Below, one piece after another: positions 1 to 64,000 of a DNA stretch of 64,000 nt. How positions within the stretch are numbered: the first letter of the stretch is position 1; the number at the start of each line of letters is the position of its first letter. Below the pieces are notes generated by a model. It was not told the origin of the DNA. It worked only from the letters and a program-made list of their open reading frames with translations, and ran no database searches. Both the position numbers and the translations under genes were made by a program. The stretch is from the NCBI RefSeq assembly GCF_988242995.1, contig NZ_OZ547043.1; one strand, 5' to 3'.

Positions 1-911
<911 letters not shown>

Positions 912-914
912 TTA

Positions 915-954
915 GCCGATGTGCCTGATGCGCTACGCTCATCAGGCCTGGCAC
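915..954. repeat. REP-like palindromic element between convergent bglA and gcvP
   Basis: gcctgatgcgctacgctcatcaggc imperfect palindrome of REP type. Confidence 0.4.
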
Positions 955-1032
955 TCTTTTAATATATTGAGCTCGCAATATTTTATATTACGCCTCAGCC
1001 GAAACACACAAAGCGCACTTTATTAACAATCT

Positions 1033-1054
1033 AAAAAGGCGCCGAAGCGCCTTT
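1033..1054 (-). terminator. Intrinsic terminator downstream of gcvP
   Basis: Hairpin aaggcgcc-gaag-ggcgcctt followed by a T-run on the minus strand. Confidence 0.6.
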
Positions 1055-1076
1055 AGAAGATAGTCGAATCAGTAAA

Positions 1077-3950
1077 TTACTGGTATTCGCTAATCGGTAC
1101 GCAGGAGCAGAACAGGTTACGGTCGCCGTAAACATCATCCAGACGTTTCACTGTCGGCCAGTATTTGTCTGCCACGCCTGCCGGGAATACCGCAATTTCA
1201 CGGCTGTACGGATGCGCCCACTCGGCGACCAGTTCGCTCTGAATGTGCGGCGCGTTCACCAGCGGGTTATCTTCCAGCGGCCAGACTCCGGCTTTCACCT
1301 GGTCGATTTCTGCGCGGATAGCCAGCATCGCGTCGATAAAGCGATCCAGTTCCACTTTGCTTTCAGATTCAGTCGGTTCAACCATCAGCGTACCCGCCAC
1401 CGGGAACGACATGGTCGGCGCGTGGAAACCGTAGTCGATCAGACGCTTGGCAATATCCAGTTCGCTGATGCCGGTTTCTTCTTTCAGCGGACGAATATCA
1501 AGAATACATTCGTGCGCCACGCGACCGTCGCGACCGGTATACAGCACCGGGAAAGCATTCTGCAGGCGGCTGGCAATATAGTTGGCGTTAAGAATTGCCA
1601 CCTGGCTTGCTTTTTTCAGCCCTTCTGCGCCCATCATGCGGATGTACATCCAGCTGATTGGCAGAATGGATGCGCTACCGAACGGTGCCGCAGAAACCGC
1701 GCCCTGACGGGTTAACATGCCTTCAATTTGTACCACGCTATGACCTGGCACAAACGGTGCCAGATGCGCTTTCACGCCGATCGGTCCCATACCAGGGCCG
1801 CCGCCACCGTGCGGAATGCAGAAAGTTTTATGCAGGTTAAGATGCGAGACGTCCGCGCCAATAAAGCCCGGTGAGGTGATGCCGACCTGGGCGTTCATGT
1901 TCGCGCCATCAAGGTAAACCTGACCGCCGAACTGATGCACGACTTCACACACTTCACGGATCGTTTCTTCGTACACGCCGTGGGTGGAAGGATAAGTCAC
2001 CATGATGCAGGAGAGGTTATCGCCCGCTTGTTCCGCTTTCGCGCGCAGATCAGCCAGATCGATGTTGCCGTTTTTATCACACGCCACAACCACCACCTGC
2101 ATTCCTGCCATATGTGCAGAAGCGGGGTTAGTTCCGTGCGCAGAAGCCGGGATCAGGCAGATATCGCGATGCCCTTCGTTGCGGCTTTCATGATAATGAC
2201 GAATCGCCAGCAGGCCCGCGTATTCGCCCTGAGCGCCAGAGTTCGGCTGCATACACACGGCGTCGTAACCGGTCAGTTTCACCAGCCAGTCAGCCAGTTG
2301 CGCGATCATCTGCTGATAACCTTCGGCCTGTTCCGGCGGGCAGAACGGGTGCAGTTCGGCAAATTCCGGCCAGGTGATTGGGATCATCTCGGCGGCGGCG
2401 TTCAGTTTCATGGTGCAGGAACCCAGCGGGATCATCGCCTGATTCAGCGCCAGATCTTTACGCTCCAGCGAGTGCATATAGCGCATCATTTCGGTTTCGC
2501 TGTGGTAGCGATTAAACACCGGATGGGTGAGGATTTCGTCGTCGCGCAGCATCGCAGGCTGAATAGAGCGGCTGTCGTGAGCCACGTCTTTGTCCAGCGT
2601 GTCGATCTCCAGCCCGTGGTTATCGCCCAGCAGCACGCTGAAAAGCTGCATCACGTTTTCACGCGTGGTGGTTTCATCAAGGGTGATCCCAACCGCGTTC
2701 AGGATATCGCTACGCAGGTTGATTTCAGCCGCTTCGGCACGCGCCAGTACGCCCGCTTTGTCGGCCACTTCCACACACAAAGTGTCGAAATAGTGCGCAT
2801 GACGCAGTTTCAGACCTTTTTGTTGCAGGCCTGCCGCCAGGATATCGGTCAGACGGTGGATGCGGTTAGCGATACGTTTCAGGCCAACCGGGCCGTGATA
2901 AACGGCATACAGGCTGGCGATGTTTGCCAGCAGTACCTGGGAAGTACAAATGTTGGAGTTCGCTTTCTCACGGCGAATATGTTGCTCGCGAGTCTGCATC
3001 GCCATGCGCAGAGCGGTATTGCCAGCTGCATCTTTCGATACACCGATAATACGGCCCGGCATTGAGCGTTTGTATTCATCTTTCGCCGCAAAGAATGCCG
3101 CATGTGGGCCACCGTAGCCCATCGGTACGCCAAAGCGTTGCGCCGAACCAAAGACAATATCCGCGCCCTGTTTACCCGGCGCAGTTAACAGCACCAGCGC
3201 CATAATATCGGCGGCGACGCTGACCACAATTTTGCGTGATTTCAGTTCGCTGATAAGCGCAGTGTAGTCGTGAATTTCACCGGTAGTGCCGACCTGCTGA
3301 AACAGCACGCCGAAGACGTCCTGATGGTCGAGCACTTTTTGCGCGTCATCGACAATCACTTCAAAACCAAAGGTTTCGGCACGAGTACGTACCACATCCA
3401 GCGTTTGCGGATGAACGTCAGAAGCAACGAAGAAGCGGTTGGCATTTTTCAGTTTGCTGACGCGTTTAGCCATCGCCATTGCTTCGGCGGCAGCGGTGGC
3501 TTCGTCCAGAAGAGAAGCAGAGGCCATATCCAGCCCGGTTAAATCCAGCGTTACCTGCTGGAAGTTGAGCAGTGCTTCAAGGCGGCCCTGGGAGACTTCA
3601 GGTTGATACGGAGTATACGCGGTATACCAGCCCGGATTTTCCAGCATGTTACGCAGAATAACCGGCGGTAGCTGCACGGCGGTGTAACCCATGCCGATGT
3701 AAGACGTGAAGCGTTTATTGCGACTGGCAATAGCCTTGAGTTCCGCCAGCGCGGCGTATTCGGTCGCCGGTGCGCCAACCTGCGGCGGGGTCGCAAGCTG
3801 AATATCTTTCGGCACAATCTGGCCGGTCAGCGCGTTTAACGATTGTGCGCCAACGGCATTCAGCATTTCTTGCTGTTGCGCGGCGTCCGGTCCGATATGG
3901 CGTTCAATAAAAGCGCCGCTGTTTTCAAGCTGGCTTAACGTCTGTGTCAT
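1077..3950 (-). CDS. gcvP: Glycine dehydrogenase (decarboxylating), glycine cleavage P protein, 957 aa
   Basis: Translation matches GcvP from [11 protein letters not shown]; the ORF-track start at 4034 is a 28-codon upstream extension. Confidence 0.95.
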
Positions 3951-4068
3951 GAGCGATGGTTCCTGAAACGTGCAGTGAATTGTGAACCTCTCTCCTTGCG
4001 AAGAGAGTGAGGGTGAGGCGTAAAAGTTCCTCACCCTGATCCTCTCCCGCAGAAGAGGAATAAAGCCG

Positions 4069-4458
4069 TTACTCGTCTTCTAACAATGCTTCGTATGCGG
4101 TCGCATCCAGCAGTGATTCCAGTTCGCTTTCATCGCTGGCTTTGATTTTAAAGATCCAGCCGCCTGCATACGGTTCGCTGTTCACCAGTTCCGGGGAATC
4201 GCTCAGTGCGTCGTTTACCGCCACGATTTCACCGCTTACTGGCGCATAAATGTCTGACGCCGCTTTTACTGATTCGGCAACCGCGCAGTCATCGCCCGCG
4301 CTAACCGTTGCGCCCACTTCCGGCAGGTCAACAAACACCATATCGCCTAACAGCTCCTGGGCATGTTCGGTGATACCAACGGTGTAAGTGCCGTCGGCTT
4401 CTTTACGCAGCCATTCGTGTTCTTTGCTGTATTTCAGTTCTGCTGGTACGTTGCTCAT
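4069..4458 (-). CDS. gcvH: Glycine cleavage system H protein (lipoyl carrier), 129 aa
   Basis: [16 protein letters not shown]...; ATG at 4456-4458; the track start is an upstream TTG. Confidence 0.95.
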
Positions 4459-4481
4459 CAATCAATCTCCAAAAAAGTAAA

Positions 4482-5576
4482 TCACGCGACGGCTTTACCG
4501 TTACGCACAAAAACAGGTTTCGTCACTTTAACCGGCATTTCACGGTTGCGAATTTGCACAATCGCTGTTTCACCAATACCTTCCGGCACGCGCGCCAGCG
4601 CAATGCTGTAACCCAGCGTCGGGGAGAAAGTACCGCTAGTGATAATGCCTTCATGCTGGTTGCCCTGCGCATCGGTAAAGCGTACCGGCAGTTCATTACG
4701 CAGCACGCCTTTTTCGGTCATCACCAGACCAACCAGTTTTTCTGTGCCATGCTCACGCTGCACTTCCAGGGCTTCACGACCGATGAAGTCACGATCTGCC
4801 GGTTCCCAGGCGATAGTCCAGCCCATGTTGGCGGCTAAAGGAGAGATGGTTTCGTCCATCTCCTGACTATAAAGATTCATACCCGCTTCCAGACGCAGCG
4901 TGTCACGCGCGCCCAGGCCGCATGGCTTAACGCCCGCTTCCACCAGCGCACGCCAGAAATCGGCCGCTTTTTCATTGGGCAGCGCAATTTCATAGCCCGC
5001 TTCACCGGTATAACCAGTGGTGGCAATAAACAGATCGCCCGCCTGCACGCCAAAGAACGGTTTCATCCCTTCCACCGCCTGACGCTGGGCGTCATTAAAC
5101 AGTGTGGCAGCTTTTGCCTGCGCATTCGGCCCTTGTACGGCGATCATGGAAAGGTCATCACGAACGGTAATTTCGATGCCGAAAGGTTCAGCGTGTTGGG
5201 TAATCCAGGAGAGGTCTTTTTCGCGGGTGGCGGAGTTAACAACGAGGCGGAAGAAATCTTCAGTAAAGTAGTAGACGATGAGGTCATCTATCACACCGCC
5301 AGAGGCATTCAACATCCCCGAGTAAAGGGCTTTGCCGCTTTTGGTGAGTTTCGCCACATCGTTCGCCAGCAGATAACGCAAAAACTCCCGGGTGCGGCTG
5401 CCGCGAAGATCGACGATGGTCATATGTGACACATCAAACATTCCGGCATCGGTACGTACCGCATGATGTTCGTCGATTTGCGAACCGTAATGCAGCGGCA
5501 TCATCCAGCCGTGGAAATCCACCATGCGAGCGCCGCAAAGCGTGTGTTGTTCGTACAAAGGAGTCTGTTGTGCCAT
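4482..5576 (-). CDS. gcvT: Aminomethyltransferase, glycine cleavage T protein, 364 aa
   Basis: [24 protein letters not shown]...; the track ORF carries a 41-codon upstream extension. Confidence 0.95.
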
Positions 5577-5949
5577 CTTGTCCTCATTGAATAAGCGGGG
5601 CTGACAACTTTTCCATGGCGAAATTATCACCACGAAACCCAGCATCGGAGCCACTCCCGGTCCCCAACGCAATCGTTCTCTTTTGCCTGAACTTACCACC
5701 GAAACAGACTGTTAACCATAAGGTAAAATTGATCATCACATTAGCTTATGGTTAAAAAACGCCAAAATCGCAACAGAATAAAAAACCAAAAAACACACCA
5801 ACTTCTATAGAAAGATGATGCGATGAGGAAATTAATTTGAATAAGGCAATATTAAGAGCTGAAAAAATGTCAAAAAACACTAAATCAAAAATTCGTGGCA
5901 TTAGAAAATATAATGCGAAAACGGAGGTGAAATTAGTTTATTTCAAATG

Positions 5950-5980
5950 AGGAAAATCTCCCGGCGAAAAAACCGGGAGA
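5950..5980 (-). terminator. Intrinsic terminator downstream of ubiI (works in either orientation)
   Basis: tctcccgg-cgaaaaaa-ccgggaga hairpin flanked by A/T runs. Confidence 0.55.
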
Positions 5981-6023
5981 TGAAAGTGTGATGGGTATCA
6001 AATAAACAGCAGAAGAGAAATTT

Positions 6024-7226
6024 TTAACGCAGCCATTCAGGCAAATCGTTTAATCCCATTGCCTGGCGGATAAGTTGTGGTTTAACGCCAGGAAGCGTGT
6101 CGGCCAGTTTTAAACCAATATCACGCAGCAGTTTTTTCGCCGGATTGGTACCGGAAAACAGATCGCGAAATCCCTGCATACCAGCCAGCATCAGCGCCGC
6201 ACTGTGCTTGCGGCTACGCTCATAGCGACGCAGATAAATGTACTGCCCGATGTCTTTCCCCTGACGATGCAACCGTTTCAGTTCAGCAACCAGCTCTGCA
6301 GCATCCATAAAGCCGAGATTTACCCCCTGCCCCGCCAGCGGGTGAATGGTATGCGCGGCGTCGCCCACCAACGCCAGACGGTGCGCGGCAAACTGGCGCG
6401 CATAACGCCCCGTCAGTGGGAACACAAGGCGCTCACTCTCAACCTTACATAAGCCCAGGCGATTATCAAAAGCGATATTTAACGCGCGATTAAATTCGTC
6501 TTCACTTGCCTGCTGCATCCGCTGCGCTTCCTCTGGCGACAGTGACCAGACAATCGAGCAAAGATGCGGATCGCTAAGCGGTAAAAAGGCCAGAATGCCT
6601 TCGCCATGGAAAACCTGCCGCGCCACCGCATCATGCGGTTCTTCCGTGCGAATGGTCGCTACCAGCGCGTGATGCTGATAATCCCAGAAAGTCAGCGGAA
6701 TATCGGCTTTGTTGCGCAACCAGGAATTAGCGCCGTCCGCGCCAATCACCAGACGCGCCGTTAACATACTGCCATCTTTCAACGTCAGGAAGGTTTCATT
6801 TTCTCCCCAGGCGACCTGCTGTAATTCTGCGGGGGCCAACAGAGTGATATCTGACGACTGCTGCGCTTTGTTCCACAGCGCGTAGTGAATCACTGAGTTT
6901 TCAACGATATGCCCAAGATGGCTATAGCCCATGCTTTGATCGTCAAACGAAATGTGACCAAAGCTGTCTTTGTCCCACACTTCCATACCGTGATAACAAC
7001 TGGCCCTACGAGAGAGAATGTCCTGCCAGACGCCAAGACGGGTGAGTAATTTTTCGCTGGCGGCATTGATAGCCGAAACGCGCAGTTGTGGTGGTGCATT
7101 CGCCGCCAGAGGTTCCGGTACGCGCTGCTCCAGTACGGCAACGCGTAAGCCGCTCCCCTGTAAGCCGCAGGCAACCGCCAGCCCCACCATGCCGCCGCCA
7201 ACAATGGCTACATCAACACTTTGCAT
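6024..7226 (-). CDS. ubiI: FAD-dependent 2-octaprenylphenol hydroxylase, 400 aa
   Basis: N-terminal VAIVGGGMVGLA FAD-binding fold; matches VisC/UbiI. Confidence 0.9.
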   Translation of the reverse strand: MQSVDVAIVGGGMVGLAVACGLQGSGLRVAVLEQRVPEPLAANAPPQLRVSAINAASEKLLTRLGVWQDILSRRASCYHGMEVWDKDSFGHISFDDQSMGYSHLGHIVENSVIHYALWNKAQQSSDITLLAPAELQQVAWGENETFLTLKDGSMLTARLVIGADGANSWLRNKADIPLTFWDYQHHALVATIRTEEPHDAVARQVFHGEGILAFLPLSDPHLCSIVWSLSPEEAQRMQQASEDEFNRALNIAFDNRLGLCKVESERLVFPLTGRYARQFAAHRLALVGDAAHTIHPLAGQGVNLGFMDAAELVAELKRLHRQGKDIGQYIYLRRYERSRKHSAALMLAGMQGFRDLFSGTNPAKKLLRDIGLKLADTLPGVKPQLIRQAMGLNDLPEWLR

Positions 7227-7248
7227 TGTTTATTCCTTAAAACCGCCT

Positions 7249-8427
7249 TCAACGCGCCACCCAACCGAGGGTGCGCTGCGCCAGCACATCGCGTGCCGGG
7301 GTAAATAATTCCATCGTCATCAGCCCGATGTTGCGCCCGACAACCAGCGGGGTCCAACGGTTGGCAAAAAGATGTACAAGGCTGTCCGTGACGCCGATGG
7401 TTGCTTCGCGATCGCGCTGTCGACGCTGCTGATAACGGCACAATACGCCGTAATCACCCATGTCTTCTCCGCGCTCCTGCGCCTGAGTCAGAGTTTCCGC
7501 AAGGCTCATGACATCTCGCATACCGAGGTTGAACCCTTGCCCGGCAATCGGGTGCAGAGTTTGCGCCGCATTGCCCACCAGCACGGTACGATGGGTAATA
7601 GGTCTGGCGGCGCGGGTTAACGCCAGCGGATAAGCACTGCGTTTACCGGCGTGGGTAATTTGCCCCAGTCGCCAGCCAAAGGCAGACTGGAGTTCACGGC
7701 AAAACTTCTCGTCGCTCCACGACAGCACCTCTTCGCGCCGTTCCAGTGGATGACACCAGACCAGCGAACAGCGTCCGTCAGACATCGGCAACATCGCCAG
7801 CGGGCCATGTTTCGTGAAGCGTTCAAAAGCGCGGCCTTCGTGCGCAACGGAAGTCGCAACGTTGGCAATCACGGCCAGTTGTTCGTAAGGCTCCTGCTGC
7901 CAGTCAACGCCGCACGCGGTGGCTAACGCTGAATGGGTGCCATCAGCTGCTACCAGCACGCGGCCCGTCAGCGTCTCGCCACTCTCCAGCGTCACTTCAA
8001 CGTGACTCTGAGTACGGGCAACGTTAGCCACGCGATCAGGACAATGCAGCGTTACGCCAGGTGCTTTGCGCAGCAATGCAAACAGCCGTTGCCCGACATT
8101 ATGCAATTCGACAACCTGCCCCAGCGCCGCCAGTTGGTAATCTTCTGCGGCGAGGGTGACGAATCCGGCATGACCACGATCGCTGACATGCACGCTGGTG
8201 ATGGCGGTTGCGCAATCAGCCAGAGATTGCCAGACGCCGATGCGCGCCAGTTGCTGACAGGTACCCGCCGCCAGCGCAATAGCTCGTCCATCAAAGCCCG
8301 GATGAGCATGTGACTCTGGCGCAGTCGCTTCAATCAAATGTACCGGCAGCGCCCCGTGACTTAACCGGGAAATAGCCAGCGCCAGCGTCGCGCCCGCCAT
8401 GCCGCCACCGACGATGATTACGCTCAT
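7249..8427 (-). CDS. ubiH: 2-octaprenyl-6-methoxyphenol hydroxylase, 392 aa
   Basis: MSVIIVGGGMAGATLALA...; FAD monooxygenase; start overlaps the pepP stop by 4 nt. Confidence 0.9.
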   Translation of the reverse strand: MSVIIVGGGMAGATLALAISRLSHGALPVHLIEATAPESHAHPGFDGRAIALAAGTCQQLARIGVWQSLADCATAITSVHVSDRGHAGFVTLAAEDYQLAALGQVVELHNVGQRLFALLRKAPGVTLHCPDRVANVARTQSHVEVTLESGETLTGRVLVAADGTHSALATACGVDWQQEPYEQLAVIANVATSVAHEGRAFERFTKHGPLAMLPMSDGRCSLVWCHPLERREEVLSWSDEKFCRELQSAFGWRLGQITHAGKRSAYPLALTRAARPITHRTVLVGNAAQTLHPIAGQGFNLGMRDVMSLAETLTQAQERGEDMGDYGVLCRYQQRRQRDREATIGVTDSLVHLFANRWTPLVVGRNIGLMTMELFTPARDVLAQRTLGWVAR

Positions 8428-9749
8428 TGCTTTCTCGCAGCAGCCATCAACGCTTCGATTTCTTCCGGCTTTTTCACCACGCTGGCGGTGAGGTTTTCGT
8501 TGCCGGTTTCGGTAATCACAATGTCGTCTTCAATACGAATGCCGATACCGCGATATTGTTCTGGCACATCCGCATCCGGCGCGATATACAGACCAGGCTC
8601 TACGGTCAGTACCATCCCCGGTTCCAGAATGCGCGAGCGATCCTGACCATAAACGCCAACGTCATGGACATCCAGTCCTAACCAGTGGCTAAGGCCGTGC
8701 ATAAAGAAAGGACGATGGGCGTTCTGAGCGATCAGTTCATCAACATCACCTTTCAGGATGCCGAGTTTTACCAGGCCGCTAACCATGATGCGCACCACTT
8801 CACCAGTGACTTCCTGCATGGAAGTTCCCGGACGATACAGGCGCAGGCTGGTTTCAAGAGACTCCAGCACAATGTCGTAGATTTCACGCTGGGCCTGGGT
8901 GAATTTGCCGTTGACCGGGAAGGTGCGGGTAATATCGCCCGCGTAACCTTTGTATTCACAACCCGCGTCAATCAACACCAGGTCACCGTCGCGCATTTCA
9001 CACTCGTTTTCGGTGTAGTGCAGAATGCAACCGTTTTCACCGCTGCCGACAATGGTGTTATAGGAAGGATAGCGCGCACCGTGGCGGTTAAATTCGTGGT
9101 GAATTTCGCCTTCCAGATGGTACTCGAACATACCCGGACGGCATTTTTCCATCGCCCGGGTATGCGCCAGGGCGGTAATTTCCCCCGCGCGGCGAAGTAC
9201 GGCAATCTCTTCTGGGGATTTGAACAGGCGCATTTCATGAACAATGGGACGCCAGTCGATCATCGTAGCCGGGGCAGTGAGATTCTGTCGCGAGCCTTTA
9301 CGCAACTTTTCCAGCGCGCTGTTCACGATTTCATCAGCATATGCATATTCGCCCTGAGCATGGTAAACCACATCCAGGCCGTTAAGTAGTTGATAAAGTT
9401 GCTGATTGATTTCACTGAATGCCAGTGAGCGGTCAACGCCCAGTTTCTCTGGCGCGGCATCCTGGCCTAAGCGACGACCAAACCAGATCTCTGCCGTCAG
9501 GTCGCGAACGCGGTTAAACAAAACGCTGTGGTTATGAGTGTCGTCGCTTTTAATCAGCACCAGCACCGCTTCCGGTTCGTTAAAGCCGGTGAAGTACCAG
9601 AAGTCACTGTTCTGACGATAGGGGTATTCGCTGTCGGCGCTACGTGTTACTTCTGGTGCAGCAAAAATCAGCGCGGCGCTGCCGGGTTGCATTTGCTCCA
9701 CCAGGGCCTGACGGCGACGCTGAAACTCTTGCCGGGATATCTCACTCAT
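8424..9749 (-). CDS. pepP: Xaa-Pro aminopeptidase (aminopeptidase P II), 441 aa
   Basis: MSEISRQEFQRRRQAL...; the track ORF carries a 71-codon upstream extension. Confidence 0.95.
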   Translation of the reverse strand: MSEISRQEFQRRRQALVEQMQPGSAALIFAAPEVTRSADSEYPYRQNSDFWYFTGFNEPEAVLVLIKSDDTHNHSVLFNRVRDLTAEIWFGRRLGQDAAPEKLGVDRSLAFSEINQQLYQLLNGLDVVYHAQGEYAYADEIVNSALEKLRKGSRQNLTAPATMIDWRPIVHEMRLFKSPEEIAVLRRAGEITALAHTRAMEKCRPGMFEYHLEGEIHHEFNRHGARYPSYNTIVGSGENGCILHYTENECEMRDGDLVLIDAGCEYKGYAGDITRTFPVNGKFTQAQREIYDIVLESLETSLRLYRPGTSMQEVTGEVVRIMVSGLVKLGILKGDVDELIAQNAHRPFFMHGLSHWLGLDVHDVGVYGQDRSRILEPGMVLTVEPGLYIAPDADVPEQYRGIGIRIEDDIVITETGNENLTASVVKKPEEIEALMAAARKQ

Positions 9750-9774
9750 AACACTCTCCTTACGTTTTTTGTTT

Positions 9775-10353
9775 TTAGTGTAGAGTCGGTTTTTGTACTT
9801 CTGGCGCGGTCGGTTGCGGATGAGTAAAGGTGTCGTGGCATAACAACGCGGCAACACGAACGTATTCGATGATCTCTTCAAGCGACATTTCAAGCTCTTC
9901 CTGATCTTCGTCTTCGTCGTAGCCCAGCTGCGCGATGTTACGCAGATCGTCGATGGCTTCACCGGTTTCTCCGGTCACTTTGTCCAGCTTCGGTTGCGTA
10001 ACGCCAAGACCAAGCAGGAAGTGATTGACCCAACCTGCCAGCGCATCAGCCCGATCGAAAACGCTGACATCATCGCCATCAGGCAGATAAAGCTGAAAAA
10101 GGAAGCCGTCATCCTGCAGGGCATCGCTGGTGGCAGAGTGCATTTTACGCAGTGCCTGTGCCAGCTCATGACCGAAAGCCATGCCTTCGTTCGTCAGGTC
10201 GTGAAGTAGCGGCAGCCATGAGCTGTCATCGTTACCGCCACATATCATCCCACTGATTAAACCATGCATCTCAGCAGGGGTCAGACCCGTCCCTTGTTGG
10301 TTCAGATACTGGTTCATTTCGTTGTAACCAGGCATTTCGTTCTGTATAGACAT
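9775..10353 (-). CDS. ygfB: UPF0149 family protein YgfB, 192 aa
   Basis: [24 protein letters not shown]... matches YgfB. Confidence 0.85.
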
Positions 10354-10454
10354 AAGCATTCGTCGTCAAAGGGAGGAATATTCATGATATGCTACCACTT
10401 TGGGCCCTGGTGGACCAGAAAAGGGCTTGTCTCTTCTCATCAGGGTAGCTATAG

Positions 10455-10850
<396 letters not shown>

Positions 10851-10891
10851 CACTTTTCGGTTTACTGTGGTAGAGTAACCGTGAAGACAAA

Positions 10892-11076
10892 ATTTCTCTG
10901 AGATGTTCGCAAGCGGGCCAGTCCCCTGAGCCGATATTTCATACCACAAGAATGTGGCGCTCCGCGGTTGGTGAGCATGCTCGGTCCGTCCGAGAAGCCT
11001 TAAAACTGCGACGACACATTCACCTTGAACCAAGGGTTCAAGGGTTACAGCCTGCGGCGGCATCTCGGAGATTCCC
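10892..11076 (+). ncRNA. ssrS: 6S RNA
   Basis: AUUUCUCUGAGAUGUUCGCAAGCGGGCCAGUCCCCUGAGCC ... CAUCUCGGAGAUUCCCU matches the E. coli 6S RNA as I remember it; lies between zapA and ygfA. Confidence 0.9.
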
Positions 11077-11149
11077 TTCTTATCTGGCACCAGCCATGAC
11101 GCAACTACCAGAACTCCCACTGACATTATCCCGACAAGAAATCCGCAAA

Positions 11150-11698
11150 ATGATTCGGCAACGCCGTCGTACGTTAACGCCGGAACAACAGCAGGAAATG
11201 GGTCAACAAGCCGCTACCCGGATGATGACTTATCCCCCGGTGGTGATGGCACATACGGTCGCTGTATTCCTCTCTTTTGATGGCGAACTCGACACCCAGC
11301 CACTCATAGAACAACTCTGGCGCGCCGGTAAGCGCGTATATCTTCCAGTTTTGCATCCCTTTAGTGCCGGTAATTTGCTGTTCCTGAATTACCATCCGCA
11401 AAGCGAACTGGTGATGAACAGGTTGAAGATCCATGAGCCAAAACTGGATGTGCGTGACGTGCTACCCCTTTCCCGATTAGACGTGTTGATCACACCGCTG
11501 GTCGCCTTTGATGAGTACGGTCAGCGCCTGGGAATGGGCGGTGGTTTTTATGATCGGACCTTACAAAACTGGCAGCGCTATCAAATGCAACCGGTGGGTT
11601 ATGCGCATGATTGTCAGTTGGTGGAAAAACTTCCCGTTGAAGAGTGGGATATCCCACTTCCTGCGGTGGTTACACCGTCGAAAGTCTGGGAGTGGTAA
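11150..11698 (+). CDS. ygfA: 5-formyltetrahydrofolate cyclo-ligase, 182 aa
   Basis: MIRQRRRTLTPEQQQEMGQQ...; the track ORF starting at 10952 runs through ssrS and is an artefact. Confidence 0.85.
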   Translation: MIRQRRRTLTPEQQQEMGQQAATRMMTYPPVVMAHTVAVFLSFDGELDTQPLIEQLWRAGKRVYLPVLHPFSAGNLLFLNYHPQSELVMNRLKIHEPKLDVRDVLPLSRLDVLITPLVAFDEYGQRLGMGGGFYDRTLQNWQRYQMQPVGYAHDCQLVEKLPVEEWDIPLPAVVTPSKVWEW

Positions 11699-11873
11699 GG
11701 GCGACACACCTGCATCGCCCTGATTGACATCGTTGATTCTTTAACCTAATTTAGTGAGTAAGGGTAAGGGAGGATGACTCCTCCCCTGAGACTGACTGTT
11801 AATAAGCTGGGAAACTTATGAGTAACAGTACAATCAGTATGATGACAAGTCGCATCATAACCCTTCTCCTTCA

Positions 11874-11899
11874 AGCCCTCGCTTCGGTGAGGGCTTTAC
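11874..11899 (+). terminator. Putative terminator of the ssrS-ygfA transcript
   Basis: agccctc-gcttcggtg-agggct hairpin followed by ttaccgtt. Confidence 0.4.
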
Positions 11900-12043
11900 C
11901 GTTACAGCCCCATGCTGCCCTGCCATCGTAAATCCCCATTAAATAAACACAACGCATTGATCTGACTTTGATTTATTTTCTGGAGCAGACTCGCAAAGTA
12001 GAATGCGCAATGCGGCAACGGTGTGGAGAAGGGATAAAAAAAC

Positions 12044-12075
12044 GGGCAAGTCAGTGACCTGCCCGTTAATTTTCA
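12044..12075 (-). terminator. Intrinsic terminator downstream of serA
   Basis: cgggcaggtcactgacttgcccg hairpin followed by a 7-T run on the minus strand. Confidence 0.75.
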
Positions 12076-12086
12076 GAGAAGGGGAA

Positions 12087-13319
12087 TTAGTACAGCAGAC
12101 GGGCGCGAATGGTACCCGGAATAGCTTTCATTGCCTGCAGCGCTTTTTCGGCAACGTCTTCGTCGGCTTCAATATCAATAACTACATAACCCATCTGGGC
12201 GGAAGTTTGTAGATATTGCGCGGCGATGTTGACGCCCTGCTCGGCAAAAATTTTGTTGAGCGCAGTTAGTACGCCCGGACGGTTTTCGTGGATGTGCATC
12301 AGACGACGCCCACCGTGCAGTGGCAGCGAGACTTCCGGGAAGTTCACCGCAGAGAGCGTTGAGCCATTGTCAGAATACTTGATCAATTTACCCGCAACTT
12401 CCAGGCCGATATTCTCCTGCGCTTCCTGAGTCGAACCGCCAATGTGTGGCGTCAGAAGGACGTTGTCAAATTCACACAGCGGAGAGGTAAATGGATCGCT
12501 ATTGGTTGCCGGTTCCATCGGGAATACGTCGATTGCCGCCCCCGCCAGATGTTTGCTCGCCAGCGCGTCACACAGCGCCGGAATATCCACCACAGTACCG
12601 CGCGAAGCATTAATCAGCAGCGAGCCGGGCTTCATTAGTGAAATCTCTTTCGCACCCATCATATTTTTGGTGGACGGATTCTCTGGCACATGTAGACTCA
12701 CCACATCGCTCATATTCAGCAGGTCAGAAAGATGCTGTACCTGAGTGGCGTTGCCCAGCGGCAGTTTGTTTTCAATATCATAAAAGTAAACATACATTCC
12801 CAGCGATTCAGCCAGAATGCCCAATTGCGTACCAATATGACCGTAGCCGATGATACCCAGCTTTTTGCCGCGCGCTTCAAAAGAACCCGCCGCCAGTTTG
12901 TTCCACACGCCACGGTGCGCTTTAGCATTGGCTTCCGGCACGCCGCGCAATAGCAGCAGTAGTTCGCCAATCACCAGCTCCGCAACAGAGCGCGTATTTG
13001 AGAACGGTGCGTTAAATACCGGGATACCGCGTTTTGCCGCCGCATCCAGATCAACCTGGTTTGTTCCGATACAGAAACAGCCAATAGCGACCAGTTTTTC
13101 AGCGGCGTTGATCACGTCTTCGGTCAGATGGGTACGGGATCGCAGGCCGATGAAGTGGGCATCGCGGATGGATTCTTTTAATTGTTCATCATCCAGCGCG
13201 CCTTTGTGAAATTCGATGTTGGTGTAACCAGCTGCACGAAGGCTTTCCAGCGCCTTTTGGTGCACGCCTTCTACCAGCAGAAACTTAATCTTGTCTTTCT
13301 CCAGCGATACCTTTGCCAT
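12087..13319 (-). CDS. serA: D-3-phosphoglycerate dehydrogenase, 410 aa
   Basis: MAKVSLEKDKIKFLLVEGVHQKALESLRAAGYTNIEFHKGALDDEQL...ARLLY matches SerA. Confidence 0.95.
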   Translation of the reverse strand: MAKVSLEKDKIKFLLVEGVHQKALESLRAAGYTNIEFHKGALDDEQLKESIRDAHFIGLRSRTHLTEDVINAAEKLVAIGCFCIGTNQVDLDAAAKRGIPVFNAPFSNTRSVAELVIGELLLLLRGVPEANAKAHRGVWNKLAAGSFEARGKKLGIIGYGHIGTQLGILAESLGMYVYFYDIENKLPLGNATQVQHLSDLLNMSDVVSLHVPENPSTKNMMGAKEISLMKPGSLLINASRGTVVDIPALCDALASKHLAGAAIDVFPMEPATNSDPFTSPLCEFDNVLLTPHIGGSTQEAQENIGLEVAGKLIKYSDNGSTLSAVNFPEVSLPLHGGRRLMHIHENRPGVLTALNKIFAEQGVNIAAQYLQTSAQMGYVVIDIEADEDVAEKALQAMKAIPGTIRARLLY

Positions 13320-13574
13320 TTACCCAATCCTGTCTTTTGAAATGTTGTGTGCGGATTTGCGTCCGCCTTTCAACATATCAAAAAATAATATTGCGGCAAT
13401 ATGAACGTTTGCGTCGCGATGTTGAGGAAATATCACGCAAAGGTATTTCTTGGATGAATATGCTGGTTTAGAGGATTTATTTAGAGCAATCGACAATAGC
13501 CAGGTAAAAACGTGACACATGTCACCAAATTTAATGAAGAGAATTTTTTTAACGGGGGAGGTTCCCCCGTCAGA

Positions 13575-14234
13575 TCATTTCACAATGGTTTTGACACCGT
13601 CAGGTGTGCCAATCAGCGCAACGTCCGCGCCACGGTTAGCAAACAAGCCAACAGTCACCACGCCAGGAATCGCATTTATGGCGTTTTCCATCGCTATCGG
13701 GTCAAGGATTTCCATGCCGTGGACGTCGAGGATCACGTTGCCGTTATCGGTCACCACGCCCTGACGGTATTCCGGACGACCGCCCAGTTTCACCAGCTGG
13801 CGCGCCACTGCACTACGTGCCATCGGGATAACTTCTACTGGCAGCGGGAATTTGCCCAGAATATCAACCTGCTTGGAGGCGTCGGCAATACAGATAAATT
13901 TTTCCGCAACCGAAGCAATGATTTTTTCACGGGTCAGCGCCGCGCCGCCGCCTTTGATCATTTGCATGTGGCCGTTGATTTCATCTGCGCCATCAACGTA
14001 GATGCCAAGGCTGTCGACTTCGTTGAGATCAAAAACGTGAATGCCGAGGCTTTTCAGTTTTTCAGTGGAAGCATCTGAACTGGAAACGGCCCCTTCAATC
14101 TGGCCTTTCATCGTGCCGAGCGCGTCAATAAAGTGTGCGGCGGTGGAACCTGTACCTACACCAACAATGGTGCCGGGCTGAACATACTGAAGTGCCGCCC
14201 ATCCTACTGCTTTTTTCAATTCATCCTGCGTCAT
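13575..14234 (-). CDS. rpiA: Ribose-5-phosphate isomerase A, 219 aa
   Basis: [35 protein letters not shown]...; the track ORF carries a 24-codon upstream extension. Confidence 0.95.
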
Positions 14235-14616
14235 GATCGTTTCGCCTGTGGTATGAAATTTCACACGCATTATATACAAAAAAAGCGATTCAGACCCCGT
14301 TGGCAAGCCGCGTGGTTAACTCATCCATAAAATATCGCGCAATGGCGGGCATCCCCTTTCGCCCGGCAAATAAAGCATACAACGGTCTGGGTATGCCGCT
14401 CCACGGTGCGAACAGAGGCAATAACGCCACGCCATTCAACATAACCAGGGCGCGAAGTCGCTAAGCGAAATGCAATAGCGCAAATCCCTGATCTTTTAAG
14501 CTGCGCGTTTAACCATTGATACAAATGTTACCCGCCGACGGCTTCGGTATATGCAACCTGACACAAAATTGTGTCATAGTGCAGGAAAAAGCATTTACCA
14601 GGAGCAGACAACAGCA

Positions 14617-15510
14617 ATGAAACGCCCGGACTACAGAACATTACAGGCACTGGATGCGGTGATACGTGAACGAGGATTTGAACGCGCGGCACAAAAGCTG
14701 TGCATTACACAATCAGCCGTCTCACAGCGCATTAAGCAACTGGAAAATATGTTCGGGCAGCCGCTGTTGGTGCGTACCGTACCGCCGCGCCCGACAGAAC
14801 AAGGGCAAAAACTGCTGGCACTGCTACGCCAGGTGGAGTTGCTGGAAGAAGAGTGGCTGGGCGATGAACAAACCGGTTCGACTCCGCTGCTGCTTTCACT
14901 GGCGGTCAACGCCGACAGTCTGGCGACGTGGTTGCTTCCGGCGCTGGCTCCTGTGTTAGCTGATTCGCCTATCCGCCTCAACTTGCAGGTAGAAGATGAA
15001 ACCCGCACTCAGGAACGTCTGCGCCGCGGCGAAGTGGTCGGCGCGGTGAGTATTCAACATCAGGCGCTGCCGAGTTGCCTTGTCGATAAGCTCGGTGCGC
15101 TTGACTATCTGTTCGTCAGCTCAAAACCGTTTGCCGAAAAATATTTCCCTAACGGCGTAACGCGTTCGGCATTATTGAAAGCACCTGTGGTCGCCTTTGA
15201 CCATCTTGACGATATGCACCAGGCCTTTTTGCAGCAAAACTTCGACCTGCCCCCAGGCAGCGTACCGTGCCATATCGTTAATTCTTCAGAAGCGTTCGTA
15301 CAACTTGCTCGCCAGGGCACCACCTGCTGTATGATCCCGCACCTGCAAATCGAGAAAGAACTGACCAGCGGTGAACTGATTGACTTAACGCCGGGGCTAT
15401 TTCAACGCCGGATGCTCTACTGGCACCGCTTTGCTCCTGAAAGCCGCATGATGCGTAAAGTCACTGATGCGTTGCTCGATTATGGTCACAAAGTCCTTCG
15501 TCAGGATTAA
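14617..15510 (+). CDS. argP: LysR-family transcriptional regulator ArgP (IciA), 297 aa
   Basis: [43 protein letters not shown]... matches ArgP. Confidence 0.95.
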
Positions 15511-15713
15511 TCCATCAAATAATGCCTGATAGCACATATCAGGCATTATCCTCACTTCTTTTTGTATTCCTTGAATCACATCACAAAATAGACAAATCTC
15601 AGGCGGCAAAAAACGACGTCTGAATGCATTTTTTTTGCTGGCGACAAACCCACGTAAAAAGCTCACCGTAAGCGCAAATACCCTCATTTTGATTGCGTTT
15701 TACGGAGCAAATA

Positions 15714-17858
15714 ATGTCTAACGTGCAGGAGTGGCAACAGCTTGCCAACAAGGAATTGAGCCGTCGGGAGAAAACTGTCGACTCGCTGGTTCAGCAAACC
15801 GCGGAAGGGATCGCCATCAAGCCGCTGTATACCGAAGCCGATCTCGATAATCTGGAGGTGACAGGTACCCTTCCTGGTTTGCCCCCCTACGTTCGTGGCC
15901 CGCGTGCCACTATGTATACCGCCCAACCGTGGACCATCCGTCAGTATGCTGGTTTTTCAACAGCAAAAGAGTCCAACGCTTTTTATCGCCGTAACCTGGC
16001 CGCCGGGCAAAAAGGTCTTTCCGTTGCGTTTGACCTTGCCACCCACCGAGGCTACGACTCCGATAACCCGCGCGTGGCGGGCGACGTCGGCAAAGCGGGC
16101 GTTGCTATCGACACCGTGGAAGATATGAAAGTCCTGTTCGACCAGATCCCGCTGGATAAAATGTCGGTTTCGATGACCATGAATGGCGCAGTACTACCAG
16201 TACTGGCGTTTTATATTGTCGCCGCAGAAGAGCAAGGTGTTACACCCGATAAACTGACCGGCACCATTCAAAACGATATCCTCAAAGAGTATCTTTGCCG
16301 CAACACCTATATTTACCCGCCAAAACCGTCAATGCGTATTATCGCAGACATCATCGCCTGGTGTTCCGGCAACATGCCGCGATTTAATACCATCAGTATC
16401 AGCGGTTACCATATGGGTGAAGCGGGTGCCAACTGCGTGCAGCAGGTAGCATTTACGCTCGCTGATGGGATTGAGTACATCAAAGCAGCAATCTCCGCCG
16501 GGCTGAAAATTGATGACTTCGCTCCTCGCCTGTCGTTCTTCTTCGGCATTGGCATGGATCTGTTTATGAACGTCGCCATGTTGCGTGCGGCACGTTATTT
16601 ATGGAGCGAAGCGGTCAGTGGATTTGGCGCACAGGATCCGAAATCACTGGCGCTGCGTACCCACTGCCAGACCTCAGGCTGGAGCCTGACTGAACAGGAT
16701 CCGTATAACAACGTTATCCGCACCACCATTGAAGCACTGGCTGCAACGCTGGGCGGTACTCAGTCACTGCATACCAACGCCTTTGATGAAGCGCTTGGTT
16801 TGCCTACCGATTTCTCAGCACGCATTGCCCGCAATACCCAGATCATCATTCAGGAAGAATCAGAACTCTGCCGCACCGTCGATCCACTGGCCGGATCCTA
16901 TTACGTTGAATCGCTGACCGATCAAATCGTCAAACAAGCCAGAGCCATTATCCAACAGATCGACGAAGCCGGTGGCATGGCGAAAGCGATCGAAGCAGGT
17001 CTGCCAAAACGAATGATCGAAGAGGCCTCAGCGCGCGAACAGTCGTTGATCGACCAGGGCAAGCATGTCATCGTTGGTGTCAACAAGTACAAACTGGATC
17101 ACGAAGACGAAACCGATGTACTTGAGATCGACAACGTGATGGTGCGTAACGAGCAAATTGCTTCGCTGGAACGCATTCGCGCCACCCGTGATGATGCCGC
17201 CGTAACCGCCGCGTTGAACGCCCTGACTCACGCCGCACAGCATAACGAAAACCTGCTGGCTGCCGCTGTTAATGCCGCTCGCGTTCGCGCAACGCTTGGT
17301 GAAATTTCCGATGCACTGGAAGCGGCATTTGACCGTTATCTGGTGCCAAGCCAGTGTGTTACCGGCGTGATTGCGCAAAGCTATCATCAGTCTGAGAAAT
17401 CGGCCACCGAGTTCGATGCCATTGTTGCGCAAACGGAGCAGTTCCTTGCCGACAATGGTCGTCGCCCGCGCATTCTGATCGCCAAAATGGGCCAGGATGG
17501 GCACGATCGCGGCGCGAAAGTGATCGCCAGCGCCTATTCCGATCTCGGTTTCGACGTAGATTTAAGCCCGATGTTCTCTACACCTGAAGAGATCGCCCGC
17601 CTGGCAGTAGAAAACGACGTTCACGTAGTGGGCGCATCTTCACTGGCTGCCGGTCATAAAACGCTGATCCCGGAACTAGTCGAAGCGCTGAAAAAATGGG
17701 GACGCGAAGATATCTGCGTGGTCGCGGGTGGCGTCATTCCGCCGCAGGATTACGCCTTCCTGCAGGAGCGCGGCGTGGCGGCGATTTATGGTCCAGGTAC
17801 GCCTATGCTCGACAGCGTGCGCGACGTACTGAATCTGATAAGCCAGCATCATGATTAA
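15714..17858 (+). CDS. scpA: Methylmalonyl-CoA mutase (Sbm, the so-called sleeping beauty mutase), 714 aa
   Basis: [25 protein letters not shown]...; B12-binding C-terminal domain; the ATG at 15714 follows GGAG. Confidence 0.95.
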
Positions 17859-18846
17859 TGAAGCCACGCTGGCAGAAAGTATTCGCCGCTTACGTCAGGG
17901 TGAGCGTGCCACGCTCGCCCAGGCCATGACGCTGGTGGAAAGCCGTCACCCGCGTCATCAGGCGCTAAGTACGCAACTGCTTGATGCCATTATGCCGTTC
18001 TGTGGTAACGCCCTGCGACTGGGTGTTACCGGCACACCCGGCGCGGGGAAAAGTACCTTTCTTGAAGCCTTTGGCATGTTGTTGATTCGTGAGGGACTAA
18101 AGGTTGCGGTTATTGCGGTCGATCCCAGCAGCCCGGTCACTGGCGGTAGCATTCTCGGAGATAAAACCCGCATGAATGATCTGGCGCGTGCCGAGGCGGC
18201 GTTTATTCGCCCGGTACCCTCCTCCGGTCATCTGGGCGGTGCCAGTCAGCGAGCGCGGGAATTAATGCTGTTATGCGAAGCGGCGGGTTATGACGTAGTG
18301 ATTGTCGAAACGGTTGGCGTCGGACAGTCGGAAACGGAAGTCGCCCGCATGGTGGACTGTTTTATCTCGTTGCAAATTGCCGGTGGCGGCGATGATCTGC
18401 AGGGCATTAAAAAGGGGCTGATGGAAGTGGCAGATCTGATCGTTATCAACAAAGACGATGGCGATAACCATACCAATGTCGCCATTGCCCAGCATATGTA
18501 CGAGAGTGCCCTGCATATTCTGCGACACAAATACGACGAATGGCAGCCACGGGTTCTGACTTGTAGCGCACTGGAAAAACGTGGAATCAATGAGATCTGG
18601 CACGCCATCATCGACTTCAAAACCGCGCTAACTGCCAGTGGTCGTTTGCAACAAGTACGGCAACAACAATCAGTGGAATGGCTGCGTAAACAAACCGAAG
18701 AAGAAGTACTGAATCACCTGTTCGCGAATGAAGATTTCGATCGCTATTACCGCCAGACGCTTTTAGCGGTCAAAAACAATACGCTCTCACCGCGCACCGG
18801 CCTGCGACAGCTCAGTGAATTTATCCAGACGCAATATTTTGATTAA
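17851..18846 (+). CDS. argK: MeaB/ArgK-type GTPase, methylmalonyl-CoA mutase chaperone, 331 aa
   Basis: P-loop GTPGAGKST; overlaps the scpA 3' end by 8 nt. Confidence 0.9.
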
Positions 18847-18856
18847 AGGAATTTTT

Positions 18857-19642
18857 ATGTCTTATCAGTATGTGAACGTTGTCACTATCAACAAAGTGGC
18901 GGTCATTGAGTTTAACTATGGCCGAAAACTTAATGCCTTAAGTAAAGTCTTTATTGATGATCTTATGCAGGCATTAAGCGATCTCAACCGGCCGGAAATT
19001 CGCTGTATCATTTTGCGCGCGCCGAGTGGATCCAAAGTCTTCTCCGCAGGTCACGATATTCACGAACTGCCGTCTGGCGGTCGCGATCCGCTCTCCTATG
19101 ATGATCCATTGCGCCAAATCACCCGCATGATCCAAAAATTCCCGAAACCGATCATTTCGATGGTGGAAGGTAGTGTTTGGGGTGGCGCATTTGAAATGAT
19201 CATGAGTTCCGATCTGATTATCGCCGCCAGTACCTCAACCTTCTCAATAACGCCTGTAAACCTCGGTGTCCCGTATAACCTGGTCGGCATTCACAACCTG
19301 ACCCGCGACGCGGGCTTCCACATTGTCAAAGAGCTGATTTTTACCGCTTCGCCAATCACCGCCCAGCGCGCGCTGGCTGTCGGCATCCTCAACCATGTTG
19401 TGGAAGTGGAAGAACTGGAAGATTTCACCTTACAAATGGCGCACCACATCTCTGAGAAAGCGCCGTTAGCCATTGCCGTTATCAAAGAAGAGCTGCGTGT
19501 ACTGGGCGAAGCGCACACCATGAACTCCGATGAATTTGAACGTATTCAGGGGATGCGCCGCGCGGTTTATGACAGCGAAGACTACCAGGAAGGGATGAAC
19601 GCTTTCCTCGAAAAACGTAAACCTAATTTCGTTGGTCATTAA
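18857..19642 (+). CDS. scpB: Methylmalonyl-CoA decarboxylase (crotonase fold), 261 aa
   Basis: MSYQYVNVVTINKVAVIEFNYGRKLNAL... matches ScpB/YgfG. Confidence 0.9.
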   Translation: MSYQYVNVVTINKVAVIEFNYGRKLNALSKVFIDDLMQALSDLNRPEIRCIILRAPSGSKVFSAGHDIHELPSGGRDPLSYDDPLRQITRMIQKFPKPIISMVEGSVWGGAFEMIMSSDLIIAASTSTFSITPVNLGVPYNLVGIHNLTRDAGFHIVKELIFTASPITAQRALAVGILNHVVEVEELEDFTLQMAHHISEKAPLAIAVIKEELRVLGEAHTMNSDEFERIQGMRRAVYDSEDYQEGMNAFLEKRKPNFVGH

Positions 19643-19665
19643 TCCCTGCGAACGAAGGAGTTAAA

Positions 19666-21144
19666 ATGGAAACTCAGTGGACAAGGATGACCGCCGATGA
19701 AGCGGCAGAAATTATCCAGCATAACGACATGGTGGCATTTAGCGGCTTTACCCCAGCGGGTTCGCCGAAAGCCTTACCCACCGCGATTGCCCGCAGAGCT
19801 AACGAACAGCATGAGGCCAAAAAGCCGTATCAAATTCGCCTGCTGACGGGGGCGTCAATCAGCGCCGCCGCTGACGATGTACTTTCTGACGCCGATGCTG
19901 TTTCCTGGCGTGCGCCATATCAAACATCGTCCGGTTTACGTAAAAAGATCAATCAGGGCGCGGTGAGTTTCGTTGACCTGCATTTGAGCGAAGTGGCGCA
20001 AATGGTCAATTACGGTTTCTTCGGCGACATTGATGTTGCCGTCATTGAAGCATCGGCACTGGCACCGGATGGTCGAGTCTGGTTAACCAGCGGGATCGGT
20101 AATGCGCCGACCTGGCTGCTGCGAGCGAAGAAAGTGATCATTGAACTTAATCACTATCACGATCCGCGCGTTGCAGAACTGGCAGATATTGTGATTCCTG
20201 GCGCGCCACCGCGCCGCAATAGCGTGTCGATCTTCCATGCAATGGATCGCGTCGGTACCCGCTATGTGCAAATCGATCCGAAAAAGATTGTCGCCGTCGT
20301 GGAAACCAACTTGCCTGACGCCGGTAATATGCTGGATAAGCAAAATCCCATGTGCCAACAGATTGCCGATAACGTGGTCACGTTCTTGTTGCAGGAAATG
20401 GCGCATGGGCGTATTCCGCCGGAATTTCTGCCGCTACAAAGTGGCGTGGGCAATATCAATAATGCAGTCATGGCGCGACTAGGGGAAAACCCGGAAATTC
20501 CTCCGTTCATGATGTATTCGGAAGTGCTACAGGAATCGGTGGTGCATTTACTGGAAACGGGCAAAATCAGCGGGGCCAGCGCCTCCAGCCTGACTATCTC
20601 GGCCGATTCCCTGCGCAAGATTTACGACAATATGGATTACTTTGCCAGCCGCATTGTGTTGCGTCCGCAGGAAATTTCCAATAACCCGGAAATCATCCGT
20701 CGTCTGGGCGTCATCGCTCTGAACGTCGGCCTGGAGTTTGATATTTACGGGCATGCCAACTCAACGCACGTAGCCGGGGTCGATCTGATGAACGGCATCG
20801 GTGGCAGCGGTGATTTTGAACGCAACGCGTATCTGTCGATCTTTATGGCTCCGTCGATTGCTAAAGAAGGCAAGATCTCAACCGTCGTGCCAATGTGCAG
20901 CCATGTTGATCACAGCGAACACAGCGTCAAAGTGATCATCACCGAACAAGGCATCGCCGATCTGCGTGGTCTTTCCCCGCTTCAACGCGCCCGCACTATC
21001 ATTGATAATTGTGCACATCCTATGTATCGGGATTATCTGCATCGCTATCTGGAAAATGCGCCCGGCGGACATATTCACCACGATCTTAGCCACGTCTTCG
21101 ATTTACACCGTAATTTAATTGCAACCGGCTCGATGCTGGGTTAA
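19666..21144 (+). CDS. scpC: Propionyl-CoA:succinate CoA transferase, 492 aa
   Basis: METQWTRMTADEAAEIIQHNDMVAFSGF... matches ScpC/YgfH. Confidence 0.9.
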   Translation: METQWTRMTADEAAEIIQHNDMVAFSGFTPAGSPKALPTAIARRANEQHEAKKPYQIRLLTGASISAAADDVLSDADAVSWRAPYQTSSGLRKKINQGAVSFVDLHLSEVAQMVNYGFFGDIDVAVIEASALAPDGRVWLTSGIGNAPTWLLRAKKVIIELNHYHDPRVAELADIVIPGAPPRRNSVSIFHAMDRVGTRYVQIDPKKIVAVVETNLPDAGNMLDKQNPMCQQIADNVVTFLLQEMAHGRIPPEFLPLQSGVGNINNAVMARLGENPEIPPFMMYSEVLQESVVHLLETGKISGASASSLTISADSLRKIYDNMDYFASRIVLRPQEISNNPEIIRRLGVIALNVGLEFDIYGHANSTHVAGVDLMNGIGGSGDFERNAYLSIFMAPSIAKEGKISTVVPMCSHVDHSEHSVKVIITEQGIADLRGLSPLQRARTIIDNCAHPMYRDYLHRYLENAPGGHIHHDLSHVFDLHRNLIATGSMLG

Positions 21145-22037
21145 TGACTCGTCCCGTCACGATCTTCAGCAATATGCTGAAGCATCGTGGCGGTATAACG
21201 ATGATTTCTGATTGAATAAAGATATTCCTGCATATACATCGGCCTGTGCGGCGCATCAAAATATTTCAGCGTTGCCGGATTCACCAGTCGCCAGGCAAAA
21301 TGCGGGATCACCGTCAGAAAATGTCCGCGCTCCACGGCACTGATTTTGGCCATAAAACTGTAAGGTCGATAAATAATGGTGGGATTGATCCCACAAGGAC
21401 GCATATTCGCATCAATCATTGCTTCGAAGTTGGCCCGGTTCTGAAAGCGCATTTGTAGCCAGGGTAGCTCCTGAAGCAACTCTTGCTCTTGTCGCTCTTC
21501 ATAACGGCGAGAAACGAGAAAGCCCAATCGCAGCGGTGGTAGTTCACTGATAGTCAGGTTTTCCAGTTCCTGAACTCGTGCAGATACATGCTGTGGGGAG
21601 ATAATAAAATCTAACTGACGGTCAAAAAGATTATCGATAACGCCGTTTTCGCTGAACTCAACTGGCTGGGCGGTCACGCCTTCATACTTATCTCCGAGAC
21701 TAATCAACTGATCGAAAATAATTGTCGGATAAGTATTATCTATGCCAATCACAATTTCTCGTGAACGACGCCCTGAGTTATGGATTTCATTATCAATCGC
21801 AGAAAGTCGTTGATAAACCGGGAACAGTTTTTGATACAGTTCCTGTCCGGCTTTATTGAGGCTGATATTATTATCTTTGCGGGTAAATAGCGTATAGCCA
21901 ATTTGTTCTTCCAGCGCGGCAATGCTTTTACCAAATGGCGAAGCCGTCATATGGATTTTTTCTGCCGCCCGGGCAATATTATTGGTTTGCGCTAATAAAA
22001 TGAAATTGCGCATCTTTTTCGAAATAAAAATGTCCAT
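21141..22037 (-). CDS. ygfI: LysR-family transcriptional regulator YgfI, 298 aa
   Basis: N-terminal helix-turn-helix followed by a LysR substrate-binding domain; 3' end overlaps convergent scpC by 4 nt. Confidence 0.85.
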   Translation of the reverse strand: MDIFISKKMRNFILLAQTNNIARAAEKIHMTASPFGKSIAALEEQIGYTLFTRKDNNISLNKAGQELYQKLFPVYQRLSAIDNEIHNSGRRSREIVIGIDNTYPTIIFDQLISLGDKYEGVTAQPVEFSENGVIDNLFDRQLDFIISPQHVSARVQELENLTISELPPLRLGFLVSRRYEERQEQELLQELPWLQMRFQNRANFEAMIDANMRPCGINPTIIYRPYSFMAKISAVERGHFLTVIPHFAWRLVNPATLKYFDAPHRPMYMQEYLYSIRNHRYTATMLQHIAEDRDGTSH

Positions 22038-22204
22038 ACCCCCTCCCCCGCATCCTTGTCCGCTTAACCGTTTCAGTCAGCCTATCCTTGATGAAACCGC
22101 GAGCAAAGATAGGTGATTACGTCATGGTTTTACAGAAAATTACAGAAAAAGGAGGCAATATCGGGTAAAGGCATTAGCCCGACGAATACGTCGGGCTACA
22201 AATA

Positions 22205-22945
22205 TTATTGTGCTGCAGGTGTTTTAGCGGGTTGTTGATCCACAGGTTCTAACTGGAAGACCACATCGACCTGATCATCAAACTGAATAGCGGCCTGCTC
22301 GTAAGTTTCCTGGGCGGACACCGGCGCGGCATCGGCTTTCATCATCCGCACCATTGGGCTGGGCTGATAGTTGGAAACATGGTAGCGCACGCTATATACC
22401 GGCCCCAGTTTACGATGAAAGCCGTTCGCCAGTTCCTGCGCCTGATGAATCGCGTTATCAATCGCTGCCTTACGCGCTTTGTCTTTATAGGCATCCGGCT
22501 GCGCCACGCCCAGCGATACAGAACGAATTTCGTTAAGACCCGCCTTCAGCGCACCATCCAGCAAGGAATTCAGTTTGTCTAACTGACGGAGCGTGACTTC
22601 CACCGTTCTCACAGCGCGGTAGCCTTTCAGGATACTTTTACCATCCTGATAATCATAATCTGGCTGGGTGCGTAAGTTCGCTGAGCTGATATCTTTTTTC
22701 GCGATCTGATTGAGTTCAAGGAAGGAAATGTATTGTGCGACGCGCTCATCCGCCTGTTTCTTGGCAGTAGCGGCATCCTTCGCGGCCACGTTGACTTCAA
22801 TCGCAAGAGTGGCAATGTCTGGCACCGCATCCACGCTTGCCGTACCGGAGGTGACAATATGCGGTCCATCCGGCAATTCGTTAGCCTGCGCTGCCATCCC
22901 GCTAATACCCATTAATGCCGCCAGGGCGATAACTTTGAACTTCAC
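22205..22945 (-). CDS. yggE: Periplasmic SIMPL/DUF541 family protein YggE, 246 aa
   Basis: Signal peptide MKFKVIALAALMGISGMAAQA; matches YggE. Confidence 0.85.
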   Translation of the reverse strand: MKFKVIALAALMGISGMAAQANELPDGPHIVTSGTASVDAVPDIATLAIEVNVAAKDAATAKKQADERVAQYISFLELNQIAKKDISSANLRTQPDYDYQDGKSILKGYRAVRTVEVTLRQLDKLNSLLDGALKAGLNEIRSVSLGVAQPDAYKDKARKAAIDNAIHQAQELANGFHRKLGPVYSVRYHVSNYQPSPMVRMMKADAAPVSAQETYEQAAIQFDDQVDVVFQLEPVDQQPAKTPAAQ

Positions 22946-23037
22946 GTTAGTCTCTCCGTGTTAATTGACTTGCCCAAAATTCAGGACCTCTGGAGGCAAG
23001 CTTAGCGCCTCTGTTTTATTTTTCCATCAGATAGCGC

Positions 23038-23673
23038 CTAACTGAACAAGGCTTGTGCATGAGCAATACCGTCTCTCGCCAGCTGCAAGGCAATAAACCA
23101 CATAACACATCCCACTACCAGATTGATAATGCGCTGTGATTTTGCCGTGCGCAGGCGCGGTGCCAGCCAGGCTGCGAGAATAGCCAGACCAAAGAACCAC
23201 AGGAAAGAGGCGCTAATTGTCCCGAGCGCAAACCAACGTTTTGGTTCCACATCAAGTTGCCCGCCAAGGCTGCCCAGTACAACAAAAGTATCCAGGTAAA
23301 CATGCGGATTCAGCCAGGTCACTGCCAGCATGGTGGCGATAATTTTCCATCTGCCTTGCTTCAGGACTTCGGCACTGGCTAACTCAATATTGCTGCTCAT
23401 CGCTGTTTTAAAAGCGCCAAAACCATACCACAGCAAGAAGGCTACGCCGCCCCAGGTGACCAGCGCCAGCAACCACGGCGACTGCATCAATAACGCGCTG
23501 CCACCAAAAATCCCCGCGCAAATCAGGACCAAATCGCTGATAGCGCAAAGTAAGGCAATCATAATGTGGTACTGACGACGAATGCCCTGATTCATCACAA
23601 AAGCATTTTGTGGACCGAGCGGTAGGATCATAGCTGCGCCAAGCGCAAGACCTTGAAAGTAATAAGAAAACAC
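23038..23673 (-). CDS. argO: Arginine exporter ArgO (LysE family), 211 aa
   Basis: [34 protein letters not shown]... matches ArgO. Confidence 0.9.
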
Positions 23674-23811
23674 GTTGGATATTCCGAATTAAGTATCTGA
23701 TGCAGAGACTATATCGCGGGATTGTTATTAGCGGAAATTGATAATATTAATTGGCAATCAGAAAAACTAATAAGAGAGAGGCCAGAGAGTATTATCTGGC
23801 CTCAGCGTTGA

Positions 23812-24672
<861 letters not shown>

Positions 24673-24813
24673 TCAATATTCCTTTTCAACTGACTCAAAA
24701 TGGAGAAATACACTCCGCCGCCTTATGACGGGCAGTCTGACAAGGGTAAACAATAAAGCATAATTTTGCCAAATAGATCACAGATTTCTCATCTGTATCA
24801 CCTTGCTTTTGGC

Positions 24814-24838
24814 GAAAAAAAGACCCGCAGAGCGGGCC
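24814..24838 (-). terminator. Intrinsic terminator downstream of fbaA
   Basis: ggcccgctctgcgggtc hairpin followed by a 7-T run on the minus strand. Confidence 0.7.
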
Positions 24839-24862
24839 TTGAGATAAGCAGAAAGGAATGGC

Positions 24863-25942
24863 TTACAGAACGTCGATCGCGTTCAGTTCCTGGAATGCTT
24901 TTTCCAGACGAGCGATCATCGAAGTCTGACCGGCACGCAGCCATACGCGCGGATCGTAGTATTTCTTGTTCGGCTGATCTTCGCCTTTCGGGTTACCCAG
25001 CTGACCCTGCAGGTAAGCTTCGTTCGCTTTGTAGTAATTCAGAACGCCTTCCCAGGTTGCCCATTGGGTATCGGTATCGATGTTCATTTTCACTACGCCG
25101 TAGCTTACGGAGTCTTTGATTTCCTGAGCAGTAGAACCGGAACCACCGTGGAATACGAAGTTCAGGCTGTTGTGCGGCAGGTTGTGTTTCTTAGAAACAT
25201 ATTCCTGAGAGTCGCGCAGGATGGTCGGAGTCAGAACCACGTTACCCGGCTTGTAAACACCGTGTACGTTACCGAAGGAGGCAGCGATGGTGAAACGCGG
25301 GCTGATTTTGCTCAGCTCGGTATACGCATAATCAACGTCTTCCGGCTGGGTGTACAGTGCAGAAGCGTCCATGTGGCTGTTGTCCACGCCGTCTTCTTCA
25401 CCACCGGTGCAACCCAGTTCGATTTCCAGAGTCATGCCGATTTTGGACATGCGCTCCAGGTATTTAGAGCAGATTTCGATGTTCTCTTGCAGAGATTCTT
25501 CAGACAGGTCGATCATGTGAGAAGAGAACAGCGGCTTGCCGGTAGCTGCGAAGTGTTTTTCACCCGCGTCCAGCAGACCGTCGATCCACGGCAGCAGTTT
25601 CTTCGCGCAGTGGTCGGTGTGCAGGATAACCGGAACACCATAATGTTCAGCCATCTGGTGAACGTGATGCGCACCAGAGATCGCGCCCAGGATAGCAGCA
25701 CCCTGCGGAACGTCAGATTTCACGCCTTTACCAGCGATAAAGGAAGCACCACCGTTGGAGAACTGAACGATAACCGGCGCTTTAACTTTAGCAGCGGTTT
25801 CCAGCACGGCGTTGATGGAGTCAGTACCGACGCAGTTTACTGCTGGCAGTGCGAAGTTGTTTTCTTTTGCTACCTGGAAAACTTTCTGTACGTCATCACC
25901 AGTGATTACGCCAGGTTTTACGAAATCAAAAATCTTAGACAT
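24863..25942 (-). CDS. fbaA: Fructose-bisphosphate aldolase class II, 359 aa
   Basis: MSKIFDFVKPGVITGDDVQKVFQVAKENNFALPAVN...; the track ORF carries a 28-codon upstream extension. Confidence 0.95.
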   Translation of the reverse strand: MSKIFDFVKPGVITGDDVQKVFQVAKENNFALPAVNCVGTDSINAVLETAAKVKAPVIVQFSNGGASFIAGKGVKSDVPQGAAILGAISGAHHVHQMAEHYGVPVILHTDHCAKKLLPWIDGLLDAGEKHFAATGKPLFSSHMIDLSEESLQENIEICSKYLERMSKIGMTLEIELGCTGGEEDGVDNSHMDASALYTQPEDVDYAYTELSKISPRFTIAASFGNVHGVYKPGNVVLTPTILRDSQEYVSKKHNLPHNSLNFVFHGGSGSTAQEIKDSVSYGVVKMNIDTDTQWATWEGVLNYYKANEAYLQGQLGNPKGEDQPNKKYYDPRVWLRAGQTSMIARLEKAFQELNAIDVL

Positions 25943-26156
25943 GTCTCTTGTCCTGTATCGTCGGGCCTTATACTCGTCATACTTCAAGTTGCATGTGCTG
26001 CGTCTGCGTTCGCTCACCTCAGTCACTTACTTATGTAAGCTCATGGGATTCACTCTCTTGTCGCCTTCCTGCAACTCGAATTATTTAGAGTATGAAAAAG
26101 TGCGTGCTTTAAAAGCGCGCTGCAACAAGGGCAGGTTTCCCTGCCCTGTGATTTTT

Positions 26157-27320
26157 TTACTTCTTAGCGCGCTCTTCGAGCATCGCTACTGCAGGCAGTA
26201 CTTTACCTTCCACGAATTCGAGGAATGCACCGCCGCCAGTGGAGATGTAGGAGATTTTGTCAGCAATGCCGAACAGGTCGATTGCTGCCAGAGTGTCGCC
26301 GCCGCCAGCGATGGAGAACGCTTCGCTGTCTGCGATAGCGTTAGCCACGATTTCAGTACCTTTGCGGAAGTTCGGGAATTCGAACACGCCAACCGGACCG
26401 TTCCACAGAATGGTTTTCGCATTCTTCAGGATTTCAGCCAGTTCCTGAGCGGAAGCATCACCGATATCCAGGATCTGCTCGTCAGCTTTCACATCGTTAA
26501 CAGATTTCAGGGTAGCCGGTGCAGTTTCAGAGAACTCAGTTGCTACACGAACATCAGACGGAACCGGGATGTTGCAGGTGGTCAGCAGACGTTTTGCTTC
26601 GTCAACCAGATCAGCTTCGTACAGGGATTTACCCACATCGTGGCCTTGTGCCGCGATAAAGGTGTTAGCGATACCACCACCAACAATCAGCTGGTCAGCG
26701 ATTTTAGACAGGGAGTCCAGAACGGTCAGTTTGGTAGATACTTTAGAACCACCAACGATAGCCACCATCGGGCGAGCAGGTTCTTTCAGTGCTTTACCCA
26801 GCGCGTCCAGTTCAGCTGCCAGCAGCGGGCCTGCGCACGCAACATCAGCGAATTTACCGATACCGTGAGTAGAAGCCTGCGCGCGGTGAGCAGTACCGAA
26901 TGCGTCCATTACGAACACGTCACACAGTGCAGCGTATTTTTTGGACAGGGTTTCGTCGTCTTTCTTCTCGCCTTTGTTGAAGCGAACGTTTTCCAGAACA
27001 ACCAGTTCACCTTCAGCAACGTCAACGCCGTCGAGGTAATCTTTAACCAGACGAACCGGGTTAGACAGTTTGTCTTTCAGGTAGTTAACAACCGGCAGCA
27101 GAGAGAATTCTTCGTTGTACTCGCCTTCGGTAGGACGACCCAGGTGGGAAGTTACCATCACTTTTGCGCCTTGTTTCAGGGCAAGTTCGATGGTCGGCAG
27201 AGAAGCACGGATACGCGCATCGCTGGTTACTTTCCCGTCTTTTACTGGTACGTTCAGATCCGCACGGATAAATACACGTTTCCCAGCAAGATCCAGATCG
27301 GTCATCTTAATTACAGACAT
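26157..27320 (-). CDS. pgk: Phosphoglycerate kinase, 387 aa
   Basis: [37 protein letters not shown]... matches Pgk. Confidence 0.95.
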
Positions 27321-27369
27321 GGTGAATCCTCTCGTTGATTCTAAAAGTTTTGCAGACGCTGCTTGCGTC

Positions 27370-28389
27370 TTACCTGAAAGCAACAGTAGCCATAGCTAAC
27401 GTCGTGTCGAGCATTCTGTTAGCAAAGCCCCATTCGTTATCGCACCAGACCAACGTTTTGATCAGGTGTGCGCCACTGACCCGGGTTTGGGTGCCATCGA
27501 CAATGGCACTGTGCGGATCGTGGTTAAAATCTACAGAGACCAACGGCAATTCCGTATAGTCAACTATACCATGAAATGCACCTTGTGCTGCTTTTTGCAG
27601 CAACAGGTTGACTTCATTGGCTTTTACAGGTTTCTTCACCGTCACGCTTAAATCGATTGCCGTCACATTTATGGTTGGCACACGTACCGCAATCGCTTCA
27701 AAGCGATCGTTAAATTGCGGAAAAAATCGTGTGATACCGGCGGCCAGTTTAGTATCGACCGGAATGATCGACTGGCTGGCTGCCCGGGTGCGACGCAGGT
27801 CAGGATGGTATGCATCAATAACCTGTTGATCGTGCATGGCGGAGTGAATTGTGGTCACAGTGCCGGACTCAATACCGTACGCATCATCTAACAATTTGAT
27901 GACGGGAATTATGCAATTCGTGGTACAGGAAGCGTTAGAAACGATGCGGTGTTCCGCACGAAGTTGATCCTGATTGACGCCGTAAACAACGGTCGCGTCG
28001 AGATCGTTACTGCCAGGATGTGAAAAGAGCACTTTTTTGGCCCCGGCGGCAATATGCGCTTCGCCATGCTCGCGGGAGCCATATACGCCGGTGCAGTCGA
28101 GGACTACATCAACGCCAAGTTCACGCCAGGGGAGCGATTGCAGTGAATGTTCATGCAATACACGGATGGCGTCATCACCAACAAAAAGTTGATCGCGTTC
28201 CTGTCGTACTTCCCATGCAAAACGGCCATGGCTGGTGTCATATTTCAACAAATGCGCCATGCCCGCAGCATCCGCCAGTTCGTTGATTGCCACCACGGTA
28301 ATTTCCGCCCGGCGTCTGGATTCATACAAAGCACGAACCACATTACGCCCGATGCGACCGAAGCCATTTATCGCTACGCGTACGGTCAT
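27370..28389 (-). CDS. epd: D-erythrose-4-phosphate dehydrogenase, 339 aa
   Basis: [24 protein letters not shown]...; GAPDH family; the track ORF carries a 28-codon upstream extension. Confidence 0.95.
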
Positions 28390-28511
28390 AGATCTCCTGC
28401 AAGGTTTTCCCTGAGCAAATTTGCCAGACAGAGTAATCCAGCAAATCGTTCGGGGAAACCTTACCTGTCGCAAACTGCGACTGATTGGTTAATTGTCGAA
28501 CATTTAATCGA

Positions 28512-28525
28512 CTGAAACGCTTCAG
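28512..28525. promoter_or_regulatory. Cra(FruR)-like operator half-palindrome in the epd / ECF-operon divergent control region
   Basis: CTGAAACGCTTCAG resembles the TGAAACGTTTCA-type Cra consensus, about 125 bp upstream of the epd start. Confidence 0.3.
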
Positions 28526-28760
28526 CTAGGATAAGCGAAACGTGGAATAAAAGGAATGATTGTCCAGTCAAAGAAGACAATTATCTGACTTACGTCACGT
28601 TTTCAGCCCCGCCCCTGTGGAATTTATTCCACTTTGCAGAATCACGAATAAGCGTAGCAAAATCTTTTCGTTGTGCCGTCACAAACCCTGACTTATATCA
28701 GAATATGACTGATGCAGCGTCGATATTATCCGCAATACGTCCGAGTTTCGGAGTACTCCA

Positions 28761-29192
28761 ATGATGACATTGCCCTACCCATATTCTTCCTCCGCACGTT
28801 TTTACGCGCTGCGCCTGCTCCCCGGGCAGGAAGTTCTCTCCCAATTACGCGCCTTCGCGCAGCAACAACAACTTCACGCCGCGTGGATTGCAGGTTGTAC
28901 CGGCAGTCTGACTGACGTCGCCTTACGCTATGCCGGGCAAGAAAACACTGCCCTGCTAAGCGGTAAGTTCGAAGTCATCGCATTGAACGGCACGCTGGAA
29001 CAGAGTGGTGAACATCTTCATCTCTGCGTTTCCGATCCACACGGCACGATGCTTGGCGGTCATATGATGCCCGGCTGTACCGTGCGGACCACGCTTGAAC
29101 TGGTGATCGGCTGCCTTGAGGAACTGGCGTTTAGCCGCCAGCCTTGCGCGCTTTCTGGTTACGACGAGTTGCATATTTCCCCCGTTAACTAA
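28761..29192 (+). CDS. PPC/DUF296 domain protein, 143 aa, first gene of the ECF operon
   Basis: GGAG 8-11 nt upstream of the ATG; ...HLHLCVSDPHGTMLGGHMMPGCTVRTTLELVI resembles the PPC (PF03479-type) fold. Confidence 0.65.
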   Translation: MMTLPYPYSSSARFYALRLLPGQEVLSQLRAFAQQQQLHAAWIAGCTGSLTDVALRYAGQENTALLSGKFEVIALNGTLEQSGEHLHLCVSDPHGTMLGGHMMPGCTVRTTLELVIGCLEELAFSRQPCALSGYDELHISPVN

Positions 29193-29214
29193 CTATTTTC
29201 AGAGAGGTTTTCTT

Positions 29215-29793
29215 ATGGCGCGTCGCCACTTTTCCAGTCAGGCGCTGGTGTTAATCGTTATATCTATCGCCATCAATATGATCGGCGGGCAACTGGCCAG
29301 CATGGTCAAATTACCTATATTTCTCGACTCCGTCGGCACACTTATTAGCGCGGTACTGCTTGGTCCGGTGATCGGGATGCTGACCGGCTTACTGACCAAT
29401 TTACTCTGGGGATTGCTGACCGACCCGATCGCCGCCGCATTTGCGCCCGTCGCGATGGTCATCGGCCTGGTCACCGGTTGGCTGGCGCGAGCGGGTTGGT
29501 TCCGCACCCTGCCAAAAGTCGTTGTTAGCGGCGTGATTATTACGCTTGCGGTAACGGTCGTCGCTGTACCGCTGCGTACTGCGCTGTTCGGCGGCGTGAC
29601 AGGAAGCGGAGCCGATTTGTTCGTTGCCTGGATGCACTCGATGGGGCAAAACCTGGTGGAGTCGGTGGCGATTACGGTGATAGGCGCGAACCTGGTCGAT
29701 AAAATTCTCACAGCGGTGATTGTCTGGCTTTTACTGCGTCAGCTGCCGATTCGCACCACGCGCCATTTCCCGGCAATGGCTGCCGTGCGCTAA
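29215..29793 (+). CDS. ECF transporter substrate-capture (S) component, 192 aa, substrate unknown
   Basis: AGAGAGG Shine-Dalgarno before the ATG; small polytopic protein with LPIFLDSVGTLISAVLLGPVIGMLTGLL, the loop motif typical of S components. Confidence 0.65.
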   Translation: MARRHFSSQALVLIVISIAINMIGGQLASMVKLPIFLDSVGTLISAVLLGPVIGMLTGLLTNLLWGLLTDPIAAAFAPVAMVIGLVTGWLARAGWFRTLPKVVVSGVIITLAVTVVAVPLRTALFGGVTGSGADLFVAWMHSMGQNLVESVAITVIGANLVDKILTAVIVWLLLRQLPIRTTRHFPAMAAVR

Positions 29794-30501
29794 ATGCATC
29801 CGTTTACATCCTTAACGCTGTGGGCGCTGGCGGCCTGCACCACGCTTATCCTGCCCACACAGACAATATTGCCAGTCTATAGCGCGGCGACCTTTTTCTG
29901 CCTTATTGCGCTAAAGGCCACGCGGCGGCGGGCAAAATATGTCGTCTGGCTGATGTTCTCGCTGGGGGCTGGACTGTGGTTGGTACACGGTGGCTGGCTG
30001 ACAGAATGGCTAAGCGGCACGCCACGCTCGCCAGAACGGTGGACGCATGCTATTACGCTCTGGTTGCGGATTCTGGCGATTGTTTCAACCTCGCAGTTGT
30101 GGATGCAGTACGTCCCAGTGCAACGTTTTATCCGCGCTTTGTTTGCTTCTCACCTGCCGCCGGGCGTCGCTTATCTGTTCGCCGGGCCGTTGTTGGTCGT
30201 TGAGCAGTTAAAACGGCAATTAGCGATTATTCATGAAGCGCAGCGCGCCCGCGGCGTGCCGCTGGATGAGGGCTGGTATCAGCGTTTACGTGCTATGCCC
30301 GCGCTAATTATTCCGCTAACACACAATGCGCTAAACGATCTGGCTATCCGTGGTGCGGCGCTGGATATGCGGGCATTTCGAATCAACAATAGGCGCACTA
30401 CGTTATGGGCACCAGCCGATAGCACCCTACAACGCGTAGCACGTTACACCATGATCTTGCTGATGCTGGCAGAATTCGGAGCGTGGATATGGTTACGTTA
30501 G
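29794..30501 (+). CDS. ECF transporter transmembrane (T) component, EcfT/CbiQ family, 235 aa
   Basis: ATG directly abuts the S-component stop (TAAATG); polytopic; ARG and IRG coupling-helix motifs. Confidence 0.65.
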   Translation: MHPFTSLTLWALAACTTLILPTQTILPVYSAATFFCLIALKATRRRAKYVVWLMFSLGAGLWLVHGGWLTEWLSGTPRSPERWTHAITLWLRILAIVSTSQLWMQYVPVQRFIRALFASHLPPGVAYLFAGPLLVVEQLKRQLAIIHEAQRARGVPLDEGWYQRLRAMPALIIPLTHNALNDLAIRGAALDMRAFRINNRRTTLWAPADSTLQRVARYTMILLMLAEFGAWIWLR

Positions 30502-31166
30502 AACAGTTCCGCTATTGCCCGACACACTCAACGCATCCTCCGTTCTGTTATGACTTTCACTATGTCAAACCGGGGATGGTCGCCATCTTTGGTGACAACG
30601 GCAGTGGCAAAAGTACGCTGGCGCAGCTGATGGCGGGCTGGTATCCGGACTTTCTACCAGGAGAGATAACCGGCACGGGGACGCTTCTCGGTACGCCCAT
30701 TGGGCGTCTCCCGCTTAATGAACAATCCGCCACCATCCAGCTCGTCCAGCAATCGCCCTATTTGCAGCTCTCCGGCTGTACCTTTAGCGTGGAAGAAGAA
30801 GTTGCCTTTGGGCCAGAAAATCTGTGTCTTGCTGAAAAAGAGATTATGGCGCGGATTGACGCCGCCCTGGCCCTGACCGAGTGCCAGCCGTTGCGCCATC
30901 GTCACCCGGCAACACTCTCCGGTGGAGAGACACAGCGCGTGGTCATCGCCTGCGCCATCGCGATGCAGCCAAAACTCTTAATTCTTGATGAAGCCTTTAG
31001 CCGCCTGACGCCGCAGGCCAGCGAAATGCTGTTGCAGCGCTTACAACACTGGGCGTCTGAACGTGGTTCGCTGATTATTCTTTTTGAACGTCATCGCACA
31101 CCTTTCCTGAACTACTGCCAGCAAGCGTGGCTATTGCAAAACGGAGCGCTCCAGCCACTATGTTAA
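30489..31166 (+). CDS. ECF transporter ATPase component A, ABC-type, about 225 aa
   Basis: Walker A GDNGSGKST, signature LSGGE, Walker B LLILDEA; start overlaps the T gene (a GTG at 30483 is an alternative start). Confidence 0.75.
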   Translation: MVTLEQFRYCPTHSTHPPFCYDFHYVKPGMVAIFGDNGSGKSTLAQLMAGWYPDFLPGEITGTGTLLGTPIGRLPLNEQSATIQLVQQSPYLQLSGCTFSVEEEVAFGPENLCLAEKEIMARIDAALALTECQPLRHRHPATLSGGETQRVVIACAIAMQPKLLILDEAFSRLTPQASEMLLQRLQHWASERGSLIILFERHRTPFLNYCQQAWLLQNGALQPLC

Positions 31167-31837
31167 CGTTAAATCAGATAACTTATCGCTGGCCTGGCGC
31201 GGCAACGGATTGTCTTTGCGACATTTCTCTGCAACTCAAACAAGGTGAATGGTTGGCGCTGACCGGCGACAATGGCGCGGGAAAATCGACGCTGTTACGA
31301 GTAATGGCAGGTCTTCTTACGCCCACAACCGGTACGGTTATGCTGCAACAACAGGCGATGAAAAACCTGAAAAACCGCCAACGTGCAGCAAAGATTGGCG
31401 TACTGTTTCAGGAAGCGGAAAACCAGCTTTTTCACAGCACCGTCGCCGACGAGATCGCATTTGGTTTGAAACTGCAAAAATGCCCGGCGGATGAAATCAC
31501 TCAACGTACCAATGCTGCCCTGCAATGCTGTCAGTTAGCAGACACTGCCAGCGCGCATCCGCTGGATCTGCATAGTGCGCAGCGACGGATGGTCGCCGTC
31601 GCCTGCCTGGAAGCACTCTCTCCGCCGCTATTGCTGCTGGACGAGCCGAGTCGGGATTTTGACGAAAATTGGTTGAGCGTGTTTGAACGCTGGCTGGAAA
31701 AGTGCCGCCAGCGAGGCACGAGCGTCGTAGCAATCAGTCATGACGCCGCATTTACCCGGCGTCATTTCTCTCGTGTGGTGCGACTGGAAGATGGTGTAAT
31801 CAGGAACGTTAATCCACCAGACGATATTCACCCGTAG
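31160..31837 (+). CDS. ECF transporter ATPase component A', ABC-type, 225 aa
   Basis: Walker A GDNGAGKST, Walker B LLLLDEP, H-loop SHD, signature degenerate (LHSAQ); ATG overlaps the component A stop (ATGTTAA). Confidence 0.75.
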   Translation: MLTLNQITYRWPGAATDCLCDISLQLKQGEWLALTGDNGAGKSTLLRVMAGLLTPTTGTVMLQQQAMKNLKNRQRAAKIGVLFQEAENQLFHSTVADEIAFGLKLQKCPADEITQRTNAALQCCQLADTASAHPLDLHSAQRRMVAVACLEALSPPLLLLDEPSRDFDENWLSVFERWLEKCRQRGTSVVAISHDAAFTRRHFSRVVRLEDGVIRNVNPPDDIHP

Positions 31838-32522
31838 CGGTCATCATTAAGGTCAAATTTGCAGGCAGACTCTCTTCCAGCACCCGGCGAACATTCGGCC
31901 CGTCGGTACGGTCATAAAAGTCTTCTGCGTCTGCCAGCGATAACCCTCCCGCCAGCTTTCGCCCCACCAGTCGTTCCCGCAACGCAGTAGCTGGCGCGTT
32001 GATAAAGATAGAGAAATCACAAAATTGCGCAAGCTGGCACCACTTCTCGTCGTCCAGCAACAACCAGTTTCCTTCGACGATGACGAGTGGTGCGGTAACG
32101 TGCAGCGCATCTTCAACAGGATCATGCTTTTGTCGATCGTACTGCGGCCACGTACAATCCCCTTCCACGACCTGGCGCAGATTTTCCGCCAGTTTCGCAA
32201 CGTCAAATGTCTCTGGTGCGCCTTTGAAGGGGCGCAATTGATGCGCATCCAGCCAGCTATTGTAATGGTGAAAACCATCCATCGGTAGCGTCTGAATAGC
32301 GGGCAGTTCCGGGTCTTGTTGCGCGATATATTCCCAGAAGGTGGTTAGGGTAGATTTACCCGTCCCCGGCGGAGCGCAAAGAAAAACCACCGTACGCCGC
32401 TGCGGATTTACCGTCTGTAAGGCCGCCAACATGTGCAGCAACGGTTTATGTACATTTTCAATCTCTTCGTTCTGGTACTGTGCCTGTATCTTCAGCCCAT
32501 TCACCGTTAATTCAATTTTCAC
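31809..32522 (-). CDS. yggC: P-loop nucleoside/pantothenate-kinase-like protein YggC, 237 aa
   Basis: Walker A APPGTGKST; matches YggC. Confidence 0.85.
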   Translation of the reverse strand: MKIELTVNGLKIQAQYQNEEIENVHKPLLHMLAALQTVNPQRRTVVFLCAPPGTGKSTLTTFWEYIAQQDPELPAIQTLPMDGFHHYNSWLDAHQLRPFKGAPETFDVAKLAENLRQVVEGDCTWPQYDRQKHDPVEDALHVTAPLVIVEGNWLLLDDEKWCQLAQFCDFSIFINAPATALRERLVGRKLAGGLSLADAEDFYDRTDGPNVRRVLEESLPANLTLMMTATGEYRLVD

Positions 32523-33028
32523 GGCGTTAATTCCTTTAAGGTGGTCGTTACTGCCAGCGTCAGCGCCGTTTTGACCATCCCGCTAAAACGCGCCTCTGAC
32601 CAGACGGCGAAATCGGCGAACTTCATCGCTTTCAATGCGTCATAGAGCGTCGCATTGCGGGTTATACTATTGACGTTGCTGATAAAATCCCAGGTCATGT
32701 CATCGGCAAATCCGGGCGTTTCATCCTGTTCGTTCAGGTAATGCCAGAACTGGGAAAAATGCGTGATATCGGCGTACAGCCATTTATCCATTTTCCCCAG
32801 CGCATAAATCAAACGCAGCGCAACATCAATATCGTCAAGCGGGCCGCTTTGGGCGAGTAACGGCTTCACTGCATATTCCACGATCTCTTCATCGTTATCG
32901 ACAAACAGCGACGGCAGAAACTGGCGTATCCCCTGGAGCAAAATGGTATGCGCAGTTTTCATAAATGAAAATAAATTGTCCTGTGCATCCAGTTGCTCAA
33001 GCACATCATCTTCTGTCAGCGTCGCCAT
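32519..33028 (-). CDS. yggD: YggD (MtlR-like / FumE family), 169 aa
   Basis: MATLTEDDVLEQLDAQDNLFSFMKTAHTILLQGIRQF... matches YggD. Confidence 0.85.
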   Translation of the reverse strand: MATLTEDDVLEQLDAQDNLFSFMKTAHTILLQGIRQFLPSLFVDNDEEIVEYAVKPLLAQSGPLDDIDVALRLIYALGKMDKWLYADITHFSQFWHYLNEQDETPGFADDMTWDFISNVNSITRNATLYDALKAMKFADFAVWSEARFSGMVKTALTLAVTTTLKELTP

Positions 33029-33049
33029 TGGTCTTCCGATAGATCACCA

Positions 33050-34015
33050 TCAATGCAGGGAGTCTATTATATTACACGTTTGGTCCGCGCCGCCGATCAG
33101 TAATGTCTGCGTCCGCACCCCATTCGCCGTCTGTTGGATACCGTTCACCAGCTCACCGCCCGTCACGCCCGTAGCGCTAAAGAGGATATCGTTCCCCCTC
33201 ACCAGTTCATCGAGCGAGTACACACGGTTAACGTCAACGCCCATTGCCTTGCAACGCTTGCGCTCCTGCTCTGCAATCTGCCGATTTTCCGTGTAATCCC
33301 CTTTAGCCTGACAAAAGTCAATCAGCTGGGCCTGCATATCCCCGCCTAATGCTTTAACGGCACAGGCAGAAATCACGCCTTCTGGCGCACCGCCGATGGT
33401 GTACATCACATCGTAAGGATTATCCTGCCAGCAGGTCAGCACGCTGGCGGCGACATCGCCATCCGGCAGAGCGAAAACCTTCACGCCCAGCTGTGTTGCT
33501 TCTTCAATCGCGGCACTCAGGCGCGGTTTATCCAGCGTAACCATGCGCAGCTTGTCCAGCGGTTTGCCTAACGCTTTCGCCACGTTGCGCAGGTTGTCCA
33601 CCAGGGGCAAAGACAGATCAATCGCGCCCGCCGCCAGCCGATTAACAACCAGTTTTTTCATATACATATCGGGAGCGTGTAGCAGGCTGCCTCGTGGGGC
33701 GAAGGCCATGACTGCCAGCGCATTGCTCTGTCCCATCGCCACCATCCGCGTACCTTCAATGGGATCAACCGCGATATCGACTTCTGGCCCATCGCCTTTG
33801 CCCACCTCTTCGCCAATCCACAGCATCGGCGCATGGTCAATCTCTCCCTCGCCGATAACCACTCGCCCACGAAAAGCGACGTCGTTTAATGCCTGGCGCA
33901 TCGCGGTGACCGCCAGGCCATCAATTTTATTTTTGTCGCCACATCCGGTTTGCGGCCAGGCAGCCAACGCTGCCTGTTCCGTAACGCGAAATAATGGCCA
34001 CGCCAGGGACATCAT
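33050..34015 (-). CDS. yggF: Fructose-1,6-bisphosphatase class II (GlpX paralog), 321 aa
   Basis: MMSLAWPLFRVTEQAALAAWPQTGCGDKNKIDGLAV... GlpX family. Confidence 0.9.
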   Translation of the reverse strand: MMSLAWPLFRVTEQAALAAWPQTGCGDKNKIDGLAVTAMRQALNDVAFRGRVVIGEGEIDHAPMLWIGEEVGKGDGPEVDIAVDPIEGTRMVAMGQSNALAVMAFAPRGSLLHAPDMYMKKLVVNRLAAGAIDLSLPLVDNLRNVAKALGKPLDKLRMVTLDKPRLSAAIEEATQLGVKVFALPDGDVAASVLTCWQDNPYDVMYTIGGAPEGVISACAVKALGGDMQAQLIDFCQAKGDYTENRQIAEQERKRCKAMGVDVNRVYSLDELVRGNDILFSATGVTGGELVNGIQQTANGVRTQTLLIGGADQTCNIIDSLH

Positions 34016-35289
34016 TGCGCGGCCTCCCCAATATCAACGCCAAATTGCGCCAGCAGATATTTCTCGGCCTGCTCATTCCAGATGCCGTGCGTTTCCTCAA
34101 CCAGCCGCGCCAGCTCTTTAAACAGCGGATCGGTTTTGCCTTTTTCGGCAAAATCGGCAATGGCAGTGAGCGGCATGGTCACGCCGTTATAAATGAGTTT
34201 TTTACCGCCTGGGATATCCGGCAGATTGAGCACGGTTTCTGGCACCGCATCCAGGCCACCAATATGGGTCACCATAAACGACGGCTGTAACTGTCCCGTA
34301 GCGCTAAGGGTAATCGCCTCTTTCATGTCGTCCGTTGAACCGCCGGATGTACCGACGACGTGCGTGCTGTTGTAATGGACGTTGTAGAAATTAAACGGCA
34401 CTTTGAAGTTTTTATCCGTCGGCCCGGCAAAGAAGTTCAGGCAGCCATCTTCCGCCAGTAATTCGTCAGCCATCTCAACGACAGCAGGCACCGCCGCATA
34501 AACAAAAATGTCATCGAACCCGGCATCTCCTGTAAGCGCCCGCAGCATCTGTACCGGATCGCTCATCCCTTTGGTATTCACATACACCAGCTCAATGCCT
34601 TTACTGGCCGCCAGCTCCACCGGCAGCAGCTTCTGTACCTGCGCCAGGCGTTTGTCGTCGATATCGACCACCACCACCCGCGACGGTTGTATGCCGCCGT
34701 TAATGGCGTAATCGATAGCGCCAATGCCCATTGGGCCAGCACACGCCAGCAGTGCAATATTGCCGCCAGGTTTAACGCCCATGCGATGCTCATAAACATA
34801 TTGCGTGGTGTGATAATTGGCATGATAAGCGCCAATAATGCAGCACATAGGCTCTGCCAGCGACGCCGCAGCAAAATAAGAGCCGTGATAGGGTAATACG
34901 CAGCCCAAATTAATGGCGATTTCGGGAATAATCATATAGGTGGCGTTACCGCCAAAATATTCGTAGCTGTAGCCCGCTGAATATCCGCTTGGTAACCCCA
35001 TCGCCGGTTGCAATACAAAACGCTGGCCTTTTTTATATTTGCCAGTGAGATTTTTACCCACTTCGACAATAACCCCGGCACATTCATGCCCGGTAATGAC
35101 CGGATGATTTTCTAAATCGTCGGGTACGCGTTTATGTTCACTACCGAGTAACGCCGCTTTCCAGGTGGATAAACAGACGCTGTCAGAAATTACACTCACC
35201 AGCAGTTCATTATCGGTAATTTCTGGCAGTTCAAATTCGCGCAGACGGACATCCCGCTTGCCATAAATAGCAGCAACTTTGGTTTTCAT
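34012..35289 (-). CDS. yggP: Zinc-dependent sugar-phosphate/polyol dehydrogenase (MDR family), 425 aa, intact
   Basis: GHECAG zinc-binding motif; matches YggP; overlaps the yggF start by 4 nt. Confidence 0.85.
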   Translation of the reverse strand: MKTKVAAIYGKRDVRLREFELPEITDNELLVSVISDSVCLSTWKAALLGSEHKRVPDDLENHPVITGHECAGVIVEVGKNLTGKYKKGQRFVLQPAMGLPSGYSAGYSYEYFGGNATYMIIPEIAINLGCVLPYHGSYFAAASLAEPMCCIIGAYHANYHTTQYVYEHRMGVKPGGNIALLACAGPMGIGAIDYAINGGIQPSRVVVVDIDDKRLAQVQKLLPVELAASKGIELVYVNTKGMSDPVQMLRALTGDAGFDDIFVYAAVPAVVEMADELLAEDGCLNFFAGPTDKNFKVPFNFYNVHYNSTHVVGTSGGSTDDMKEAITLSATGQLQPSFMVTHIGGLDAVPETVLNLPDIPGGKKLIYNGVTMPLTAIADFAEKGKTDPLFKELARLVEETHGIWNEQAEKYLLAQFGVDIGEAAQ

Positions 35290-35303
35290 TTTTACCTCTG
35301 TAA

Positions 35304-36692
35304 TCAGTGTTTATGTTCTGCGGTTAATTGATTAAATAAAGTGTCGAGTTTTGGATCGCCAATATAGTTATTAATCAATATCAGTGATTTATCCGTCACA
35401 CGTTTCACGCGCCCTTCCAGACTGGCATGAGTAACAACGATATCCGCATCCGCAGGCACGTTTTCTATCGCGTAATGTTTTACTTCAATTGCCAGCCCCG
35501 CTTTTTCCAGACGTTTACGGAAGGTGGTTGCGCCCATCGCGCTGGAGCCCATCCCCGCATCGCAAACAAAAGCGATACGCTTAACCCGGCTTAACGAGAA
35601 TGCACCCTCTTGTTTCATCGCCTTAACCGCATTGGCTGACTGAGCAAACTCATCTTCGTTCTCCGTTTCCACCGTTTTTTCCATCTTCAGTATCAGCGAA
35701 GTGATAGCAAAGGACACCAGGGTACCTACCGTAACACCAGCAATTGTCGCCAGGAATGAGCCTTTCGGCGTCAGCGCCAGGTAAGCAAAGATAGACCCCG
35801 GACTTGGGCCAGCCACCAGACCACCGTCCAGTAAGTTAAACATCCAGGTGCCAGACATACCGCCCGCAATCATGGCAATAATGGTCAGCGGCTTCATCAG
35901 CACATATGGGAAATACAGTTCGTGGATACCGCCGAGGAAGTGAATAATCATCGCCCCGGGCGCAGAACGTTTACTCATCCCTTTACCAAACAAGGTAAAC
36001 GCCAGCAGCAGCCCTAATCCAGGCCCAGGATTGGACGCCACCATAAAGAAGATAGATTTACCGTTAACCGAAGCCTGTTGCATTCCCAGCGGATAATAGA
36101 CGCCCTGATCGATCGCATTATTGAGGAAAAGCACTTTCGCCGGTTCATTGATGACTGACAGCAGAGGCAGATAACCCGCATGTACCAGCGCCTCGATACA
36201 CTCTTTGACGAAAGTATTGGCAATTAACACCGCCGGGCCGATAACTTCAAAACCCAGCAGACAAAGGAGCATCCCCGCGATACCTAATGAGAAGTTATTG
36301 ATAACCATCTCAAAACCGGCAGGTATGCGTTTTTCCAGCGCCTTGTCGATATATTTAATCACCAGACCACCGAGCGGCCCCATAATCATCGAGCCAAGGA
36401 ACATCGGGATTTCAGCGCCGACGATCACACCAATCGTACCAATTCCGCCCATGACCGCGCCGCGTTTGCCGCCGATCAGATGACCACCAGTAGAACCAAT
36501 CATCACGGGTAATAAATAGGTAATCATCGGACCGACAATTTTGGCGAAATGTTCATTCGGCAGCCAACCGGTGGGAATAAATAACGCAGTTATAAAGCCC
36601 CAGGCAATAAAAGCACCGATATTGGGGATGACCATTGCCGTCAAAAAACCCCCAAAAGCCTGGACCTTTGCACGAGCAGACTTGTTTTCCAT
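35304..36692 (-). CDS. cmtA: PTS mannitol-family EIICB component, 462 aa
   Basis: MENKSARAKVQAFGGFLTAMVIPNIGAFIAWGF... matches CmtA. Confidence 0.9.
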   Translation of the reverse strand: MENKSARAKVQAFGGFLTAMVIPNIGAFIAWGFITALFIPTGWLPNEHFAKIVGPMITYLLPVMIGSTGGHLIGGKRGAVMGGIGTIGVIVGAEIPMFLGSMIMGPLGGLVIKYIDKALEKRIPAGFEMVINNFSLGIAGMLLCLLGFEVIGPAVLIANTFVKECIEALVHAGYLPLLSVINEPAKVLFLNNAIDQGVYYPLGMQQASVNGKSIFFMVASNPGPGLGLLLAFTLFGKGMSKRSAPGAMIIHFLGGIHELYFPYVLMKPLTIIAMIAGGMSGTWMFNLLDGGLVAGPSPGSIFAYLALTPKGSFLATIAGVTVGTLVSFAITSLILKMEKTVETENEDEFAQSANAVKAMKQEGAFSLSRVKRIAFVCDAGMGSSAMGATTFRKRLEKAGLAIEVKHYAIENVPADADIVVTHASLEGRVKRVTDKSLILINNYIGDPKLDTLFNQLTAEHKH

Positions 36693-36719
36693 AATATTAT
36701 CCTGTAGAGGAGAGAGTCA

Positions 36720-37163
36720 TTATCCGCGGCTGATAATGTCCGCTAATTGTTTTTCTGATGATGCTGTTAAGAGTTGTTCGAGTATTTCTTCTTCGCTCAG
36801 TAATTCACTTAACGCCTGAATAGCGCCAATGTGCGAATCGGCATCGGCAGCAGAAAGGCCGATGAGTAATTTTATCGGTTCGTCATTCCCCGGAAAATAA
36901 ACGCCTTGTTTAAGTAACGTTAAAGACATCCCGGTTTTAAGCGCCCCACATTCCGGTCGAGCATGAGGCATTGCCACGCCTGGTGCGAGAATATAGTAAG
37001 GGCCATTACTCATGGTGGAATATTTAATAGCCTGAATGTAATTCTCGCTGATATAGTTTTTATCCAGCAATGATGCCATCGAGAAATCGATAGCTTCCTG
37101 CCAATCTTTTGCTGAATGTATAACTGAGATTGATGATTCTGGAAAATAATCAATAAGCCGCAT
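36720..37163 (-). CDS. cmtB: PTS mannitol-family EIIA component, 147 aa
   Basis: MRLIDYFPESSISVIHSAKDWQEAIDFSMASLL... matches CmtB. Confidence 0.9.
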   Translation of the reverse strand: MRLIDYFPESSISVIHSAKDWQEAIDFSMASLLDKNYISENYIQAIKYSTMSNGPYYILAPGVAMPHARPECGALKTGMSLTLLKQGVYFPGNDEPIKLLIGLSAADADSHIGAIQALSELLSEEEILEQLLTASSEKQLADIISRG

Positions 37164-37540
37164 AAATTATCCTTATTTTATTTTTAGGGTACCGTCCGGC
37201 GGTAAAAATAAAATACTCGTGCGGTTTAATGAAAGCAATTGGGTACGCGAGAAGAAAAACCCCATGAGCCAAAATAATAAAACTTTAAATAACAACAACA
37301 TGAAATCAATAATTACAAAGTCAACTTTGTATTTGTTATGTTTATCACAAAATCAACATTTTGTTTGTTATTGTATTTTTGATGCATATCGCCATTTATT
37401 TATTGAATGTCCGAAAACATACTTTTTTTAATGCAATGTTTTTTCGCTATACCCCTTTATAGATTCTGAATTCTCACCTGTCGGCTATTTTCTCCTCACC
37501 TCATGTGACATATTCCCCACTTTACTCAAGGAAGATTCAT

Positions 37541-38449
37541 ATGAAAGCACCTGTTTCAATAACCTCATTTCGCCCACAAAAATCTATTGCTATCGTCATT
37601 GGCGTGCTTGCCGTGGTTGTGCTGCCATTTCTCTCGTATTACACCGTTAATGAAGGTGAACGCGGCATTTTGCTGCGCTACGGAAAAATCGTAAAAGTTG
37701 CCGAGCCGGGTCTGGGTTTTAAAATCCCTTTTATGGAAAGCGTGGAGAAAATTTCCACGCGTAATCAGGCTGTGGTTTATCAGGGATTACAGGCCTACAG
37801 CCGCGACCAGCAACCGGCACAAATGACAGTATCAGTCAGCTTCCACATTAAACCTTCAGAAGCTGGCGCAGTTTATACAACCTACAACACCATTGAATCT
37901 TTAAAAGAGCGTCTGATCGTCCGCCAGCTGCCAACCCAACTGGAGAACGTTTTCGGGCAATATACAGCCATCAGCGCGGTACAGGATCGTACAAAACTGG
38001 TTCAGGATCTGCAAAATGCAATGCGTAAAGCCGTTGTTGGCCCGGTGGTGATTGATGGTGTTCAGATTGAAAATATTGATTTTTCTGACGCTTATGAAAA
38101 ATCGATTGAAGATCGAATGAAAGCAGAAGTCGCCATTGCCACACGTAAGCAAAATCTGGAAACAGAGAAAATCCAGGCGCAAATAGCGGTAACTCAGGCC
38201 CAGGCAGAAGCAGACAGTAAACTGGCGGCAGCCAAAGCAGAAGCTGAGACTATTCGCGTAAGAGGCGCGGCAGAGGCTGAAACTATTCGTTTAAAAAGTG
38301 CGGCTGAAGCAGAAGCGATCCGCCTGCGCGGTGAAGCTCTGCGGGATAATCCCGGACTTGTTGCCCTCACCACTGCTGAGCGTTGGGACGGTAAGCTACC
38401 CGATACCATGATCCCCGGCAGTACAGTTCCGTTTATCTCTACTAAGTAA
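37541..38449 (+). CDS. SPFH/band-7 (prohibitin/HflC-like) membrane protein with an Ala/Glu-rich repeat tail, 302 aa
   Basis: AAGGAAG Shine-Dalgarno before the ATG; N-terminal TM helix; SPFH core (YTVNEGERGILLRYGK...); C-terminal AEAETIR-type repeats. Confidence 0.7.
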   Translation: MKAPVSITSFRPQKSIAIVIGVLAVVVLPFLSYYTVNEGERGILLRYGKIVKVAEPGLGFKIPFMESVEKISTRNQAVVYQGLQAYSRDQQPAQMTVSVSFHIKPSEAGAVYTTYNTIESLKERLIVRQLPTQLENVFGQYTAISAVQDRTKLVQDLQNAMRKAVVGPVVIDGVQIENIDFSDAYEKSIEDRMKAEVAIATRKQNLETEKIQAQIAVTQAQAEADSKLAAAKAEAETIRVRGAAEAETIRLKSAAEAEAIRLRGEALRDNPGLVALTTAERWDGKLPDTMIPGSTVPFISTK

Positions 38450-39155
38450 TAAATATCCTCCGGCATAGCCGGAGGTTTTTCAAATGCGCCTATAAGGCTC
38501 TCTTACCAGCCGCGCCCTAACAGGCGCACACGATCTGACATTTGCATCCAACTTCGTTACTTACGGCCCGTAAACGGGCTGCCCGGATAGGGAATCGATA
38601 ACTGCTCTCCCATTTTATCCTCTTCAAGCTGGTGCTTTATGTAATCCTGTATCTTCGCCGTGTTCTTACCCACTGTATCGACGTAGTACCCTCTGCACCA
38701 GAACTCCCTGTTCCTGTATTTGAATTTCAAATCACCAAACTGCTCGTAAAGCATCAGACTGCTTTTCCCTTTCAGATATCCCATAAACCCGGATACGCTC
38801 ATTTTGGGCGGGATCTCCACAAGCATATGGATATGATCTGCACAGCATTCAGCTTCCAGAATCCGTACGCTTTTCCACTCACACAGCTTTCTCAAAATAC
38901 TGCCTATTGCTCTACGCTTCTCTCTGTAGAACACCTGTCTTCGGTATTTTGGCGCAAAAACTATGTGATATTTACAGTTCCATCGGGTGTGCGCTAAGCT
39001 CTTTTCGTTCCCCATTGGGACCCCCTTTTGATTTCTTGTTTGACACTTGCAGTTGCCAGACCGCAAGGTGTTTTAACAAATCAAAAGGGGTTTTAATAAC
39101 TGGCTCAAAGCTGAAAGCTTTCCGGAACCCCCAGCCTAGCTGGGGGTTTTCTGTG
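38450..39155 (-). mobile_element. IS200 insertion sequence (IS200/IS605 family), about 0.7 kb, boundaries approximate
   Basis: Complete Y1/HUH transposase gene; GC-rich subterminal hairpins at both ends (cccccagcctagctggggg 39128-39146 and cctccggcatagccggagg 38456-38474). Confidence 0.6.
38557..39015 (-). CDS. tnpA: IS200 transposase TnpA (Y1 HUH transposase), 152 aa
   Basis: MGNEKSLAHTRWNCKYHIVFAPKYRRQVFY...HIHMLVEIPP... matches IS200 TnpA. Confidence 0.9.
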   Translation of the reverse strand: MGNEKSLAHTRWNCKYHIVFAPKYRRQVFYREKRRAIGSILRKLCEWKSVRILEAECCADHIHMLVEIPPKMSVSGFMGYLKGKSSLMLYEQFGDLKFKYRNREFWCRGYYVDTVGKNTAKIQDYIKHQLEEDKMGEQLSIPYPGSPFTGRK

Positions 39156-39158
39156 CAC

Positions 39159-39183
39159 AAAAAAAGGGCCGCTTTCGCGGCCC
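39159..39183 (-). terminator. Intrinsic terminator downstream of tktA
   Basis: gggccgcgaaagcggccc hairpin followed by a 7-T run on the minus strand. Confidence 0.75.
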
Positions 39184-39205
39184 TTCTCACAAAGCATCTT
39201 ACCGA

Positions 39206-41197
39206 TTACAGCAGTTCTTTTGCTTTCGCAACAACGTTGTCAACGGTGAAGCCGAACTCTTCAAACAGCAGTTCTGCCGGGGCAGACTCACCGAAGGTGG
39301 TCATGCCGACGATAGCACCGTTCAGGCCAACATACTTGTACCAGTAGTCAGCAATACCCGCTTCTACCGCAACGCGTGCAGTAACCGCTTTCGGCAGTAC
39401 GGATTCACGGTAAGCCGCATCCTGCTTGTCGAATGCATCGGTAGACGGCATGGAAACCACGCGCGCCTTCACGCCTTCGGCAGTCAGTTTTTCGTAGGCA
39501 GCGACAGCCAGTTCAACTTCAGAACCGGTAGCGATGAAGATCAGTTCCGGCTGGCCGGCACAGTCTTTCAGCACATAACCACCGCGCGCGATGTTTGCCA
39601 GCTGCTCTTCAGTACGCTCCTGCTGCGCCAGGTTCTGACGGGAGAGGATAAGCGCAGTCGGGCCGTCCTGACGTTCAACGCCGTATTTCCATGCCACTGC
39701 AGATTCAACCTGGTCACATGGACGCCATGTAGACATGTTCGGGGTCACGCGCAGAGAAGCAACCTGCTCTACCGGCTGGTGAGTCGGGCCATCTTCGCCC
39801 AGACCGATGGAGTCGTGGGTGTAAACCATCACCTGACGCTGTTTCATCAGCGCAGCCATACGTACGGCGTTACGTGCGTATTCCACGAACATCAGGAAGG
39901 TGGAGGTGTACGGCAGGAAGCCACCGTGCAGGGAGATACCGTTAGCAATCGCGGTCATACCGAACTCGCGAACACCGTAGTGGATGTAGTTACCCGCAGC
40001 ATCTTCGTTGATTGCTTTAGAACCAGACCACAGGGTCAGGTTAGACGGTGCCAGGTCAGCAGAGCCGCCGAGGAATTCCGGCAACAGCGGACCGAACGCT
40101 TCAATCGCATTCTGAGACGCTTTACGGCTGGCGATTTTCGCCGGGTTAGCCTGCAGTTTAGCGATGAACTCTTTCGCTTTAGCGTCGAAGTCAGACGGCA
40201 TTTCGCCTTTCATACGGCGGGTAAATTCAGCGGCTTCCTGCGGATAAGCTTTCGCGTAAGCTGCGAATTTCTCGTTCCATGCGGATTCTTTCGCCTGGCC
40301 TGCTTCTTTCGCATCCCACTGAGCATAGATTTCAGACGGGATTTCGAACGGTGCATATTTCCAGCCCAGCTGTTCGCGGGTCAGGGCGATTTCAGCGTCG
40401 CCCAGCGGCGCACCGTGGGAGTCGTGCGTACCGGCTTTGTTCGGTGAACCGAAACCGATGATGGTTTTGCACATCAGCAGGGACGGTTTGTCAGTCACTG
40501 CGCGCGCTTCTTCTACTGCGCGTTTGATGGATGCCGCGTCATGACCGTCGATGCCGCGAATAACGTGCCAGCCGTAAGCTTCGAAACGCATTGCGGTGTC
40601 GTCGGTGAACCAGCCTTCAACGTGACCATCGATAGAGATACCGTTGTCATCGTAGAACGCAATCAGTTTACCCAGCTTCAGCGTACCCGCCAGAGAGCAA
40701 ACTTCGTGGGAGATGCCTTCCATCATGCAGCCGTCGCCCATGAAGGCGTAGGTGTAGTGGTCGACGATGTCGTGGCCCGGACGGTTAAACTGCGCCGCCA
40801 GCGTTTTTTCTGCAATCGCCATACCGACTGCGTTGGCAATACCCTGACCCAGCGGACCAGTAGTGGTTTCCACACCAGCGGTGTAACCCACTTCCGGGTG
40901 ACCCGGAGTTTTAGAGTGCAGCTGACGGAAGTTTTTCAGTTCTTCCATCGGCAGATCGTAACCGGTGAGGTGCAGCAGGCTGTAGATCAGCATGGAGCCG
41001 TGGCCGTTGGACAGCACGAAGCGGTCACGGTCAGCCCAGGACGGATTCTGCGGGTTGTGTTTCAGGAAATCACGCCACAGGACTTCGGCAATGTCAGCCA
41101 TACCCATAGGGGCACCCGGGTGACCGGATTTGGCTTTCTGTACTGCGTCCATGCTCAGCGCACGAATAGCATTGGCAAGCTCTTTACGTGAGGACAT
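39206..41197 (-). CDS. tktA: Transketolase 1, 663 aa
   Basis: [41 protein letters not shown]... matches TktA. Confidence 0.95.
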
Positions 41198-41474
41198 TTT
41201 GACTCCAGATCGGATGATGAAGGGCACGCCCTTAACGACTTGACGACAGCGCGTTTTGGGCTACGCCGGAAAATTTGCCAACAATTTACCGCAAGCCGCG
41301 CGTCATGTACATGGAACATCCTTTTGCCGCTTCAGAAATCTCTGGATCATGCTCGCATGTTGCGCAATCTGCTCGCCCGTCCGCTGCGCTTTTCCTTATA
41401 CTGAGACTAAGCGTCGATTCACCTGCAAACGGCGCATTTTTAGAATAATCCTGACCTTGTGCGGAAGAGAAAAC

Positions 41475-42233
41475 ATGAAAATTCGCGCCTTATTGGTAGC
41501 AATGAGCGTGGCAACGGTACTGACCGGTTGCCAGAATATGGACTCCAACGGACTGCTCTCATCAGGAGCGGAAGCTTTTCAGGCTTACAGTTTGAGTGAT
41601 GCGCAGGTGAAAACCCTGAGCGATCAGGCATGTCAGGAGATGGACAGCAAGGCGACGATTGCGCCAGCCAATAGCGAATACGCTAAACGTCTGACAACTA
41701 TTGCCAATGCGCTAGGCAACAATATCAACGGTCAGCCGGTGAATTACAAAGTGTATATGGCGAAGGATGTGAACGCCTTTGCAATGGCTAACGGTTGTAT
41801 CCGCGTCTATAGCGGGCTGATGGATATGATGACGGATAACGAAGTCGAAGCGGTGATCGGTCACGAGATGGGGCACGTGGCGTTAGGCCATGTGAAGAAA
41901 GGGATGCAGGTGGCACTTGGTACAAATGCCGTGCGAGTAGCTGCGGCCTCTGCGGGCGGGATTGTCGGCAGTTTATCTCAATCACAACTCGGTGATCTGG
42001 GCGAGAAATTAGTTAATTCGCAATTCTCCCAGCGCCAGGAAGCAGAAGCCGATGATTATTCTTACGATCTTCTGAGCCAACGCGGCATCAGCCCGGCAGG
42101 TCTTGCCACCAGCTTTGAAAAACTGGCGAAGCTGGAAGAAGGCCGTCAAAGCTCAATGTTTGACGACCATCCTGCATCCGCCGAACGCGCCCAGCATATT
42201 CGCGATCGTATGAGCGCGGATGGAGTTAAGTAA
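41475..42233 (+). CDS. loiP: M48-family metalloprotease lipoprotein LoiP (YggG), 252 aa
   Basis: Lipobox LTGC; HEMGH zinc motif; the track ORF carries a 73-codon upstream extension. Confidence 0.9.
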   Translation: MKIRALLVAMSVATVLTGCQNMDSNGLLSSGAEAFQAYSLSDAQVKTLSDQACQEMDSKATIAPANSEYAKRLTTIANALGNNINGQPVNYKVYMAKDVNAFAMANGCIRVYSGLMDMMTDNEVEAVIGHEMGHVALGHVKKGMQVALGTNAVRVAAASAGGIVGSLSQSQLGDLGEKLVNSQFSQRQEAEADDYSYDLLSQRGISPAGLATSFEKLAKLEEGRQSSMFDDHPASAERAQHIRDRMSADGVK

Positions 42234-42244
42234 GCATTTTATTA

Positions 42245-42280
42245 CGCCGGATTTGACGCACAACGCATCTTATCCGGCGC
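42245..42280. repeat. REP-like palindrome between convergent loiP and speB
   Basis: cgccggat...atccggcg arms. Confidence 0.4.
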
Positions 42281-43201
42281 TTACTCGCCCTTTTTCGCAG
42301 CCTGAATATACAGCATCTCCAGCGCCAGCGTCGCCGCAGCCAGAGCGGTGATTTCCGACTGATCGTATGCCGGAGCCACTTCCACTACGTCCATCCCAAC
42401 AATGTTGAGATCTTTCAGGCCGCGTACCAGTTTAATAGCGCGATCGGAGGTCAGGCCGCCAATTACTGGCGTACCGGTTCCCGGCGCGAAAGCAGGATCC
42501 AGGCAGTCGATATCAAAGGTCAGGTAAACCGGCATATCACCCACAATCTGTTTCACTTGGGCGATAACGTTATCCACGCTGCGATCGTTCACCTGGCAGG
42601 CGTCCAGCACGGTAAAGCCGTTGTCTTTATCGAACTCAGTACGAATACCAATCTGCACGGAATGATTCGGGTCGATCAGACCTTCTTTCGGCGCGGTATA
42701 GAACATGGTGCCGTGGTCAAATTCACAACCGTTCGCATAGGTGTCGGTGTGGGCGTCAAAGTGTACCAGCGCCATTTTGCCGAAATGCTTCGCATGAGCA
42801 CGCAGCAGCGGCAGCGTAACAAAGTGGTCACCACCGAAGGAGAGCATACGCTTACCGGCAGCCAGCAGCTTCTCGGCGTGCGCCTGCAGCTTCTCGCTCA
42901 TCTCACGGGCATCTCCGAAGGCATATACCAGATCGCCGCAGTCCACCACGTTCAGGCGCTCACGCATGTCGAAATTCCACGGGAAGCGGTTGTGTTCCCA
43001 GGCCAGATTCGTCGAAACCTGACGGATAGCAGCCGGACCGTGGCGTCCACCCGCACGACCAGAAGTGGCCATATCGAACGGCACGCCAGTAATCACCCAG
43101 TCAGCATCGCTGTCATATGGCTGGAAGTTCATCGGCAGGCGTAAAAAACCAAAGGCGTTGGAAACCAGTGAGTTATCGTATTGATGACCTAAGGTGCTCA
43201 T
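42281..43201 (-). CDS. speB: Agmatinase, 306 aa
   Basis: [43 protein letters not shown]... matches SpeB. Confidence 0.95.
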
Positions 43202-43336
43202 GGATGGACTCCTATTACAAAGTCGATATAAAAAAACCCTTCCGCGTCGTTAGGCCCGACGAGGAAGGGTTGGATTTGCGAAACACAAGTTTGCGCTAAT
43301 TATCGCCTTAAATGGACGAGGCATCAAGCGAGGTTG

Positions 43337-44068
43337 CTATTTCCGACACGGTGGCGGCGCATAGCCATTGTTGTCCGCCGGAAAGGCTTGTCCAGAGCAC
43401 GGCGGCAGCGCGTTTTGCGCCGGGCCTTGTAATTCAAAGGCGGCAAAGCCGATTACACCGGTATTACGCACATCGCCTTGCGCCGAATTGGCTGCGTAGG
43501 AATCAGCAACGTTGGCGAACTGAAAAGCCGCTTCGGTATGTTTATCTTTGCGGAATCCTTTAATCGCTAACGAATCTCCGGCATTCACAATATAGCCGTT
43601 GTTATTCAGCGAACCTTGCTTGCCGTTCAGCACATCCAGGCCATCAACCGTAGCAACGATCTCGTAGTTGGTATTACGACTGTAATTGCGGACATATAAT
43701 TGATAATTCATTCCTACTCTGGCATGGACAATATAGCGTGGTTCATTATTTGACGAATCATAAACCCGCGTAATAGGTAGAGAATTAAAATTACCATCGC
43801 GAATAGCATATTCAAGTTCGTTAATACGAATGCTATAAACGCGGTCGTAGCCCGAAGGAACAGTAGTCGAATAACTAATAACGATCATCTCTGCCGGATC
43901 GCGCCAGACTCGTTCAGCAGATACGCCCTGAACCGATGAGTGCACATCCCCACCCCAGGCGGTGCCGACATTGCCTGATGCACTGCTATTATACTGCGCA
44001 TTACTGGAACAACCGGCCAGCAGCACGGCTAATGCTATCAACGCGCTACGTACTTTCCATTTTTTCAT
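43337..44068 (-). CDS. Lipoprotein of unknown function, 243 aa
   Basis: GAGGGAA Shine-Dalgarno; signal peptide with lipobox MKKWKVRSALIALAVLLAGCSS; no family recognised. Confidence 0.6.
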   Translation of the reverse strand: MKKWKVRSALIALAVLLAGCSSNAQYNSSASGNVGTAWGGDVHSSVQGVSAERVWRDPAEMIVISYSTTVPSGYDRVYSIRINELEYAIRDGNFNSLPITRVYDSSNNEPRYIVHARVGMNYQLYVRNYSRNTNYEIVATVDGLDVLNGKQGSLNNNGYIVNAGDSLAIKGFRKDKHTEAAFQFANVADSYAANSAQGDVRNTGVIGFAAFELQGPAQNALPPCSGQAFPADNNGYAPPPCRK

Positions 44069-44149
44069 AACCGTTCCCTCTGCATTTAATTAATGCAGCG
44101 ATTGTAGGGGGATTATTTAATAAGAAAAGCAGCTAAATTATTTTTAAGA

Positions 44150-44196
44150 ATATATAAAAAGAAAGCGGGCCGATTTACGTAAATAAATCGACCCGC
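44150..44196 (-). terminator. Intrinsic terminator downstream of speA
   Basis: About 13-bp-arm hairpin gcgggtcgatttatttacgtaaatcggcccgc followed by a T-rich run on the minus strand. Confidence 0.6.
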
Positions 44197-44213
44197 CAGC
44201 GGAATAATCTTAA

Positions 44214-46190
44214 TTATTCATCTTCAAGATAGGTATAACCGTACAAACCTGCCTCGAACTCTTCAAGGAACTGTTGTTGCAGTTCAGCATCAAGATCGGT
44301 TTTCTTCACTTGATCACGGAACTGGGTTAACAACGTTTTCGGATCGAGCTGTACATATTGCAGCATATCCGCCACGGTATCGCCTTCGTCAGACAGTTCT
44401 ACTTCTACGCTGCCGTCAGGGAAGACGAACACGTCAACCGCTTCGGTATCACCGAACAGGTTGTGCATGTTGCCGAGGATCTCCTGATATGCGCCGACCA
44501 TGAAGAAACCGAGCATCGGCGGATTCTCTGGATCGTACTCCGGCATTGGCATTGTCGTGGCAATACCATCACCATCAATATAGTGATCAATAGCACCGTC
44601 AGAGTCACAGGTAATATCCAGCAGCACAGCGCGGCGTTCCGGCACTTGATCCAACCCTTCCAGCGGCAGAACCGGGAACAACTGGTCGATCCCCCACGCA
44701 TCCGGCATCGACTGGAACAGCGAGAAGTTGACGTACATTTTGTCCGCCATACGTTCCTGCAGCTCGTCGATAATCGGACGATGAGCACGGTTTTGCGGAT
44801 CCAGCTGCTTTTGCACTTCATGGCACATGCTCAAATAAAGCTGCTCAGCCCATGCGCGTTCTTGCAGGCTAAAGGTGCCGGAAGAGTAGCCGATATGAAT
44901 ATCGTGCAGATCCATCTGGCTGTCGTGTAACCATTCACGCAGAGAACGGCGAGTTCCCGGTTCGTGCATCTCCTGCCAGGTTTCCCACATGCTTTGCAGG
45001 GCGCGCGGTGCGTCTTCTGCAGGTGCGGTCGGCACCGTGTATTCGTTACGTTCCACGCCGATGATATTGGACACCAGCACGGTGTGATGCGCAGTCACCG
45101 CACGACCCGACTCGGTGATTACTGTCGGATGTGGCAGACCATTTTCTTCACACGCATCACCAATCGCCCAGATGATGTTGTTAGCGTATTCATTGAGGCC
45201 GTAGTTCACCGAACAGTCGGACTGCGAACGGGTGCCTTCATAGTCCACGCCCAGACCGCCGCCGACGTCGAAGCACTGAATATTGACGCCCAGCTTGTGC
45301 AGCTCAACATAGAAACGCGCGGATTCACGAACGCCTGTCGCGATATCGCGAATATTCGCCATCTGCGAACCGAGGTGGAAGTGCAGCAGTTGCAGGCTGT
45401 CGAGACGCCCGGCTTCACGCAGCGTTTCAACCAGTTGCAGTACCTGAGTCGCCGCCAGGCCGAACTTCGATTTTTCCCCGCCGGAGGACTGCCATTTACC
45501 CGAGCCCTGCGACGCCAGACGTGCACGCACGCCCAGACGAGGAACGACATTCAGACGTTCTGCTTCATCCAGCACAATGGCGATTTCTGACATCTTCTCA
45601 ATGACCAGATAGACCTTGTGCCCCATCTTCTCGCCAATTAATGCCAGGCGGATATATTCGCGGTCCTTATAACCGTTGCAGACGATGACGCTACGGGTCA
45701 TGCCAGCATGTGCCAACACCGCCATCAACTCCGCTTTGGAACCGGCTTCCAGGCCCAGCGGTTCGCCCGAATGAATCAGGGACTCAATCACGCGGCGGTG
45801 CTGATTAACTTTGATCGGATAAACGAGGAAGTAATCGCCGTTATAGCCGTAGGATTCCCGCGCACGTTTGAACGCGGCGTTAATAGAACGCAAACGGTGC
45901 TGCAGGATCTGTGGGAAACAGAACAGTGCAGGCAGACGCTGGCCCTGTGCTTCACGAGTTTTCACTAACTGCGCGAGATCGACGCGAGCTTCCGGGACGT
46001 CCGGGTCCGGGCACACGCTAATGTGGCCCAGCTCGTTAACGTCATAGTAGTTATTGCCCCACCAGGCAATATTGTAAGTACGCAGCATCTTGCTGGCTTC
46101 CTGGGAGCTCATTGCAACCTCCTGCATGGAGCGTAGTACACCGTGTTCGCCCGCTGACGAAGGCAAACCCATAGACATGTCGTCAGACAT
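44214..46190 (-). CDS. speA: Biosynthetic arginine decarboxylase, 658 aa
   Basis: [45 protein letters not shown]... matches SpeA. Confidence 0.95.
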
Positions 46191-46198
46191 AGCGAACC

Positions 46199-46330
46199 TC
46201 AAATTATTTTATTAAGTGTAAAACAGTTAACGACTATCGCAGCCTGGAACTGCGATAACAACCCATAAGCACATGGATTTTCCAGCAGTGAATGCTGACG
46301 CTCCAACTGCGCAACCGGTTTCTTTTTCAT
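46199..46330 (-). CDS. yqgB: Small protein YqgB (43 aa) directly upstream of speA
   Basis: Hand translation gives [43 protein letters not shown]; below the ORF-track size cutoff. Confidence 0.7.
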
Positions 46331-46465
46331 AACATTATTAAGCACATAACCGAACGTAAGTGTGACAGTTCGGCGAAACCACGAGAAAACTCTTGTTTTT
46401 ACAAGAGCGCCCTTGTTCAGTCCTCAGTAGCTGTAACCAGCTCTTGAATCCTGAGAAGCGCCGAG

Positions 46466-46681
46466 ATGGGTATAACATCGGCAGGTATGCAAAGCAGAGA
46501 TGCAGAGTGCGGGGAACGAATCTTCACCAGAACGGTGAGACAGGTTAAGCAGCAGACAACGGTTCATTATTTCGTATCACCTCCACGGCCGCCTGTTAAG
46601 ACGAACCCACAAGCCAAAACTCTGATTTCAACCCGGCTGGAAGTGGCAACACGAAAAAAACGTCGTGTGCTTTTTATTTAA
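46466..46681 (+). CDS. yqgC: Small uncharacterised protein YqgC, 71 aa
   Basis: Matches the remembered YqgC; coding status itself is doubtful. Confidence 0.4.
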
Positions 46682-46929
46682 GCCGCGCGCCGCGTTTTAT
46701 ACCCCACAATGGCAGAAAATTGCAAAAGATAAATACGCAGAATGCCAGCATTGTCAGGAAAAATTTCCAGCCACGTTTTTAACAGAATGAGACACGATTC
46801 AAAAAAAAGTGGAAATTGGGTGAAGAACTGACCTAAAATAGCCATCCAGATGTTAATCCATCCATACCGATTAACACTCAGACTGCCAGTGTTTTTAACC
46901 TGCAGAGTCGTGGTAGGATCCGCTACCAC
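46678..46929 (-). CDS. yqgD: Small uncharacterised protein YqgD, 83 aa from a GTG start
   Basis: Matches the remembered YqgD; coding status doubtful. Confidence 0.4.
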
Positions 46930-46984
46930 AGAAGATCCACACAACAGTTTGAGCTAACCAAATTCTCTTTAGGTGATATTAAAT

Positions 46985-48139
46985 ATGGCAAAACACCTTT
47001 TTACGTCCGAGTCCGTCTCTGAAGGGCATCCTGACAAAATTGCTGACCAAATCTCTGATGCCGTTTTAGACGCGATCCTCGAACAGGATCCGAAAGCACG
47101 CGTTGCTTGCGAAACCTACGTAAAAACCGGCATGGTTTTAGTTGGCGGCGAAATCACCACCAGCGCCTGGGTAGACATCGAAGAGATCACCCGTAACACC
47201 GTTCGCGAAATTGGCTATGTGCATTCCGACATGGGCTTTGACGCTAACTCCTGTGCGGTTCTGAGCGCTATCGGCAAACAGTCTCCTGACATCAACCAGG
47301 GCGTTGACCGTGCCGATCCGCTGGAACAGGGCGCGGGTGACCAGGGTCTGATGTTTGGCTACGCAACCAATGAAACCGACGTGCTGATGCCAGCGCCTAT
47401 CACCTATGCACACCGTCTGGTACAGCGTCAGGCTGAAGTGCGTAAAAACGGCACTCTGCCGTGGCTGCGCCCGGACGCGAAAAGCCAAGTGACTTTCCAG
47501 TATGACGACGGCAAAATCGTTGGTATCGATGCTGTCGTGCTTTCCACTCAGCACTCTGAAGAAATCGACCAAAAATCGCTGCAAGAAGCGGTAATGGAAG
47601 AGATCATCAAGCCGATTCTGCCGGCTGAATGGCTGACTTCTGCCACCAAATTCTTCATCAACCCGACCGGTCGTTTTGTTATCGGTGGCCCGATGGGTGA
47701 CTGCGGTCTGACTGGTCGTAAAATTATCGTTGATACCTACGGCGGCATGGCACGTCACGGTGGTGGTGCATTCTCTGGTAAAGATCCATCAAAAGTGGAC
47801 CGTTCCGCAGCGTACGCAGCACGTTATGTCGCGAAAAACATCGTTGCTGCTGGCCTGGCCGATCGTTGTGAAATTCAGGTTTCCTACGCAATCGGCGTGG
47901 CTGAACCGACCTCTATCATGGTGGAAACTTTCGGTACTGAGAAAGTGCCTTCTGAACAGCTGACTCTGCTGGTACGTGAGTTCTTTGACCTGCGTCCATA
48001 CGGTCTGATTCAGATGCTGGATCTGCTGCACCCGATCTACAAAGAAACCGCAGCATACGGTCACTTTGGTCGCGAACATTTCCCGTGGGAAAAAACCGAC
48101 AAAGCGCAGCTGCTGCGCGATGCTGCCGGTCTGAAGTAA
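46985..48139 (+). CDS. metK: S-adenosylmethionine synthetase, 384 aa
   Basis: [45 protein letters not shown]... matches MetK. Confidence 0.97.
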
Positions 48140-48161
48140 TTTTTCTTCACCTGCTTTCAAA

Positions 48162-48190
48162 GGCCAGCCTCGCGCTGGCCTTTTTCTTTT
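48162..48190 (+). terminator. Intrinsic terminator downstream of metK
   Basis: ggccagc-ctcgc-gctggcc hairpin followed by tttttctttt. Confidence 0.8.
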
Positions 48191-48574
48191 ACCTCACCGC
48201 GGTGGATAGGCGTTCACGCCGCATCCGGCAAAAAGCTGCCCGCACAATAACATCATTCTTCCTGAACACGTTTTACCGCAAATTATCATCGCTACTGAAA
48301 CCGATTACACCAACCACACCAGAAAAAGATTTGTAATATTTTCATATTATTATTCAGTTTTCACGGTTGTTACATTTCTTTTCAGTAAAGTCTTAATTGC
48401 AGATAACAGCGTTTAATCTATGATGATATAACTCAATTATTTTCATGCACTTAAATCATAACTAAGATAAATGTTAGTGTAATCGATTACACTGATGTGA
48501 TTTGCTTCACATCTTTTTACGTCGTACTCACCTATCTTAATTCACAATAAAAAATAACCATATTGGAGGGCATC

Positions 48575-49969
48575 ATGCCTGACGCTAAAAAACAGGGGCG
48601 GTCAAACAAGGCAATGACGTTTTTCGTCTGCTTCCTTGCCGCTCTGGCGGGATTACTCTTTGGCCTGGATATCGGTGTAATTGCTGGCGCACTGCCGTTT
48701 ATTGCAGATGAATTCCAGATTACTTCGCACACGCAAGAATGGGTCGTAAGCTCCATGATGTTCGGTGCGGCAGTCGGTGCGGTGGGCAGCGGCTGGCTCT
48801 CCTTTAAACTCGGGCGCAAAAAGAGCCTGATGATCGGCGCAATCCTGTTTGTTGCCGGTTCACTGTTCTCTGCGGCTGCGCCAAACGTTGAAGTACTGAT
48901 TCTTTCCCGCGTTCTGCTGGGGCTGGCGGTGGGTGTGGCCTCTTATACCGCACCACTGTACCTGTCAGAAATTGCGCCGGAAAAAATTCGCGGCAGTATG
49001 ATCTCGATGTATCAGTTGATGATCACTATCGGGATCCTCGGTGCTTATCTTTCTGATACCGCCTTCAGCTACACCGGTGCATGGCGCTGGATGCTGGGTG
49101 TGATTATCATCCCGGCAATTTTGCTGCTGATTGGTGTCTTCTTCCTGCCAGACAGCCCACGTTGGTTTGCCGCCAAGCGCCGTTTTGTTGATGCCGAACG
49201 CGTGCTGCTACGCCTGCGTGACACCAGCGCGGAAGCGAAACGCGAACTGGATGAAATCCGTGAAAGTTTGCAGGTTAAACAGAGTGGCTGGGCGCTGTTT
49301 AAAGAGAATAGCAACTTCCGCCGCGCGGTGTTCCTTGGCGTACTGTTACAGGTAATGCAGCAATTCACCGGGATGAACGTCATCATGTATTACGCGCCGA
49401 AAATCTTCGAACTGGCGGGTTATACCAACACTACCGAGCAAATGTGGGGGACAGTGATTGTCGGCCTGACCAACGTACTTGCCACCTTTATCGCAATCGG
49501 CCTTGTTGACCGCTGGGGACGTAAACCAACGCTAACGCTGGGCTTCCTGGTGATGGCTGCTGGCATGGGCGTACTCGGTACAATGATGCATATCGGTATT
49601 CACTCTCCGTCAGCGCAGTATTTCGCCATCGCCATGCTGCTGATGTTTATTGTCGGTTTTGCCATGAGTGCCGGTCCGCTGATTTGGGTACTGTGCTCCG
49701 AAATTCAGCCGCTGAAAGGCCGCGATTTTGGCATCACCTGCTCCACCGCCACCAACTGGATTGCCAACATGATCGTTGGCGCAACGTTCCTGACCATGCT
49801 CAACACGCTGGGTAACGCCAACACCTTCTGGGTGTATGCGGCTCTGAACGTATTGTTTATCCTGCTGACATTGTGGCTGGTACCGGAAACCAAACACGTT
49901 TCGCTGGAACATATTGAACGTAATCTGATGAAAGGTCGTAAACTGCGCGAAATCGGCGCTCACGATTAA
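48575..49969 (+). CDS. galP: Galactose:H+ symporter (MFS sugar porter), 464 aa
   Basis: GGAGGG Shine-Dalgarno; [42 protein letters not shown]... matches GalP. Confidence 0.95.
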
Positions 49970-50045
49970 TCTCCTCAGGCTTCCTCCCGTCGCGGAGGAA
50001 GCCGCCTCTTGCAGTCATCTTTTCTTCGCTCTATCCTCTGCCGCT

Positions 50046-50543
50046 ATGAAAACATCCCGTCTCCCTATCGCCATCCAACAGGCCGTTATGCGTCGCCTGC
50101 GGGAAAAACTCGCCCAGGCTAACCTGAAATTGGGGCGTAACTACCCGGAGCCAAAACTCTCTTATACCCAGCGCGGCACCTCCGCCGGAACAGCCTGGCT
50201 GGAAAGCTATGAAATTCGCCTCAATCCCGTTTTGCTGTTGGAAAACAGTGAAGCCTTTATTGAAGAAGTGGTGCCGCACGAACTGGCACATTTGCTGGTA
50301 TGGAAACATTTCGGCCGCGTAGCGCCACATGGCAAAGAGTGGAAGTGGATGATGGAAAGCGTGCTGGGCGTTCCTGCCCGTCGTACGCATCAGTTTGAAC
50401 TGCAATCCGTGCGCCGCAACACCTTCCCCTACCGCTGCAAGTGCCAGGAGCATCAGCTTACCGTACGCCGTCATAATCGCGTAGTTCGTGGCGAAGCCGT
50501 CTACCGCTGTGTTCACTGCGGCGAACAGCTGGTTGCGAAATAA
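50046..50543 (+). CDS. sprT: SprT-family zinc metalloprotease-like protein, 165 aa
   Basis: HELAH motif; matches SprT (YggI). Confidence 0.9.
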
Positions 50544-50637
50544 CCACCTGAACTATCAGGAACTTTCCTGATCTGGCTGATTGCATACCAAAACAACTTT
50601 CGCTACGTTGCTGGCTCGTTTTAACACGGAGTAAGTG

Positions 50638-51345
50638 ATGTACCGTTATTTGTCTATTGCTGCGGTGGTACTGAGCGCAGCATTTTCCGGCCCGGCGTTG
50701 GCCGAAGGTATCAATAGTTTTTCTCAGGCGAAAGCCGCGGCGGTAAAAGTCCACGCTGACGCGCCCGGTACGTTTTATTGCGGATGTAAAATTAACTGGC
50801 AGGGCAAAAAAGGCGTTGTTGATCTGCAATCGTGCGGCTATCAGGTGCGCAAAAATGAAAACCGCGCCAGCCGTGTAGAGTGGGAACACGTCGTTCCCGC
50901 CTGGCAATTCGGTCACCAGCGCCAGTGCTGGCAGGACGGTGGACGTAAAAACTGCACTAAAGATCCGGTCTATCGCAAGATGGAAAGCGATATGCATAAC
51001 TTGCAACCGTCAGTCGGCGAGGTGAATGGCGATCGCGGCAACTTTATGTACAGCCAGTGGAATGGCGGCGAAGGCCAGTACGGTCAATGCGCCATGAAGG
51101 TCGATTTCAAAGAAAAAGCTGCCGAACCACCAGCGCGTGCACGCGGTGCCATTGCGCGCACCTACTTCTATATGCGCGACCAATACAACCTGACACTCTC
51201 TCGCCAGCAAACGCAGCTGTTCAACGCATGGAACAAGATGTATCCGGTTACCGACTGGGAGTGCGAGCGCGATGAACGCATCGCGAAGGTGCAGGGCAAT
51301 CATAACCCGTATGTGCAACGCGCTTGCCAGGCGCGAAAGAGCTAA
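50638..51345 (+). CDS. endA: Periplasmic endonuclease I, 235 aa
   Basis: Signal peptide [22 protein letters not shown]; matches EndA. Confidence 0.9.
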
Positions 51346-51424
51346 CCTACACTAGCGGGATTCTTTTTGTTAACCCCTACCCCACGCGTACAACCGCGTG
51401 GGGAGACGACGCGGATTTTTAACT

Positions 51425-52156
51425 ATGCGTATCCCCCGCATTTATCATCCTGAACCACTGACCAGCCATTCTCACATCGCGCTTTGCGAAGATGCCGCCA
51501 ACCATATCGGGCGCGTACTGCGCATGGGGCCGGGGCAGGCGTTGCAATTATTTGACGGTAGCAACCAGGTCTTTGACGCCGAAATTACCAGCGCCAGCAA
51601 AAAAAGCGTGGAAGTGAAGGTGCTGGAAGGCCAGATCGACGATCGCGAATCTCCGCTGCATATTCACCTCGGTCAGGTGATGTCGCGTGGTGAAAAAATG
51701 GAATTTACTATCCAGAAATCGATCGAACTCGGTGTAAGCCTCATTACGCCACTTTTTTCTGAGCGCTGCGGCGTTAAACTGGATAGTGAACGTCTGAACA
51801 AGAAGCTTCAGCAGTGGCAGAAGATTGCAATTGCTGCCTGTGAGCAGTGTGGTCGTAACCGGGTGCCGGAAATCCGTCCAGCGATGGATCTGGAAGCCTG
51901 GTGTGCAGAGCAGGATGAAGGACTGAAACTGAATCTTCACCCGCGCGCCAGTAACAGCATCAATACGTTGCCTTTACCGGTTGAACGCGTCCGCCTGCTG
52001 ATTGGCCCGGAAGGCGGTTTATCGGCAGATGAAATTGCCATGACTGCCCGCTATCAATTTACTGATATCCTGTTGGGACCTCGCGTTTTGCGTACAGAGA
52101 CAACTGCGCTCACCGCCATTACCGCGCTACAAGTACGATTTGGCGATTTGGGCTAA
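51425..52156 (+). CDS. rsmE: 16S rRNA m3U1498 methyltransferase, 243 aa
   Basis: [38 protein letters not shown]... matches RsmE. Confidence 0.9.
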
Positions 52157-52168
52157 CGGAGAAGAATA

Positions 52169-53119
52169 ATGATCAAGCTCGGCATCGTGATGGACCCCAT
52201 CGCAAACATCAACATCAAGAAAGATTCCAGTTTCGCTATGTTGCTGGAAGCACAGCGTCGTGGTTACGAACTTCACTATATGGAGATGGGCGATCTGTAT
52301 CTGATCAATGGCGAAGCCCGCGCCCATACCCGCACGCTGAACGTGAAGCAGAACTACGAAGAGTGGTTTTCATTCGTCGGTGAACAGGATCTGCCGCTGG
52401 CCGATCTCGATGTGATCCTGATGCGTAAAGACCCGCCGTTTGATACCGAGTTTATCTACGCGACCTATATTCTGGAACGTGCCGAAGAGAAAGGGTCGCT
52501 GATCGTTAACAAGCCGCAGAGCCTGCGCGACTGTAACGAGAAACTGTTTACCGCCTGGTTCTCTGACTTAACGCCAGAAACGCTGGTTACGCGCAATAAA
52601 GCGCAGCTAAAAGCGTTCTGGGAGAAACACAGCGACATCATTCTTAAGCCGCTGGACGGTATGGGCGGCGCGTCGATTTTCCGCGTGAAAGAAGGCGATC
52701 CAAACCTCGGCGTGATTGCCGAAACCCTGACTGAGCATGGCACTCGCTACTGCATGGCGCAAAATTACCTGCCAGCCATTAAAGATGGCGACAAACGCGT
52801 GCTGGTGGTGGATGGCGAGCCGGTACCGTACTGCCTGGCGCGTATTCCGCAGGGGGGCGAAACCCGTGGCAATCTGGCTGCCGGTGGTCGCGGTGAACCT
52901 CGTCCGCTGACGGAAAGTGACTGGAAAATCGCCCGTCAGATCGGGCCGACGTTGAAAGAAAAAGGGCTGATTTTTGTTGGTCTGGATATCATCGGCGACC
53001 GTCTGACTGAAATTAACGTCACCAGCCCAACCTGTATTCGTGAGATTGAAGCAGAGTTTCCGGTGTCGATCACCGGAATGTTAATGGATGCCATCGAAGC
53101 ACGTTTACAGCAGCAGTAA
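52169..53119 (+). CDS. gshB: Glutathione synthetase, 316 aa
   Basis: MIKLGIVMDPIANINIKKDSSFAMLLEAQRRGYELHYMEMGDLYL... matches GshB. Confidence 0.95.
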   Translation: MIKLGIVMDPIANINIKKDSSFAMLLEAQRRGYELHYMEMGDLYLINGEARAHTRTLNVKQNYEEWFSFVGEQDLPLADLDVILMRKDPPFDTEFIYATYILERAEEKGSLIVNKPQSLRDCNEKLFTAWFSDLTPETLVTRNKAQLKAFWEKHSDIILKPLDGMGGASIFRVKEGDPNLGVIAETLTEHGTRYCMAQNYLPAIKDGDKRVLVVDGEPVPYCLARIPQGGETRGNLAAGGRGEPRPLTESDWKIARQIGPTLKEKGLIFVGLDIIGDRLTEINVTSPTCIREIEAEFPVSITGMLMDAIEARLQQQ

Positions 53120-53227
53120 CCCACCTTAGCGAGAAGGATCTCGTTGAGACTCTGAGTGACAGCGCCCTTCTTTCCACGCATACTGGGCGCTGTTGCTTTT
53201 TTGAACCAGGAAACAGAACCTCTGACA

Positions 53228-53791
53228 ATGAATTTACAGCATCACTTTCTTATTGCCATGCCTGCTCTCCAGGATCCGATTTTCCGTCGTTCCGTGGTCT
53301 ACATTTGCGAACATAATACCAATGGTGCAATGGGGATCATCGTCAACAAGCCGCTGGAAAATCTCAAAATTGAAGGGATTCTGGAAAAGCTGAAGATCAC
53401 GCCGGAGCCGCGTGATGAATCAATCCGTCTGGATAAACCGGTTATGCTCGGCGGTCCGCTGGCTGAAGATCGCGGGTTTATTTTGCATACTCCGCCCTCC
53501 AATTTTGCTTCCAGCATTCGCATTTCAGACAACACAGTGATGACCACTTCCCGCGATGTGCTGGAAACGCTCGGCACCGATAAACAACCGTCTGACGTAT
53601 TGGTGGCTCTGGGTTATGCCTCCTGGGAAAAAGGTCAACTGGAACAAGAAATTCTCGATAACGCGTGGCTAACGGCCCCGGCGGATCTGAATATTCTGTT
53701 CAAAACGCCGATTGCCGACCGCTGGCGCGAGGCGGCAAAACTGATTGGTGTGGATATTCTCACCATGCCTAGTGTGGCAGGGCACGCCTGA
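53228..53791 (+). CDS. yqgE: UPF0301 protein YqgE, 187 aa
   Basis: [30 protein letters not shown]... matches YqgE. Confidence 0.9.
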
Positions 53792-54207
53792 TGAGTGGAA
53801 CCTTACTCGCCTTCGACTTCGGCACCAAAAGCATTGGCGTAGCGGTCGGCCAACGCATTACCGGCACTGCTCGCCCTTTGCCTGCAATTAAAGCACAGGA
53901 CGGTACGCCGGACTGGAACCTCATCGAACGTTTACTGAAAGAGTGGCAGCCGGACGAAATCATCGTCGGTTTGCCGCTGAATATGGACGGCACCGAGCAA
54001 CCATTGACTGCCAGAGCGCGTAAATTTGCCAACCGTATTCATGGCCGTTTCGGTGTTGAAGTAAAGCTCCATGACGAGCGTCTTAGCACTGTGGAAGCCC
54101 GTTCCGGTCTGTTTGAACAGGGCGGCTATCGGGCGCTCAACAAAGGCAAAGTTGACTCTGCCTCTGCGGTTATTATTCTCGAAAGCTATTTCGAGCAGGG
54201 ATATTAA
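53791..54207 (+). CDS. yqgF: Holliday-junction-resolvase-like pre-16S rRNA nuclease YqgF/RuvX, 138 aa
   Basis: [25 protein letters not shown]...; ATGA overlap with the yqgE stop. Confidence 0.95.
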
Positions 54208-54254
54208 GGCGATTTAAACGCCTGGCGGAGTGTAAATAATATCATCGCGTCTTA

Positions 54255-54382
54255 TTGCCGGATGCGGCGTGAACACCTTATCCAGCACACATCTGGCAGC
54301 GGCTATAGGTCTGATAAGACGCGTTAGCGTCGCATCAGACATTTATTGCCTTTGTAGGCCCGATAAGCTTGCGCATCGGGCA
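54255..54382. repeat. REP/BIME cluster (three REP units) between yqgF and yggR
   Basis: gccggatgcggcgtgaacaccttatccagc, aggtctgataagacgcgttagcgtcgcatcagac and gtaggcccgataagcttgcgcatcgggc. Confidence 0.8.
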
Positions 54383-54390
54383 TGGCAACG

Positions 54391-55371
54391 TCACAAACGC
54401 CCTTCCCCCACCCGGTGCTGATAACTCTGCTGAAACGTTATCATCCCCACCTGCTGCCCGGTTTGAATAACATGCGGTAACTGGTGGGTTTTCCCTTCGC
54501 GAATCAAATTCCCCACCGCGGGTGTGTTAATCAGCAATTCAAATAGCGCCACGCGTCCTTCCTGTTTATCCACTTCCAGCTTTTGTGACAGCACTGCCCG
54601 TAAACTACCTGCCAGTTGATTACGCACGGGGTCTTTTTCCTGCGCCGGAAATGAATCCACCAGTCGCTCAACTGCCTGCGCGGCACCACGCGTATGTAAT
54701 GTTGCCAGCACCAAATGCCCGGTTTCTGCCGCCGTCAGTGCCAGACGGATTGTCTCGCTGTCACGCAGCTCTCCGAGCAAAATCACATCAGGATCTTCCC
54801 GCAATGCGGCCCGCAATCCCGATGCGAACGTCATACAGTGCAAACCAATTTCCCGCTGCTGGATCAAACATCGCTGGCTGGCATAGAGATATTCAACAGG
54901 ATCTTCCAGCGTCAGAATATGCGCATCGGCATGTTGATTGAGATAGCCAACCATCGCCGCCAGCGTGGTAGATTTGCCACTCCCCGTCGCCCCCGTCACC
55001 AGAATCAGGCCATTCTCGCTCTTGAGTAATTCCGGCAATACCGTTGGTGCGCCAAGCTGTTCGAGCTGCGGGCAGTGCGAAGGTAACAGCCGTAACGCCA
55101 GCGAAATGCCATGCCGTTGCGCGAATGCGCTGCCACGCAATCGCTGGTTTTCCGCCAGCGACACGGCAAAATCCAGCTGACCATTCTCCAGCAATATTGC
55201 CCGCTGATCGTCATCCAGCCACTCCCGCAGTAGCTCTTCGACGTCCGGCGTATCAAACGGCGCAGCTTCCATTCTGCCGCGAATGCGCCATCGTGCGGGC
55301 CAGGCGCTGCACAGGTGTAGATCCGAGACGTTATGCTTTACACTAAGGGCCACAATTTCTTCCATATTCAT
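54391..55371 (-). CDS. yggR: PilT-like type IV pilus retraction ATPase homolog, 326 aa
   Basis: Walker A GATGSGKST; MNMEEIVALSVKHNVSDLHL... matches YggR. Confidence 0.9.
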   Translation of the reverse strand: MNMEEIVALSVKHNVSDLHLCSAWPARWRIRGRMEAAPFDTPDVEELLREWLDDDQRAILLENGQLDFAVSLAENQRLRGSAFAQRHGISLALRLLPSHCPQLEQLGAPTVLPELLKSENGLILVTGATGSGKSTTLAAMVGYLNQHADAHILTLEDPVEYLYASQRCLIQQREIGLHCMTFASGLRAALREDPDVILLGELRDSETIRLALTAAETGHLVLATLHTRGAAQAVERLVDSFPAQEKDPVRNQLAGSLRAVLSQKLEVDKQEGRVALFELLINTPAVGNLIREGKTHQLPHVIQTGQQVGMITFQQSYQHRVGEGRL

Positions 55372-55388
55372 ACTAAGATCCTCGGAAA

Positions 55389-56093
55389 ATGAACGATATT
55401 GCGCATAACCTGGCACAGGTCCGGGACAAAATCTCAGCGGCTGCAACGCGTTGCGGCCGTTCTCCAGAAGAAATTACGCTGCTTGCAGTCAGTAAAACAA
55501 AACCTGCGAGCGCCATCGCAGAAGCCATTGATGCCGGGCAGCGTCAATTTGGTGAAAACTACGTTCAGGAAGGGGTAGATAAAATTCGCCACTTTCAGGA
55601 ACTGGGCGTAACAGGATTAGAATGGCATTTTATTGGCCCGTTGCAGTCTAATAAAAGCCGCCTGGTGGCAGAGCATTTCGACTGGTGTCATACCATCGAC
55701 CGTTTGCGCATCGCTACCCGTCTCAACGACCAGCGCCCGGCAGAACTTCCCCCTCTTAACGTTCTGATTCAAATTAACATTAGTGATGAAAACAGTAAGT
55801 CCGGGATTCAACTGGCTGAACTGGACGAGCTGGCAGCTGCGGTCGCTGAACTACCGCGTTTACGTCTGCGCGGGTTGATGGCAATCCCTGCGCCTGAGTC
55901 AGAATATGTAAGGCAGTTTGAAGTTGCACGCCAAATGGCTGTAGCATTTGCCGGACTGAAAACGCGCTACCCGCATATCGACACGCTCTCTCTGGGAATG
56001 TCGGACGATATGGAAGCCGCCATTGCGGCAGGTAGCACGATGGTTCGTATCGGCACTGCAATTTTTGGTGCGCGTGATTACTCTAAAAAATAA
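55389..56093 (+). CDS. yggS: PLP-homeostasis protein (YggS/PLPBP family), 234 aa
   Basis: MNDIAHNLAQVRDKISAAATRCGRSPEEITLLAVSKTKP... matches YggS. Confidence 0.95.
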   Translation: MNDIAHNLAQVRDKISAAATRCGRSPEEITLLAVSKTKPASAIAEAIDAGQRQFGENYVQEGVDKIRHFQELGVTGLEWHFIGPLQSNKSRLVAEHFDWCHTIDRLRIATRLNDQRPAELPPLNVLIQINISDENSKSGIQLAELDELAAAVAELPRLRLRGLMAIPAPESEYVRQFEVARQMAVAFAGLKTRYPHIDTLSLGMSDDMEAAIAAGSTMVRIGTAIFGARDYSKK

Positions 56094-56110
56094 GGAATTA
56101 AAGGAACGCC

Positions 56111-56677
56111 ATGAATACGTTGACTTTCCTGCTTTCAACGGTCATTGAGCTGTATACCATGGTGCTGTTATTACGCATCTGGATGCAGTGGGCTCATTGT
56201 GATTTTTACAACCCCTTCTCACAGTTTGTAGTGAAGGTAACGCAGCCAATTATCGGGCCACTGCGCCGCGTTATTCCGGCAATGGGGCCAATTGACAGCG
56301 CCTCGCTGCTGGTTGCCTATATTCTCAGTTTTATCAAAGCCATCGTGCTGTTTAAAGTGGTGACCTTCCTGCCAATCATCTGGATTGCCGGTTTACTGAT
56401 TCTGCTGAAAACCATCGGCCTGCTGATTTTCTGGGTCCTGCTGGTGATGGCGATTATGAGCTGGGTAAGCCAGGGGCGTAGCCCGATTGAATACGTGCTG
56501 ATTCAGCTGGCCGATCCGCTGCTGCGCCCGATTCGCCGCCTGCTACCGGCAATGGGTGGGATTGATTTCTCGCCGATGATCCTCGTTCTGCTGCTGTATG
56601 TCATCAATATGGGTGTCGCAGAAGTATTACAGGCAACCGGAAATATGCTGCTGCCAGGGCTGTGGATGGCGTTATGA
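56111..56677 (+). CDS. yggT: YggT-family inner membrane protein, 188 aa
   Basis: [27 protein letters not shown]... matches YggT. Confidence 0.9.
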
Positions 56678-56964
56678 ATGCCGTAACAGTTAATGATGAC
56701 GGTCTGGTTTTACGGCTCTATATTCAGCCGAAAGCCAGCCGTGATTCTATTGTCGGTTTACATGGCGACGAAGTTAAAGTCGCCATTACCGCGCCGCCGG
56801 TTGACGGCCAGGCCAACAGTCATCTGGTGAAGTTTCTCGGTAAGCAATTCCGGGTTGCCAAAAGCCAGGTGGTGATTGAAAAAGGCGAACTTGGCCGCCA
56901 CAAACAAATTAAAATCATTAATCCGCAACAAATCCCGCCAGAAATCGCGGCGTTAATTAATTAG
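56674..56964 (+). CDS. yggU: UPF0235 (DUF167) protein YggU, 96 aa
   Basis: ATGA overlap with the yggT stop; ...[26 protein letters not shown]... Confidence 0.85.
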
Positions 56965-56971
56965 GTATCCT

Positions 56972-57565
56972 ATGCAAAAAGTTGTCCTCGCAACCGGCAA
57001 TGTCGGTAAAGTGCGTGAGCTGGCGTCGCTGCTTAGCGACTTCGGTCTTGATATCGTGGCCCAAACAGACCTCGGCGTTGATTCCGCTGAAGAAACCGGC
57101 CTGACCTTTATCGAAAACGCGATTCTGAAAGCGCGCCATGCGGCAAAAGTGACCGCTTTACCGGCAATTGCCGACGACTCTGGTCTGGCGGTAGATGTGC
57201 TTGGCGGCGCGCCGGGCATTTACTCCGCGCGTTATTCCGGTGAAGACGCGACCGATCAAAAGAATCTGCAAAAACTGCTGGAAACAATGAAAGACGTACC
57301 GGACGACCAACGTCAGGCGCGTTTCCACTGCGTGCTGGTATATCTGCGTCACGCGGAAGATCCCACTCCGCTGGTATGCCACGGTAGCTGGCCGGGCGTG
57401 ATTACTCGTGAACCAGCGGGCACTGGTGGCTTTGGTTATGATCCAATCTTCTTCGTACCTTCCGAAGGGAAAACCGCCGCCGAACTGACCCGCGAAGAAA
57501 AGAGCGCCATTTCCCACCGTGGTCAGGCGTTGAAACTGCTGCTGGACGCTTTACGTAATGGTTAA
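56972..57565 (+). CDS. rdgB: dITP/XTP pyrophosphatase, 197 aa
   Basis: [36 protein letters not shown]... matches RdgB. Confidence 0.95.
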
Positions 57566-58694
57566 ATTACCTCCGCTGAGTCTCTACATTCACATCCCGT
57601 GGTGCGTGCAGAAATGCCCGTACTGCGATTTCAACTCTCACGCGTTGAAAGGAGAAGTGCCGCACGACGATTATGTTCAGCATCTGCTTAACGATCTGGA
57701 CAACGATGTGGCTTACGCTCAGGGCCGTGAAGTAAAGACAATCTTTATTGGCGGTGGTACGCCGAGCCTGCTTTCCGGCCCGGCGATGCAAACGCTGCTG
57801 GACGGCGTGCGTGCGCGTTTGCCGCTGGCAGCGGATGCAGAAATTACTATGGAAGCGAACCCTGGCACGGTAGAAGCCGATCGCTTTGTCGATTATCAGC
57901 GTGCTGGTGTGAACCGCATCTCTATTGGTGTGCAGAGTTTTAGCGAAGAAAAGCTGAAACGACTTGGGCGTATTCATGGCCCGCAAGAAGCGAAACGCGC
58001 GGCGAAGCTGGCGAGCGGTTTAGGGTTACGTAGCTTTAACCTTGATTTGATGCATGGGCTGCCGGATCAATCACTGGAAGAGGCGCTTGGCGATCTACGC
58101 CAGGCCATTGAACTGAATCCGCCGCATCTTTCCTGGTATCAACTGACCATCGAACCCAATACGCTGTTTGGTTCGCGACCACCGGTGCTGCCGGACGATG
58201 ACGCGTTGTGGGATATATTCGAACAGGGGCATCAGTTATTAACCGCAGCGGGTTATCAGCAATATGAAACTTCCGCTTACGCCAAACCCGGTTATCAGTG
58301 CCAGCACAATCTCAACTACTGGCGCTTTGGTGACTACATCGGTATTGGCTGCGGCGCACACGGCAAAGTGACCTTCCCGGATGGGCGCATTCTGCGTACC
58401 ACCAAAACGCGTCATCCGCGTGGTTTTATGCAAGGAAGGTATCTGGAAAGCCAGCGTGATGTCGAAGCCACAGATAAGCCGTTTGAGTTCTTTATGAATC
58501 GCTTCCGTCTGCTGGAGGCCGCGCCGCGCGTGGAGTTTATTGCGTATACCGGGCTTTGCGAAGATGTGATTCGCCCACAGTTAGACGAGGCGATTGCCCA
58601 GGGTTATCTCACCGAATGTGCGGATTACTGGCAGATAACGGAACATGGGAAGCTGTTTTTAAATTCGCTGCTGGAGCTTTTTCTGGCTGAGTAA
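57558..58694 (+). CDS. hemW: Radical-SAM heme chaperone HemW, 378 aa
   Basis: CxxxCxxC radical SAM motif ([11 protein letters not shown]); overlaps the rdgB 3' end by 8 nt. Confidence 0.9.
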
Positions 58695-58701
58695 ACTTGT
58701 A

Positions 58702-58826
58702 TTGCCGGATGCGGCGTGAACGCCTTATCCAGCCGACATGTGGCAGCGGTTGTAGGTCTGATAAGACGCGCAAGCGTCGCATCAGACGTTGATTGCCGGA
58801 TGCGGGGTCAACGCCGCATCCTGCTA
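58702..58826. repeat. REP/BIME cluster between hemW and yggM
   Basis: Three REP units of gccggatgcggcgtgaacgccttatcc type. Confidence 0.8.
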
Positions 58827-58848
58827 CAAATCGTGCACTATATCAAAC

Positions 58849-59856
58849 TTACTTAATCACCCCATTGCGCCGCAGTTGTTCGGTATCTTTTTTCCAGCGT
58901 TCATTAGCCTGGTTGATATCGTCAATTTTCATCAAAATCGCGACTTTTTTACTGTTTATTTCTGAAACTTTCATCGTTAACGGATATTGCCCTTTTTCGA
59001 GCGTTACCCAGTCATCCTGCAATTTACGGCTAAGTTTTTGTGATTGCAGAAAAGTCTGTCGCCGTTGTTCGTTGATATCGAAATCTCGTTTCTGCTGAAT
59101 CGGCACTTCATAACACTCTTCACTCTGTTTATGACATGCCGCAATCGCCGGTTGATAAACCTCTTTGTCATATTTAACCGCGAACGCCTCGCTATCGTTC
59201 TGTTTATTAAACTCATCACGCTGTTGGTGAATTTTTTTAAAGGCGTCTTCGCGGGTCATTTGCTTACCGTTTGCATCTTTTCCCCAATATGCATCCGCTG
59301 CTTTCTGCGCCGCCACCATTTGCTTATCAAGCGCTTTCACTTCCTTTTCCAGCGCAGGAATCGAGTTCTTCTGGGTATTCAACGCAGATTCAAGCTGACT
59401 AAAGCGATAATTGAAATCTTCGCTATTCACGATCAGATATTTATTATTCGTTTTGATATCGTCGACCACCCGCCCACGATCGCTGGCTGCCGCCTGAAAA
59501 GAGTAAAAGTTCACCGACCAGCCAGACGCGGGCGTTCCTTTACTGGTTAACATCGCCGAGAATTTTACCGGTTTATCTTTCGTCCAGGTCTGTTCGAGCA
59601 GTTCGTAATCTGCCAACTGACCGACCCAGGTATAGAGATCGTCACTGGAAGAGACATCGCCTTCCGCTGACCAGGTGGCCTGATTACCCTTAGCATCAAG
59701 ATTTTTTAAGGTGATAGCATCAAGCTTGAGAATGCCGTGATACTGCTTTTTGAATTGATCTTTTAAGATATTTTCAGTTGGTGGTTCGCCATCTGCCCAG
59801 ACATTACCTGTCATCAACATAAGCAGCGCCGTGCCAACAATCCATTGCTTTTTCAC
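58849..59856 (-). CDS. yggM: Periplasmic DUF1202 protein YggM, 335 aa
   Basis: Signal peptide MKKQWIVGTALLMLMTGNVWA; matches YggM. Confidence 0.85.
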   Translation of the reverse strand: MKKQWIVGTALLMLMTGNVWADGEPPTENILKDQFKKQYHGILKLDAITLKNLDAKGNQATWSAEGDVSSSDDLYTWVGQLADYELLEQTWTKDKPVKFSAMLTSKGTPASGWSVNFYSFQAAASDRGRVVDDIKTNNKYLIVNSEDFNYRFSQLESALNTQKNSIPALEKEVKALDKQMVAAQKAADAYWGKDANGKQMTREDAFKKIHQQRDEFNKQNDSEAFAVKYDKEVYQPAIAACHKQSEECYEVPIQQKRDFDINEQRRQTFLQSQKLSRKLQDDWVTLEKGQYPLTMKVSEINSKKVAILMKIDDINQANERWKKDTEQLRRNGVIK

Positions 59857-59938
59857 CCGAAAACCCTCGCGCAGAATAATTTATTCCGGTGATTATCATT
59901 AGGGTAATTAAAATTGGCAATGGACGTGAGTCTGAAGT

Positions 59939-59965
59939 GAAAAAGCCCCGGCACGATACCGGGGC
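59939..59965 (-). terminator. Intrinsic terminator downstream of ansB
   Basis: gccccggtatcgtgccggggc hairpin followed by a 5-T run on the minus strand. Confidence 0.7.
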
Positions 59966-59972
59966 GAGGCGA

Positions 59973-61019
59973 TTAGTACTGATTGAAGATCTGCTGGATC
60001 TGCTGCGGATCTTTGGTTTGCGTCAGAGCCAGTTGCAGCAGAACGCGCGCTTTTTGCGGGTTCAGCGTGCCAGAGGCGACGAAGCCGTATTTCGCATCAT
60101 CCACTTCGGCATCCTGAGTGGTAGCGCCCGTCGGTACGCGGGAAGAACGCACGACTGCAGTACCGGTTTTCGCGGCGGTCGCCAGCGTGTCGAACACAGA
60201 TTTATACAGGTTGCCGTTACCCACACCAGCGCTAACGATGCCATCATAGCCCGCATCTACCAGTGCTTTAGCCGGAAGATCGGATGCGTTAGCGTAGTTA
60301 TAAACAATGCCGACTTTCGGCAGTTCATTCAGCTTAGAGACATCGAATGGCGTGTCGCTGGTATGCTTACGTGCCGGGGTACGCTGGTAGTCAATCTTAC
60401 CGTTGTGAATGTAACCCAGAGGACCGTAGTTAACAGACTTGAAGGTCGCTACGTCGGTGGTGTTGGTTTTGGTGACGTCACGGCCATCAAGCACGGTGTC
60501 ATTCATCACTACCAGCACGCCACGGTTGGCGGAGGCTTTATCAGCTGCGGTCACTACCGCGTTATACAGGTTGAATGGACCGTCTGCGCTCATAGACGTG
60601 GACGGACGCATTGCGCCGACCATCACCACCGGTTTGTCGCATTTCACCGTCAGGTCGAGGAAGTAAGCAGTTTCTTCCATCGTGTCGGTACCGTGGGTAA
60701 TGACGAAGCCGTCGGTCTTATCGCAGTCGGTGTTAATTTTTTTCGCCAGTGTCAGCCAGACATTATCGTTCATGTCCTGGGAGCCGATATTCACTACCTG
60801 CTCGCCTTTAACGTTCGCAATGTCTTTTAGTTGCGGCACCGCATTAACCAGATTTTCTACGCCAACTTTACCCGCTGTGTAGTTAGATTTGGTTGCGGAG
60901 TCACCACCACCGGCAATGGTCCCGCCGGTTGCTAAAATGGTGATATTGGGTAATGCCAATGCTGCACCACTAAAACCCATAACCAGTGCGGCAAGTGCCG
61001 TCTTTTTGAAAAACTCCAT
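59973..61019 (-). CDS. ansB: Periplasmic L-asparaginase II, 348 aa
   Basis: MEFFKKTALAALVMGFSGAALALPNITILATGGTIAGGGDSA... matches AnsB. Confidence 0.97.
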   Translation of the reverse strand: MEFFKKTALAALVMGFSGAALALPNITILATGGTIAGGGDSATKSNYTAGKVGVENLVNAVPQLKDIANVKGEQVVNIGSQDMNDNVWLTLAKKINTDCDKTDGFVITHGTDTMEETAYFLDLTVKCDKPVVMVGAMRPSTSMSADGPFNLYNAVVTAADKASANRGVLVVMNDTVLDGRDVTKTNTTDVATFKSVNYGPLGYIHNGKIDYQRTPARKHTSDTPFDVSKLNELPKVGIVYNYANASDLPAKALVDAGYDGIVSAGVGNGNLYKSVFDTLATAAKTGTAVVRSSRVPTGATTQDAEVDDAKYGFVASGTLNPQKARVLLQLALTQTKDPQQIQQIFNQY

Positions 61020-61194
61020 TTCATTCCTCCAGTTACGTGAACGCTACGCATTATCCCTTAGCTCTGTATGGGAAATTTGACGTTAAACAATTTACAACGT
61101 GAATATATTTTGGAGATCTACAAAGTTAGAGGCAGGTAACAAAACGAAGAATTAAACGGCATAAAAAAGTATTATGCCGTCTTAAAATAGAGGA

Positions 61195-61914
61195 TTATTT
61201 TAAATTCCCGACCAGGGCTTTGCGGCTATCTTCCAGAGTCACAACGCGGCTACAAACATCTTTGCCAAACTGCTGGAAATCTTTTTCCTGCTTTTTCCAC
61301 TCGGTTTGGATTGAGGATTGCAGCCCCCCCAGGCTTCCCAGCACATTCTGTAATGGGTTACCGCCGCTTTTCAGCACCGCTTTCGCGCCCATTTCATTAA
61401 TGCTGTCCTGTAAAATTCCACCCATTGCCTGATTCACTAATTGCTGGCCTTCGGCGCGAACCTGATCAATGGCTTTATAGTGAAACGTCAGGCCATCGCT
61501 GCGCGTTTCAATAATGCGGTTCATCTGCTCTTTCAGCTGCGCATCAAGTTTGGTCAGACGGCTGCGCATTTTGCTGCTTTCGCCCATCTCCTGAACGATA
61601 ATTTTATCCAGAGCAATACGGGCTTTCTCGACGCGGCTTTTCGCGCCTTCATCAATCCACGGCAGCGTGCTGCGTAGTTCAGCCTGATAATCCTTCGCCT
61701 GCTCGCGCTGGGCAGCATTCAGGGAATATTGCTTACCGTTATACATCACGTTGCCGTCTGGCGTGATCACCAGATTGCCGTTTTCGCCCTTCACCTGCAC
61801 GGTTTGCGGGCTGACAATCACATCGTCACGCGGCGTGACGCTGCACTGGTAGTCGGCGTGAGCGGTCATTGCCGTCACTGAAAGTGCTGCCGCCAGCAGC
61901 ATTTTGCGCATCAT
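61195..61914 (-). CDS. yggN: Periplasmic DUF2884 protein YggN, 239 aa
   Basis: Signal peptide MMRKMLLAAALSVTAMTAHA; matches YggN. Confidence 0.85.
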   Translation of the reverse strand: MMRKMLLAAALSVTAMTAHADYQCSVTPRDDVIVSPQTVQVKGENGNLVITPDGNVMYNGKQYSLNAAQREQAKDYQAELRSTLPWIDEGAKSRVEKARIALDKIIVQEMGESSKMRSRLTKLDAQLKEQMNRIIETRSDGLTFHYKAIDQVRAEGQQLVNQAMGGILQDSINEMGAKAVLKSGGNPLQNVLGSLGGLQSSIQTEWKKQEKDFQQFGKDVCSRVVTLEDSRKALVGNLK

Positions 61915-61928
61915 AGTCTTCCCTCAAG

Positions 61929-61955
61929 AAAAAATCAGGCCAGCATTTGCTGGCC
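61929..61955 (-). terminator. Intrinsic terminator of the trmB-yggL transcript
   Basis: ggccagcaaatgctggcc hairpin followed by tgattttttc on the minus strand. Confidence 0.6.
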
Positions 61956-61985
61956 CCAGATTGATAACAAAGTACGCGTTTTCCA

Positions 61986-62066
61986 TGCCGGATGCGGCGT
62001 AAACACCTTATCCCGCCTACTCGATCGTGCATCTTTCCAGGCCTGATAAGCGTAGCGCATCAGGCA
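61986..62066. repeat. REP element(s) downstream of yggL
   Basis: gccggatgcggcgtaaacaccttatcc ... gcctgataagcgtagcgcatcaggc. Confidence 0.75.
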
Positions 62067-62097
62067 GTTTTGCATTTGTCATCGCCCGTATGCTTTC

Positions 62098-62424
62098 TTA
62101 GTCCCACCAAACGTCGAAAAGTTCGCTGGTGCGTACCTCATCCAGTTTGCGCTCTTCCAGCCACTTACGCACAATCGCCTGATGTTCTTCGGTGCATTTG
62201 CCGATTTCCTGCATGCAGATCAGACCTTCCCAGGCCAGATAACCGCTGCCGTCAAAGGCCAGTTTGTTCGGTTCGATAACCTCGTTAATAAAATCATCAA
62301 CGGTTTTATCAATCTGTTCTTCCGATGTACCTTCCGGGAATCGCCATGCCACCGAAAATCCTAATTCCTGGAATTCGTCGATGTGCATTTTTTTACGCAG
62401 ACGACGGCTACGGTTCTTTGCCAT
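62098..62424 (-). CDS. yggL: DUF469 protein YggL, 108 aa
   Basis: [29 protein letters not shown]...; start overlaps the trmB stop. Confidence 0.9.
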   Translation of the reverse strand: MAKNRSRRLRKKMHIDEFQELGFSVAWRFPEGTSEEQIDKTVDDFINEVIEPNKLAFDGSGYLAWEGLICMQEIGKCTEEHQAIVRKWLEERKLDEVRTSELFDVWWD

Positions 62425-63143
62425 TATTTCACCCTCTCGAACATTAAGTCCCATACTCCGTGACCAAGACGATGACCACGTTGTTCAAATTTCGTCACCG
62501 GACGTGATGCCGGACGCGGTACGTAATCATTGCTCTCTGACAGGTTTTTATAACCGTCAATAGAAGACATCACTTCAAGCATATGTTCCGCATAAGGTTC
62601 CCAGTCGGTCGCCATATGGAATACGCCCCCCAGCTGCAGTTTGCTTTTTACCAGTTCGGCAAACGGCACCTGAACGATACGGCGTTTATTATGGCGCGCT
62701 TTGTGCCACGGGTCAGGGAAAAAGAGCTGCACCATGCGCAATGAATTGTCAGGAATCATTTTATGCAGCACTTCAACCGCATCGTGACACATCACGCGCA
62801 GGTTGCTTAAACCTTCTTCATGCGCAGAAGCCAGGCACGCACCAACGCCCGGTGAATGCACTTCAATGCCGAGGAAGTCCTGCTCAGGGCGATCTTTAGC
62901 CATTGCCACCAGCGACGCCCCCATGCCAAAACCAATCTCAAGCGTCACCGGCGCTTCACGGCCAAAAAGCGCGGGGAAATCCAGCATATCTTCGCTGAAC
63001 TCAACGCCCATCACCGGCCAGTAGTTTTCCAGCGCATGTTCCTGGCCTTTGGTCAGTCGCCCCTGGCGGCGCACAAAACTACGGATACGGCGCAGTGGGC
63101 GGCCGTTTTCATCAAATTCCGGTGAAATGACGTCGTTTTTCAT
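62424..63143 (-). CDS. trmB: tRNA (guanine-N7)-methyltransferase, 239 aa
   Basis: [38 protein letters not shown]... matches TrmB. Confidence 0.95.
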
Positions 63144-63303
63144 AAAGGTTTAGTCGCTTGTGAAAGTGTTCTGAAAACGGGCATTATCCAAAGTTAGTTG
63201 CCGGATGCAAGCATGATAAGGCCGTGGCTGCGGAAAGTTCCGGTTTACACCCTGCCGTCGCTGTGCTGCAATCTTGCCCCCAACAACAGTGAATTCGGTG
63301 ACC

Positions 63304-64000
63304 ATGCAAGCGTCGCAATTTTCAGCCCAGGTTCTGGACTGGTACGATAAATACGGGCGGAAAACGCTGCCCTGGCAAATTGACAAGACGCCCTACAAAG
63401 TATGGCTCTCAGAAGTGATGTTGCAACAAACTCAGGTTGCGACCGTTATCCCCTATTTTGAACGCTTTATGGCGCGCTTCCCGACGGTGACCGATCTCGC
63501 CAATGCGCCGCTCGACGAAGTTCTCCACTTGTGGACCGGGCTTGGCTATTACGCCCGCGCGCGCAACCTGCATAAAGCGGCACAACAAGTGGCGACCTTA
63601 CACGGCAGTAAATTCCCGGAAACCTTTGAAGAAGTCGCGGCGTTACCGGGCGTCGGGCGTTCCACCGCAGGCGCGATTCTCTCGCTTTCTCTGGGTAAGC
63701 ACTTTCCGATTCTCGACGGTAACGTCAAACGGGTGCTGGCGCGCTGCTATGCTGTAAGCGGCTGGCCAGGGAAAAAAGAGGTCGAGAATAAATTATGGAG
63801 TTTGAGCGAGCAGGTGACGCCCGCGGTTGGCGTGGAACGGTTTAATCAGGCGATGATGGATTTGGGTGCGATGATTTGTACGCGCTCGAAACCGAAATGT
63901 TCGCTCTGTCCGCTACAAAACGGATGTATTGCCGCCGCCAACAATAGCTGGGCGCTTTATCCGGGCAAAAAACCGAAACAGACGCTGCCGGAGCGCACCG
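63304..64000 (+). CDS. mutY: Adenine DNA glycosylase MutY (3' end lies outside window)
   Basis: [45 protein letters not shown]...; HhH-GPD fold; frame is open to the window end, so absent from the ORF track. Confidence 0.9.

Follow-up and report, generated by a model that had tools for sequence, protein, structure and literature searches.

The window, a 64,000-nucleotide stretch of an E. coli chromosome, carries gcvP, gcvH, and gcvT followed by ubiI, ubiH, and pepP, all on the minus strand. The gcvT and ubiI genes are separated by a spacer of 447 nt, bounded by the gcvT ATG at 5576 (-) and the ubiI stop at 6024 (-). Its GC content of 37.6% agrees with the AT-rich region described in the original prediction. 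Within this spacer, a frame on the plus strand opens with an ATG at 5867, runs for 27 sense codons, and closes with a TGA at 5948-5950; both the coordinates, 5867-5950, and the translation, MSKNTKSKIRGIRKYNAKTEVKLVYFK, are as first proposed. This frame is almost certainly yqfI, the small-protein gene b4754 of E. coli K-12, and is as such already known, annotated, named, and represented in Pfam. In the RefSeq annotation of K-12 MG1655, yqfI (b4754, YP_009518813.1) occupies 3,050,958-3,051,041 and aligns base for base with 5867-5950 of the window. The closest strain, 1190 (99.8% identity), has a RefSeq CDS (WP_122545169.1) at exactly the window's coordinates, to which PGAP gives the label "hypothetical protein" and not YqfI, and SEC470 has a RefSeq CDS labeled "protein YqfI" at the window's coordinates with the same offset. 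The K-12 protein is MSKNTKSKNNGIRKYNAKTEVKLVYFK, and the window allele is identical to it at 25 of 27 residues, with IR for NN at residues 9-10 (I9N, R10N).

The window peptide matches the Pfam entry PF23690 ("YqfI-like") with 63.2 bits (cut-off 27; E = 1.2e-17) over positions 1-27 of 27, and no model in NCBIfam matches it. A search of Rfam with positions 5400-6200 returned no match at the gathering score and two sub-threshold chance matches only. Using megablast, the spacer was found in 5,425 of 5,426 complete E. coli genomes, and the match carries an annotated CDS in each of 90 rows spread-sampled from the 5425 genomes. The exact window peptide is present on at least 1000 public contigs and is a common allele. 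A search of the protein databases, for which the 43-aa stop-to-stop frame of yqfI was the query, returned 62 homologues, and all those with a named source are from E. coli. The peptide has a mass of 3.2 kDa and is strongly basic, with nine K+R against one D+E and a pI of 10.5. What was put forward as a possible translated basic micro-ORF is therefore an annotated gene, the tagged K-12 product of which has been detected in published blots.

The evidence for translation of yqfI comes from the K-12 literature and consists of an SPA-tag immunoblot and a TetRP signal at its floor value. VanOrsdel and colleagues in 2018 added an SPA tag to the 3' end of 80 chromosomal MG1655 small open reading frames (sORFs), 36 of which were detected by immunoblot (PMC6001520). 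The product of yqfI, listed as gcvT / ubiI, "< > <", 27 aa, is among the detected proteins (PMC6001520); it was seen in rich medium with the tag at the native locus in K-12 (PMC6001520). By the authors' account, each experiment and each immunoblot was repeated to make sure of reproducibility (PMC6001520). They identify yqfI as an unannotated positive of the tetracycline ribosome-profiling screen of Nakahigashi 2016, and they describe most of 13 proteins that were also TetRP-positive, in a list that includes YqfI, as abundant on the blots (PMC6001520). A mass-spectrometry study that they cite found none of these small proteins (PMC6001520). In Table S5 of Nakahigashi et al., the entry P_ECK2900_2901_3048980, which has the same ATG as yqfI, is given an RBS value of -2.73, a TetRP value of 4.2847, a CmRP value of 0, and a ratio of 429.47 (PMC4909307). 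Several sORFs of 3-4 codons in this table share the exact three values of yqfI (PMC4909307), so we read its TetRP value as the detection floor of the data set. The lengths of the 328 intergenic sORFs in that screen match random expectation, and many may represent low-level ribosome binding (PMC4909307); Nakahigashi et al. also raise, as a general possibility, a function that lies in translation only (PMC4909307). No further paper using the name yqfI, and no assigned function, was found in the searchable literature, and a yqfI entry is absent from the searchable supplements of Stringer 2021, PIRT-seq, and the Enterobacteriaceae "Cryptic microproteome" survey.

Taken from its sequence alone, the yqfI ORF is no better than chance. 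Of 2000 dinucleotide-preserving shuffles of the spacer, 94% hold one or more ATG ORFs that reach 27 codons (mean 2.3), and the real spacer holds four; the original prediction was right to caution that the frame might have arisen by chance. The three other spacer ORFs, all unannotated and 46-51 codons long, are located at 5752-5901 (-), 5615-5755 (+), and 5584-5739 (-). One of them is antisense to the yqfI start. None is shorter than yqfI, which is not the longest of the four, so that ORF length is uninformative in this spacer.

The initiation signals are likewise modest. A weak Shine-Dalgarno-like AAGAG at 5854-5858 (+), 8 nt 5' of the ATG, lies in an unstructured A-rich leader in which no anti-SD duplex is better than -3.5 kcal/mol; the best one is 19 nt from the ATG, which bears out the weak Shine-Dalgarno sequence noted at the outset. 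The initiation region (5837-5905) folds with -4.1 kcal/mol (z = +0.65) and is essentially unstructured, and the 12 nt before the ATG differ from those of K-12 by one change. A possible in-frame extension (5837-5866, +) begins at a putative TTG start at 5837 and would give a 37-aa protein, MNKAILRAEK-YqfI. The sequence GAGGA at 5825-5829, 6-7 nt 5' of this TTG, pairs with the anti-SD at -6.3 kcal/mol and a spacing of 6 nt, and a 37-aa form of YqfI is used by some older annotations. In this context K-12 has GAGAA for GAGGA, and the divergent E. coli strain SCPM-O-B-8794 has TTT for TTG.

A consensus promoter and terminator scan of both strands of the yqfI region found neither a sigma-70 promoter nor a terminator. 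A relaxed PWM scan yields plus-strand candidates with a TSS near 5765 or 5786 and a score of about 6, near the 99.9th percentile of the background, and since these are at background level only, we name no promoter for yqfI. With neither a recognizable sigma-70 promoter nor a same-strand intrinsic terminator, yqfI does not have the makings of a self-contained transcription unit. A perfect -35 hexamer, TTGACA, is present at 5868-5873 (-), opposite the yqfI start (ATGTCAA) and on the gcvT strand. It has no good -10 at a distance of 16-18 nt, where the best sequence is TATTGC (PWM score 6.2).

The terminator hairpin that had been placed just after the ORF, at 5957-5980, is real, but it serves ubiI on the opposite strand. 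It folds with -17.9 kcal/mol (z = -3.9), and none of 200 shuffles folds as well. The minus strand reads ...GGGAGAUUUUCCUCAUUU, and no T-run follows the stem on the plus strand. With its U-run on the minus strand, we assign the hairpin to ubiH-ubiI as their intrinsic terminator and reject it as a terminator of yqfI's own, at least of the canonical type. In E. coli YZ22PE165, an IS1 transposase gene (positions 708-992 of its locus) lies ~37 nt 3' of the yqfI stop, between yqfI and the expected position of ubiI, so that ubiI is split from its terminator region.

Within E. coli, the first 11 codons of yqfI combine a largely invariant stretch with a polymorphic one. Codons 9-11 (5891-5899, +) are a polymorphism hot spot in 13 E. 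coli alleles and 62 database variants, where they encode IRG, NNG, IRD, NND, IHN, ICG, NHD, NHN, and more, amounting to over 20 different combinations when alleles and database are pooled. Codons 19-20 are a second hot spot, encoding either TE or SQ in the 13 alleles, and rare read-through or frameshift forms of 37-40 aa are present in the database. The 13 alleles require at least nine nonsynonymous and four synonymous events. For codons that lie outside the GcvA blocks described below, dN/dS is not less than 1 (omega ~1.2, a crude value based on 11 events), and by this crude count the variation in the unconstrained codons is indistinguishable from neutrality. Codons 1-8 (5867-5890) are invariant in 10 E. 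coli strains; in three further alleles they are unchanged in two and have two changes in one. Selection acting on either the initiation region or the N-terminus could account for this invariance. In the same 10 strains, 29 of the 106 positions (27%) just upstream, at 5761-5866 between the inferred GcvA site 1 and yqfI, are polymorphic, in contrast to 3-4% of positions in the gcvT leader and the terminator flanks. The hypervariability of 5761-5866 may reflect constraint on AT-richness or bending, in the Lrp region, more than on sequence, or it may reflect recombination of divergent alleles. Identity over the 451-nt spacer ranges from <95% to 100% across the 5425 genomes. The E. coli S87 assembly has ATA for the yqfI ATG (positions 50-52 of its locus), which may be a real loss of the start codon or an assembly error; PGAP still annotates the CDS there, with the accession of the ATG-initiated protein.

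For a comparison across the Enterobacterales, we took 80 gcvT loci from other members of the order among the matches listed, excised their ubiI-gcvT spacers, and built an alignment of 75 spacers in which those of the window and K-12 are included. The gcvT matches listed include none from E. albertii, E. fergusonii, Shigella, or S. enterica subsp. enterica. Among the matches listed, an ATG is present at the aligned yqfI position in 11 of the 75 spacers (E. coli, SCPM-O-B-8794, eight Citrobacter, and S. enterica arizonae), and the full 27 codons are kept in five (the window, K-12, SCPM-O-B-8794, C. amalonaticus, and Citrobacter sp. Awk4). The remaining 64 spacers among these matches have no aligned start, and the TGA is CGA in many of them. 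Five genomes of the C. freundii group encode MSKMAL and then a stop at codon 7, and the S. enterica arizonae frame stops at codon 19. The frame is thus not kept open in related genera. Broken frames in close relatives, which the original prediction regarded as evidence against a gene, are found outside Escherichia, in the form of the codon 7 and codon 19 stops and the 64 startless spacers, and are not found within E. coli.

The ATG and 5' third of yqfI are confined to Escherichia, Citrobacter, and Salmonella among the matches listed, and by this distribution they appear to be young. Citrobacter and S. arizonae retain the motif GAAAAAATGTCAAAAA with the ORF open or interrupted, and its conservation may be a DNA-level feature. 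In a number of Enterobacter, Lelliottia, and Klebsiella loci, a conserved inverted repeat, CGGAAAAACGGGCCGAATTTCCG, replaces the 5' third of yqfI (aligned positions 5860-5885). Strain SCPM-O-B-8794 has an intact YqfI with 74% amino acid identity. It falls in a species cluster of its own, its first 120 GcvT residues are 100% identical, and its spacer has diverged much further than the spacers of the 13 E. coli strains have; we take the strain for a probable cryptic lineage of Escherichia.

The 3' two-thirds of yqfI show a different pattern. Positions 5900-5950 are among the best-conserved segments of the spacer in the 75-spacer alignment, which extends to Serratia, Rahnella, and Edaphovirga. 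They are laid out as ATTAG-N6-TAAT-GCGAAA (5900-5920), a variable 6-nt gap, and GTGAAATTAG-N3-ATTTCAAATGA (5927-5950). The first block, ATTAGAAAATATAATGCGAAA (5900-5920), contains ATTAG-N6-TAAT, encodes YqfI residues 12-18, and is near-invariant in 74 Enterobacterales spacers; it is the putative GcvA site 2 of gcvTHP. The second block, GTGAAATTAGTTTATTTCAAATGA (5927-5950), contains a GAAAT-N6-ATTTC inverted repeat and an ATTAG at 5932-5936, encodes residues 21-27 and the stop, and is the putative GcvA site 3. In this second block most columns have an identity of 0.8-1.0, as far out as Serratia, Rahnella, and Edaphovirga. Conservation of this kind is not codon-periodic: identity in the conserved part of yqfI is 0.845, 0.688, and 0.809 at codon positions 1, 2, and 3, with position 2 the lowest, which is the opposite of the coding pattern.

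GcvA, a LysR-type protein, has a consensus of T-N11-A containing 5'-CTAAT-3' (PMC3658693). This motif is present in the blocks at 5900-5950 and is conserved across the Enterobacterales. The 15-nt ATTAG-N6-TAAT at 5900-5914 has a single occurrence in the 64-kb window, and one copy of this pattern lies in the K-12 gcvA/gcvB control region, 58-72 bp upstream of the gcvB +1. A further ATTAG (CTAAT on the gcvT strand) at 5740-5744, with a conservation of 0.91 over 5737-5746, is the putative GcvA site 1 by the gcvT promoter. Closer to gcvT, the sequence ACGCAATCGTTCTCTT at 5667-5682, in a conserved block (0.81-0.95 across 5667-5696), resembles a PurR operator. As a PurR-box-like sequence it would be consistent with purine repression of gcvTHP. 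A weak -35 TGGTTA / -10 TAAGTT pair predicts a gcvT TSS near 5683, and on the strength of this pair and the PurR-box-like sequence we place the TSS there. Wilson, Urbanowski and Stauffer reportedly mapped, in 1995, the distal GcvA footprints to -214 to -271 of gcvT. Counted from a TSS near 5683, those footprints would presumably fall at 5897-5954. We infer that the conserved blocks are the upstream activating sites of gcvTHP, and that YqfI residues 12-27 and the stop would be a translation of this activating-site DNA.

The protein family itself carries a trace of this overlap. In Klebsiella, Enterobacter, and Edaphovirga, which lack the ORF, the PF23690 model scores conceptual translations of the aligned DNA with 19-23 bits (E 1e-4 to 1e-5), below the threshold. 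The matches in ORF-less genera cover profile positions 8-27 only, and tblastn likewise scores their conceptual translations of the GcvA-site DNA. Since profile positions 8-27 score DNA that is not translated in these genera, part of the YqfI family signal is a DNA motif. The searchable papers contain no discussion of the overlap between yqfI and the GcvA sites.

These observations are best explained, and we think with somewhat better than even probability, if yqfI is a lineage-restricted and weakly translated ORF, the peptide of which is a tolerated by-product (a "proto-gene") or has at most a role specific to Escherichia. A low-abundance plus-strand transcript would arise in the AT-rich region upstream of gcvTHP that is bound by Lrp and GcvA. 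Ribosomes would bind the unstructured, A-rich leader with no true Shine-Dalgarno sequence to guide them and start at the ATG at 5867, and the predicted product would be a 27-residue, strongly basic peptide with a pI of 10.5. Its final 16-17 codons, together with the stop, would coincide with the DNA of the two distal GcvA sites of gcvTHP, and because of this shared DNA, the C-terminal part of the peptide would be fixed by protein-DNA recognition and not by selection on the peptide. Both the ATG and the opening third of the frame would be recent, having arisen in the Escherichia-Citrobacter-Salmonella group, with the full frame kept mainly in Escherichia and the N-terminal third drifting. YqfI would accordingly appear to be free of peptide-level selection.

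Several observations do not sit easily with a tolerated by-product. Each of the 90 sampled E. coli rows has an annotated CDS, SCPM-O-B-8794 keeps the frame whole, codons 1-8 are invariant in 10 strains beside a segment that is 27% polymorphic, GAAAAAATGTCAAAAA is retained in Citrobacter and Salmonella, and most of the proteins shared with the TetRP set, in the list that includes YqfI, were abundant on the VanOrsdel blots (PMC6001520). The species-wide frame and the invariant codons beside a hypervariable upstream segment, together with a tagged product in rich medium and the excess of nine K+R over one D+E (pI 10.5), would be expected of a small basic protein that functions, and is selected, in Escherichia, a reading that we consider unlikely but to which we give some weight. 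Such a protein could, for example, bind nucleic acids or ribosomes, modulate a larger protein, or possibly take part in glycine/one-carbon control. However, the conserved part of yqfI is without coding periodicity, the free codons give an omega of ~1.2, and more than 20 combinations occur at residues 9-11. Stops also cut the frame short in S. arizonae and in the C. freundii group, it is missing elsewhere, the start is ATA in one E. coli assembly, rare alleles extend to 37-40 aa by read-through or frameshift, and there is no family match beyond the protein's own E. coli-only Pfam entry. It is also improbable that the K-12 signal is a spurious product stabilized by the 8-kDa SPA tag and that the ORF of the window strain is a chance frame without meaningful translation. 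The frequency of equally long ORFs in shuffled spacers (94%), the weak Shine-Dalgarno sequence, the floor-level TetRP and CmRP of 0, the absence of yqfI from the searchable supplements of Stringer 2021, PIRT-seq, and the Enterobacteriaceae microproteome survey, and the failure of the mass-spectrometry study cited by VanOrsdel to find any of these small proteins (PMC6001520) are all as an artefact would have them. The immunoblots, however, were repeated for reproducibility with the tag at the native locus (PMC6001520), the TetRP call at the ATG of yqfI is independent of them (PMC4909307), and the window keeps the K-12 ATG and a near-identical leader, with one change in the 12 nt before the ATG.

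The peptide might instead be irrelevant, with transcription or translation across 5867-5950 acting in cis on gcvTHP, or with read-through producing an RNA antisense to the 3' end of ubiI. The traffic of RNA polymerase or ribosomes through GcvA sites 2 and 3 would then alter how gcvTHP is activated or repressed. The ORF coincides almost exactly with the putative GcvA sites, its start context is kept in Citrobacter and Salmonella even where the ORF shrinks to 6 or 18 codons, as in regulatory short ORFs, no plus-strand terminator precedes ubiI, and a function of translation only has been raised in general terms by Nakahigashi et al. (PMC4909307). We nevertheless regard an action in cis as doubtful, because no plus-strand promoter stands out, the ribosome-profiling signal is at its floor, a leader-peptide mechanism has no co-oriented downstream gene to act on, and the same conserved sites regulate gcvTHP without the ORF in most Enterobacteriaceae. 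A role for yqfI as a leader peptide or attenuator upstream ORF is rejected outright, as there is no co-oriented downstream gene and the next gene, ubiI, is convergent, which makes classical attenuation and translational coupling inapplicable. Most speculative, and in our judgment very unlikely, is a feedback in which yqfI was born de novo on an array of transcription factor binding sites, its 16 C-terminal residues read out the GcvA sites, and the peptide or its translation feeds back on the activation of gcvTHP in Escherichia. In one form of this feedback, YqfI would compete with GcvA/GcvR or Lrp at the very DNA that encodes it. If a feedback of this kind were true, it would explain the species-wide retention of codons 1-8 and of the frame beside a hypervariable segment.

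Under the preferred explanation, a translated by-product lying over activator sites, the apparent conservation of a small "protein family" can stem mostly from an overlapping transcription factor site, as with PF23690 and the GcvA DNA. A strain with yqfI deleted or tagged is also altered in its distal GcvA sites and in the DNA immediately upstream of the ubiI terminator. Since the GcvA sites are edited too, the phenotypes of such strains are not assignable to the peptide without point mutants of codons 1-11. The yqfI gene has been named, tagged, and entered in RefSeq and Pfam since 2018-2023, which leaves little discovery value in the frame; the overlap with GcvA sites is a useful caution and does not make the finding of yqfI novel. 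The locus is nonetheless a neat example of translated ORFs emerging in regulatory DNA.

The closest known counterpart of the window ORF is K-12 yqfI itself, which has the same gcvT/ubiI location, strand order (< > <), length of 84 nt, start, and stop. The two differ at residues 9-10, and the window carries one of many natural alleles at this polymorphic hot spot. The PF23690 family matches the window peptide over its full length, and the named members found are all from E. coli. Like the other intergenic sORFs of Nakahigashi 2016 and VanOrsdel 2018, yqfI is short and intergenic, with a weak RBS and without a known function; it differs from others of this type in having a gene name and a tagged-protein blot, and it is unusual in overlying activator sites of a mapped type. 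With leader peptides and regulatory upstream ORFs it shares a very small size, a position in a regulatory intergenic region, a conserved start, and a length that varies among genera, whereas it has no same-strand gene downstream. The conserved blocks within yqfI resemble the GcvA sites of gcvTHP in having CTAAT in T-N11-A-type dyads, in lying far upstream of the gcvT promoter, and in being deeply conserved, although a GcvA site is an element of DNA-protein recognition and not a gene.

Follow-up and report, generated by a model that had tools for sequence, protein, structure and literature searches.

The window analysed here, a 64,000-nt stretch of E. coli chromosome, carries a short run of genes that is the textbook E. 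coli arrangement of zapA, ssrS, fau (ygfA), and SibC/IbsC. The upstream neighbour is zapA (10521..10850, +), which encodes the cell division protein ZapA and was identified both by Pfam PF05164 (E = 8.7e-21) and by the PGAP annotation of an identical record. The 6S RNA gene, ssrS, occupies 10892..11075 (+). A pyrimidine-rich spacer of 20 nt (11076..11095, +) that contains no Shine-Dalgarno sequence separates the 3' end of 6S from the start codon of fau. The best-supported coding region of fau extends over 11096..11698 (+) and specifies a 5-formyltetrahydrofolate cyclo-ligase of 200 aa, annotated by PGAP as a CDS and recognized by PRK10333. The segment from 10400 to 12100 matched 5,425 of 5,426 complete RefSeq E. 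coli genomes, many of them at 100% identity, and NZ_CP025913.1 matched it base for base (1701 bases compared).

The 6S RNA gene was identified in an Rfam search of the whole window, in which four hits reached their gathering thresholds. The match to the 6S model RF00013 at 10892-11075 (+) scored 139.8 bits (gathering score 46.4; E = 2.2e-28) and covered the entire model (1-187 of 187). An earlier sequence-only reading of this DNA had placed a 6S RNA gene from 10892 onward and had named the Rfam 6S model as the check; the start that it gave was exactly right. The 184 nt of the gene were 100% identical to ssrS of E. coli K-12 MG1655 (b2911; locus L002 of our set), the RNA on which the experimental work on 6S was carried out. 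The two genes share the same closing stem, central bubble, and terminal stem, and they have the same neighbours (zapA upstream; fau, then sibC/ibsC and serA, downstream). The 3' end is annotated differently, at 183 nt in K-12 (the equivalent of 11074) versus 184 nt in PGAP and Rfam; otherwise they differ in nothing of substance.

The sequence folds as expected of 6S RNA. Its minimum free energy was -80.5 kcal/mol versus -56.7 ± 4.2 kcal/mol for shuffled sequences (z = -5.6), and both the minimum free energy and the centroid folds displayed a long closing stem, a large central internal loop, and a terminal stem-loop. The internal loop lies between the pairs at about nt 41:146 and 59:132, with long stems on either side. 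Further evidence for this structure comes from a consensus fold of ten 6S copies, including those of Lelliottia, Trabulsiella, Kosakonia, Salmonella, and four Pasteurellaceae. The consensus had the architecture of the single-sequence fold and consisted of 47 pairs, 15 of which showed compensatory changes on both sides between Enterobacteriaceae and Pasteurellaceae. In both identity and structure, the RNA encoded at 10892..11075 is 6S RNA. On the 5' side of the bubble, the segment CCCTGAGCCGATA (10924..10936, +) was invariant in all ten aligned sequences, those of the Pasteurellaceae included. Within it lies U44 (window position 10935), the reported site where synthesis of the product RNA (pRNA) templated by 6S starts. 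A role of U44 in pRNA synthesis is said to have been described by Wassarman & Saecker in 2006. Given its complete identity to K-12 ssrS, the 6S RNA of the window is predicted to bind the sigma-70 holoenzyme and to template pRNA. Experiments have demonstrated polymerase binding and pRNA synthesis for the K-12 RNA (PMC3299989; PMC1874619).

The gene downstream of 6S is the folate-salvage gene ygfA, now called fau, as the sequence-only reading had it; family models and PGAP give the same answer. Within a 248-aa open reading frame (ORF) whose 3' part is fau, PF01812 (5-FTHF_cyc-lig) scored 160.1 bits (cut-off 27) and TIGR02727 scored 177.1 bits (cut-off 84.9), both over ORF residues 61-242. The equivalog model PRK10333 scored 443 bits (cut-off 343) over ORF residues 52-248, which corresponds to model positions 2-198 of 198. 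Fau is a member of the 5-formyltetrahydrofolate cyclo-ligase family. These enzymes convert 5-formyl-THF to 5,10-methenyl-THF in an ATP-dependent manner, and this is the predicted activity of Fau. The gene is the same as K-12 fau (b2912; PRK10333/TIGR02727/PF01812), with a few substitutions in the protein, such as T26 for A26. The Fau protein of the window has the same sequence as WP_001416800.1, the PGAP product on the exactly matching record.

Where does the coding region of fau begin? The annotations are conflicting. In the K-12 MG1655 reference, fau is annotated at 3056241-3056789 as a protein of 182 aa that starts 75 nt past the annotated end of ssrS, equivalent to window position 11150. 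The sequence-only reading also had ygfA start at 11150. PGAP, on the identical record, places the fau CDS at 11096-11698, giving 200 aa. The methionine codon at 11150..11152 (+) is internal to this longer form, in which it specifies Met19 (residue 67 of the 248-aa ORF). The family profiles start at residue 13 (PF01812 and TIGR02727) and residue 4 (PRK10333) of the 200-aa form; in other words, even PF01812 and TIGR02727 begin 6 residues upstream of Met19. With the 11096 start the domain is complete, including its N-terminal helix, and the 11150 start loses profile positions 1-6.

The sequence-only reading had proposed aligning the YgfA N-terminus as a check. Alignment with solved homologues spoke against the 11150 start. 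Four structures, namely 2jcb (Bacillus anthracis), 1ydm (B. subtilis YqgN), 1sou, and 3hxt (human MTHFS), begin to align at residues 12-15 of the 200-aa form, and their own N-termini fall at about residue 11-12 of Fau, upstream of Met19. In this alignment, R13 and R17 of the E. coli protein stand opposite K10 and R14 of human MTHFS. Lys10 and Arg14, located in the N-terminal helix of human MTHFS, are presumably ATP-binding residues, and a literature search on ATP-binding residues of this helix returned unrelated papers only. As a lead, R13 and R17 of E. coli Fau could be the counterparts of the human ATP-binding pair.

Comparison of related loci provided another line of evidence. We fetched 68 related loci from a collection with one genome per species and located 6S in each; 67 of them could be scored for the start codon, with RQxIR as the search motif. 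An in-frame ATG was present upstream of the conserved RQxIR peptide in every scored locus (67/67). The codon matching 11150 was an ATG in only 16 of the 67, these belonging to Escherichia, Pseudocitrobacter, the Citrobacter amalonaticus/sedlakii group, and Salmonella arizonae. In the other 51 it was none of ATG, GTG, or TTG (CTG 12, TTA 6, CTA 5, GTT 5, CAC, ATC, ATA, and others), and the residue at the position of Met19 was L, I, V, F, T, Y, H, or Q. The SRQEIR peptide between the two ATGs was nonetheless well conserved, and frame and length were kept. In Enterobacter sp. EA-1, the fau copy (1201-1797 of locus L066) still has the upstream ATG (+15) as well as the N-terminal peptide MTQLPDFPSSRQEIRKL, but its best segment is only 57% identical and the frame from the upstream ATG ends before 150 codons. 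This may be a frameshifted or decaying copy.

The strength of the Shine-Dalgarno sequence cannot decide between the two ATGs because both are weaker than the median random position. The predicted duplex with the anti-Shine-Dalgarno sequence has a free energy of -1.5 kcal/mol at 11096 and -0.7 kcal/mol at 11150; the median for random positions is -2.2 kcal/mol, and zapA has -7.8 kcal/mol. A search of the literature for an experimental N-terminus or translation-start mapping of Fau/ygfA found none. Judged from profiles, homologues, and codon conservation, the start of fau is most likely the ATG at 11096, which gives 200 aa, rather than 11150. The 182-aa form appears to be a legacy of the K-12 annotation from which a conserved N-terminal segment has been removed. 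Some use of the ATG at 11150 is possible in Escherichia and the few other lineages that keep it.

One extension of this possibility is that both ATGs are used in Escherichia, producing Fau isoforms of 200 aa and 182 aa. The two ATGs are in frame with each other and conserved in the Escherichia loci (L001-L007), and neither has a strong ribosome-binding signal, which would be compatible with initiation at both. However, the second isoform has no direct support, and the absence of the internal ATG from most genera would limit it to a few lineages. The 182-aa form would also lack R17, an arginine in 67 of 67 scored loci (where the search motif itself required Arg) and in the four solved homologues. 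We consider two isoforms improbable. A little less probable still is a unit in which 6S is followed by fau/ygfA from 11150 only, with 11076-11149 as an untranslated leader. This is the start in the curated K-12 MG1655 reference, the Met codon occurs throughout the Escherichia loci as well as in some loci of Citrobacter, Pseudocitrobacter, and Salmonella, and the local fold is slightly more open near 11150 (-6.6 versus -10.3 kcal/mol). Against it stand the 51 of 67 loci that offer no start codon at that position yet keep an open frame and SRQxIR upstream of it, the Pfam, TIGRFAM, and NCBIfam models and the four homologues that reach upstream of Met19, and the placement of fau at 11096 by PGAP; 11150 likewise lacks a Shine-Dalgarno sequence.

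The fau frame also bears on the 248-aa ORF itself. This ORF is present in the ORF list at 10952-11698 (+) with an ATG start. Its ATG is the 61st nucleotide of ssrS, which leaves 124 of the 184 nt of the RNA gene under the ORF, and the first 48 codons (10952..11095, +) consist of these 124 nt and the 20-nt spacer. The sequence-only reading described the ORF as running straight through ssrS. The ORF does exist and its frame crosses all of ssrS, being open from 10874 onward (a TAG lies at 10871-10873), but the ORF as called covers only the 124 nt, and no in-frame ATG, GTG, or TTG occurs between 10874 and 10952. By our own estimate, an open frame of ~61 codons has a chance of roughly 5% per frame. 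The first 48 residues matched no protein family in Pfam or NCBIfam/TIGRFAM. In genera other than Escherichia, the open frame of fau reaches back no more than 46-71 nt from the 3' end of 6S, or begins past it. The ssrS-fau spacer in these genera measures 18-25 nt, and since its length does not vary by multiples of three, the register of the fau frame relative to ssrS shifts between genera. The lack of a family match, together with the finding that no genus other than Escherichia has the extension open and in frame, identifies the N-terminal 48 codons as a chance open frame. In other words, the reading frame of fau happens, in Escherichia, to lack stop codons upstream across ssrS, and this yields the 248-aa ORF, which was rightly called artefactual in the sequence-only reading.

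That the ORF is nevertheless a real protein whose N-terminus is encoded over the 6S RNA gene is hardly credible and effectively refuted by the family, frame, and annotation evidence: although the ORF exists in a frame open across all of ssrS in Escherichia, its extension has neither a family nor conservation beyond that genus, no Shine-Dalgarno sequence precedes its ATG at 10952 (+0.3 kcal/mol), which lies within stably paired 6S structure, and neither PGAP nor K-12 annotates it. On the opposite strand, a 108-aa ORF antisense to ssrS (10800..11126, -) was also considered and rejected as a chance ORF; it has no Pfam family and is unannotated by PGAP and in K-12.

The locus is thus very probably the canonical E. 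coli ssrS-fau unit, in which 6S RNA is followed by fau from the ATG at 11096 and the 248-aa ORF is artefactual. The unit is not new, and public records annotate it correctly. The sequence-only reading took the ORF as a reminder that an automatic call can mask a structured RNA, but the public annotation that was checked does not bear this out: PGAP has ssrS and fau without overlap, and current pipelines annotate the locus correctly, so no RNA gene is masked in practice. Its observation was confirmed and its interpretation was for the most part right, so that overall it was supported in part, with the fau start corrected. It is the K-12 reference that calls for care. Its 182-aa entry is probably 18 residues too short and misses a conserved N-terminal segment that the family models and homologues cover. 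If the 11096 start is right, a clone or model of E. coli Fau based on the K-12 coordinates represents a shortened protein.

The close association of ssrS and fau is not confined to E. coli. With blastn, 6S was located immediately ahead of fau in 65 loci, and Rfam added four Pasteurellaceae loci with this gene order, which confirms the linkage in Enterobacteriaceae and Pasteurellaceae. Conservation of the ssrS-ygfA linkage is also stated in PMC4064990. The distance from ssrS to the ATG of fau was 13-25 nt in 64 of 67 loci and 100-126 nt in the remaining three, which carry an inserted spacer. The tight junction is replaced by a spacer of ~100-126 nt in Klebsiella spallanzanii (1099-1200 of locus L029) and Enterobacter sp. 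10-1 (1076-1200 of L036), and likewise in an uncultured Klebsiella metagenome-assembled genome (55-153 of L049). In these three lineages the tight coupling between the 3' end of 6S and the start of fau is lost. The conserved tight junction, which in the window has no Shine-Dalgarno sequence, may bear on the balance between 6S maturation and fau expression.

How is the unit transcribed? A consensus scan found a sigma-70-type promoter-like site at 10847..10876 (+), composed of ATGACA and TAGAGT separated by 18 nt, with the TG of an extended -10 element. This site would start transcription ~9 nt before the mature 5' end of 6S. Kim & Lee reportedly placed the start of ssrS promoter P1 at -9 in 2004, and the promoter-like site fits P1. 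A second reported promoter, P2, presumably lies ~224 nt upstream, inside zapA; it was not picked up by the consensus scan. At the other end of the gene, a terminator scan found no intrinsic terminator after ssrS. Instead of a terminator hairpin, the sequence that follows is a C-rich, G-poor tract (11076..11165, +; C 34%, G 16%) of the kind used by Rho for loading, across which the GC skew falls to as low as -0.40. Co-transcription of ssrS and ygfA is reported in PMC3299989 and PMC2848244, and Rho-dependent termination within ygfA is attributed to Chae et al. 2011 in PMC3299989. The dicistronic ssrS-ygfA unit known from gamma-proteobacteria (Hsu et al. 1985; Barrick et al. 2005; Chae et al. 2011) has the same features: 6S sits immediately upstream of ygfA on the same strand, again without an intrinsic terminator between them. 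There is no difference between that unit and the locus of the window, which is its founding example.

These features suggest how the ssrS-fau unit, with fau starting at 11096, may work. Transcription of ssrS would start from the nearby upstream promoter (the promoter-like site at 10847-10876) and, with no intrinsic terminator in its path, would enter the C-rich, G-poor tract, where Rho would end most transcripts. Trimming of their 3' ends would then yield mature 6S. The mature RNA is predicted to form a long hairpin whose large central bubble resembles an open promoter. According to the literature, it would bind the sigma-70 RNA polymerase holoenzyme and keep it inactive during stationary phase. 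When growth resumes, the polymerase would copy a short pRNA from the bubble at U44 (window 10935), releasing 6S. The transcripts that read through would carry fau, with coding from the ATG at 11096, 20 nt past 6S and without a Shine-Dalgarno sequence. Rho loading and the weak translation of fau may therefore compete, and this competition would set the ratio of 6S to fau mRNA.

A stronger version of this model is that the junction functions as a conserved switch. Weak translation of fau would leave bare RNA on which Rho stops transcription, giving 6S, and ribosomes on fau would block Rho and allow read-through. Behind this proposal are the start of fau 13-25 nt past 6S in Enterobacteriaceae and Pasteurellaceae and the pyrimidine-rich leader, which in the window has no Shine-Dalgarno sequence and overlaps a C-rich tract of the Rho-loading type. 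We offer the switch tentatively and regard it as somewhat doubtful. If it is true, the fau start in the K-12 reference is also wrong by 18 codons.

The remaining Rfam hits point to other RNA elements in the window. Just downstream of fau, SIB_RNA matched 11724-11874 (+) over its full model with 136.5 bits; this is the SibC antitoxin RNA, and the ibsC toxin gene lies antisense to it at 11799-11858 (-). Both are annotated in K-12, whereas the PGAP record has ibsC and not the sibC RNA. It follows that the RNA gene missing from automatic annotation here is sibC, not ssrS. The Hfq-binding RNA STnc490 matched 39025-39148 (-) over its full model with 146.4 bits. The match lies wholly inside the coding region of speA (38799-40775, -), near its 3' end, and would represent an sRNA that forms part of, or arises from, the 3' portion of a protein-coding gene. 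The match to naRNA4 (nucleoid-associated ncRNA 4) at 58755-58825 (-) scored 60.9 bits, only just above the gathering score of 59.5, and is probably a REP-type repeat element. Apart from these RNA elements, PGAP annotates a hypothetical protein of 27 aa at window 5867-5950 (+), in the gcvT-ubiI intergenic region.

Follow-up and report, generated by a model that had tools for sequence, protein, structure and literature searches.

Gene content and organisation of the scp locus

The window, i.e. the whole stretch of 64,000 nucleotides that was analysed, contains four co-directional genes, scpA, meaB (also argK), scpB and scpC, which run into the convergent LysR-type gene srsR (Table 1). The latter was formerly named ygfI and is also known as DhfA. 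Gene calls were based on the list of open reading frames, on the RefSeq annotation of an E. coli chromosome that is 100% identical to positions 14500-22500 of the window, and on a direct reading of the junctions. The interval of the original prediction, 15714-21144, runs exactly from the start of scpA to the stop of scpC.

Table 1. Genes and upstream elements of the scp locus in the window
Feature	Position	Strand	Description
argP terminator-like hairpin	15521-15547	+	AATGCCTGAT, loop AGCACAT, ATCAGGCATT; function inferred
Conserved upstream block A	15605-15617	.	GGCAAAAAACGAC; about -71 to -59 if transcription starts at about 15676
Conserved block B	15631-15646	+	TTTTTTGCTGGCGACA; its last six bases, GCGACA (15641-15646), form a -35-like hexamer
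Conserved block C	15656-15669	+	AAAAAGCT, then CACCGT (15664-15669) at the -10 position
scpA (sbm)	15714-17858	+	adenosylcobalamin-dependent methylmalonyl-CoA mutase, 714 aa
meaB/argK/ygfD	17851-18846	+	G3E-family GTPase chaperone of the mutase, 331 aa
scpB/ygfG	18857-19642	+	crotonase-fold methylmalonyl-CoA decarboxylase, 261 aa
scpC/ygfH	19666-21144	+	propionyl-CoA:succinate CoA-transferase, 492 aa
srsR/ygfI	21141-22037	-	LysR-type transcription factor, 298 aa, convergent with scpC

The genes are tightly packed, with an overlap of 8 nt between scpA and argK (ATGATTAA, 17851-17858) followed by gaps of 10 nt (argK-scpB) and 23 nt (scpB-scpC), and a Shine-Dalgarno sequence precedes each downstream gene (spacing -8/+10/+23 nt). 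The 8-nt overlap is also kept in Citrobacter, Yersinia, Hafnia and Sodalis. This conservation suggests that scpA and meaB/argK are translationally coupled. At the other end, scpC and srsR share the 4 nt TTAA (21141-21144), which provides a TAA stop on either strand.

Gene order, lengths and overlaps are shared with the K-12 sbm operon (b2917-b2920) and its ygfI/srsR gene (b2921), as are the neighbours: argP upstream and srsR, yggE and argO downstream. All genes equal those of K-12 MG1655 in length, ATG start and TAA stop, with zero internal stops. The four scp genes differ from K-12 by 116 nucleotide and 13 amino-acid substitutions (five in ScpA, five in MeaB, one in ScpB and two in ScpC), none of which touches the motifs checked, while SrsR is unchanged. 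Between rpiA and argP, the window has a spacer 45 bp shorter than that of K-12. The original prediction of four full-length, closely spaced genes of this identity and order, with an 8-nt scpA/argK overlap and a 4-nt 3' overlap of scpC and ygfI, is borne out by the gene lengths, the junctions, the order in K-12 and the profile and domain matches given below, and the comparison with the K-12 proteins revealed no frameshifts.

Protein identities

All five proteins exceed the curated NCBIfam cut-offs and show the Pfam domains expected of them. ScpA scores 1252 bits against NF006944 (cut-off 876), contains the Pfam domains MM_CoA_mutase (PF01642) and B12-binding (PF02310), and carries the motif DGHDRG (DxHxxG) at residues 595-600 as well as RQYAGF, SGYH and RNTYI. 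MeaB (NF006958, 494 bits, cut-off 329) has the Pfam MeaB domain, aligns with the E. coli structure PDB 2P67 with 720 bits and contains the P-loop GTPGAGKS (61-68) and NKDD (200-203; NKxD). ScpB (NF008506, 486 bits, cut-off 257) matches the E. coli structures PDB 1EF8 and 6N92 over its full length, with His66, Gly110 and Tyr140 present. ScpC reaches 754.5 bits with TIGR03458 (YgfH subfamily, cut-off 658.7), has the N- and C-terminal AcetylCoA_hydro domains of Pfam, matches the structure of a close homologue, PDB 2NVV (E = 7e-166), and contains the motifs SEV (285-287) and GIGGSGDF (377-384). SrsR was assigned at equivalog level (NF047842, 635 bits, cut-off 425) with HTH_1 (PF00126) and LysR_substrate (PF03466) domains. 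The region is thus almost certainly the E. coli sbm operon scpA-argK(meaB)-scpB-scpC, encoding a chromosomal B12-dependent cycle. The identity of this operon is already published, textbook knowledge and in widespread use in metabolic engineering, and an intact copy adds nothing new to it.

Pathway and function

The sequence analysis itself demonstrates which genes are present, that they are intact, their motifs, the selection on them, their distribution among E. coli genomes, their synteny and the conservation of the upstream blocks. The reactions of the pathway, the operon's silence and the assignment of a promoter were inferred from established knowledge and the cited papers. ScpC would transfer CoA from propionyl-CoA onto succinate, yielding succinyl-CoA and propionate; ScpA, with adenosylcobalamin, would rearrange succinyl-CoA into methylmalonyl-CoA, served by MeaB/ArgK as GTPase chaperone; and ScpB would decarboxylate methylmalonyl-CoA, regenerating propionyl-CoA. 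The net reaction would be succinate to propionate and CO2. The original prediction of all four genes of a succinate-to-propionate pathway stands, as all four enzymes were identified, but the completeness of the route is disputed. One study reports that the mutase product is (R)-methylmalonyl-CoA and that propionate formation from glucose needed an added epimerase, and argues that the four genes are insufficient as a full route (PMC5512728). The native cycle may thus not be complete, or its role may lie in a different flux, e.g., propionyl-CoA or methylmalonyl-CoA derived from amino acids.

Like the propionibacterial (Wood-Werkman) pathway, the scp operon combines a B12-dependent mutase with a CoA-transferase between succinate and propionate, and ScpA closely matches the MutB structure of P. 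shermanii (1REQ, E = 4e-270). Unlike the propionibacterial mutase, however, ScpA is a single polypeptide, with no MutA-type small-subunit gene in the operon; the biotin-independent, crotonase-type ScpB takes the place of the transcarboxylase, and the locus has no epimerase gene (PMC5512728). As with human MMUT and MMAA, a mutase is paired here with a G3E GTPase, and ScpA aligns with MMUT (residues 6-707, E = 2e-278 with MMUT structures) and MeaB with MMAA (E = 1e-77). The human pair runs in the opposite physiological direction, from methylmalonyl-CoA to succinyl-CoA, and, in contrast to the human genes, the bacterial ones appear to be translationally coupled within an operon.

Intactness and conservation across E. 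coli

At least 80% of the operon is present in 4273 of 5426 complete E. coli genomes (79%). Another 1114 genomes, around 21% of the complete genomes and belonging to ST131 and similar lineages, have one common 4.3-kb deletion; this loss indicates that the operon is dispensable in some lifestyles. Since K-12 is equally intact and carriage is this high, the intact copy is not distinctive: it is the usual E. coli state and not a strain-specific trait. Relative to K-12, dN/dS is 0.02-0.06 for the four scp genes, the same range as for neighbouring housekeeping genes, which shows that the scp genes are under purifying selection.

The scpA promoter region

The operon is described as silent or hardly expressed, its promoter being weak or inactive (PMC3850637, PMC5512728), so the literature agrees with the original prediction of a silent operon in laboratory E. 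coli. No consensus sigma-70 promoter with at least 9 of 12 matches was found in the argP-scpA spacer (15511-15713). The terminator-like hairpin behind argP would bound the scp regulatory region on its upstream side. Downstream of it lie three conserved blocks. Although the flanks differ, block A is shared by Escherichia, Citrobacter, Klebsiella, Salmonella arizonae, Kosakonia and further taxa, with A20, A22-23 and G25-A26 invariant (alignment A2). The block B pattern TTTTGCNNGCGACA occurs a single time in the 64-kb window, and 43 of 50 related loci also have one copy each, located 77-185 nt ahead of scpA. In 44/44 sequences, exactly 17 nt separate GCGACA from the hexamer at the -10 position. 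The hexamer itself varies: Escherichia, Citrobacter and Klebsiella have CACCGT, Yersinia and Hafnia CTTACT, and Kosakonia either TATTAT or TACTAT. Block C together with CACCGT is probably a weak core-promoter element. As the promoter region is close to that of K-12 (three positions differ) and CACCGT is degenerate, the operon in the window probably matches that of K-12 in its poor laboratory expression.

A role of the upstream region at the RNA level was also considered. Rfam, searched with a permissive E-value for a riboswitch or other known RNA upstream of scpA, yielded no more than two chance matches, both below threshold. Hairpins before a T-run fold in individual species, very strongly in Kosakonia, but RNAalifold gave no consensus structure across 27 upstream sequences. 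Because of this, and because the element lies upstream of the putative -35 hexamer, a leader RNA acting as attenuator or terminator was rejected. A conserved CRP-like site (CTTGA-N6-TCACA) is present at 15570-15585; at about -98.5 from the putative start it occupies a non-canonical CRP position and is recorded as a weak note. A GCAA...TTGC dyad lies between the -10 hexamer and the Shine-Dalgarno sequence and was set aside, given that its spacing differs between E. coli (15 nt) and Citrobacter (12 nt).

The operon could be read as a relic in decay that no longer has a function in E. coli, given its silence in laboratory strains (PMC3850637, PMC5512728) and its removal by the one deletion now found in 1114 genomes. 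E. coli is not known to synthesise B12 de novo, which would fit such decay as well. However, the dN/dS values hold for all four genes, frameshifts are absent, and the operon, its 8-nt overlap and the promoter blocks are kept across Escherichia, Citrobacter, Klebsiella, Kosakonia, Yersinia and Hafnia. Decay is therefore disfavoured and considered very improbable.

Linkage of srsR to the scp operon

The known operon aside, the fresh lead of this analysis is its linkage to srsR. In a scan of species-representative genomes, with one locus per species, the SrsR orthologues (58-99% identity) adjoin scpC in convergent orientation, next to a complete scpA-meaB-scpB-scpC operon, in 47/47 loci. The flanks of these loci represent around nine unrelated contexts on either side, and the srsR and scpC stop codons overlap or abut in most of them. 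The same arrangement is found in Hafnia and in further Sodalis, Citrobacter and Yersinia loci. Strict adjacency over so many contexts means that the five genes behave as one cassette; judged by gene order, srsR is part of the same inherited block as the scp operon. More distant scp operons adjoin other regulators, an IclR gene in divergent or a sigma-54 activator in convergent orientation. Co-decay was tried as additional evidence. Among five sampled operon-deletion genomes, srsR is broken only in ST131 and intact in the other four, so co-decay gives the linkage no support.

Does SrsR regulate the scp operon?

The hypothesis that SrsR controls the scp operon is made more plausible by this synteny. 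In its most specific form, to which we assign a probability of roughly 45%, SrsR would be the cognate, effector-responsive regulator of scp, acting at the blocks around -65 and -42 of a weak promoter, and the operon would sleep in the laboratory as the inducer is absent. The retained adjacency and stop-codon arrangement favour this reading, as does the occurrence of other adjoining regulators at the distant scp operons. The scpA promoter region, with its two blocks, GCGACA, fixed 17-nt spacer and poor -10 hexamer, has the layout typical of LysR-activated promoters. SrsR also resembles a classical LysR regulator with an adjacent target operon in its HTH_1 and LysR_substrate domains and in standing always beside a metabolic operon. 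A classical LysR gene, however, is usually divergent and has a promoter region in common with its target, whereas srsR converges on the 3' end of the operon and the stops overlap, an arrangement that is atypical among LysR regulators and argues against a cognate role.

Published binding data also argue against it since, unlike in the classical case, they do not include the scp promoter. Genomic SELEX (gSELEX) with purified SrsR gave 10 sites, scp not among them, ChIP-exo sites are dhaK and mdtL only, and the YgfI studies do not mention scp; no tie of ygfI to scp or sbm was found in the literature searched. In the window, the consensus SrsR box is not enriched. It was not found with up to two mismatches in 15511-15713, and the best intergenic matches to a weight matrix derived from the published SrsR boxes rank only 84th, 186th and 194th in the window. 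Both scans were thus no better than background, and an SrsR box in the scpA promoter was rejected. The intact srsR in four of the five deletion genomes weighs against a cognate role as well. On the other side, the published SrsR regulons conflict with each other, and the target fucAO failed reporter validation.

Alternatively, srsR might be linked to scp for other reasons, as a sensor of a pathway metabolite that controls distant genes, through mutual interference by convergent transcription over the shared stops, or by hitch-hiking in the block. The published targets do lie elsewhere (dinJ, bluR, paaZ/paaA, fucA/fucP, yfdO/P and dhaK), and several lineages kept srsR after the deletion of the operon. 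Moreover, the convergent genes leave no space for a terminator between them, and a scan revealed no convincing one either, so that transcripts from both sides must continue antisense into the opposite gene. Hitch-hiking alone, however, hardly accounts for 47/47 adjacency over around nine contexts, and the published distal targets are weakly supported. We consider this family of explanations less likely than not.

Returning to SrsR as the cognate regulator, we tentatively propose, at somewhat less than even odds, a five-gene cassette in which SrsR is a dedicated, effector-dependent regulator. The promoter, with its degenerate -10 element (CACCGT in E. coli vs TATTAT in Kosakonia), would depend on SrsR bound to a pathway metabolite, so that the degenerate hexamer and this dependence together would keep the operon asleep. 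The published SrsR/DhfA regulons would then represent secondary or low-affinity sites.

For future work, the common deletion in ST131 and other extraintestinal lineages provides a clean natural knockout for testing a role of the operon in the gut. The conserved cassette, the upstream blocks and the variation of the -10 hexamer offer a route to explaining the silence of the operon and its purpose, and SrsR binding or reporter experiments with candidate effectors could reveal its natural switch.

Gene content and integrity of the operon

Gene coordinates were derived from the ORF list, the RefSeq annotation of the 100%-identical stretch and direct reading of the junctions, and all three are concordant. 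The window is E. coli chromosomal DNA, with positions 14500-22500 being 100% identical to several complete genomes of the species (e.g. H1827/12) and 99.9% identical to IAI39. Each of scpA, meaB, scpB, scpC and srsR matches its K-12 MG1655 counterpart in length, start codon and stop codon, and none of the five contains an internal stop. ScpA and MeaB each differ at 5 amino acids, ScpC at 2 and ScpB at 1, with no change in SrsR. The four full-length operon genes of the original prediction are thus borne out, with no disrupted frames against the K-12 reference. Both overlaps it described are also seen directly at the junctions: the 8 nt ATGATTAA belong to both scpA and argK, while the convergent 3' ends of scpC and ygfI share the 4 nt TTAA, giving a TAA stop on either strand.

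Proteins were named by their bit score against the curated NCBIfam cut-off of the named family, together with Pfam domains; every score lies well above its cut-off, and the expected domains are found in all five. MeaB matches the solved E. coli structure 2P67, ScpB the E. coli structures 1EF8 and 6N92, and ScpC structure 2NVV and AarC-type transferases; ScpA matches human and propionibacterial mutase structures with E near 1e-270. The motifs DGHDRG, RQYAGF, SGYH and RNTYI (ScpA), the P-loop and NKDD (MeaB), His66, Gly110 and Tyr140 (ScpB) and GIGGSGDF (ScpC) are all found, and none is hit by the 13 substitutions relative to K-12. The locus is the published, already known sbm ('sleeping beauty mutase') operon. 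As predicted, the literature describes it as hardly expressed, with a weak or inactive promoter as a possible cause (PMC3850637). According to one group, the pathway is incomplete, and propionate production from glucose needs an added methylmalonyl-CoA epimerase (PMC5512728).

Relative to its best match H1827/12, the window is a mosaic: the scp region is 100% identical and the first 14.5 kb only 97.9%, with small indels further along. K-12 has 45 bp more in its rpiA-argP spacer, which there holds the yqfE pseudogene, a LysR substrate-binding fragment in some genome annotations. An accessory ECF-type transporter module (a PPC-domain protein, a CD3073-like S component below cut-off, a T component and two ATPases) lies between epd and a nucleoside-kinase-like gene; 3319 of 5426 E. 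coli genomes carry it. An IS200C transposase gene, whose 5' end carries the IS200-associated sRNA STnc490 (146 bits in Rfam), has inserted between a prohibitin-family gene and tkt.

Features of the window, and of comparison loci in their own coordinates
Feature	Position	Strand	Sequence or match (score vs cut-off)
6S RNA (ssrS)	10892-11075	+	Rfam match
SIB antitoxin RNA, opposite ibsC	11724-11874	+	Rfam match
rpiA-argP spacer	14235-14616
argP	14617-15510	+
Block A	15605-15617		GGCAAAAAACGAC
Block B	15631-15646		TTTTTTGCTGGCGACA
Block C and hexamer	15656-15669		AAAAAGCT, then hexamer
scpA (sbm)	15714-17858	+	methylmalonyl-CoA mutase, NCBIfam 1252 vs 876 bits
meaB (argK)	17851-18846	+	MeaB GTPase, NCBIfam 494 vs 329 bits
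scpB	18857-19642	+	methylmalonyl-CoA decarboxylase, NCBIfam 486 vs 257 bits
scpC	19666-21144	+	YgfH-subfamily succinate CoA-transferase, NCBIfam 754.5 vs 658.7 bits
srsR (ygfI)	21141-22037	-	SrsR, NCBIfam 635 vs 425 bits
ECF-type module	28761-31837	+
IS200C transposase gene	~38557-39148	-
naRNA4, borderline	58755-58825	-	Rfam 60.9 vs 59.5 bits
Deletion remnant, L003 (ST131)	2501-3556
srsR, L003 (ST131)	3553-4449		S92* and W193*
IclR-family gene, L067	2746-3513	divergent
Sigma-54-dependent activator, L065	4855-6816	convergent	MimR_N domain

Presence and loss in E. coli

An intact copy of the operon is not special. That of K-12 is equally intact, and the argP-scpA spacers of the two differ at 3 positions only. 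At least 80% of the operon is present in 4273 of 5426 complete E. coli genomes; nearly all the others retain only about 20%, namely the first ~1 kb of scpA fused to 154 nt from the end of scpC. This deletion removes the equivalent of window positions ~16733-20990, and with it argK and scpB completely and the greater part of scpA and of scpC. A 151-nt probe spanning the deletion junction matched nearly full length in 1114 of the 5426 genomes, and this single junction indicates one ancestral deletion. The deletion genomes sampled are ST131 O25b:H4, O1:K1:H7 and O4:H5, which we take to be B2 lineages. One more genome lost the region via IS1.

Where present, the operon is under purifying selection, with dN/dS values against K-12 of 0.037 (scpA), 0.056 (meaB), 0.031 (scpB) and 0.021 (scpC), on par with neighbouring housekeeping genes. 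Given this selection and the lineage-specific losses, the operon is used in nature yet dispensable in some lineages.

The srsR-scp cassette across genomes

Citrobacter, Yersinia, Hafnia and Sodalis each have a complete scpA-meaB-scpB-scpC operon with an SrsR orthologue gene converging on its scpC, in otherwise differing gene surroundings. An SrsR alignment against one genome per species yielded 48 loci, 47 of them with orthologues (58-99% identity). All 47 have scpC-scpB-meaB adjoining srsR, followed by scpA in 46; the one other locus is cut off within meaB by the end of its contig. The 3-kb flanks fall into about nine unrelated clusters per side. Since the adjacency is kept despite these varied flanks, the five genes from scpA to srsR behave as a single cassette within Enterobacterales. 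The scpA/meaB overlap of 8 nt is kept in the four genera as well, and most loci, Yersinia (71% identity) among them, have 4 nt of stop-codon overlap between scpC and srsR. A few loci overlap by 0, 6, 9, 15 or 30 nt, and gaps occur in Hafnia (3 nt) and in two Sodalis-like genomes (128 and 186 nt). More distant scp operons (ScpB 60-74% identical) lack srsR and have other regulators alongside, such as an IclR-family gene upstream of scpA or a sigma-54-dependent activator directly after scpC.

In a record titled Aeromonas sp. RU39B (L039), the cassette is ~90% identical to that of E. coli and the flanks are unrelated; either the srsR-scp block was transferred horizontally as a unit, or the assembly is mislabelled.

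The region upstream of scpA

With flanks this varied, sequence conserved upstream of scpA marks signals internal to the cassette. Blocks A, B and C are kept across genera, Escherichia, Yersinia and Hafnia included. The 64-kb window holds a single copy of the pattern TTTTGCNNGCGACA, and 43 of 50 loci have one copy each, always upstream of scpA. In every sequence, exactly 17 nt separate GCGACA, the last six bases of block B, from the next hexamer; this spacer varies in its first half and is conserved in its second. The hexamer itself differs by genus. Escherichia, Citrobacter, Klebsiella and Salmonella arizonae carry CACCGT, Yersinia and Hafnia CTTACT, and Kosakonia TATTAT or TACTAT; two genomes have CAGCAT. 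Judging from this arrangement, a sigma-70-type core promoter is predicted, with GCGACA as the -35-like element and the hexamer as -10, which would be near consensus in Kosakonia and very poor in E. coli. Such a poor hexamer is consistent with the silence of the operon and with a scan that found no consensus promoter upstream of scpA. The operon may be naturally 'awake' in Kosakonia.

No riboswitch was found upstream of scpA, and RNA structure was rejected, with hairpins in single species and no consensus structure. In three Kosakonia loci (L045, L046 and L061), a strong hairpin (10-11 bp, -20 to -25 kcal/mol) with a T-run after it is built around block A, directly 5' of the -35-like hexamer.

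SrsR as a candidate regulator

Direct control of the scpA promoter by SrsR (the renamed YgfI, also DhfA) is given a probability of roughly 0.45, slightly below even. In its favour are the very strong srsR-scp synteny and the LysR-like layout of the promoter region: if transcription starts near 15676, as inferred, the centres of blocks A and B lie at about -65 and -42, the usual positions of the LysR recognition and activation sites.

Against it stand the published binding data. gSELEX gave 10 SrsR loci, including dinJ/yafL, bluR, paaZ/paaA, fucA/fucP and yfdO/yfdP, with scp absent, and a derived SrsR box, TCAGATTTTGC. ChIP-exo in glucose minimal medium gave two weak peaks only (dhaK and mdtL), a follow-up study suggested that SrsR acts in dhaKLM and formate metabolism, and an independent reporter study found fucAO unaffected. 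This evidence on SrsR targets is inconsistent, and scp is unmentioned in all these papers. A recognisable box is also absent: allowing up to 2 mismatches, none matched upstream of scpA, and with a weight matrix from 13 published boxes the best sites there ranked only 84th, 186th and 194th in the window. Furthermore, srsR is intact in 4 of 5 sampled operon-deletion genomes, while that of ST131 has two nonsense codons. On their own, the binding, box and retention results speak against a dedicated regulator. In the E. albertii type strain NBRC 107761 (L017), codon W193 of srsR is likewise a stop (TAG), although the operon is intact.

If SrsR does control the scpA promoter, it would be the natural switch of a much-engineered, physiologically unexplained operon.

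What the first reader, a model, noticed from the sequence alone, without database searches (positions are those of the whole stretch)
28390..28760. Shared 370-bp control region between epd and the ECF operon
The region holds a Cra-like site (CTGAAACGCTTCAG, 28512-28525), a perfect 14-bp palindrome (TGGAATTTATTCCA, 28618-28631) and a second GTGGAAT copy about 75 bp away (28542-28548). ECF transporters are often riboswitch-controlled, but I could not recognise any known riboswitch fold in the 5' leader. Control is therefore more likely by a protein factor, and possibly tied to the glycolytic epd-pgk-fbaA promoter.
Basis: seen in the sequence. Interest (0 to 1): 0.35.

Follow-up and report, generated by a model that had tools for sequence, protein, structure and literature searches.

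The report
Known divergent epd and lmiA promoters
This 370-bp gap in E. coli holds two promoters that are already mapped and point in opposite directions: the Cra/CRP-controlled glycolytic epd promoter and the PhoP-activated lmiA-ECF transporter promoter. It has no riboswitch, and comparison across species adds one new prediction, a second oxygen-limitation-type promoter next to lmiA.

Summary
All three motifs are at the stated coordinates. The "perfect 14-bp palindrome" is really GTGGAAT-TT-ATTCCAC, with 7-nt arms and a 2-nt spacer. That palindrome and the repeated GTGGAAT are at chance level.

The window is E. coli carrying O-island 119. The Cra-like site is the known Cra operator of the epd-pgk-fbaA promoter and spans the published epd start (28521). 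GTGGAAT copy 1 lies in that promoter's -35/-10 spacer.

The "ECF operon" is lmiA (z4267) plus four ECF genes. Published O157 work, on a gap 3 bases different from this one, maps an lmiA start 90 nt upstream of the ATG (28671) and a PhoP footprint at 28589-28607. That footprint overlaps the best CRP-type site of epd.

No Rfam family matches, and the leader has no conserved multi-helix fold.

New here: a module is kept at near-constant spacing (±1 nt) in all 40 loci (about 36 species) where its 3' repeat could be anchored, including three Buttiauxella loci where tblastn found no epd. It is CTGAT-N4-ATCAG (28688-28701), 22 nt, TAnnAT (28724-28729), 7 nt, ACGTCCGAG-N-CTCGGAGT (28737-28754). I read it as a proximal CRP/FNR-type class II promoter. 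This fits published induction of the operon under oxygen limitation in O157 Sakai and Salmonella.

Control by protein factors is right. The link to Cra and the palindromes is not supported.

The parts
28387..28389 (-). epd start codon (ATG on the minus strand)
   Evidence: RefSeq annotation of identical DNA and ORF list.
28390..28521 (-). epd 5' UTR, 132 nt. The published epd transcription start maps to 28521.
   Evidence: PMC2759082 places the start 132 nt from the ATG. Its promoter string ...TTATTCCACGTTTCGCTTATCCTAGCTGAA matches the reverse complement of the window here.
28511..28526 (.). Cra (FruR) operator of the epd-pgk-fbaA promoter, spanning about -5 to +11 of epd
   Evidence: Exact consensus match. 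Invariant across genera. ChIP-exo shows Cra covering the -10 box and the start (PMC5888115).
28528..28533 (-). epd -10 hexamer TATCCT
   Evidence: Position counted from the published start. Inferred hexamer.
28542..28548 (.). GTGGAAT copy 1. It is the spacer of the epd core promoter, at -27 to -21.
   Evidence: Only GGAAT is conserved. The repeat is at chance level.
28584..28599 (.). CRP-type site TCTGACTTACGTCACG, centred at -70.5 of epd
   Evidence: Best match to TGTGA-N6-TCACA in the interval, with 2 mismatches. Conserved in all genera. The literature says CRP acts as class I upstream of the core promoter. The exact site assignment is my inference.
28589..28607 (+). Published PhoP DNase I footprint CTTACGTCACGTTTTCAGC, at -82 to -64 of lmiA P1
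   Evidence: PMC7667037. The sequence is identical in the window and in O157.
28610..28611 (.). Boundary where K-12-type genomes stop matching. To the right the haplotypes differ until about 32075.
28617..28632 (.). Inverted repeat GTGGAAT-TT-ATTCCAC, at -54 to -39 of lmiA P1. No evidence of function.
   Evidence: I8. Chance level. The left arm is not conserved outside Escherichia.
28634..28639 (+). Published lmiA P1 -35 element (TTGCAG)
   Evidence: PMC7667037.
28655..28663 (+). Published lmiA P1 -10 element (TAGCAAAAT)
   Evidence: PMC7667037. Conserved in Escherichia, Citrobacter and Klebsiella but not in Salmonella, Atlantibacter or Superficieibacter.
28671..28671 (+). Published lmiA P1 transcription start, a T 90 nt upstream of the ATG
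   Evidence: Primer extension in PMC7667037. 28761 minus 90 is 28671, which is a T.
28688..28701 (.). Conserved CRP/FNR-type inverted repeat. It reads CTGACTTATATCAG here and CTGATTTATATCAG in most genera.
   Evidence: The TGA-N6-TCA core is invariant in the 19 representative sequences aligned. It is the only copy in the 64-kb window. Of the 84 loci held, 28 carry the exact pattern, once each and always at this position. There is a fixed 35-nt gap (±1 nt) to ACGTCC.
28724..28729 (+). Predicted P2 -10 hexamer TATTAT
   Evidence: Read by eye from the aligned sequences, every one of the 40 anchored loci has TAnnAT here: TATTAT, TATCAT, TATGAT, TAAAAT, TAAGAT or TAGAAT. It lies 22 nt after the repeat.
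28736..28737 (+). Predicted P2 transcription start. This puts the repeat centre at -41.5 or -42.5.
   Evidence: Arithmetic. Not mapped experimentally.
28737..28754 (+). Conserved inverted repeat ACGTCCGAGTTTCGGAGT. It is either a 5-bp RNA hairpin holding the Shine-Dalgarno GGAG (28750-28753) or a DNA operator.
   Evidence: 90% of cells are paired, with two compensatory changes. The hairpin is weak, at -5 to -8 kcal/mol.
28761..29192 (+). lmiA (z4267/ECs3799), a PPC/DUF296-domain protein and first gene of the operon
   Evidence: Pfam PF03479. PDB 2hx0 and 2nmu. Sakai annotation. PMC7667037.
29215..31837 (+). ECF transporter genes: S (29215-29793), T (29794-30501), A (30489-31166) and A' (31160-31837)
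   Evidence: Pfam. RefSeq annotation. The gene order is conserved in about 80 species.

Best explanation
The interval is a back-to-back pair of control regions, and both are already characterised.

Leftward, shown in K-12:
- The sigma-70 epd-pgk-fbaA promoter starts at 28521.
- Cra represses it by sitting on the start site and the -10 box.
- CRP activates it from an upstream class I site.

Rightward, shown in O157:H7:
- The lmiA-ecfSTAA' operon (O-island 119) is transcribed from P1 at 28671.
- PhoP activates P1 from a site at 28589-28607. That site overlaps the epd CRP-type site.

Inferred here:
- The evolutionarily conserved driver of the operon is a second, proximal promoter, P2.
- P2 has a CRP/FNR-family dimer site (TGA-N6-TCA core, 28688-28701) centred 41.5-42.5 bp upstream of a start near 28736/7.
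- It has no usable -35 element and a good -10 element (TAnnAT).
- Its 24-nt leader begins with a conserved inverted repeat that contains the ribosome-binding site.
- FNR is the most likely activator, which would make the operon respond to oxygen limitation.

The leader is too short and too unstructured for a riboswitch. The GTGGAAT palindrome and repeat have no demonstrable role.
For: Known parts:
- The epd promoter string and the -132 start.
- Cra over the -10 box and start, and CRP acting as class I.
- lmiA start, PhoP footprint, EMSA, ChIP-qPCR and the phoP deletion.
- The O157 intergenic DNA differs from the window at only 3 positions.

P2:
- In 40 loci (about 36 species) the repeat, the TAnnAT hexamer and ACGTCCGAG...CTCGGAGT keep near-constant spacing (±1 nt).
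- In Buttiauxella L031, L036 and L041, where tblastn found no epd, sequence resembling P1 is missing upstream and the recognisable module starts at or just before the repeat.
- The hexamer varies only at its less critical positions.
- The 22-nt gap to the -10 element is the arithmetic of a -41.5 class II site. That is the commonest position for FNR activation (PMC3688515).
- The published P1 -10 element is not conserved in Salmonella, Atlantibacter or Superficieibacter, while P2 is conserved everywhere it could be anchored.

Expression:
- In O157 Sakai, ECs3799, ECs3800 and ECs3802 rise by log2 2.3-2.9 when dissolved oxygen collapses. They cluster with yfiD, pflB, narK and nrdD, and they fall again when the culture enters stationary phase (locus tags confirmed).
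- The Salmonella orthologues are reported as anaerobically activated.

No riboswitch:
- Rfam finds nothing here or in 17 distant loci.
- RNAalifold on the leader finds only the two small local hairpins, with a covariation term of about 0.
Against: - No transcription start has been mapped at 28736/7. The only published start is at 28671, so all P2 elements lie inside a transcribed 90-nt leader. They could act as RNA or as operators instead.
- The repeat is a poor FNR site. With a matrix built from 63 ChIP-supported FNR sites it scores 6.0 bits in E. coli and 7.9 bits for the consensus. That thresholded set scores 11.8 bits or more, and such scores occur by chance once per 0.7-1.8 kb.
- The conserved outer C/G is the base FNR favours least. 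No species has TTGAT or ATCAA.
- No dependence on FNR has been shown for this operon in any organism. Induction under oxygen limitation could come through ArcA or be indirect.
- Hairpin covariation rests on only two independent events.
Confidence: 0.6

Rival explanations
1. There is only the published promoter P1 (start at 28671). The conserved repeat, the TAnnAT hexamer and the ACGTCCGAG...CTCGGAGT repeat are elements of its 90-nt leader. They could be two small RNA hairpins that set mRNA stability or ribosome access, since the second one sequesters GGAG. Or they could be DNA operators for a repressor acting as a roadblock, possibly LmiA itself or a ligand-sensing factor.
For: Primer extension found its major product at -90. 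Both palindromes can form hairpins, and the second shows two compensatory changes and tolerates a change in loop length. Sequence conservation of the second repeat is stronger than a 5-bp stem needs, which suggests that a protein recognises it.
Against: - The hairpins are weak, with z-scores from -0.95 to +1.3 against shuffled sequence.
- The first stem never covaries, and its fifth pair is broken in E. coli itself.
- The TAnnAT pattern, 7 nt before a conserved A, is what a -10 element predicts and not what an RNA motif predicts.
- In Buttiauxella the module survives without any P1-like sequence upstream.
- The P1 -10 element is not conserved in Salmonella, yet the operon is anaerobically induced there.
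Confidence: 0.25
2. The Cra-like site and the GTGGAAT palindrome and repeat form a shared operator set that couples the ECF operon to the glycolytic epd promoter.
For: The Cra site is real and conserved. The palindrome lies at -54 to -39 of lmiA P1, a position from which a factor could act. The interval does hold one site used by both sides, the overlapping PhoP and CRP sites.
Against: - The Cra site overlaps the epd start. It lies 150 bp from P1 and 215 bp from P2, too far for direct occlusion.
- The left arm of the palindrome is not conserved outside Escherichia, and the repeated 7-mer is at chance level.
- K-12-type strains keep the Cra site and GTGGAAT copy 1 without having the ECF operon.
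Confidence: 0.07
3. An unrecognised riboswitch or other structured cis-regulatory RNA in the lmiA leader senses the transporter's substrate.
For: ECF transporters are often controlled by riboswitches. A 90-nt leader exists and has conserved blocks.
Against: - There is no Rfam hit at E up to 10 on the plus strand.
- There is none in 17 distant loci carrying the same operon.
- The consensus fold is -5.5 kcal/mol with no covariation, and the region between the two blocks is freely variable.
- The P2 leader would be only 24 nt long.
Confidence: 0.03

Closest known systems
[quoted passage not shown]
   Same: The DNA up to 28610 is 98.9% identical over the 1.8-kb BLAST segment 26800-28610. It has the same start site, the same Cra operator over the start and the same upstream CRP-type site.
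   Different: In this haplotype the upstream neighbour is the divergent lmiA-ECF operon rather than yggC. The CRP half-site reads CGTGA where K-12 has TGTGA.
lmiA (z4267) promoter of O-island 119 in EHEC O157:H7, activated by PhoP (Liu et al. 2020, mBio)
   Same: It is the same locus. The footprint, the -35 and -10 elements and the start-site base are all present unchanged. Only 3 substitutions occur in the whole intergenic region.
   Different: This window is from a non-O157 E. coli whose PPC protein is 100% identical to that of strain AR_0013 (the DNA match is 99.8%). The published model has a single promoter and treats the island as horizontally acquired. Comparative data point to an ancestral operon and a second, more conserved promoter.
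Class II FNR-dependent promoters (narG, nirB, dmsA, ydfZ, nikABCDE)
   Same: An inverted repeat with a TGAT-N4-ATCA core lies 22 nt upstream of a good -10 element, which puts the centre near -41.5. There is no -35 element. The operon is induced when oxygen runs out, in the same expression cluster as known FNR targets. The nik promoter also combines FNR with a second operator near the start (the nik detail is from memory).
   Different: The outer bases are C/G instead of T/A on both sides, and this is conserved. The matrix score falls below that of bona fide high-quality sites. No FNR binding, no fnr dependence and no mapped start are available.

Membership tests
Cra (FruR) operator | Match to the asymmetric Cra consensus RSTGAAWCSNTHHW (consensus recalled from memory) | tested here: met
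   Exact match at 28511-28524. There are 2 exact matches in 64 kb against 0.5 expected.
Cra (FruR) operator | A position from which it can repress: overlapping the -10 box and the start of the regulated promoter | tested here: met
   It spans the published epd start at 28521. ChIP-exo in K-12 shows Cra covering the -10 box and the start.
Cra (FruR) operator | An effect on the plus-strand (lmiA-ECF) operon | not testable with these tools
   The geometry argues against it: 150 bp to P1 and 215 bp to P2. No cra-mutant expression data were found for lmiA.
Riboswitch or structured cis-regulatory RNA | A hit to a curated covariance model | tested here: not met
   Rfam 15 with permissive filters gave nothing on the plus strand in 27800-29800. 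It gave nothing in 17 distant loci with the same operon.
Riboswitch or structured cis-regulatory RNA | A conserved multi-helix fold with covariation | tested here: not met
   RNAalifold on 19 leaders finds two hairpins of 4-5 bp, -5.55 kcal/mol, with a covariation term of -0.02.
Class II FNR-activated promoter | A TTGAT-N4-ATCAA inverted repeat | tested here: inconclusive
   7/10 in E. coli and 8/10 in most genera. The matrix scores are 6.0 and 7.9 bits against 11.8 bits or more for 63 ChIP-supported sites. The outer C/G is disfavoured by FNR yet conserved.
Class II FNR-activated promoter | Site centred about 41.5 bp upstream of the start, a good -10 element and a poor -35 element | tested here: inconclusive
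   The geometry is met relative to the predicted start: a 22-nt gap to TAnnAT, constant to within ±1 nt across 40 loci. The start itself is not mapped. The consensus promoter scan finds no -35/-10 pair.
Class II FNR-activated promoter | Induction by anaerobiosis or oxygen limitation | tested here: met
   From the literature. ECs3799, ECs3800 and ECs3802 rise by log2 2.3-2.9 at oxygen depletion in Sakai. The Salmonella operon is reported as anaerobically activated.
Class II FNR-activated promoter | FNR binding and loss of induction in an fnr mutant | not testable with these tools
   FNR ChIP data exist only for K-12, which lacks this DNA. There is no FNR peak near epd in that data set.
PhoP-activated promoter (published lmiA P1) | The published footprint, the -35 and -10 elements and the start-site base are present in this DNA | tested here: met
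   CTTACGTCACGTTTTCAGC at 28589-28607, TTGCAG at 28634-28639, TAGCAAAAT at 28655-28663 and a T at 28671.
PhoP-activated promoter (published lmiA P1) | Direct-repeat PhoP box (T/G)GTTTA-N5-(T/G)GTTTA | tested here: inconclusive
   GACTTA-CGTCA-CGTTTT matches 8 of 12 positions by my count. The authors count 3 mismatches. The same bases form the conserved CRP-type site, so their conservation cannot be credited to PhoP.
LacI/GalR-type operator (reading of the GTGGAAT-TT-ATTCCAC palindrome) | Both half-sites conserved in orthologous regions | tested here: not met
   The left arm differs in every genus outside Escherichia. The central CG typical of the family is absent.

The most novel reading that the evidence does not exclude
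The lmiA-ECF operon is described as a horizontally acquired, PhoP-controlled EHEC virulence island. In this reading it is an ancestral Enterobacteriaceae operon whose conserved driver is an unmapped proximal promoter. A CRP/FNR-family factor turns that promoter on under oxygen limitation through an atypical, strictly conserved CTGAT-N4-ATCAG box at -41.5. A conserved inverted repeat at +1 to +18 adds a second, substrate-specific layer of control. LmiA-dependent control of virulence and acid resistance in EHEC would then be wired to oxygen as well as to magnesium.
Probability: 0.45. Interest if true: 0.4.

Novelty: already known. Interest (0 to 1): 0.22.

Why it matters
The finding as written adds nothing new. 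The Cra operator and both promoters are published, and the highlighted palindromes are chance-level.

Three smaller points are useful:
- LmiA is a reported activator of LEE and gad genes in EHEC. If its operon also has a conserved promoter responsive to oxygen limitation, the current model that magnesium acts alone is incomplete. This is easy to test.
- The PhoP footprint overlaps the CRP-type site of a glycolytic promoter, so PhoP and CRP may compete there. That would link Mg2+ sensing to expression of epd-pgk-fbaA.
- "O-island 119" is present in 61% of complete E. coli genomes. It occupies the same position in more than 25 other Enterobacteriaceae species, so it is better seen as ancestral DNA replaced in K-12-type strains.

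Tried and rejected
- **Riboswitch.** Rfam with permissive thresholds on the region and at gathering thresholds on 17 distant loci found nothing. RNAalifold on the leader found no fold.
- **Consensus sigma-70 scan.** No promoters were called in 28300-29300. The tool needs 9 of 12 matches, so it misses both the published promoters and the activator-dependent one.
- **Palindrome and GTGGAAT repeat as operators.** Rejected on chance statistics and lack of conservation.
- **Local regulator gene.** Neighbours of the operon in non-epd contexts, judged by eye from the ORF translations, look like PTS, tmcA, aldolase, xthA, dcp and oxidoreductase genes. No conserved transcription factor appears among them.
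- **Other regulators for the repeat.** I compared CTGAT-N4-ATCAG by eye with remembered consensus sites for LexA, Fur, ArgR, IscR, NarL, ModE and NikR. None fits in length or spacing.
- **FNR matrix.** Built from Myers et al. Table S6. The site scores below threshold, so I do not claim membership.
- **Mapped starts in Salmonella.** The Kroger 2012 and Fink 2007 papers are not held.
- **STM3071-75 text search.** It gave only a thesis citation and a sigma-54 ChIP hit inside STM3072.

Full report
**What the window is**

The ORFs around the finding are mscS, fbaA, pgk and epd on the minus strand. They are followed on the plus strand by a PPC/DUF296-domain gene, an ECF S component, an ECF T component and two ABC ATPases. 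After those come yggC, fumE and glpX on the minus strand. A megablast of 28300-28900 hits 5425 of 5426 complete E. coli genomes. Of these, 3328 carry the whole stretch. The rest, which are K-12-like, match only up to about 28610. In K-12-type genomes yggC follows epd directly.

**Checking the observation**

The three motifs are at the stated coordinates. The "perfect 14-bp palindrome" is not perfect. It is GTGGAAT/ATTCCAC (28617-28632) around a TT spacer.

- An inverted repeat of that quality occurs in 13% of random sequences with the same length and composition.
- The segment holds 7 repeated 7-mer pairs against 5.7 expected, so the second GTGGAAT copy is chance-level.
- The Cra-like site matches the Cra consensus exactly.
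- A permissive Rfam scan finds no RNA family on the plus strand.

**The minus-strand half is the known epd promoter**

Olvera et al. (PMC2759082) list the epd promoter as ACATTCCTTTTATTCCACGTTTCGCTTATCCTAGCTGAA, with a start 132 nt from the ATG and with FruR (Cra) and Crp as regulators. The reverse complement of the window matches this string at all but its first base. That puts the start at 28521, the -10 element TATCCT at 28528-28533, and GTGGAAT copy 1 at -27 to -21, in the spacer.

The Cra-like site spans the start. Kim et al. (PMC5888115) report from ChIP-exo that Cra covers the -10 box and the start of epd, and that CRP binds upstream as a class I activator. The best CRP-type match in the interval is TCTGACTTACGTCACG at 28584-28599, centred at -70.5. 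It is conserved in every genus examined. Assigning CRP to this exact site is my inference.

**The plus-strand half is the published lmiA promoter**

A locus-tag search led to Liu et al. 2020 (PMC7667037). O-island 119 of O157:H7 consists of z4267 to z4271. Gene z4267, named lmiA, encodes the DUF296 protein.

That paper reports:
- a start at a T 90 nt upstream of the ATG, found by primer extension;
- a -35 element TTGCAG and a -10 element TAGCAAAAT;
- a PhoP DNase I footprint CTTACGTCACGTTTTCAGC at -82 to -64;
- support from EMSA, ChIP-qPCR and reduced lmiA mRNA in a phoP mutant.

All these sequences are present unchanged in the window: start at 28671, -35 at 28634-28639, -10 at 28655-28663 and footprint at 28589-28607. 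The O157 intergenic DNA differs from the window at only three positions. The Sakai annotation confirms ECs3799 as lmiA and ECs3800-3803 as the ECF genes.

The PhoP footprint overlaps the CRP-type site of epd. This is the only element plausibly shared by the two promoters. By my count the proposed PhoP box matches 8 of 12 consensus positions, and the footprints used micromolar PhoP, so some caution is warranted.

**Comparative analysis**

A profile of the PPC protein retrieved 80 loci from different species. The five-gene order PPC-S-T-A-A' is kept in Enterobacterales, Aeromonas, Neisseriales, Ferrimonas and alpha-proteobacteria. In most of the Enterobacteriaceae loci retrieved it lies divergently next to epd.

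An alignment of 30 epd-PPC intergenic regions, plus the window and an identical strain, shows the following conserved blocks:
- the epd leader;
- the Cra site with the -10 element;
- GGAATAAAAGGAAT;
- the CRP-type site;
- TTATTCCA-ATTCCAGAAT;
- GAATAAGCGTAGCAA..AT..TTTCGTTG, which holds the P1 -10 element and start;
- CCTGATTTATATCAGAAA;
- TAT.AT;
- ACGTCCGAGTCTCGGAGT.

**A conserved proximal module**

I anchored on the 3' inverted repeat ACGTCCGAG...CGGAG, which a pattern search found in 40 loci from about 36 species, including Salmonella. In 36 of them the search also picked up the CTGAT-N4-ATCAG-type repeat, ending 35 nt (±1 nt) before the A of ACGTCC. The other four carry diverged versions of the repeat, such as GTGAT, ATGAT or GTGAC half-sites, which I recognised by eye.

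Reading the same aligned sequences by eye, every one of the 40 loci has a hexamer 22 nt after the repeat and 6-8 nt before the A. It is always TAnnAT: TATTAT, TATCAT, TATGAT, TAAAAT, TAAGAT or TAGAAT.

Further points:
- In Buttiauxella L031, L036 and L041, tblastn found no epd on the locus and nothing resembling P1 lies upstream. The module still survives there, and the recognisable similarity starts at or just before the repeat.
- The exact pattern CTGATNNNNATCAG is present in 28 of the 84 loci held, once each and always at this position. The window version is the only match in 64 kb.
- By contrast, the published P1 -10 hexamer loses its key A at position 2 in Salmonella, Atlantibacter, Superficieibacter and others.

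A -10 element at 28724-28729 predicts a start at 28736/7. The repeat centre (28694.5) then falls at -41.5 or -42.5, and there is no -35 element. This is the standard geometry of a class II CRP/FNR-dependent promoter. Position -41.5 is the commonest one for FNR activation (PMC3688515).

**Which factor acts at the repeat**

The invariant core TGA-N6-TCA is common to CRP and FNR sites. The base that tells the two apart is G for CRP and T for FNR. Here it is a conserved C.

I built a matrix from the 63 ChIP-supported FNR sites in Myers et al. Table S6. The site scores 6.0 bits in E. coli and 7.9 bits for the consensus. That thresholded set scores 11.8 bits or more. On sequence alone, the FNR assignment is therefore inconclusive.

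Expression data favour an oxygen-responsive factor:
- In O157 Sakai, ECs3799, ECs3800 and ECs3802 rose by log2 2.3-2.9 exactly when dissolved oxygen collapsed. They fell into the same cluster as yfiD, pflB, narK, nrdD and adhE. They dropped again by log2 2.4-2.7 on entry to stationary phase (PMC2241611).
- The Salmonella orthologues are described as anaerobically activated and grouped with FNR targets (PMC11481890).
- K-12 FNR ChIP shows no peak near epd, as expected because K-12 lacks this DNA.

**The repeat at +1 to +18**

ACGTCCGAGTTTCGGAGT (28737-28754) can form a 5-bp hairpin whose 3' arm holds the Shine-Dalgarno GGAG.

- 90% of cells pair, and two independent compensatory changes occur: A-U to G-C in Superficieibacter and C-G to G-C in Pseudescherichia.
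- The loop length varies.
- The stem is weak and no better than shuffled sequence.
- Its sequence is conserved beyond what pairing needs, so a DNA or RNA protein-binding site remains possible.
- In two Buttiauxella species the repeat lies about 130 nt upstream of the start codon. Its role therefore does not depend on supplying the ribosome-binding site.

**No riboswitch**

The P2 leader would be 24 nt long. The 90-nt P1 leader has no conserved fold beyond the two small hairpins, at -5.55 kcal/mol with a covariation term near zero. Seventeen distant loci carrying the same operon have no Rfam cis-regulatory hit.

**Verdict**

The third is the textbook Cra operator of epd. The interpretation that protein factors and not a riboswitch control the operon is correct and already demonstrated for PhoP. 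Coupling to Cra is not supported.

The region is already known. The one new, testable prediction is a conserved proximal CRP/FNR-type promoter that would explain the operon's induction under oxygen limitation.

Noticed in passing
window 28611-32075; loci L003-L034, L083: The published work treats O-island 119 (lmiA plus ECF genes) as a horizontally acquired EHEC/EPEC island. It is present in 3328 of 5426 complete E. coli genomes. It also sits at the same epd-adjacent position in Salmonella, Citrobacter, Klebsiella, Kluyvera, Leclercia, Atlantibacter and others. It therefore looks ancestral and lost from K-12-type strains.
   Followed up: partly
window 31878-32075 (3' end of yggC) compared with L001 1944-2140: The K-12-type haplotype is not a clean deletion. 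The last roughly 200 nt of yggC are only about 60-73% identical between the two haplotypes, while the flanks are over 97% identical. This suggests allelic replacement by recombination with a divergent donor.
   Followed up: partly
window 28584-28607: The published PhoP footprint for lmiA overlaps the conserved CRP-type site centred at -70.5 of the epd promoter. PhoP and CRP may compete there, which would link Mg2+ sensing to glycolytic gene expression. By my count the PhoP box matches only 8 of 12 consensus positions.
   Followed up: partly
window 28761-29192 (LmiA) and alignment A1: The PPC protein family has invariant His85, His87, His101, Cys46 and Cys129, and Glu84. Cys106 is nearly invariant. 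The protein is always the first gene of a dedicated ECF operon, from gamma- to alpha-proteobacteria. That pattern fits a metal- or ligand-handling partner of the transporter at least as well as a dedicated virulence regulator. Structures of close homologues exist (PDB 2hx0, 2nmu).
   Followed up: partly
window 31809-31837: The second ATPase gene (31160-31837, plus strand) and yggC (31809-32522, minus strand) overlap convergently by 29 nt at their 3' ends.
   Followed up: no
window 22064-22077 (minus strand): The only other exact match to the Cra consensus in the 64-kb window is ACTGAAACGGTTAA. I did not examine its context.
   Followed up: no
L053, L059, L060, L061, L051 (Providencia), about 110 nt upstream of the PPC start: In Providencia the same operon is preceded by a near-consensus sigma-70 promoter (CAGACA, 16-17 nt, TATAAT) and a leader of about 100 nt. 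The CTGAT-N4-ATCAG module is absent, so control of the operon has been rewired between families.
   Followed up: no
L076, L078, L079 (Rhizobiales), immediately upstream of the PPC gene: In alpha-proteobacteria the operon follows a large FAD-dependent oxidoreductase gene, identified only by eye from its translation (opine/sarcosine-oxidase-like, with a C-terminal CxGRxCG motif). This may be a clue to the unknown substrate.
   Followed up: no

Follow-up and report, generated by a model that had tools for sequence, protein, structure and literature searches.

O island 119 of Escherichia coli probably joins lmiA and a dedicated ECF-type importer in one ancestral operon

A cluster of five genes between epd and yggC raises the question of what a PPC/DUF296 protein does at the head of a set of transporter genes. 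The cluster lies at positions 28761-31837 of the window, the whole 64,000-nucleotide stretch of contig NZ_OZ547043.1 that was analyzed. Its tightly packed, co-directional genes, taken from the open reading frame list and the sequence, encode in order a PPC/DUF296 protein, an ECF S component, an EcfT-type T component, and two ABC ATPases, A and A′. The coordinates agree with the RefSeq/PGAP annotation of E. coli H1827/12, whose locus is 100% identical to that of the window over 3601 bp. The PPC gene (28761-29192, plus strand) encodes a stand-alone protein of 143 aa that matches Pfam PCC PF03479 (E=2.7e-27, residues 13-119). It is followed on the same strand by the S, or substrate-capture, component (29215-29793, 192 aa, PF12822), the T, or scaffold, component (29794-30501, 235 aa, CbiQ PF02361), ATPase A (30489-31166, 225 aa from the PGAP start), and ATPase A′ (31160-31837, 225 aa). 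As read from the sequence, the T start abuts the S stop in TAAATG at 29791-29796. With the A start ATG at 30489 (an alternative start is GTG at 30483), the last 13 nt of T are shared with A, and the 7 nt ATGTTAA at 31160-31166 belong to both A and A′. The end of A′ runs 29 bp into the 3′ end of yggC (31809-32522, minus strand), which is convergent with the module. A preliminary description, made from the letters alone, had reported this packing, the gene families, and the TAAATG and ATGTTAA junctions, and the reading frames, PGAP, and Pfam/NCBIfam bear it out. The searches it proposed returned PF03479, PF12822, and PF02361; both ATPases score best against the NCBIfam ECF ATPase models TIGR04520 and TIGR04521, below the equivalog cut-offs.

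The locus already has a name. By sequence comparison the module is O island 119 (OI-119; Z4267-Z4271) of EHEC O157:H7 EDL933: the same five genes sit at the same site, the PPC, S, T, A, and A′ genes being orthologues of Z4267, Z4268, Z4269, Z4270, and Z4271. The window comes from another lineage, that of H1827/12, and ten LmiA residues differ; LmiA is 93% identical to its O157:H7 counterpart, and S, T, A, and A′ are 96.6 to 97.9% identical. The 371-bp epd-lmiA intergenic region matches at 368 of 371 positions, and the PhoP footprint, −35, −10, and start site are unchanged from the published O157:H7 sequence. Judged by sequence, position, and promoter, the PPC gene is an orthologue of lmiA; according to papers from 2020 and 2024, PhoP activates lmiA and its product regulates LEE and gad genes (PMC7667037, PMC11657066). 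According to work that covered O157:H7 and several EHEC/EPEC strains, EHEC LmiA binds the promoters of ler, gadA, and gadBC (PMC7667037, PMC11657066). Both papers used gel shifts, competition assays, and ChIP-qPCR; the first added a DNase I footprint, abolition by site mutation, and reporter assays at the ler promoter (PMC7667037). Deletion of z4268-z4271 in EHEC changed neither adherence nor the LEE phenotype (PMC7667037), so LmiA can act without the transporter. Because the name and virulence role of the locus are already in print, the module is not a discovery. The preliminary description, aware of no characterized ECF system that starts with a PPC gene, overstated its novelty in view of OI-119, the lmiA papers, and the STM3071 structures; its speculation that the PPC protein could be regulatory agrees with the published role. 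The OI-119 papers call z4268 and z4269 hypothetical proteins, which we identify here as ECF S and T components.

This identification starts from the S component, which matches PF12822 with E=5.9e-8. Its best NCBIfam match is NF045596, the CD3073 family equivalog model (9.5e-40; 136.1 bits against a cut-off of 180), which by sequence makes it a relative, not an equivalog, of that family. We compared its AlphaFold model (pLDDT 94.7) with the PDB using Foldseek, and the best 17 matches are all ECF S components (probability 0.94-1.0, TM 0.5-0.69). The predicted fold matches FolT, RibU, ThiT, PanT, and BioY, vitamin-type S components only, and the S family profile matches FolT at 2e-10. T matches CbiQ PF02361 at only 6e-5 as a single sequence; its family profile matches the EcfT chains of solved complexes 5D3M_D, 4HZU_T, and 4HUQ_T at 1e-26 to 4e-25. 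T also has both coupling-helix arginine motifs, AQRARG and IRGAALDMRAF. Residues A149, Q150, R153, and G154 are invariant, and the AQxARG and second R-x-F motifs are invariant or nearly so. S and T thus both match ECF-transporter models, and their initial assignment holds. In ATPase A, the Walker A, signature (LSGGE), and Walker B motifs are canonical and the switch histidine is replaced (ILFER); in A′, Walker A, Walker B, and the H-loop (ISHD) are canonical and the signature is degenerate (LHSAQ). This asymmetry of the ATP sites is kept in 14 aligned modules, including that of the window. Taken together, the S fold, the T arginine motifs, and the EcfA/CbiO-clade ATPases identify S, T, A, and A′ as an ECF-type ABC importer, with transport predicted. 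It resembles the dedicated group I ECF systems BioMNY and CbiMNQO in that a single operon holds the S and T genes and two ATPase genes, their frames overlapping or abutting, and in its S fold and EcfT motifs. Unlike them, it has a vitamin-type PF12822/FolT-like S component rather than BioY or CbiM, a PPC gene in the lead, and short ATPases (225 aa) with one degenerate ATP site. The orthologous operon of Salmonella, STM3071-STM3075, has been described as a five-gene ECF operon that is activated under anaerobic conditions and that pathogenic E. coli conserve (PMC11481890). E. coli K-12 is without ECF core components (PMC5372724).

Does the PPC gene belong to this unit? The preliminary description had suggested looking at its co-occurrence with the S family. 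Among loci with a PPC protein at least 44% identical, the S gene is directly downstream of the PPC gene in 62 of 63, including those of Proteus, Providencia, Crenobacter, Wohlfahrtiimonas, Aminobacter, Mesorhizobium, Kaistia, Paracoccus, and Rhizobium. No other neighbor recurs in the loci of those genera outside closely related genome pairs. A metagenomic S homologue with 47% identity is likewise preceded by a PPC gene. This comparison of gene neighborhoods shows PPC-S-T-A-A′ to be a self-contained module in Alpha-, Beta-, and Gammaproteobacteria alike. The PPC protein itself is an orthologue of Salmonella STM3071, whose crystal structures 2HX0 and 2NMU match it over residues 2-140 at ~1.5e-70. 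Plant AHL proteins and archaeal PPC proteins share the Pfam domain, the latter (PH0802, 2DT4; AF0104, 2H6L) as weak sequence matches. In the plant proteins, the AT-hook, not the PPC domain, is credited with DNA contact. LmiA differs from them in being bacterial, stand-alone, and encoded with a transporter, and a search of its sequence found no AT-hook (no RGRP or GRP) and no recognized DNA-binding motif. It is acidic as well (pI 5.57, net charge −5) and, with no AT-hook, offers no obvious mode of DNA binding. His85, His87, and His101, a His-x-His...His cluster, are invariant across 11 orthologues, and there are invariant Glu, Asp, and Cys residues besides.

We then considered where the module came from. 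It is present in 3319 of 5426 complete E. coli genomes (61%), and the K-12 junction is found in 2094 of the 5426; only two haplotypes cover 5413 of them. In K-12, a 284-bp epd-yggC spacer replaces the module. The preliminary description was thus right that K-12 has only a short spacer here and that the module varies within E. coli, but the insertion implied by its term lineage-variable does not stand, since the module appears to be ancestral and the K-12 state derived and imported. The order pgk-epd-PPC-S-T-A-A′ is seen in 33 loci from more than 10 Enterobacteriaceae genera, including those of E. albertii and E. whittamii, and this shared epd site points to ancestry; yggC-fumE follows the module in 14 loci in all. 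The module has diverged in step with the flanking genes pgk and epd. The 3′ third of yggC (31809-32076, minus strand) is part of the variable segment, with ~68% nucleotide identity to K-12, compared with 98-100% for the rest of the gene. The window-type YggC C terminus is 93.5% identical to that of E. albertii, and the K-12 type is only 59-66% identical to that of every species sampled. Escherichia sp. E1V33 and Citrobacter sp. Awk 4 have independent remnants of module deletion. Absence from the site in sister species or signs of insertion, either of which would mark a horizontal island, was not what we found; the foreign-looking sequence belongs to the module-less haplotype. These alignments indicate that the module is ancestral in Enterobacteriaceae and that K-12 is derived, its lineage having presumably lost the module through a short foreign replacement that also swapped the last third of yggC. 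In the O-island literature the module is instead a pathogenicity islet, acquired horizontally by pathogenic E. coli. K-12 does lack it, it is listed among 177 O islands, and the authors of the first lmiA study hold the horizontal acquisition of lmiA to be crucial (PMC7667037). But an islet would hardly occupy one site and orientation in 33 loci of more than 10 genera, diverge along with pgk and epd, occur in 61% of complete E. coli genomes, leave the foreign-looking yggC end to the haplotype without it, and show separate deletion remnants in two other strains, so we give this account almost no credence. An ancestral module contradicts the published view of how lmiA was acquired.

What the importer carries is suggested by relatives of its S component, which make a nucleoside or a (modified) nucleobase, not cobalt, the most likely cargo. 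In three independent contexts, S relatives ~40% identical are encoded directly after RihA/RihC/UriH-like nucleoside hydrolases, accompanied by a LacI-ribokinase fusion and a 5′-nucleotidase. Another S relative precedes the gene for a CD3072-family TudS-related desulfidase. Only one PPC-linked module has a hydrolase, that of Paracoccus, in which the A′ stop is overlapped by 4 nt of a nucleoside hydrolase gene. As the hydrolase-linked S relatives are only ~40% identical, the cargo specificity may differ. The likeness to the CD3073-family/QrtT-like S components of Firmicutes rests on the CD3073 match and on relatives linked to nucleoside hydrolases and the CD3072 TudS-like desulfidase; unlike those, the E. 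coli operon has neither a riboswitch nor a salvage enzyme.

Two other cargoes have to be weighed against a nucleoside. Co2+ import has been proposed for STM3071-STM3075, and a cobalt or nickel importer like CbiMNQO/NikMNQO, regulated in response to metal by the PPC protein, would fit the matches of the T and ATPase genes to CbiQ and CbiO models and the three invariant PPC histidines, which have been proposed as a zinc site. CbiQ and CbiO, however, are names given to ECF T and A subunits in general, and the S component matches PF12822 and a FolT-like profile, has a vitamin-type fold only, and has relatives linked to nucleoside enzymes. Pfam and NCBIfam gave no CbiM or NikM match for S, and the open reading frame list holds no small CbiN-like frame in the operon. 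We therefore regard the cobalt annotation as unsupported and a metal importer as very improbable. The cobalt reading stems from older annotations and a Salmonella thesis on STM3071. Salvage of the queuosine precursors preQ1, queuine, or queuosine itself, by a QrtT-type S component with its own energizing module, is somewhat less remote, though we still doubt it strongly. QrtT-type S components belong to PF12822, and C. difficile qrtT shares an operon with the gene for the nucleoside hydrolase QueK, an arrangement that resembles the hydrolase-S pairs among relatives of the window S component (PMC11130926, PMC11477304). Against this, E. coli makes queuosine and salvages preQ0/preQ1 via YhhQ (PMC5372724). 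Searches for riboswitches, preQ1 or other Rfam, found none in the window at E values up to 1 and none in ten PPC-linked loci at Rfam gathering scores, and the flanks of PPC-linked modules hold no queuosine genes. RihA/RihC/UriH models give the best scores for the hydrolases beside S relatives, and general nucleoside use is suggested by one context that has three hydrolase paralogues and a ribokinase. A SEED label for the Salmonella Typhi orthologues, "queuosine-regulated ECF transporter", would fit the queuosine reading. The nucleoside lead is directly testable, and the ECF importer at issue belongs to a species in which K-12 lacks the ECF core (PMC5372724).

How, then, might LmiA and the importer fit together? 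On balance we favor, with reasonable confidence, a reading of OI-119 as one operon in an ancestral module, comprising lmiA and a dedicated group-I-style ECF importer with a nucleoside-type cargo, to which LmiA is tied. The S component would capture a small organic substrate outside the cell and topple in the membrane against T, driven by the asymmetric A/A′ pair with its one consensus and one degenerate ATP site. LmiA's original job would be linked to the transporter, most simply as a ligand- or metal-responsive regulator, and control of LEE and gad in EHEC would be a later add-on. On another reading, the PPC protein is not primarily a transcription factor but works with the importer in the cytoplasm, for instance as a zinc-dependent enzyme or carrier that takes over the cargo or alters it; its effects on LEE and gad would then be indirect or secondary. 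Its appeal lies in the strict conservation of the PPC-first order with the four transporter genes in three proteobacterial classes, in an acidic LmiA with its invariant His cluster, Glu, Asp, and Cys and no AT-hook or recognized DNA-binding motif, and in the assignment of AHL DNA contact to the AT-hook. Bacterial DUF296-glutaredoxin fusions exist, too (PMC2679010). The DNA binding assays of two papers (PMC7667037, PMC11657066) and the dispensability of the transporter genes for the LmiA phenotype (PMC7667037) speak against it, and we consider it unlikely, if worth pursuing. Equally tentative is the broader suggestion of an ancient proteobacterial PPC-S-T-A-A′ unit, in which a PPC trimer senses, binds, or processes the nucleoside-type cargo via the His-x-His...His metal site. 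If such a trimer does work with the importer, this would be the first biochemical role for bacterial PPC/DUF296 proteins; LmiA control of LEE and gad would be a recent exaptation or an indirect effect, and the ECF importer, in a species whose K-12 strain is without an ECF core (PMC5372724), would be dedicated in the anaerobic gut to salvaging a modified nucleoside or base. The strict PPC-ECF coupling across Proteobacteria offers a concrete handle on PPC/DUF296 function in bacteria and raises the question of whether DNA binding was LmiA's original role.

Returning to the operon we favor, its transcription would begin in the epd-lmiA spacer. In O157:H7, PhoP binds its footprint site and activates the lmiA promoter (PMC7667037). 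The published 19-bp footprint, CTTACGTCACGTTTTCAGC, is located exactly in the window at 28589-28607 (plus strand), and its PhoP box matches the consensus for PhoP poorly. The footprint is overlapped by a CRP-like palindrome with 2 mismatches, TCTGACTTACGTCACG (28584-28599, plus strand), whose core TCTGA-N6-TCACA is conserved in 20 Enterobacteriaceae sequences; K-12 keeps a mutated copy. A perfect 7-2-7 palindrome, GTGGAATTTATTCCAC (28617-28632), immediately precedes the published −35 and has a right half, TTATTCCA, conserved across genera; homology to K-12 ends at this palindrome. The lmiA promoter P1 (28634-28671, plus strand) comprises −35 TTGCAG (28634-28639) and −10 TAGCAAAAT (28655-28663), and transcription starts at a T that precedes the ATG by 90 nt, ~28671 in the window (PMC7667037). 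No LmiA operator was found in lmiA's own promoter; the sole LmiA-like motif (28489-28507) falls within the conserved epd/Cra promoter block, a block that K-12 shares.

A putative second promoter, P2 (28688-28729, plus strand), has class-II FNR/CRP-type geometry, with the box CTGACTTATATCAG at 28688-28701 and a −10 TATTAT at 28724-28729. The box is centered 41.5 nt from a predicted start near 28736. The pattern has a single match in the 64 kb and none in 100 shuffles, and box and −10 are conserved in 20 of 20 aligned sequences. This conservation, the single match, and the anaerobic activation of the Salmonella operon (PMC11481890) argue for an FNR-type promoter, probably the older of the two, which would give anaerobic induction. 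The P2 box lies downstream of the published P1 start site; the P2 start is predicted only. In the alignment of 20 sequences, the 5′ untranslated region holds a near-invariant 18-nt element, ACGTCCGAGTTTCGGAGT (28737-28754, plus strand). There a putative hairpin with the stem TCCGA/TCGGA carries the Shine-Dalgarno sequence GGAG in its 3′ arm, 7 nt before the ATG, and its arms change in paired fashion in Superficieibacter and Pseudescherichia.

The module at 28761-31837 comprises five co-directional genes in the order PPC-S-T-A-A', as seen from the ORF list and the sequence, and is flanked on the left by epd (27370-28389, minus strand) and on the right by yggC (31809-32522, minus strand), which is convergent with A'. 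The RefSeq genome of E. coli H1827/12 is 100% identical over 3601 bp and carries five annotated genes at matching coordinates, with the product names PPC domain-containing DNA-binding protein, ECF transporter S component, energy-coupling factor T component, and two ABC ATP-binding proteins. The ORF list and this annotation bear out the five-gene content given in the preliminary description, and the tight packing it reported can be read directly from the sequence: the S/T junction is TAAATG, T shares 13 nt with A, and A shares 7 nt (ATGTTAA) with A'. At their 3' ends, A' and yggC have 29 bp in common.

HMM searches with all five proteins gave family matches. The PPC protein matched Pfam PCC (PF03479) at 2.7e-27 and S matched PF12822 at 5.9e-8; among NCBIfam models, S scored highest with the CD3073 family of putative S components (136 bits; cut-off, 180). 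Single-sequence PDB searches returned nothing useful for S and nothing for T, and family profiles were needed. The S family profile matches FolT at 2e-10, and the 17 top PDB matches of an AlphaFold model of S, built from 49 relatives (pLDDT 94.7), are all S components (FolT, RibU, ThiT, PanT, and BioY). As a single sequence, T gave a weak match to CbiQ (6e-5), and a 15-member T family profile matched the EcfT chains of solved complexes at 1e-26. The T coupling motifs AQxARG and R-x-F are conserved, and ECF ATPase models were the top scorers for both A and A'. The PF12822 match, the S fold, the EcfT profile, and the ECF ATPase models therefore confirm both the original observation and its reading as an ECF transporter.

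The locus already has a name in the literature, OI-119/lmiA, and its ECF transporter is annotated by PGAP. The preliminary description was right in what it observed and partly right in its interpretation. OI-119 of O157:H7 spans 3.12 kb and holds five genes, z4267-z4271 (Liu et al., mBio 2020, PMC7667037). LmiA, the product of the first gene, activates the LEE and binds the ler promoter at a 17-bp site, and deletion of z4268-z4271 leaves adherence unaffected (PMC7667037). LmiA also directly activates gadA and gadBC and indirectly represses biofilm genes (2024, PMC11657066). The Salmonella genes have been described as a putative five-gene ECF operon that is anaerobically activated and is conserved in pathogenic E. 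coli too; it was suggested to import Co2+ on the strength of a thesis on STM3071 (mBio 2024, PMC11481890). We found no further paper mentioning z4268-z4271, and literature searches for CD3073, for DUF296 with ECF, and for PPC domain with ECF returned nothing relevant. Crystal structures exist for the Salmonella PPC orthologue (2HX0 and 2NMU; match 1.5e-70) and for the Vibrio protein VCA0587 (2P6Y). Compared with O157:H7, LmiA of the window is 93% identical and S, T, A, and A' are 96.6-97.9% identical; LmiA shows the lowest conservation of the five in this comparison and across genera diverges faster than S.

The suggestion that the module is lineage-variable in E. coli holds: among 5426 complete genomes, 3319 have the module and 2094 have the K-12 junction, the module-less epd-yggC arrangement, so that two haplotypes cover 5413. 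The module edges are not those of a clean insertion. At the left boundary, identity to K-12 falls from about 99.5% to about 73% near 28559, and the homology stops at about 28632. The right boundary falls within yggC. The first 160 codons of yggC are 98.75% identical to K-12, and the last 77 show about 63% identity at the protein level and about 68% at the DNA level. Window positions 28559-32076 correspond to positions 4159-4540 of the compared K-12 locus (L001), an approximately 380-bp replacement that takes in the last third of yggC, which looks foreign. The window-type YggC C-terminus is 93.5% identical to that of E. albertii and 88% to that of E. whittamii; the K-12 type is 59-66% identical to each species sampled.

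Scanning one genome per species with the PPC alignment yielded 74 loci. The order pgk-epd-PPC-S-T-A-A' is found in 33 of them, and yggC-fumE comes next in 14 loci in all. Genera with the module at the epd site are Escherichia (E. albertii and E. whittamii), Citrobacter, Klebsiella (K. oxytoca group), Kluyvera, Leclercia, Silvania, Atlantibacter, Superficieibacter, Trabulsiella, Pseudescherichia, and Enterobacter. Module divergence parallels that of the flanking genes. We conclude that the module is ancestral and that the K-12 haplotype arose through one replacement event, about 380 bp in length, from a relative that had already lost it. Compared over only 55-85 bp, the left remnant in K-12 is 86-89% identical to the K. 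oxytoca group versus 84% to module-bearing E. coli. An ancestral module and a derived K-12 haplotype contradict the published statement that lmiA was acquired horizontally (PMC7667037). The points of interest that remain are the cargo, the conserved PPC-ECF coupling, and this corrected evolutionary direction. Internal deletions have left PPC remnants in two species. In Escherichia sp. E1V33 (L078 8001-8294) the first 27 PPC codons are fused to the 3' end of A', and in Citrobacter sp. Awk 4 (L080 8001-8090) about 30 PPC codons are left; these are independent events, distinct from the one in K-12.

The preliminary description had also raised the co-occurrence of the PPC gene with the S component, and the two proved to be adjacent: of the 63 loci with a PPC protein of 44% identity or more, 62 have S directly downstream of PPC, and only a Fretibacterium contig departs from this. 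T, A, and A' come after S wherever the contig continues. The coupling is also seen in 27 loci without a nearby epd, in hosts that include Proteus, Providencia, Budvicia, Limnobaculum, Buttiauxella, Crenobacter, Wohlfahrtiimonas, Aminobacter, Mesorhizobium, Kaistia, Paracoccus, and Rhizobium, and a metagenomic S homologue (47% identity) is likewise located after a PPC gene. PPC proteins of 40-47% identity occur without the transporter in Variovorax, Pseudorhodoferax, and cyanobacteria. To our knowledge, most hosts of the module are not LEE-bearing pathogens. Given the coupling in such hosts, the simplest reading is that the PPC protein's original role was linked to the importer.

The 371-bp epd-lmiA spacer is identical to that of O157:H7 at 368 positions, and all published elements are present. 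The lmiA promoter is bound by PhoP at CTTACGTCACGTTTTCAGC and has a -35 element TTGCAG, a -10 element TAGCAAAAT, and a start at a T 90 nt before the ATG (PMC7667037). In the window, the PhoP footprint is at 28589-28607, the -35 at 28634-28639, the -10 at 28655-28663, and the start near 28671; the PhoP box fits the PhoP consensus poorly. Alignment of 20 Enterobacteriaceae spacers revealed five conserved blocks. Block 1 (28584-28599), TCTGA-N6-TCACA, is CRP-like, overlaps the PhoP footprint, and is kept in K-12 and across genera. Block 2 (28625-28632), TTATTCCA, is one half of the palindrome GTGGAATTTATTCCAC. Block 3 (28687-28701), CCTGAyTTATATCAG, has the core TGAT-N4-ATCA of an FNR site, and its pattern occurs once in the window and never in 100 shuffles. 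Block 4 (28724-28729) is a -10 element, TATnAT; relative to a start predicted near 28736 the block 3 box is centered at -41.5, a class-II geometry. Block 5 (28737-28754), ACGTCCGAGTyTCGGAGT, is a near-invariant 18-nt hairpin or palindrome with a Shine-Dalgarno sequence, and its arms show paired changes in two genera. Blocks 3-5 are kept in all 20 sequences, and the published -35 and -10 only in part of the family. Because of this conservation and the anaerobic activation reported in Salmonella, we infer that an FNR-dependent second promoter may drive the operon. The FNR-type box, its -10, and the block 5 hairpin (28688-28754) all lie downstream of the published lmiA start. A canonical sigma-70 promoter scan of the spacer found no match, which fits activator-dependent promoters. 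Riboswitch control was rejected because Rfam gave nothing in 28300-32100 at E values up to 1, and ten PPC-linked loci had no match at gathering scores either.

The half of the spacer nearer epd (28467-28527) is very strongly conserved, K-12 included. It contains a palindrome, GTCGCAAACTGCGAC (28467-28481), and ACTGAAACGCTTCAGCT (28511-28527), which we take from the Cra consensus to be a Cra operator; the latter is conserved with its surroundings, also in K-12, and we assign this block to the epd promoter. An element superficially like the LmiA site of the ler promoter, TTAATTGTCGAACATTTAA, lies at 28489-28507, the one occurrence of the pattern TTAA-N1-2-GTCG-N5-7-TTAA. LmiA autoregulation through this element was rejected because the pattern was devised after the fact and falls within the conserved epd promoter/Cra block shared by K-12.

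For the PPC protein, we rank first the reading that LmiA is a regulator whose ancestral target is its own transporter operon, and second that the protein is a non-regulatory partner of the importer, which we consider rather unlikely. The DNA-binding data are direct, but come from one laboratory (PMC7667037, PMC11657066). No LmiA operator was found in lmiA's own promoter. LmiA is acidic (pI 5.57), and neither an AT-hook nor another known DNA-binding motif was found in its sequence; in plant AHL proteins, DNA contact is ascribed to the AT-hook and not to the PPC domain. His85, His87, and His101 do not vary, nor do several acidic residues and one cysteine. A weak PDB match of LmiA to the tRNA adenosine deaminase 2B3J (E=0.009) was taken as chance; on sequence reading, the zinc-ligand positions are misaligned.

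As for the cargo, the cobalt label derives from the generic names CbiQ and CbiO, and S showed no resemblance to CbiM or NikM in NCBIfam, Pfam, family-profile, or fold searches. Of eleven S relatives whose genomic surroundings we inspected, the two most similar (58% and 47% identity) are PPC-linked; the remaining nine, at 43% identity or less, are all without a PPC gene. Three of these nine sit directly after RihA/RihC/UriH-like nucleoside hydrolases, one together with three hydrolase paralogues and a LacI-ribokinase fusion and another with a GntR regulator and a 5'-nucleotidase. One more has a CD3072-family TudS-related desulfidase directly after it, above the model cut-off, and the contexts of the other five are uninformative. 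In Paracoccus sp. IB05 (L069 7968-13690), PPC-S-T-A-A' itself continues into a RihA/RihC/UriH-like nucleoside hydrolase gene, with a 4-nt overlap between its start and the A' stop; a PLP-dependent aminotransferase is next. Because of the hydrolase- and desulfidase-linked relatives and the Paracoccus hydrolase, we tentatively favor a nucleoside or (modified) nucleobase as the cargo. A queuosine precursor is a special case of this reading. In C. difficile, a preQ1 riboswitch precedes a queK-qrtT-queL operon (PMC11130926, PMC11477304). We found no accompanying riboswitch or queuosine gene in PPC-linked modules. STY3230-3233 are presumably annotated as "queuosine-regulated." ORF clustering of 23 non-Enterobacteriaceae loci gave no recurrent sixth family except neighbors common to closely related genome pairs. 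Conserved neighbors were rejected as a substrate clue; the flanks in Budvicia, Limnobaculum, Providencia, Buttiauxella, and Klebsiella sp. hold unrelated genes (for example purC, tmcA, tehB, an autotransporter gene, and fbaB). The yggC product is annotated as a nucleoside/nucleotide kinase family protein, and in 14 loci the gene adjoins the module, either by chance or perhaps because it is functionally connected with a nucleoside cargo. K-12 retains yggC without the transporter.

A and A' (30489-31837) are both short, at 225 aa. We aligned their motifs in 14 modules, the window and 13 orthologous loci. Throughout, the Walker A, signature (LSGGE), and Walker B motifs of A are canonical, and its switch histidine is missing (ILFER); A' has a canonical H-loop and a degenerate signature (LHSAQ and variants). 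The site predicted to pair the Walker motifs of A with the signature of A' would thus be degenerate, and the opposite site would be consensus. With the switch histidine of A missing and the A' signature degenerate, one composite ATP site should be non-catalytic. We know of no description of EcfA/A' pairs with one degenerate and one consensus site.

Some S relatives (P0343, P0366, and P0357) carry C-terminal PAS and histidine-kinase modules, which suggests that the S fold has been reused as a membrane sensor domain, and others are S-T fusions of 463-491 aa. In each of two distantly related taxa, sequence reading alone also placed a TAXI-type TRAP transporter pair close to the PPC gene. In the Fretibacterium contig (L061 187-3105) the PPC gene is near the pair without ECF genes, and in Proteus cibi (L044 12381-15413) the pair lies downstream of the PPC-ECF operon.
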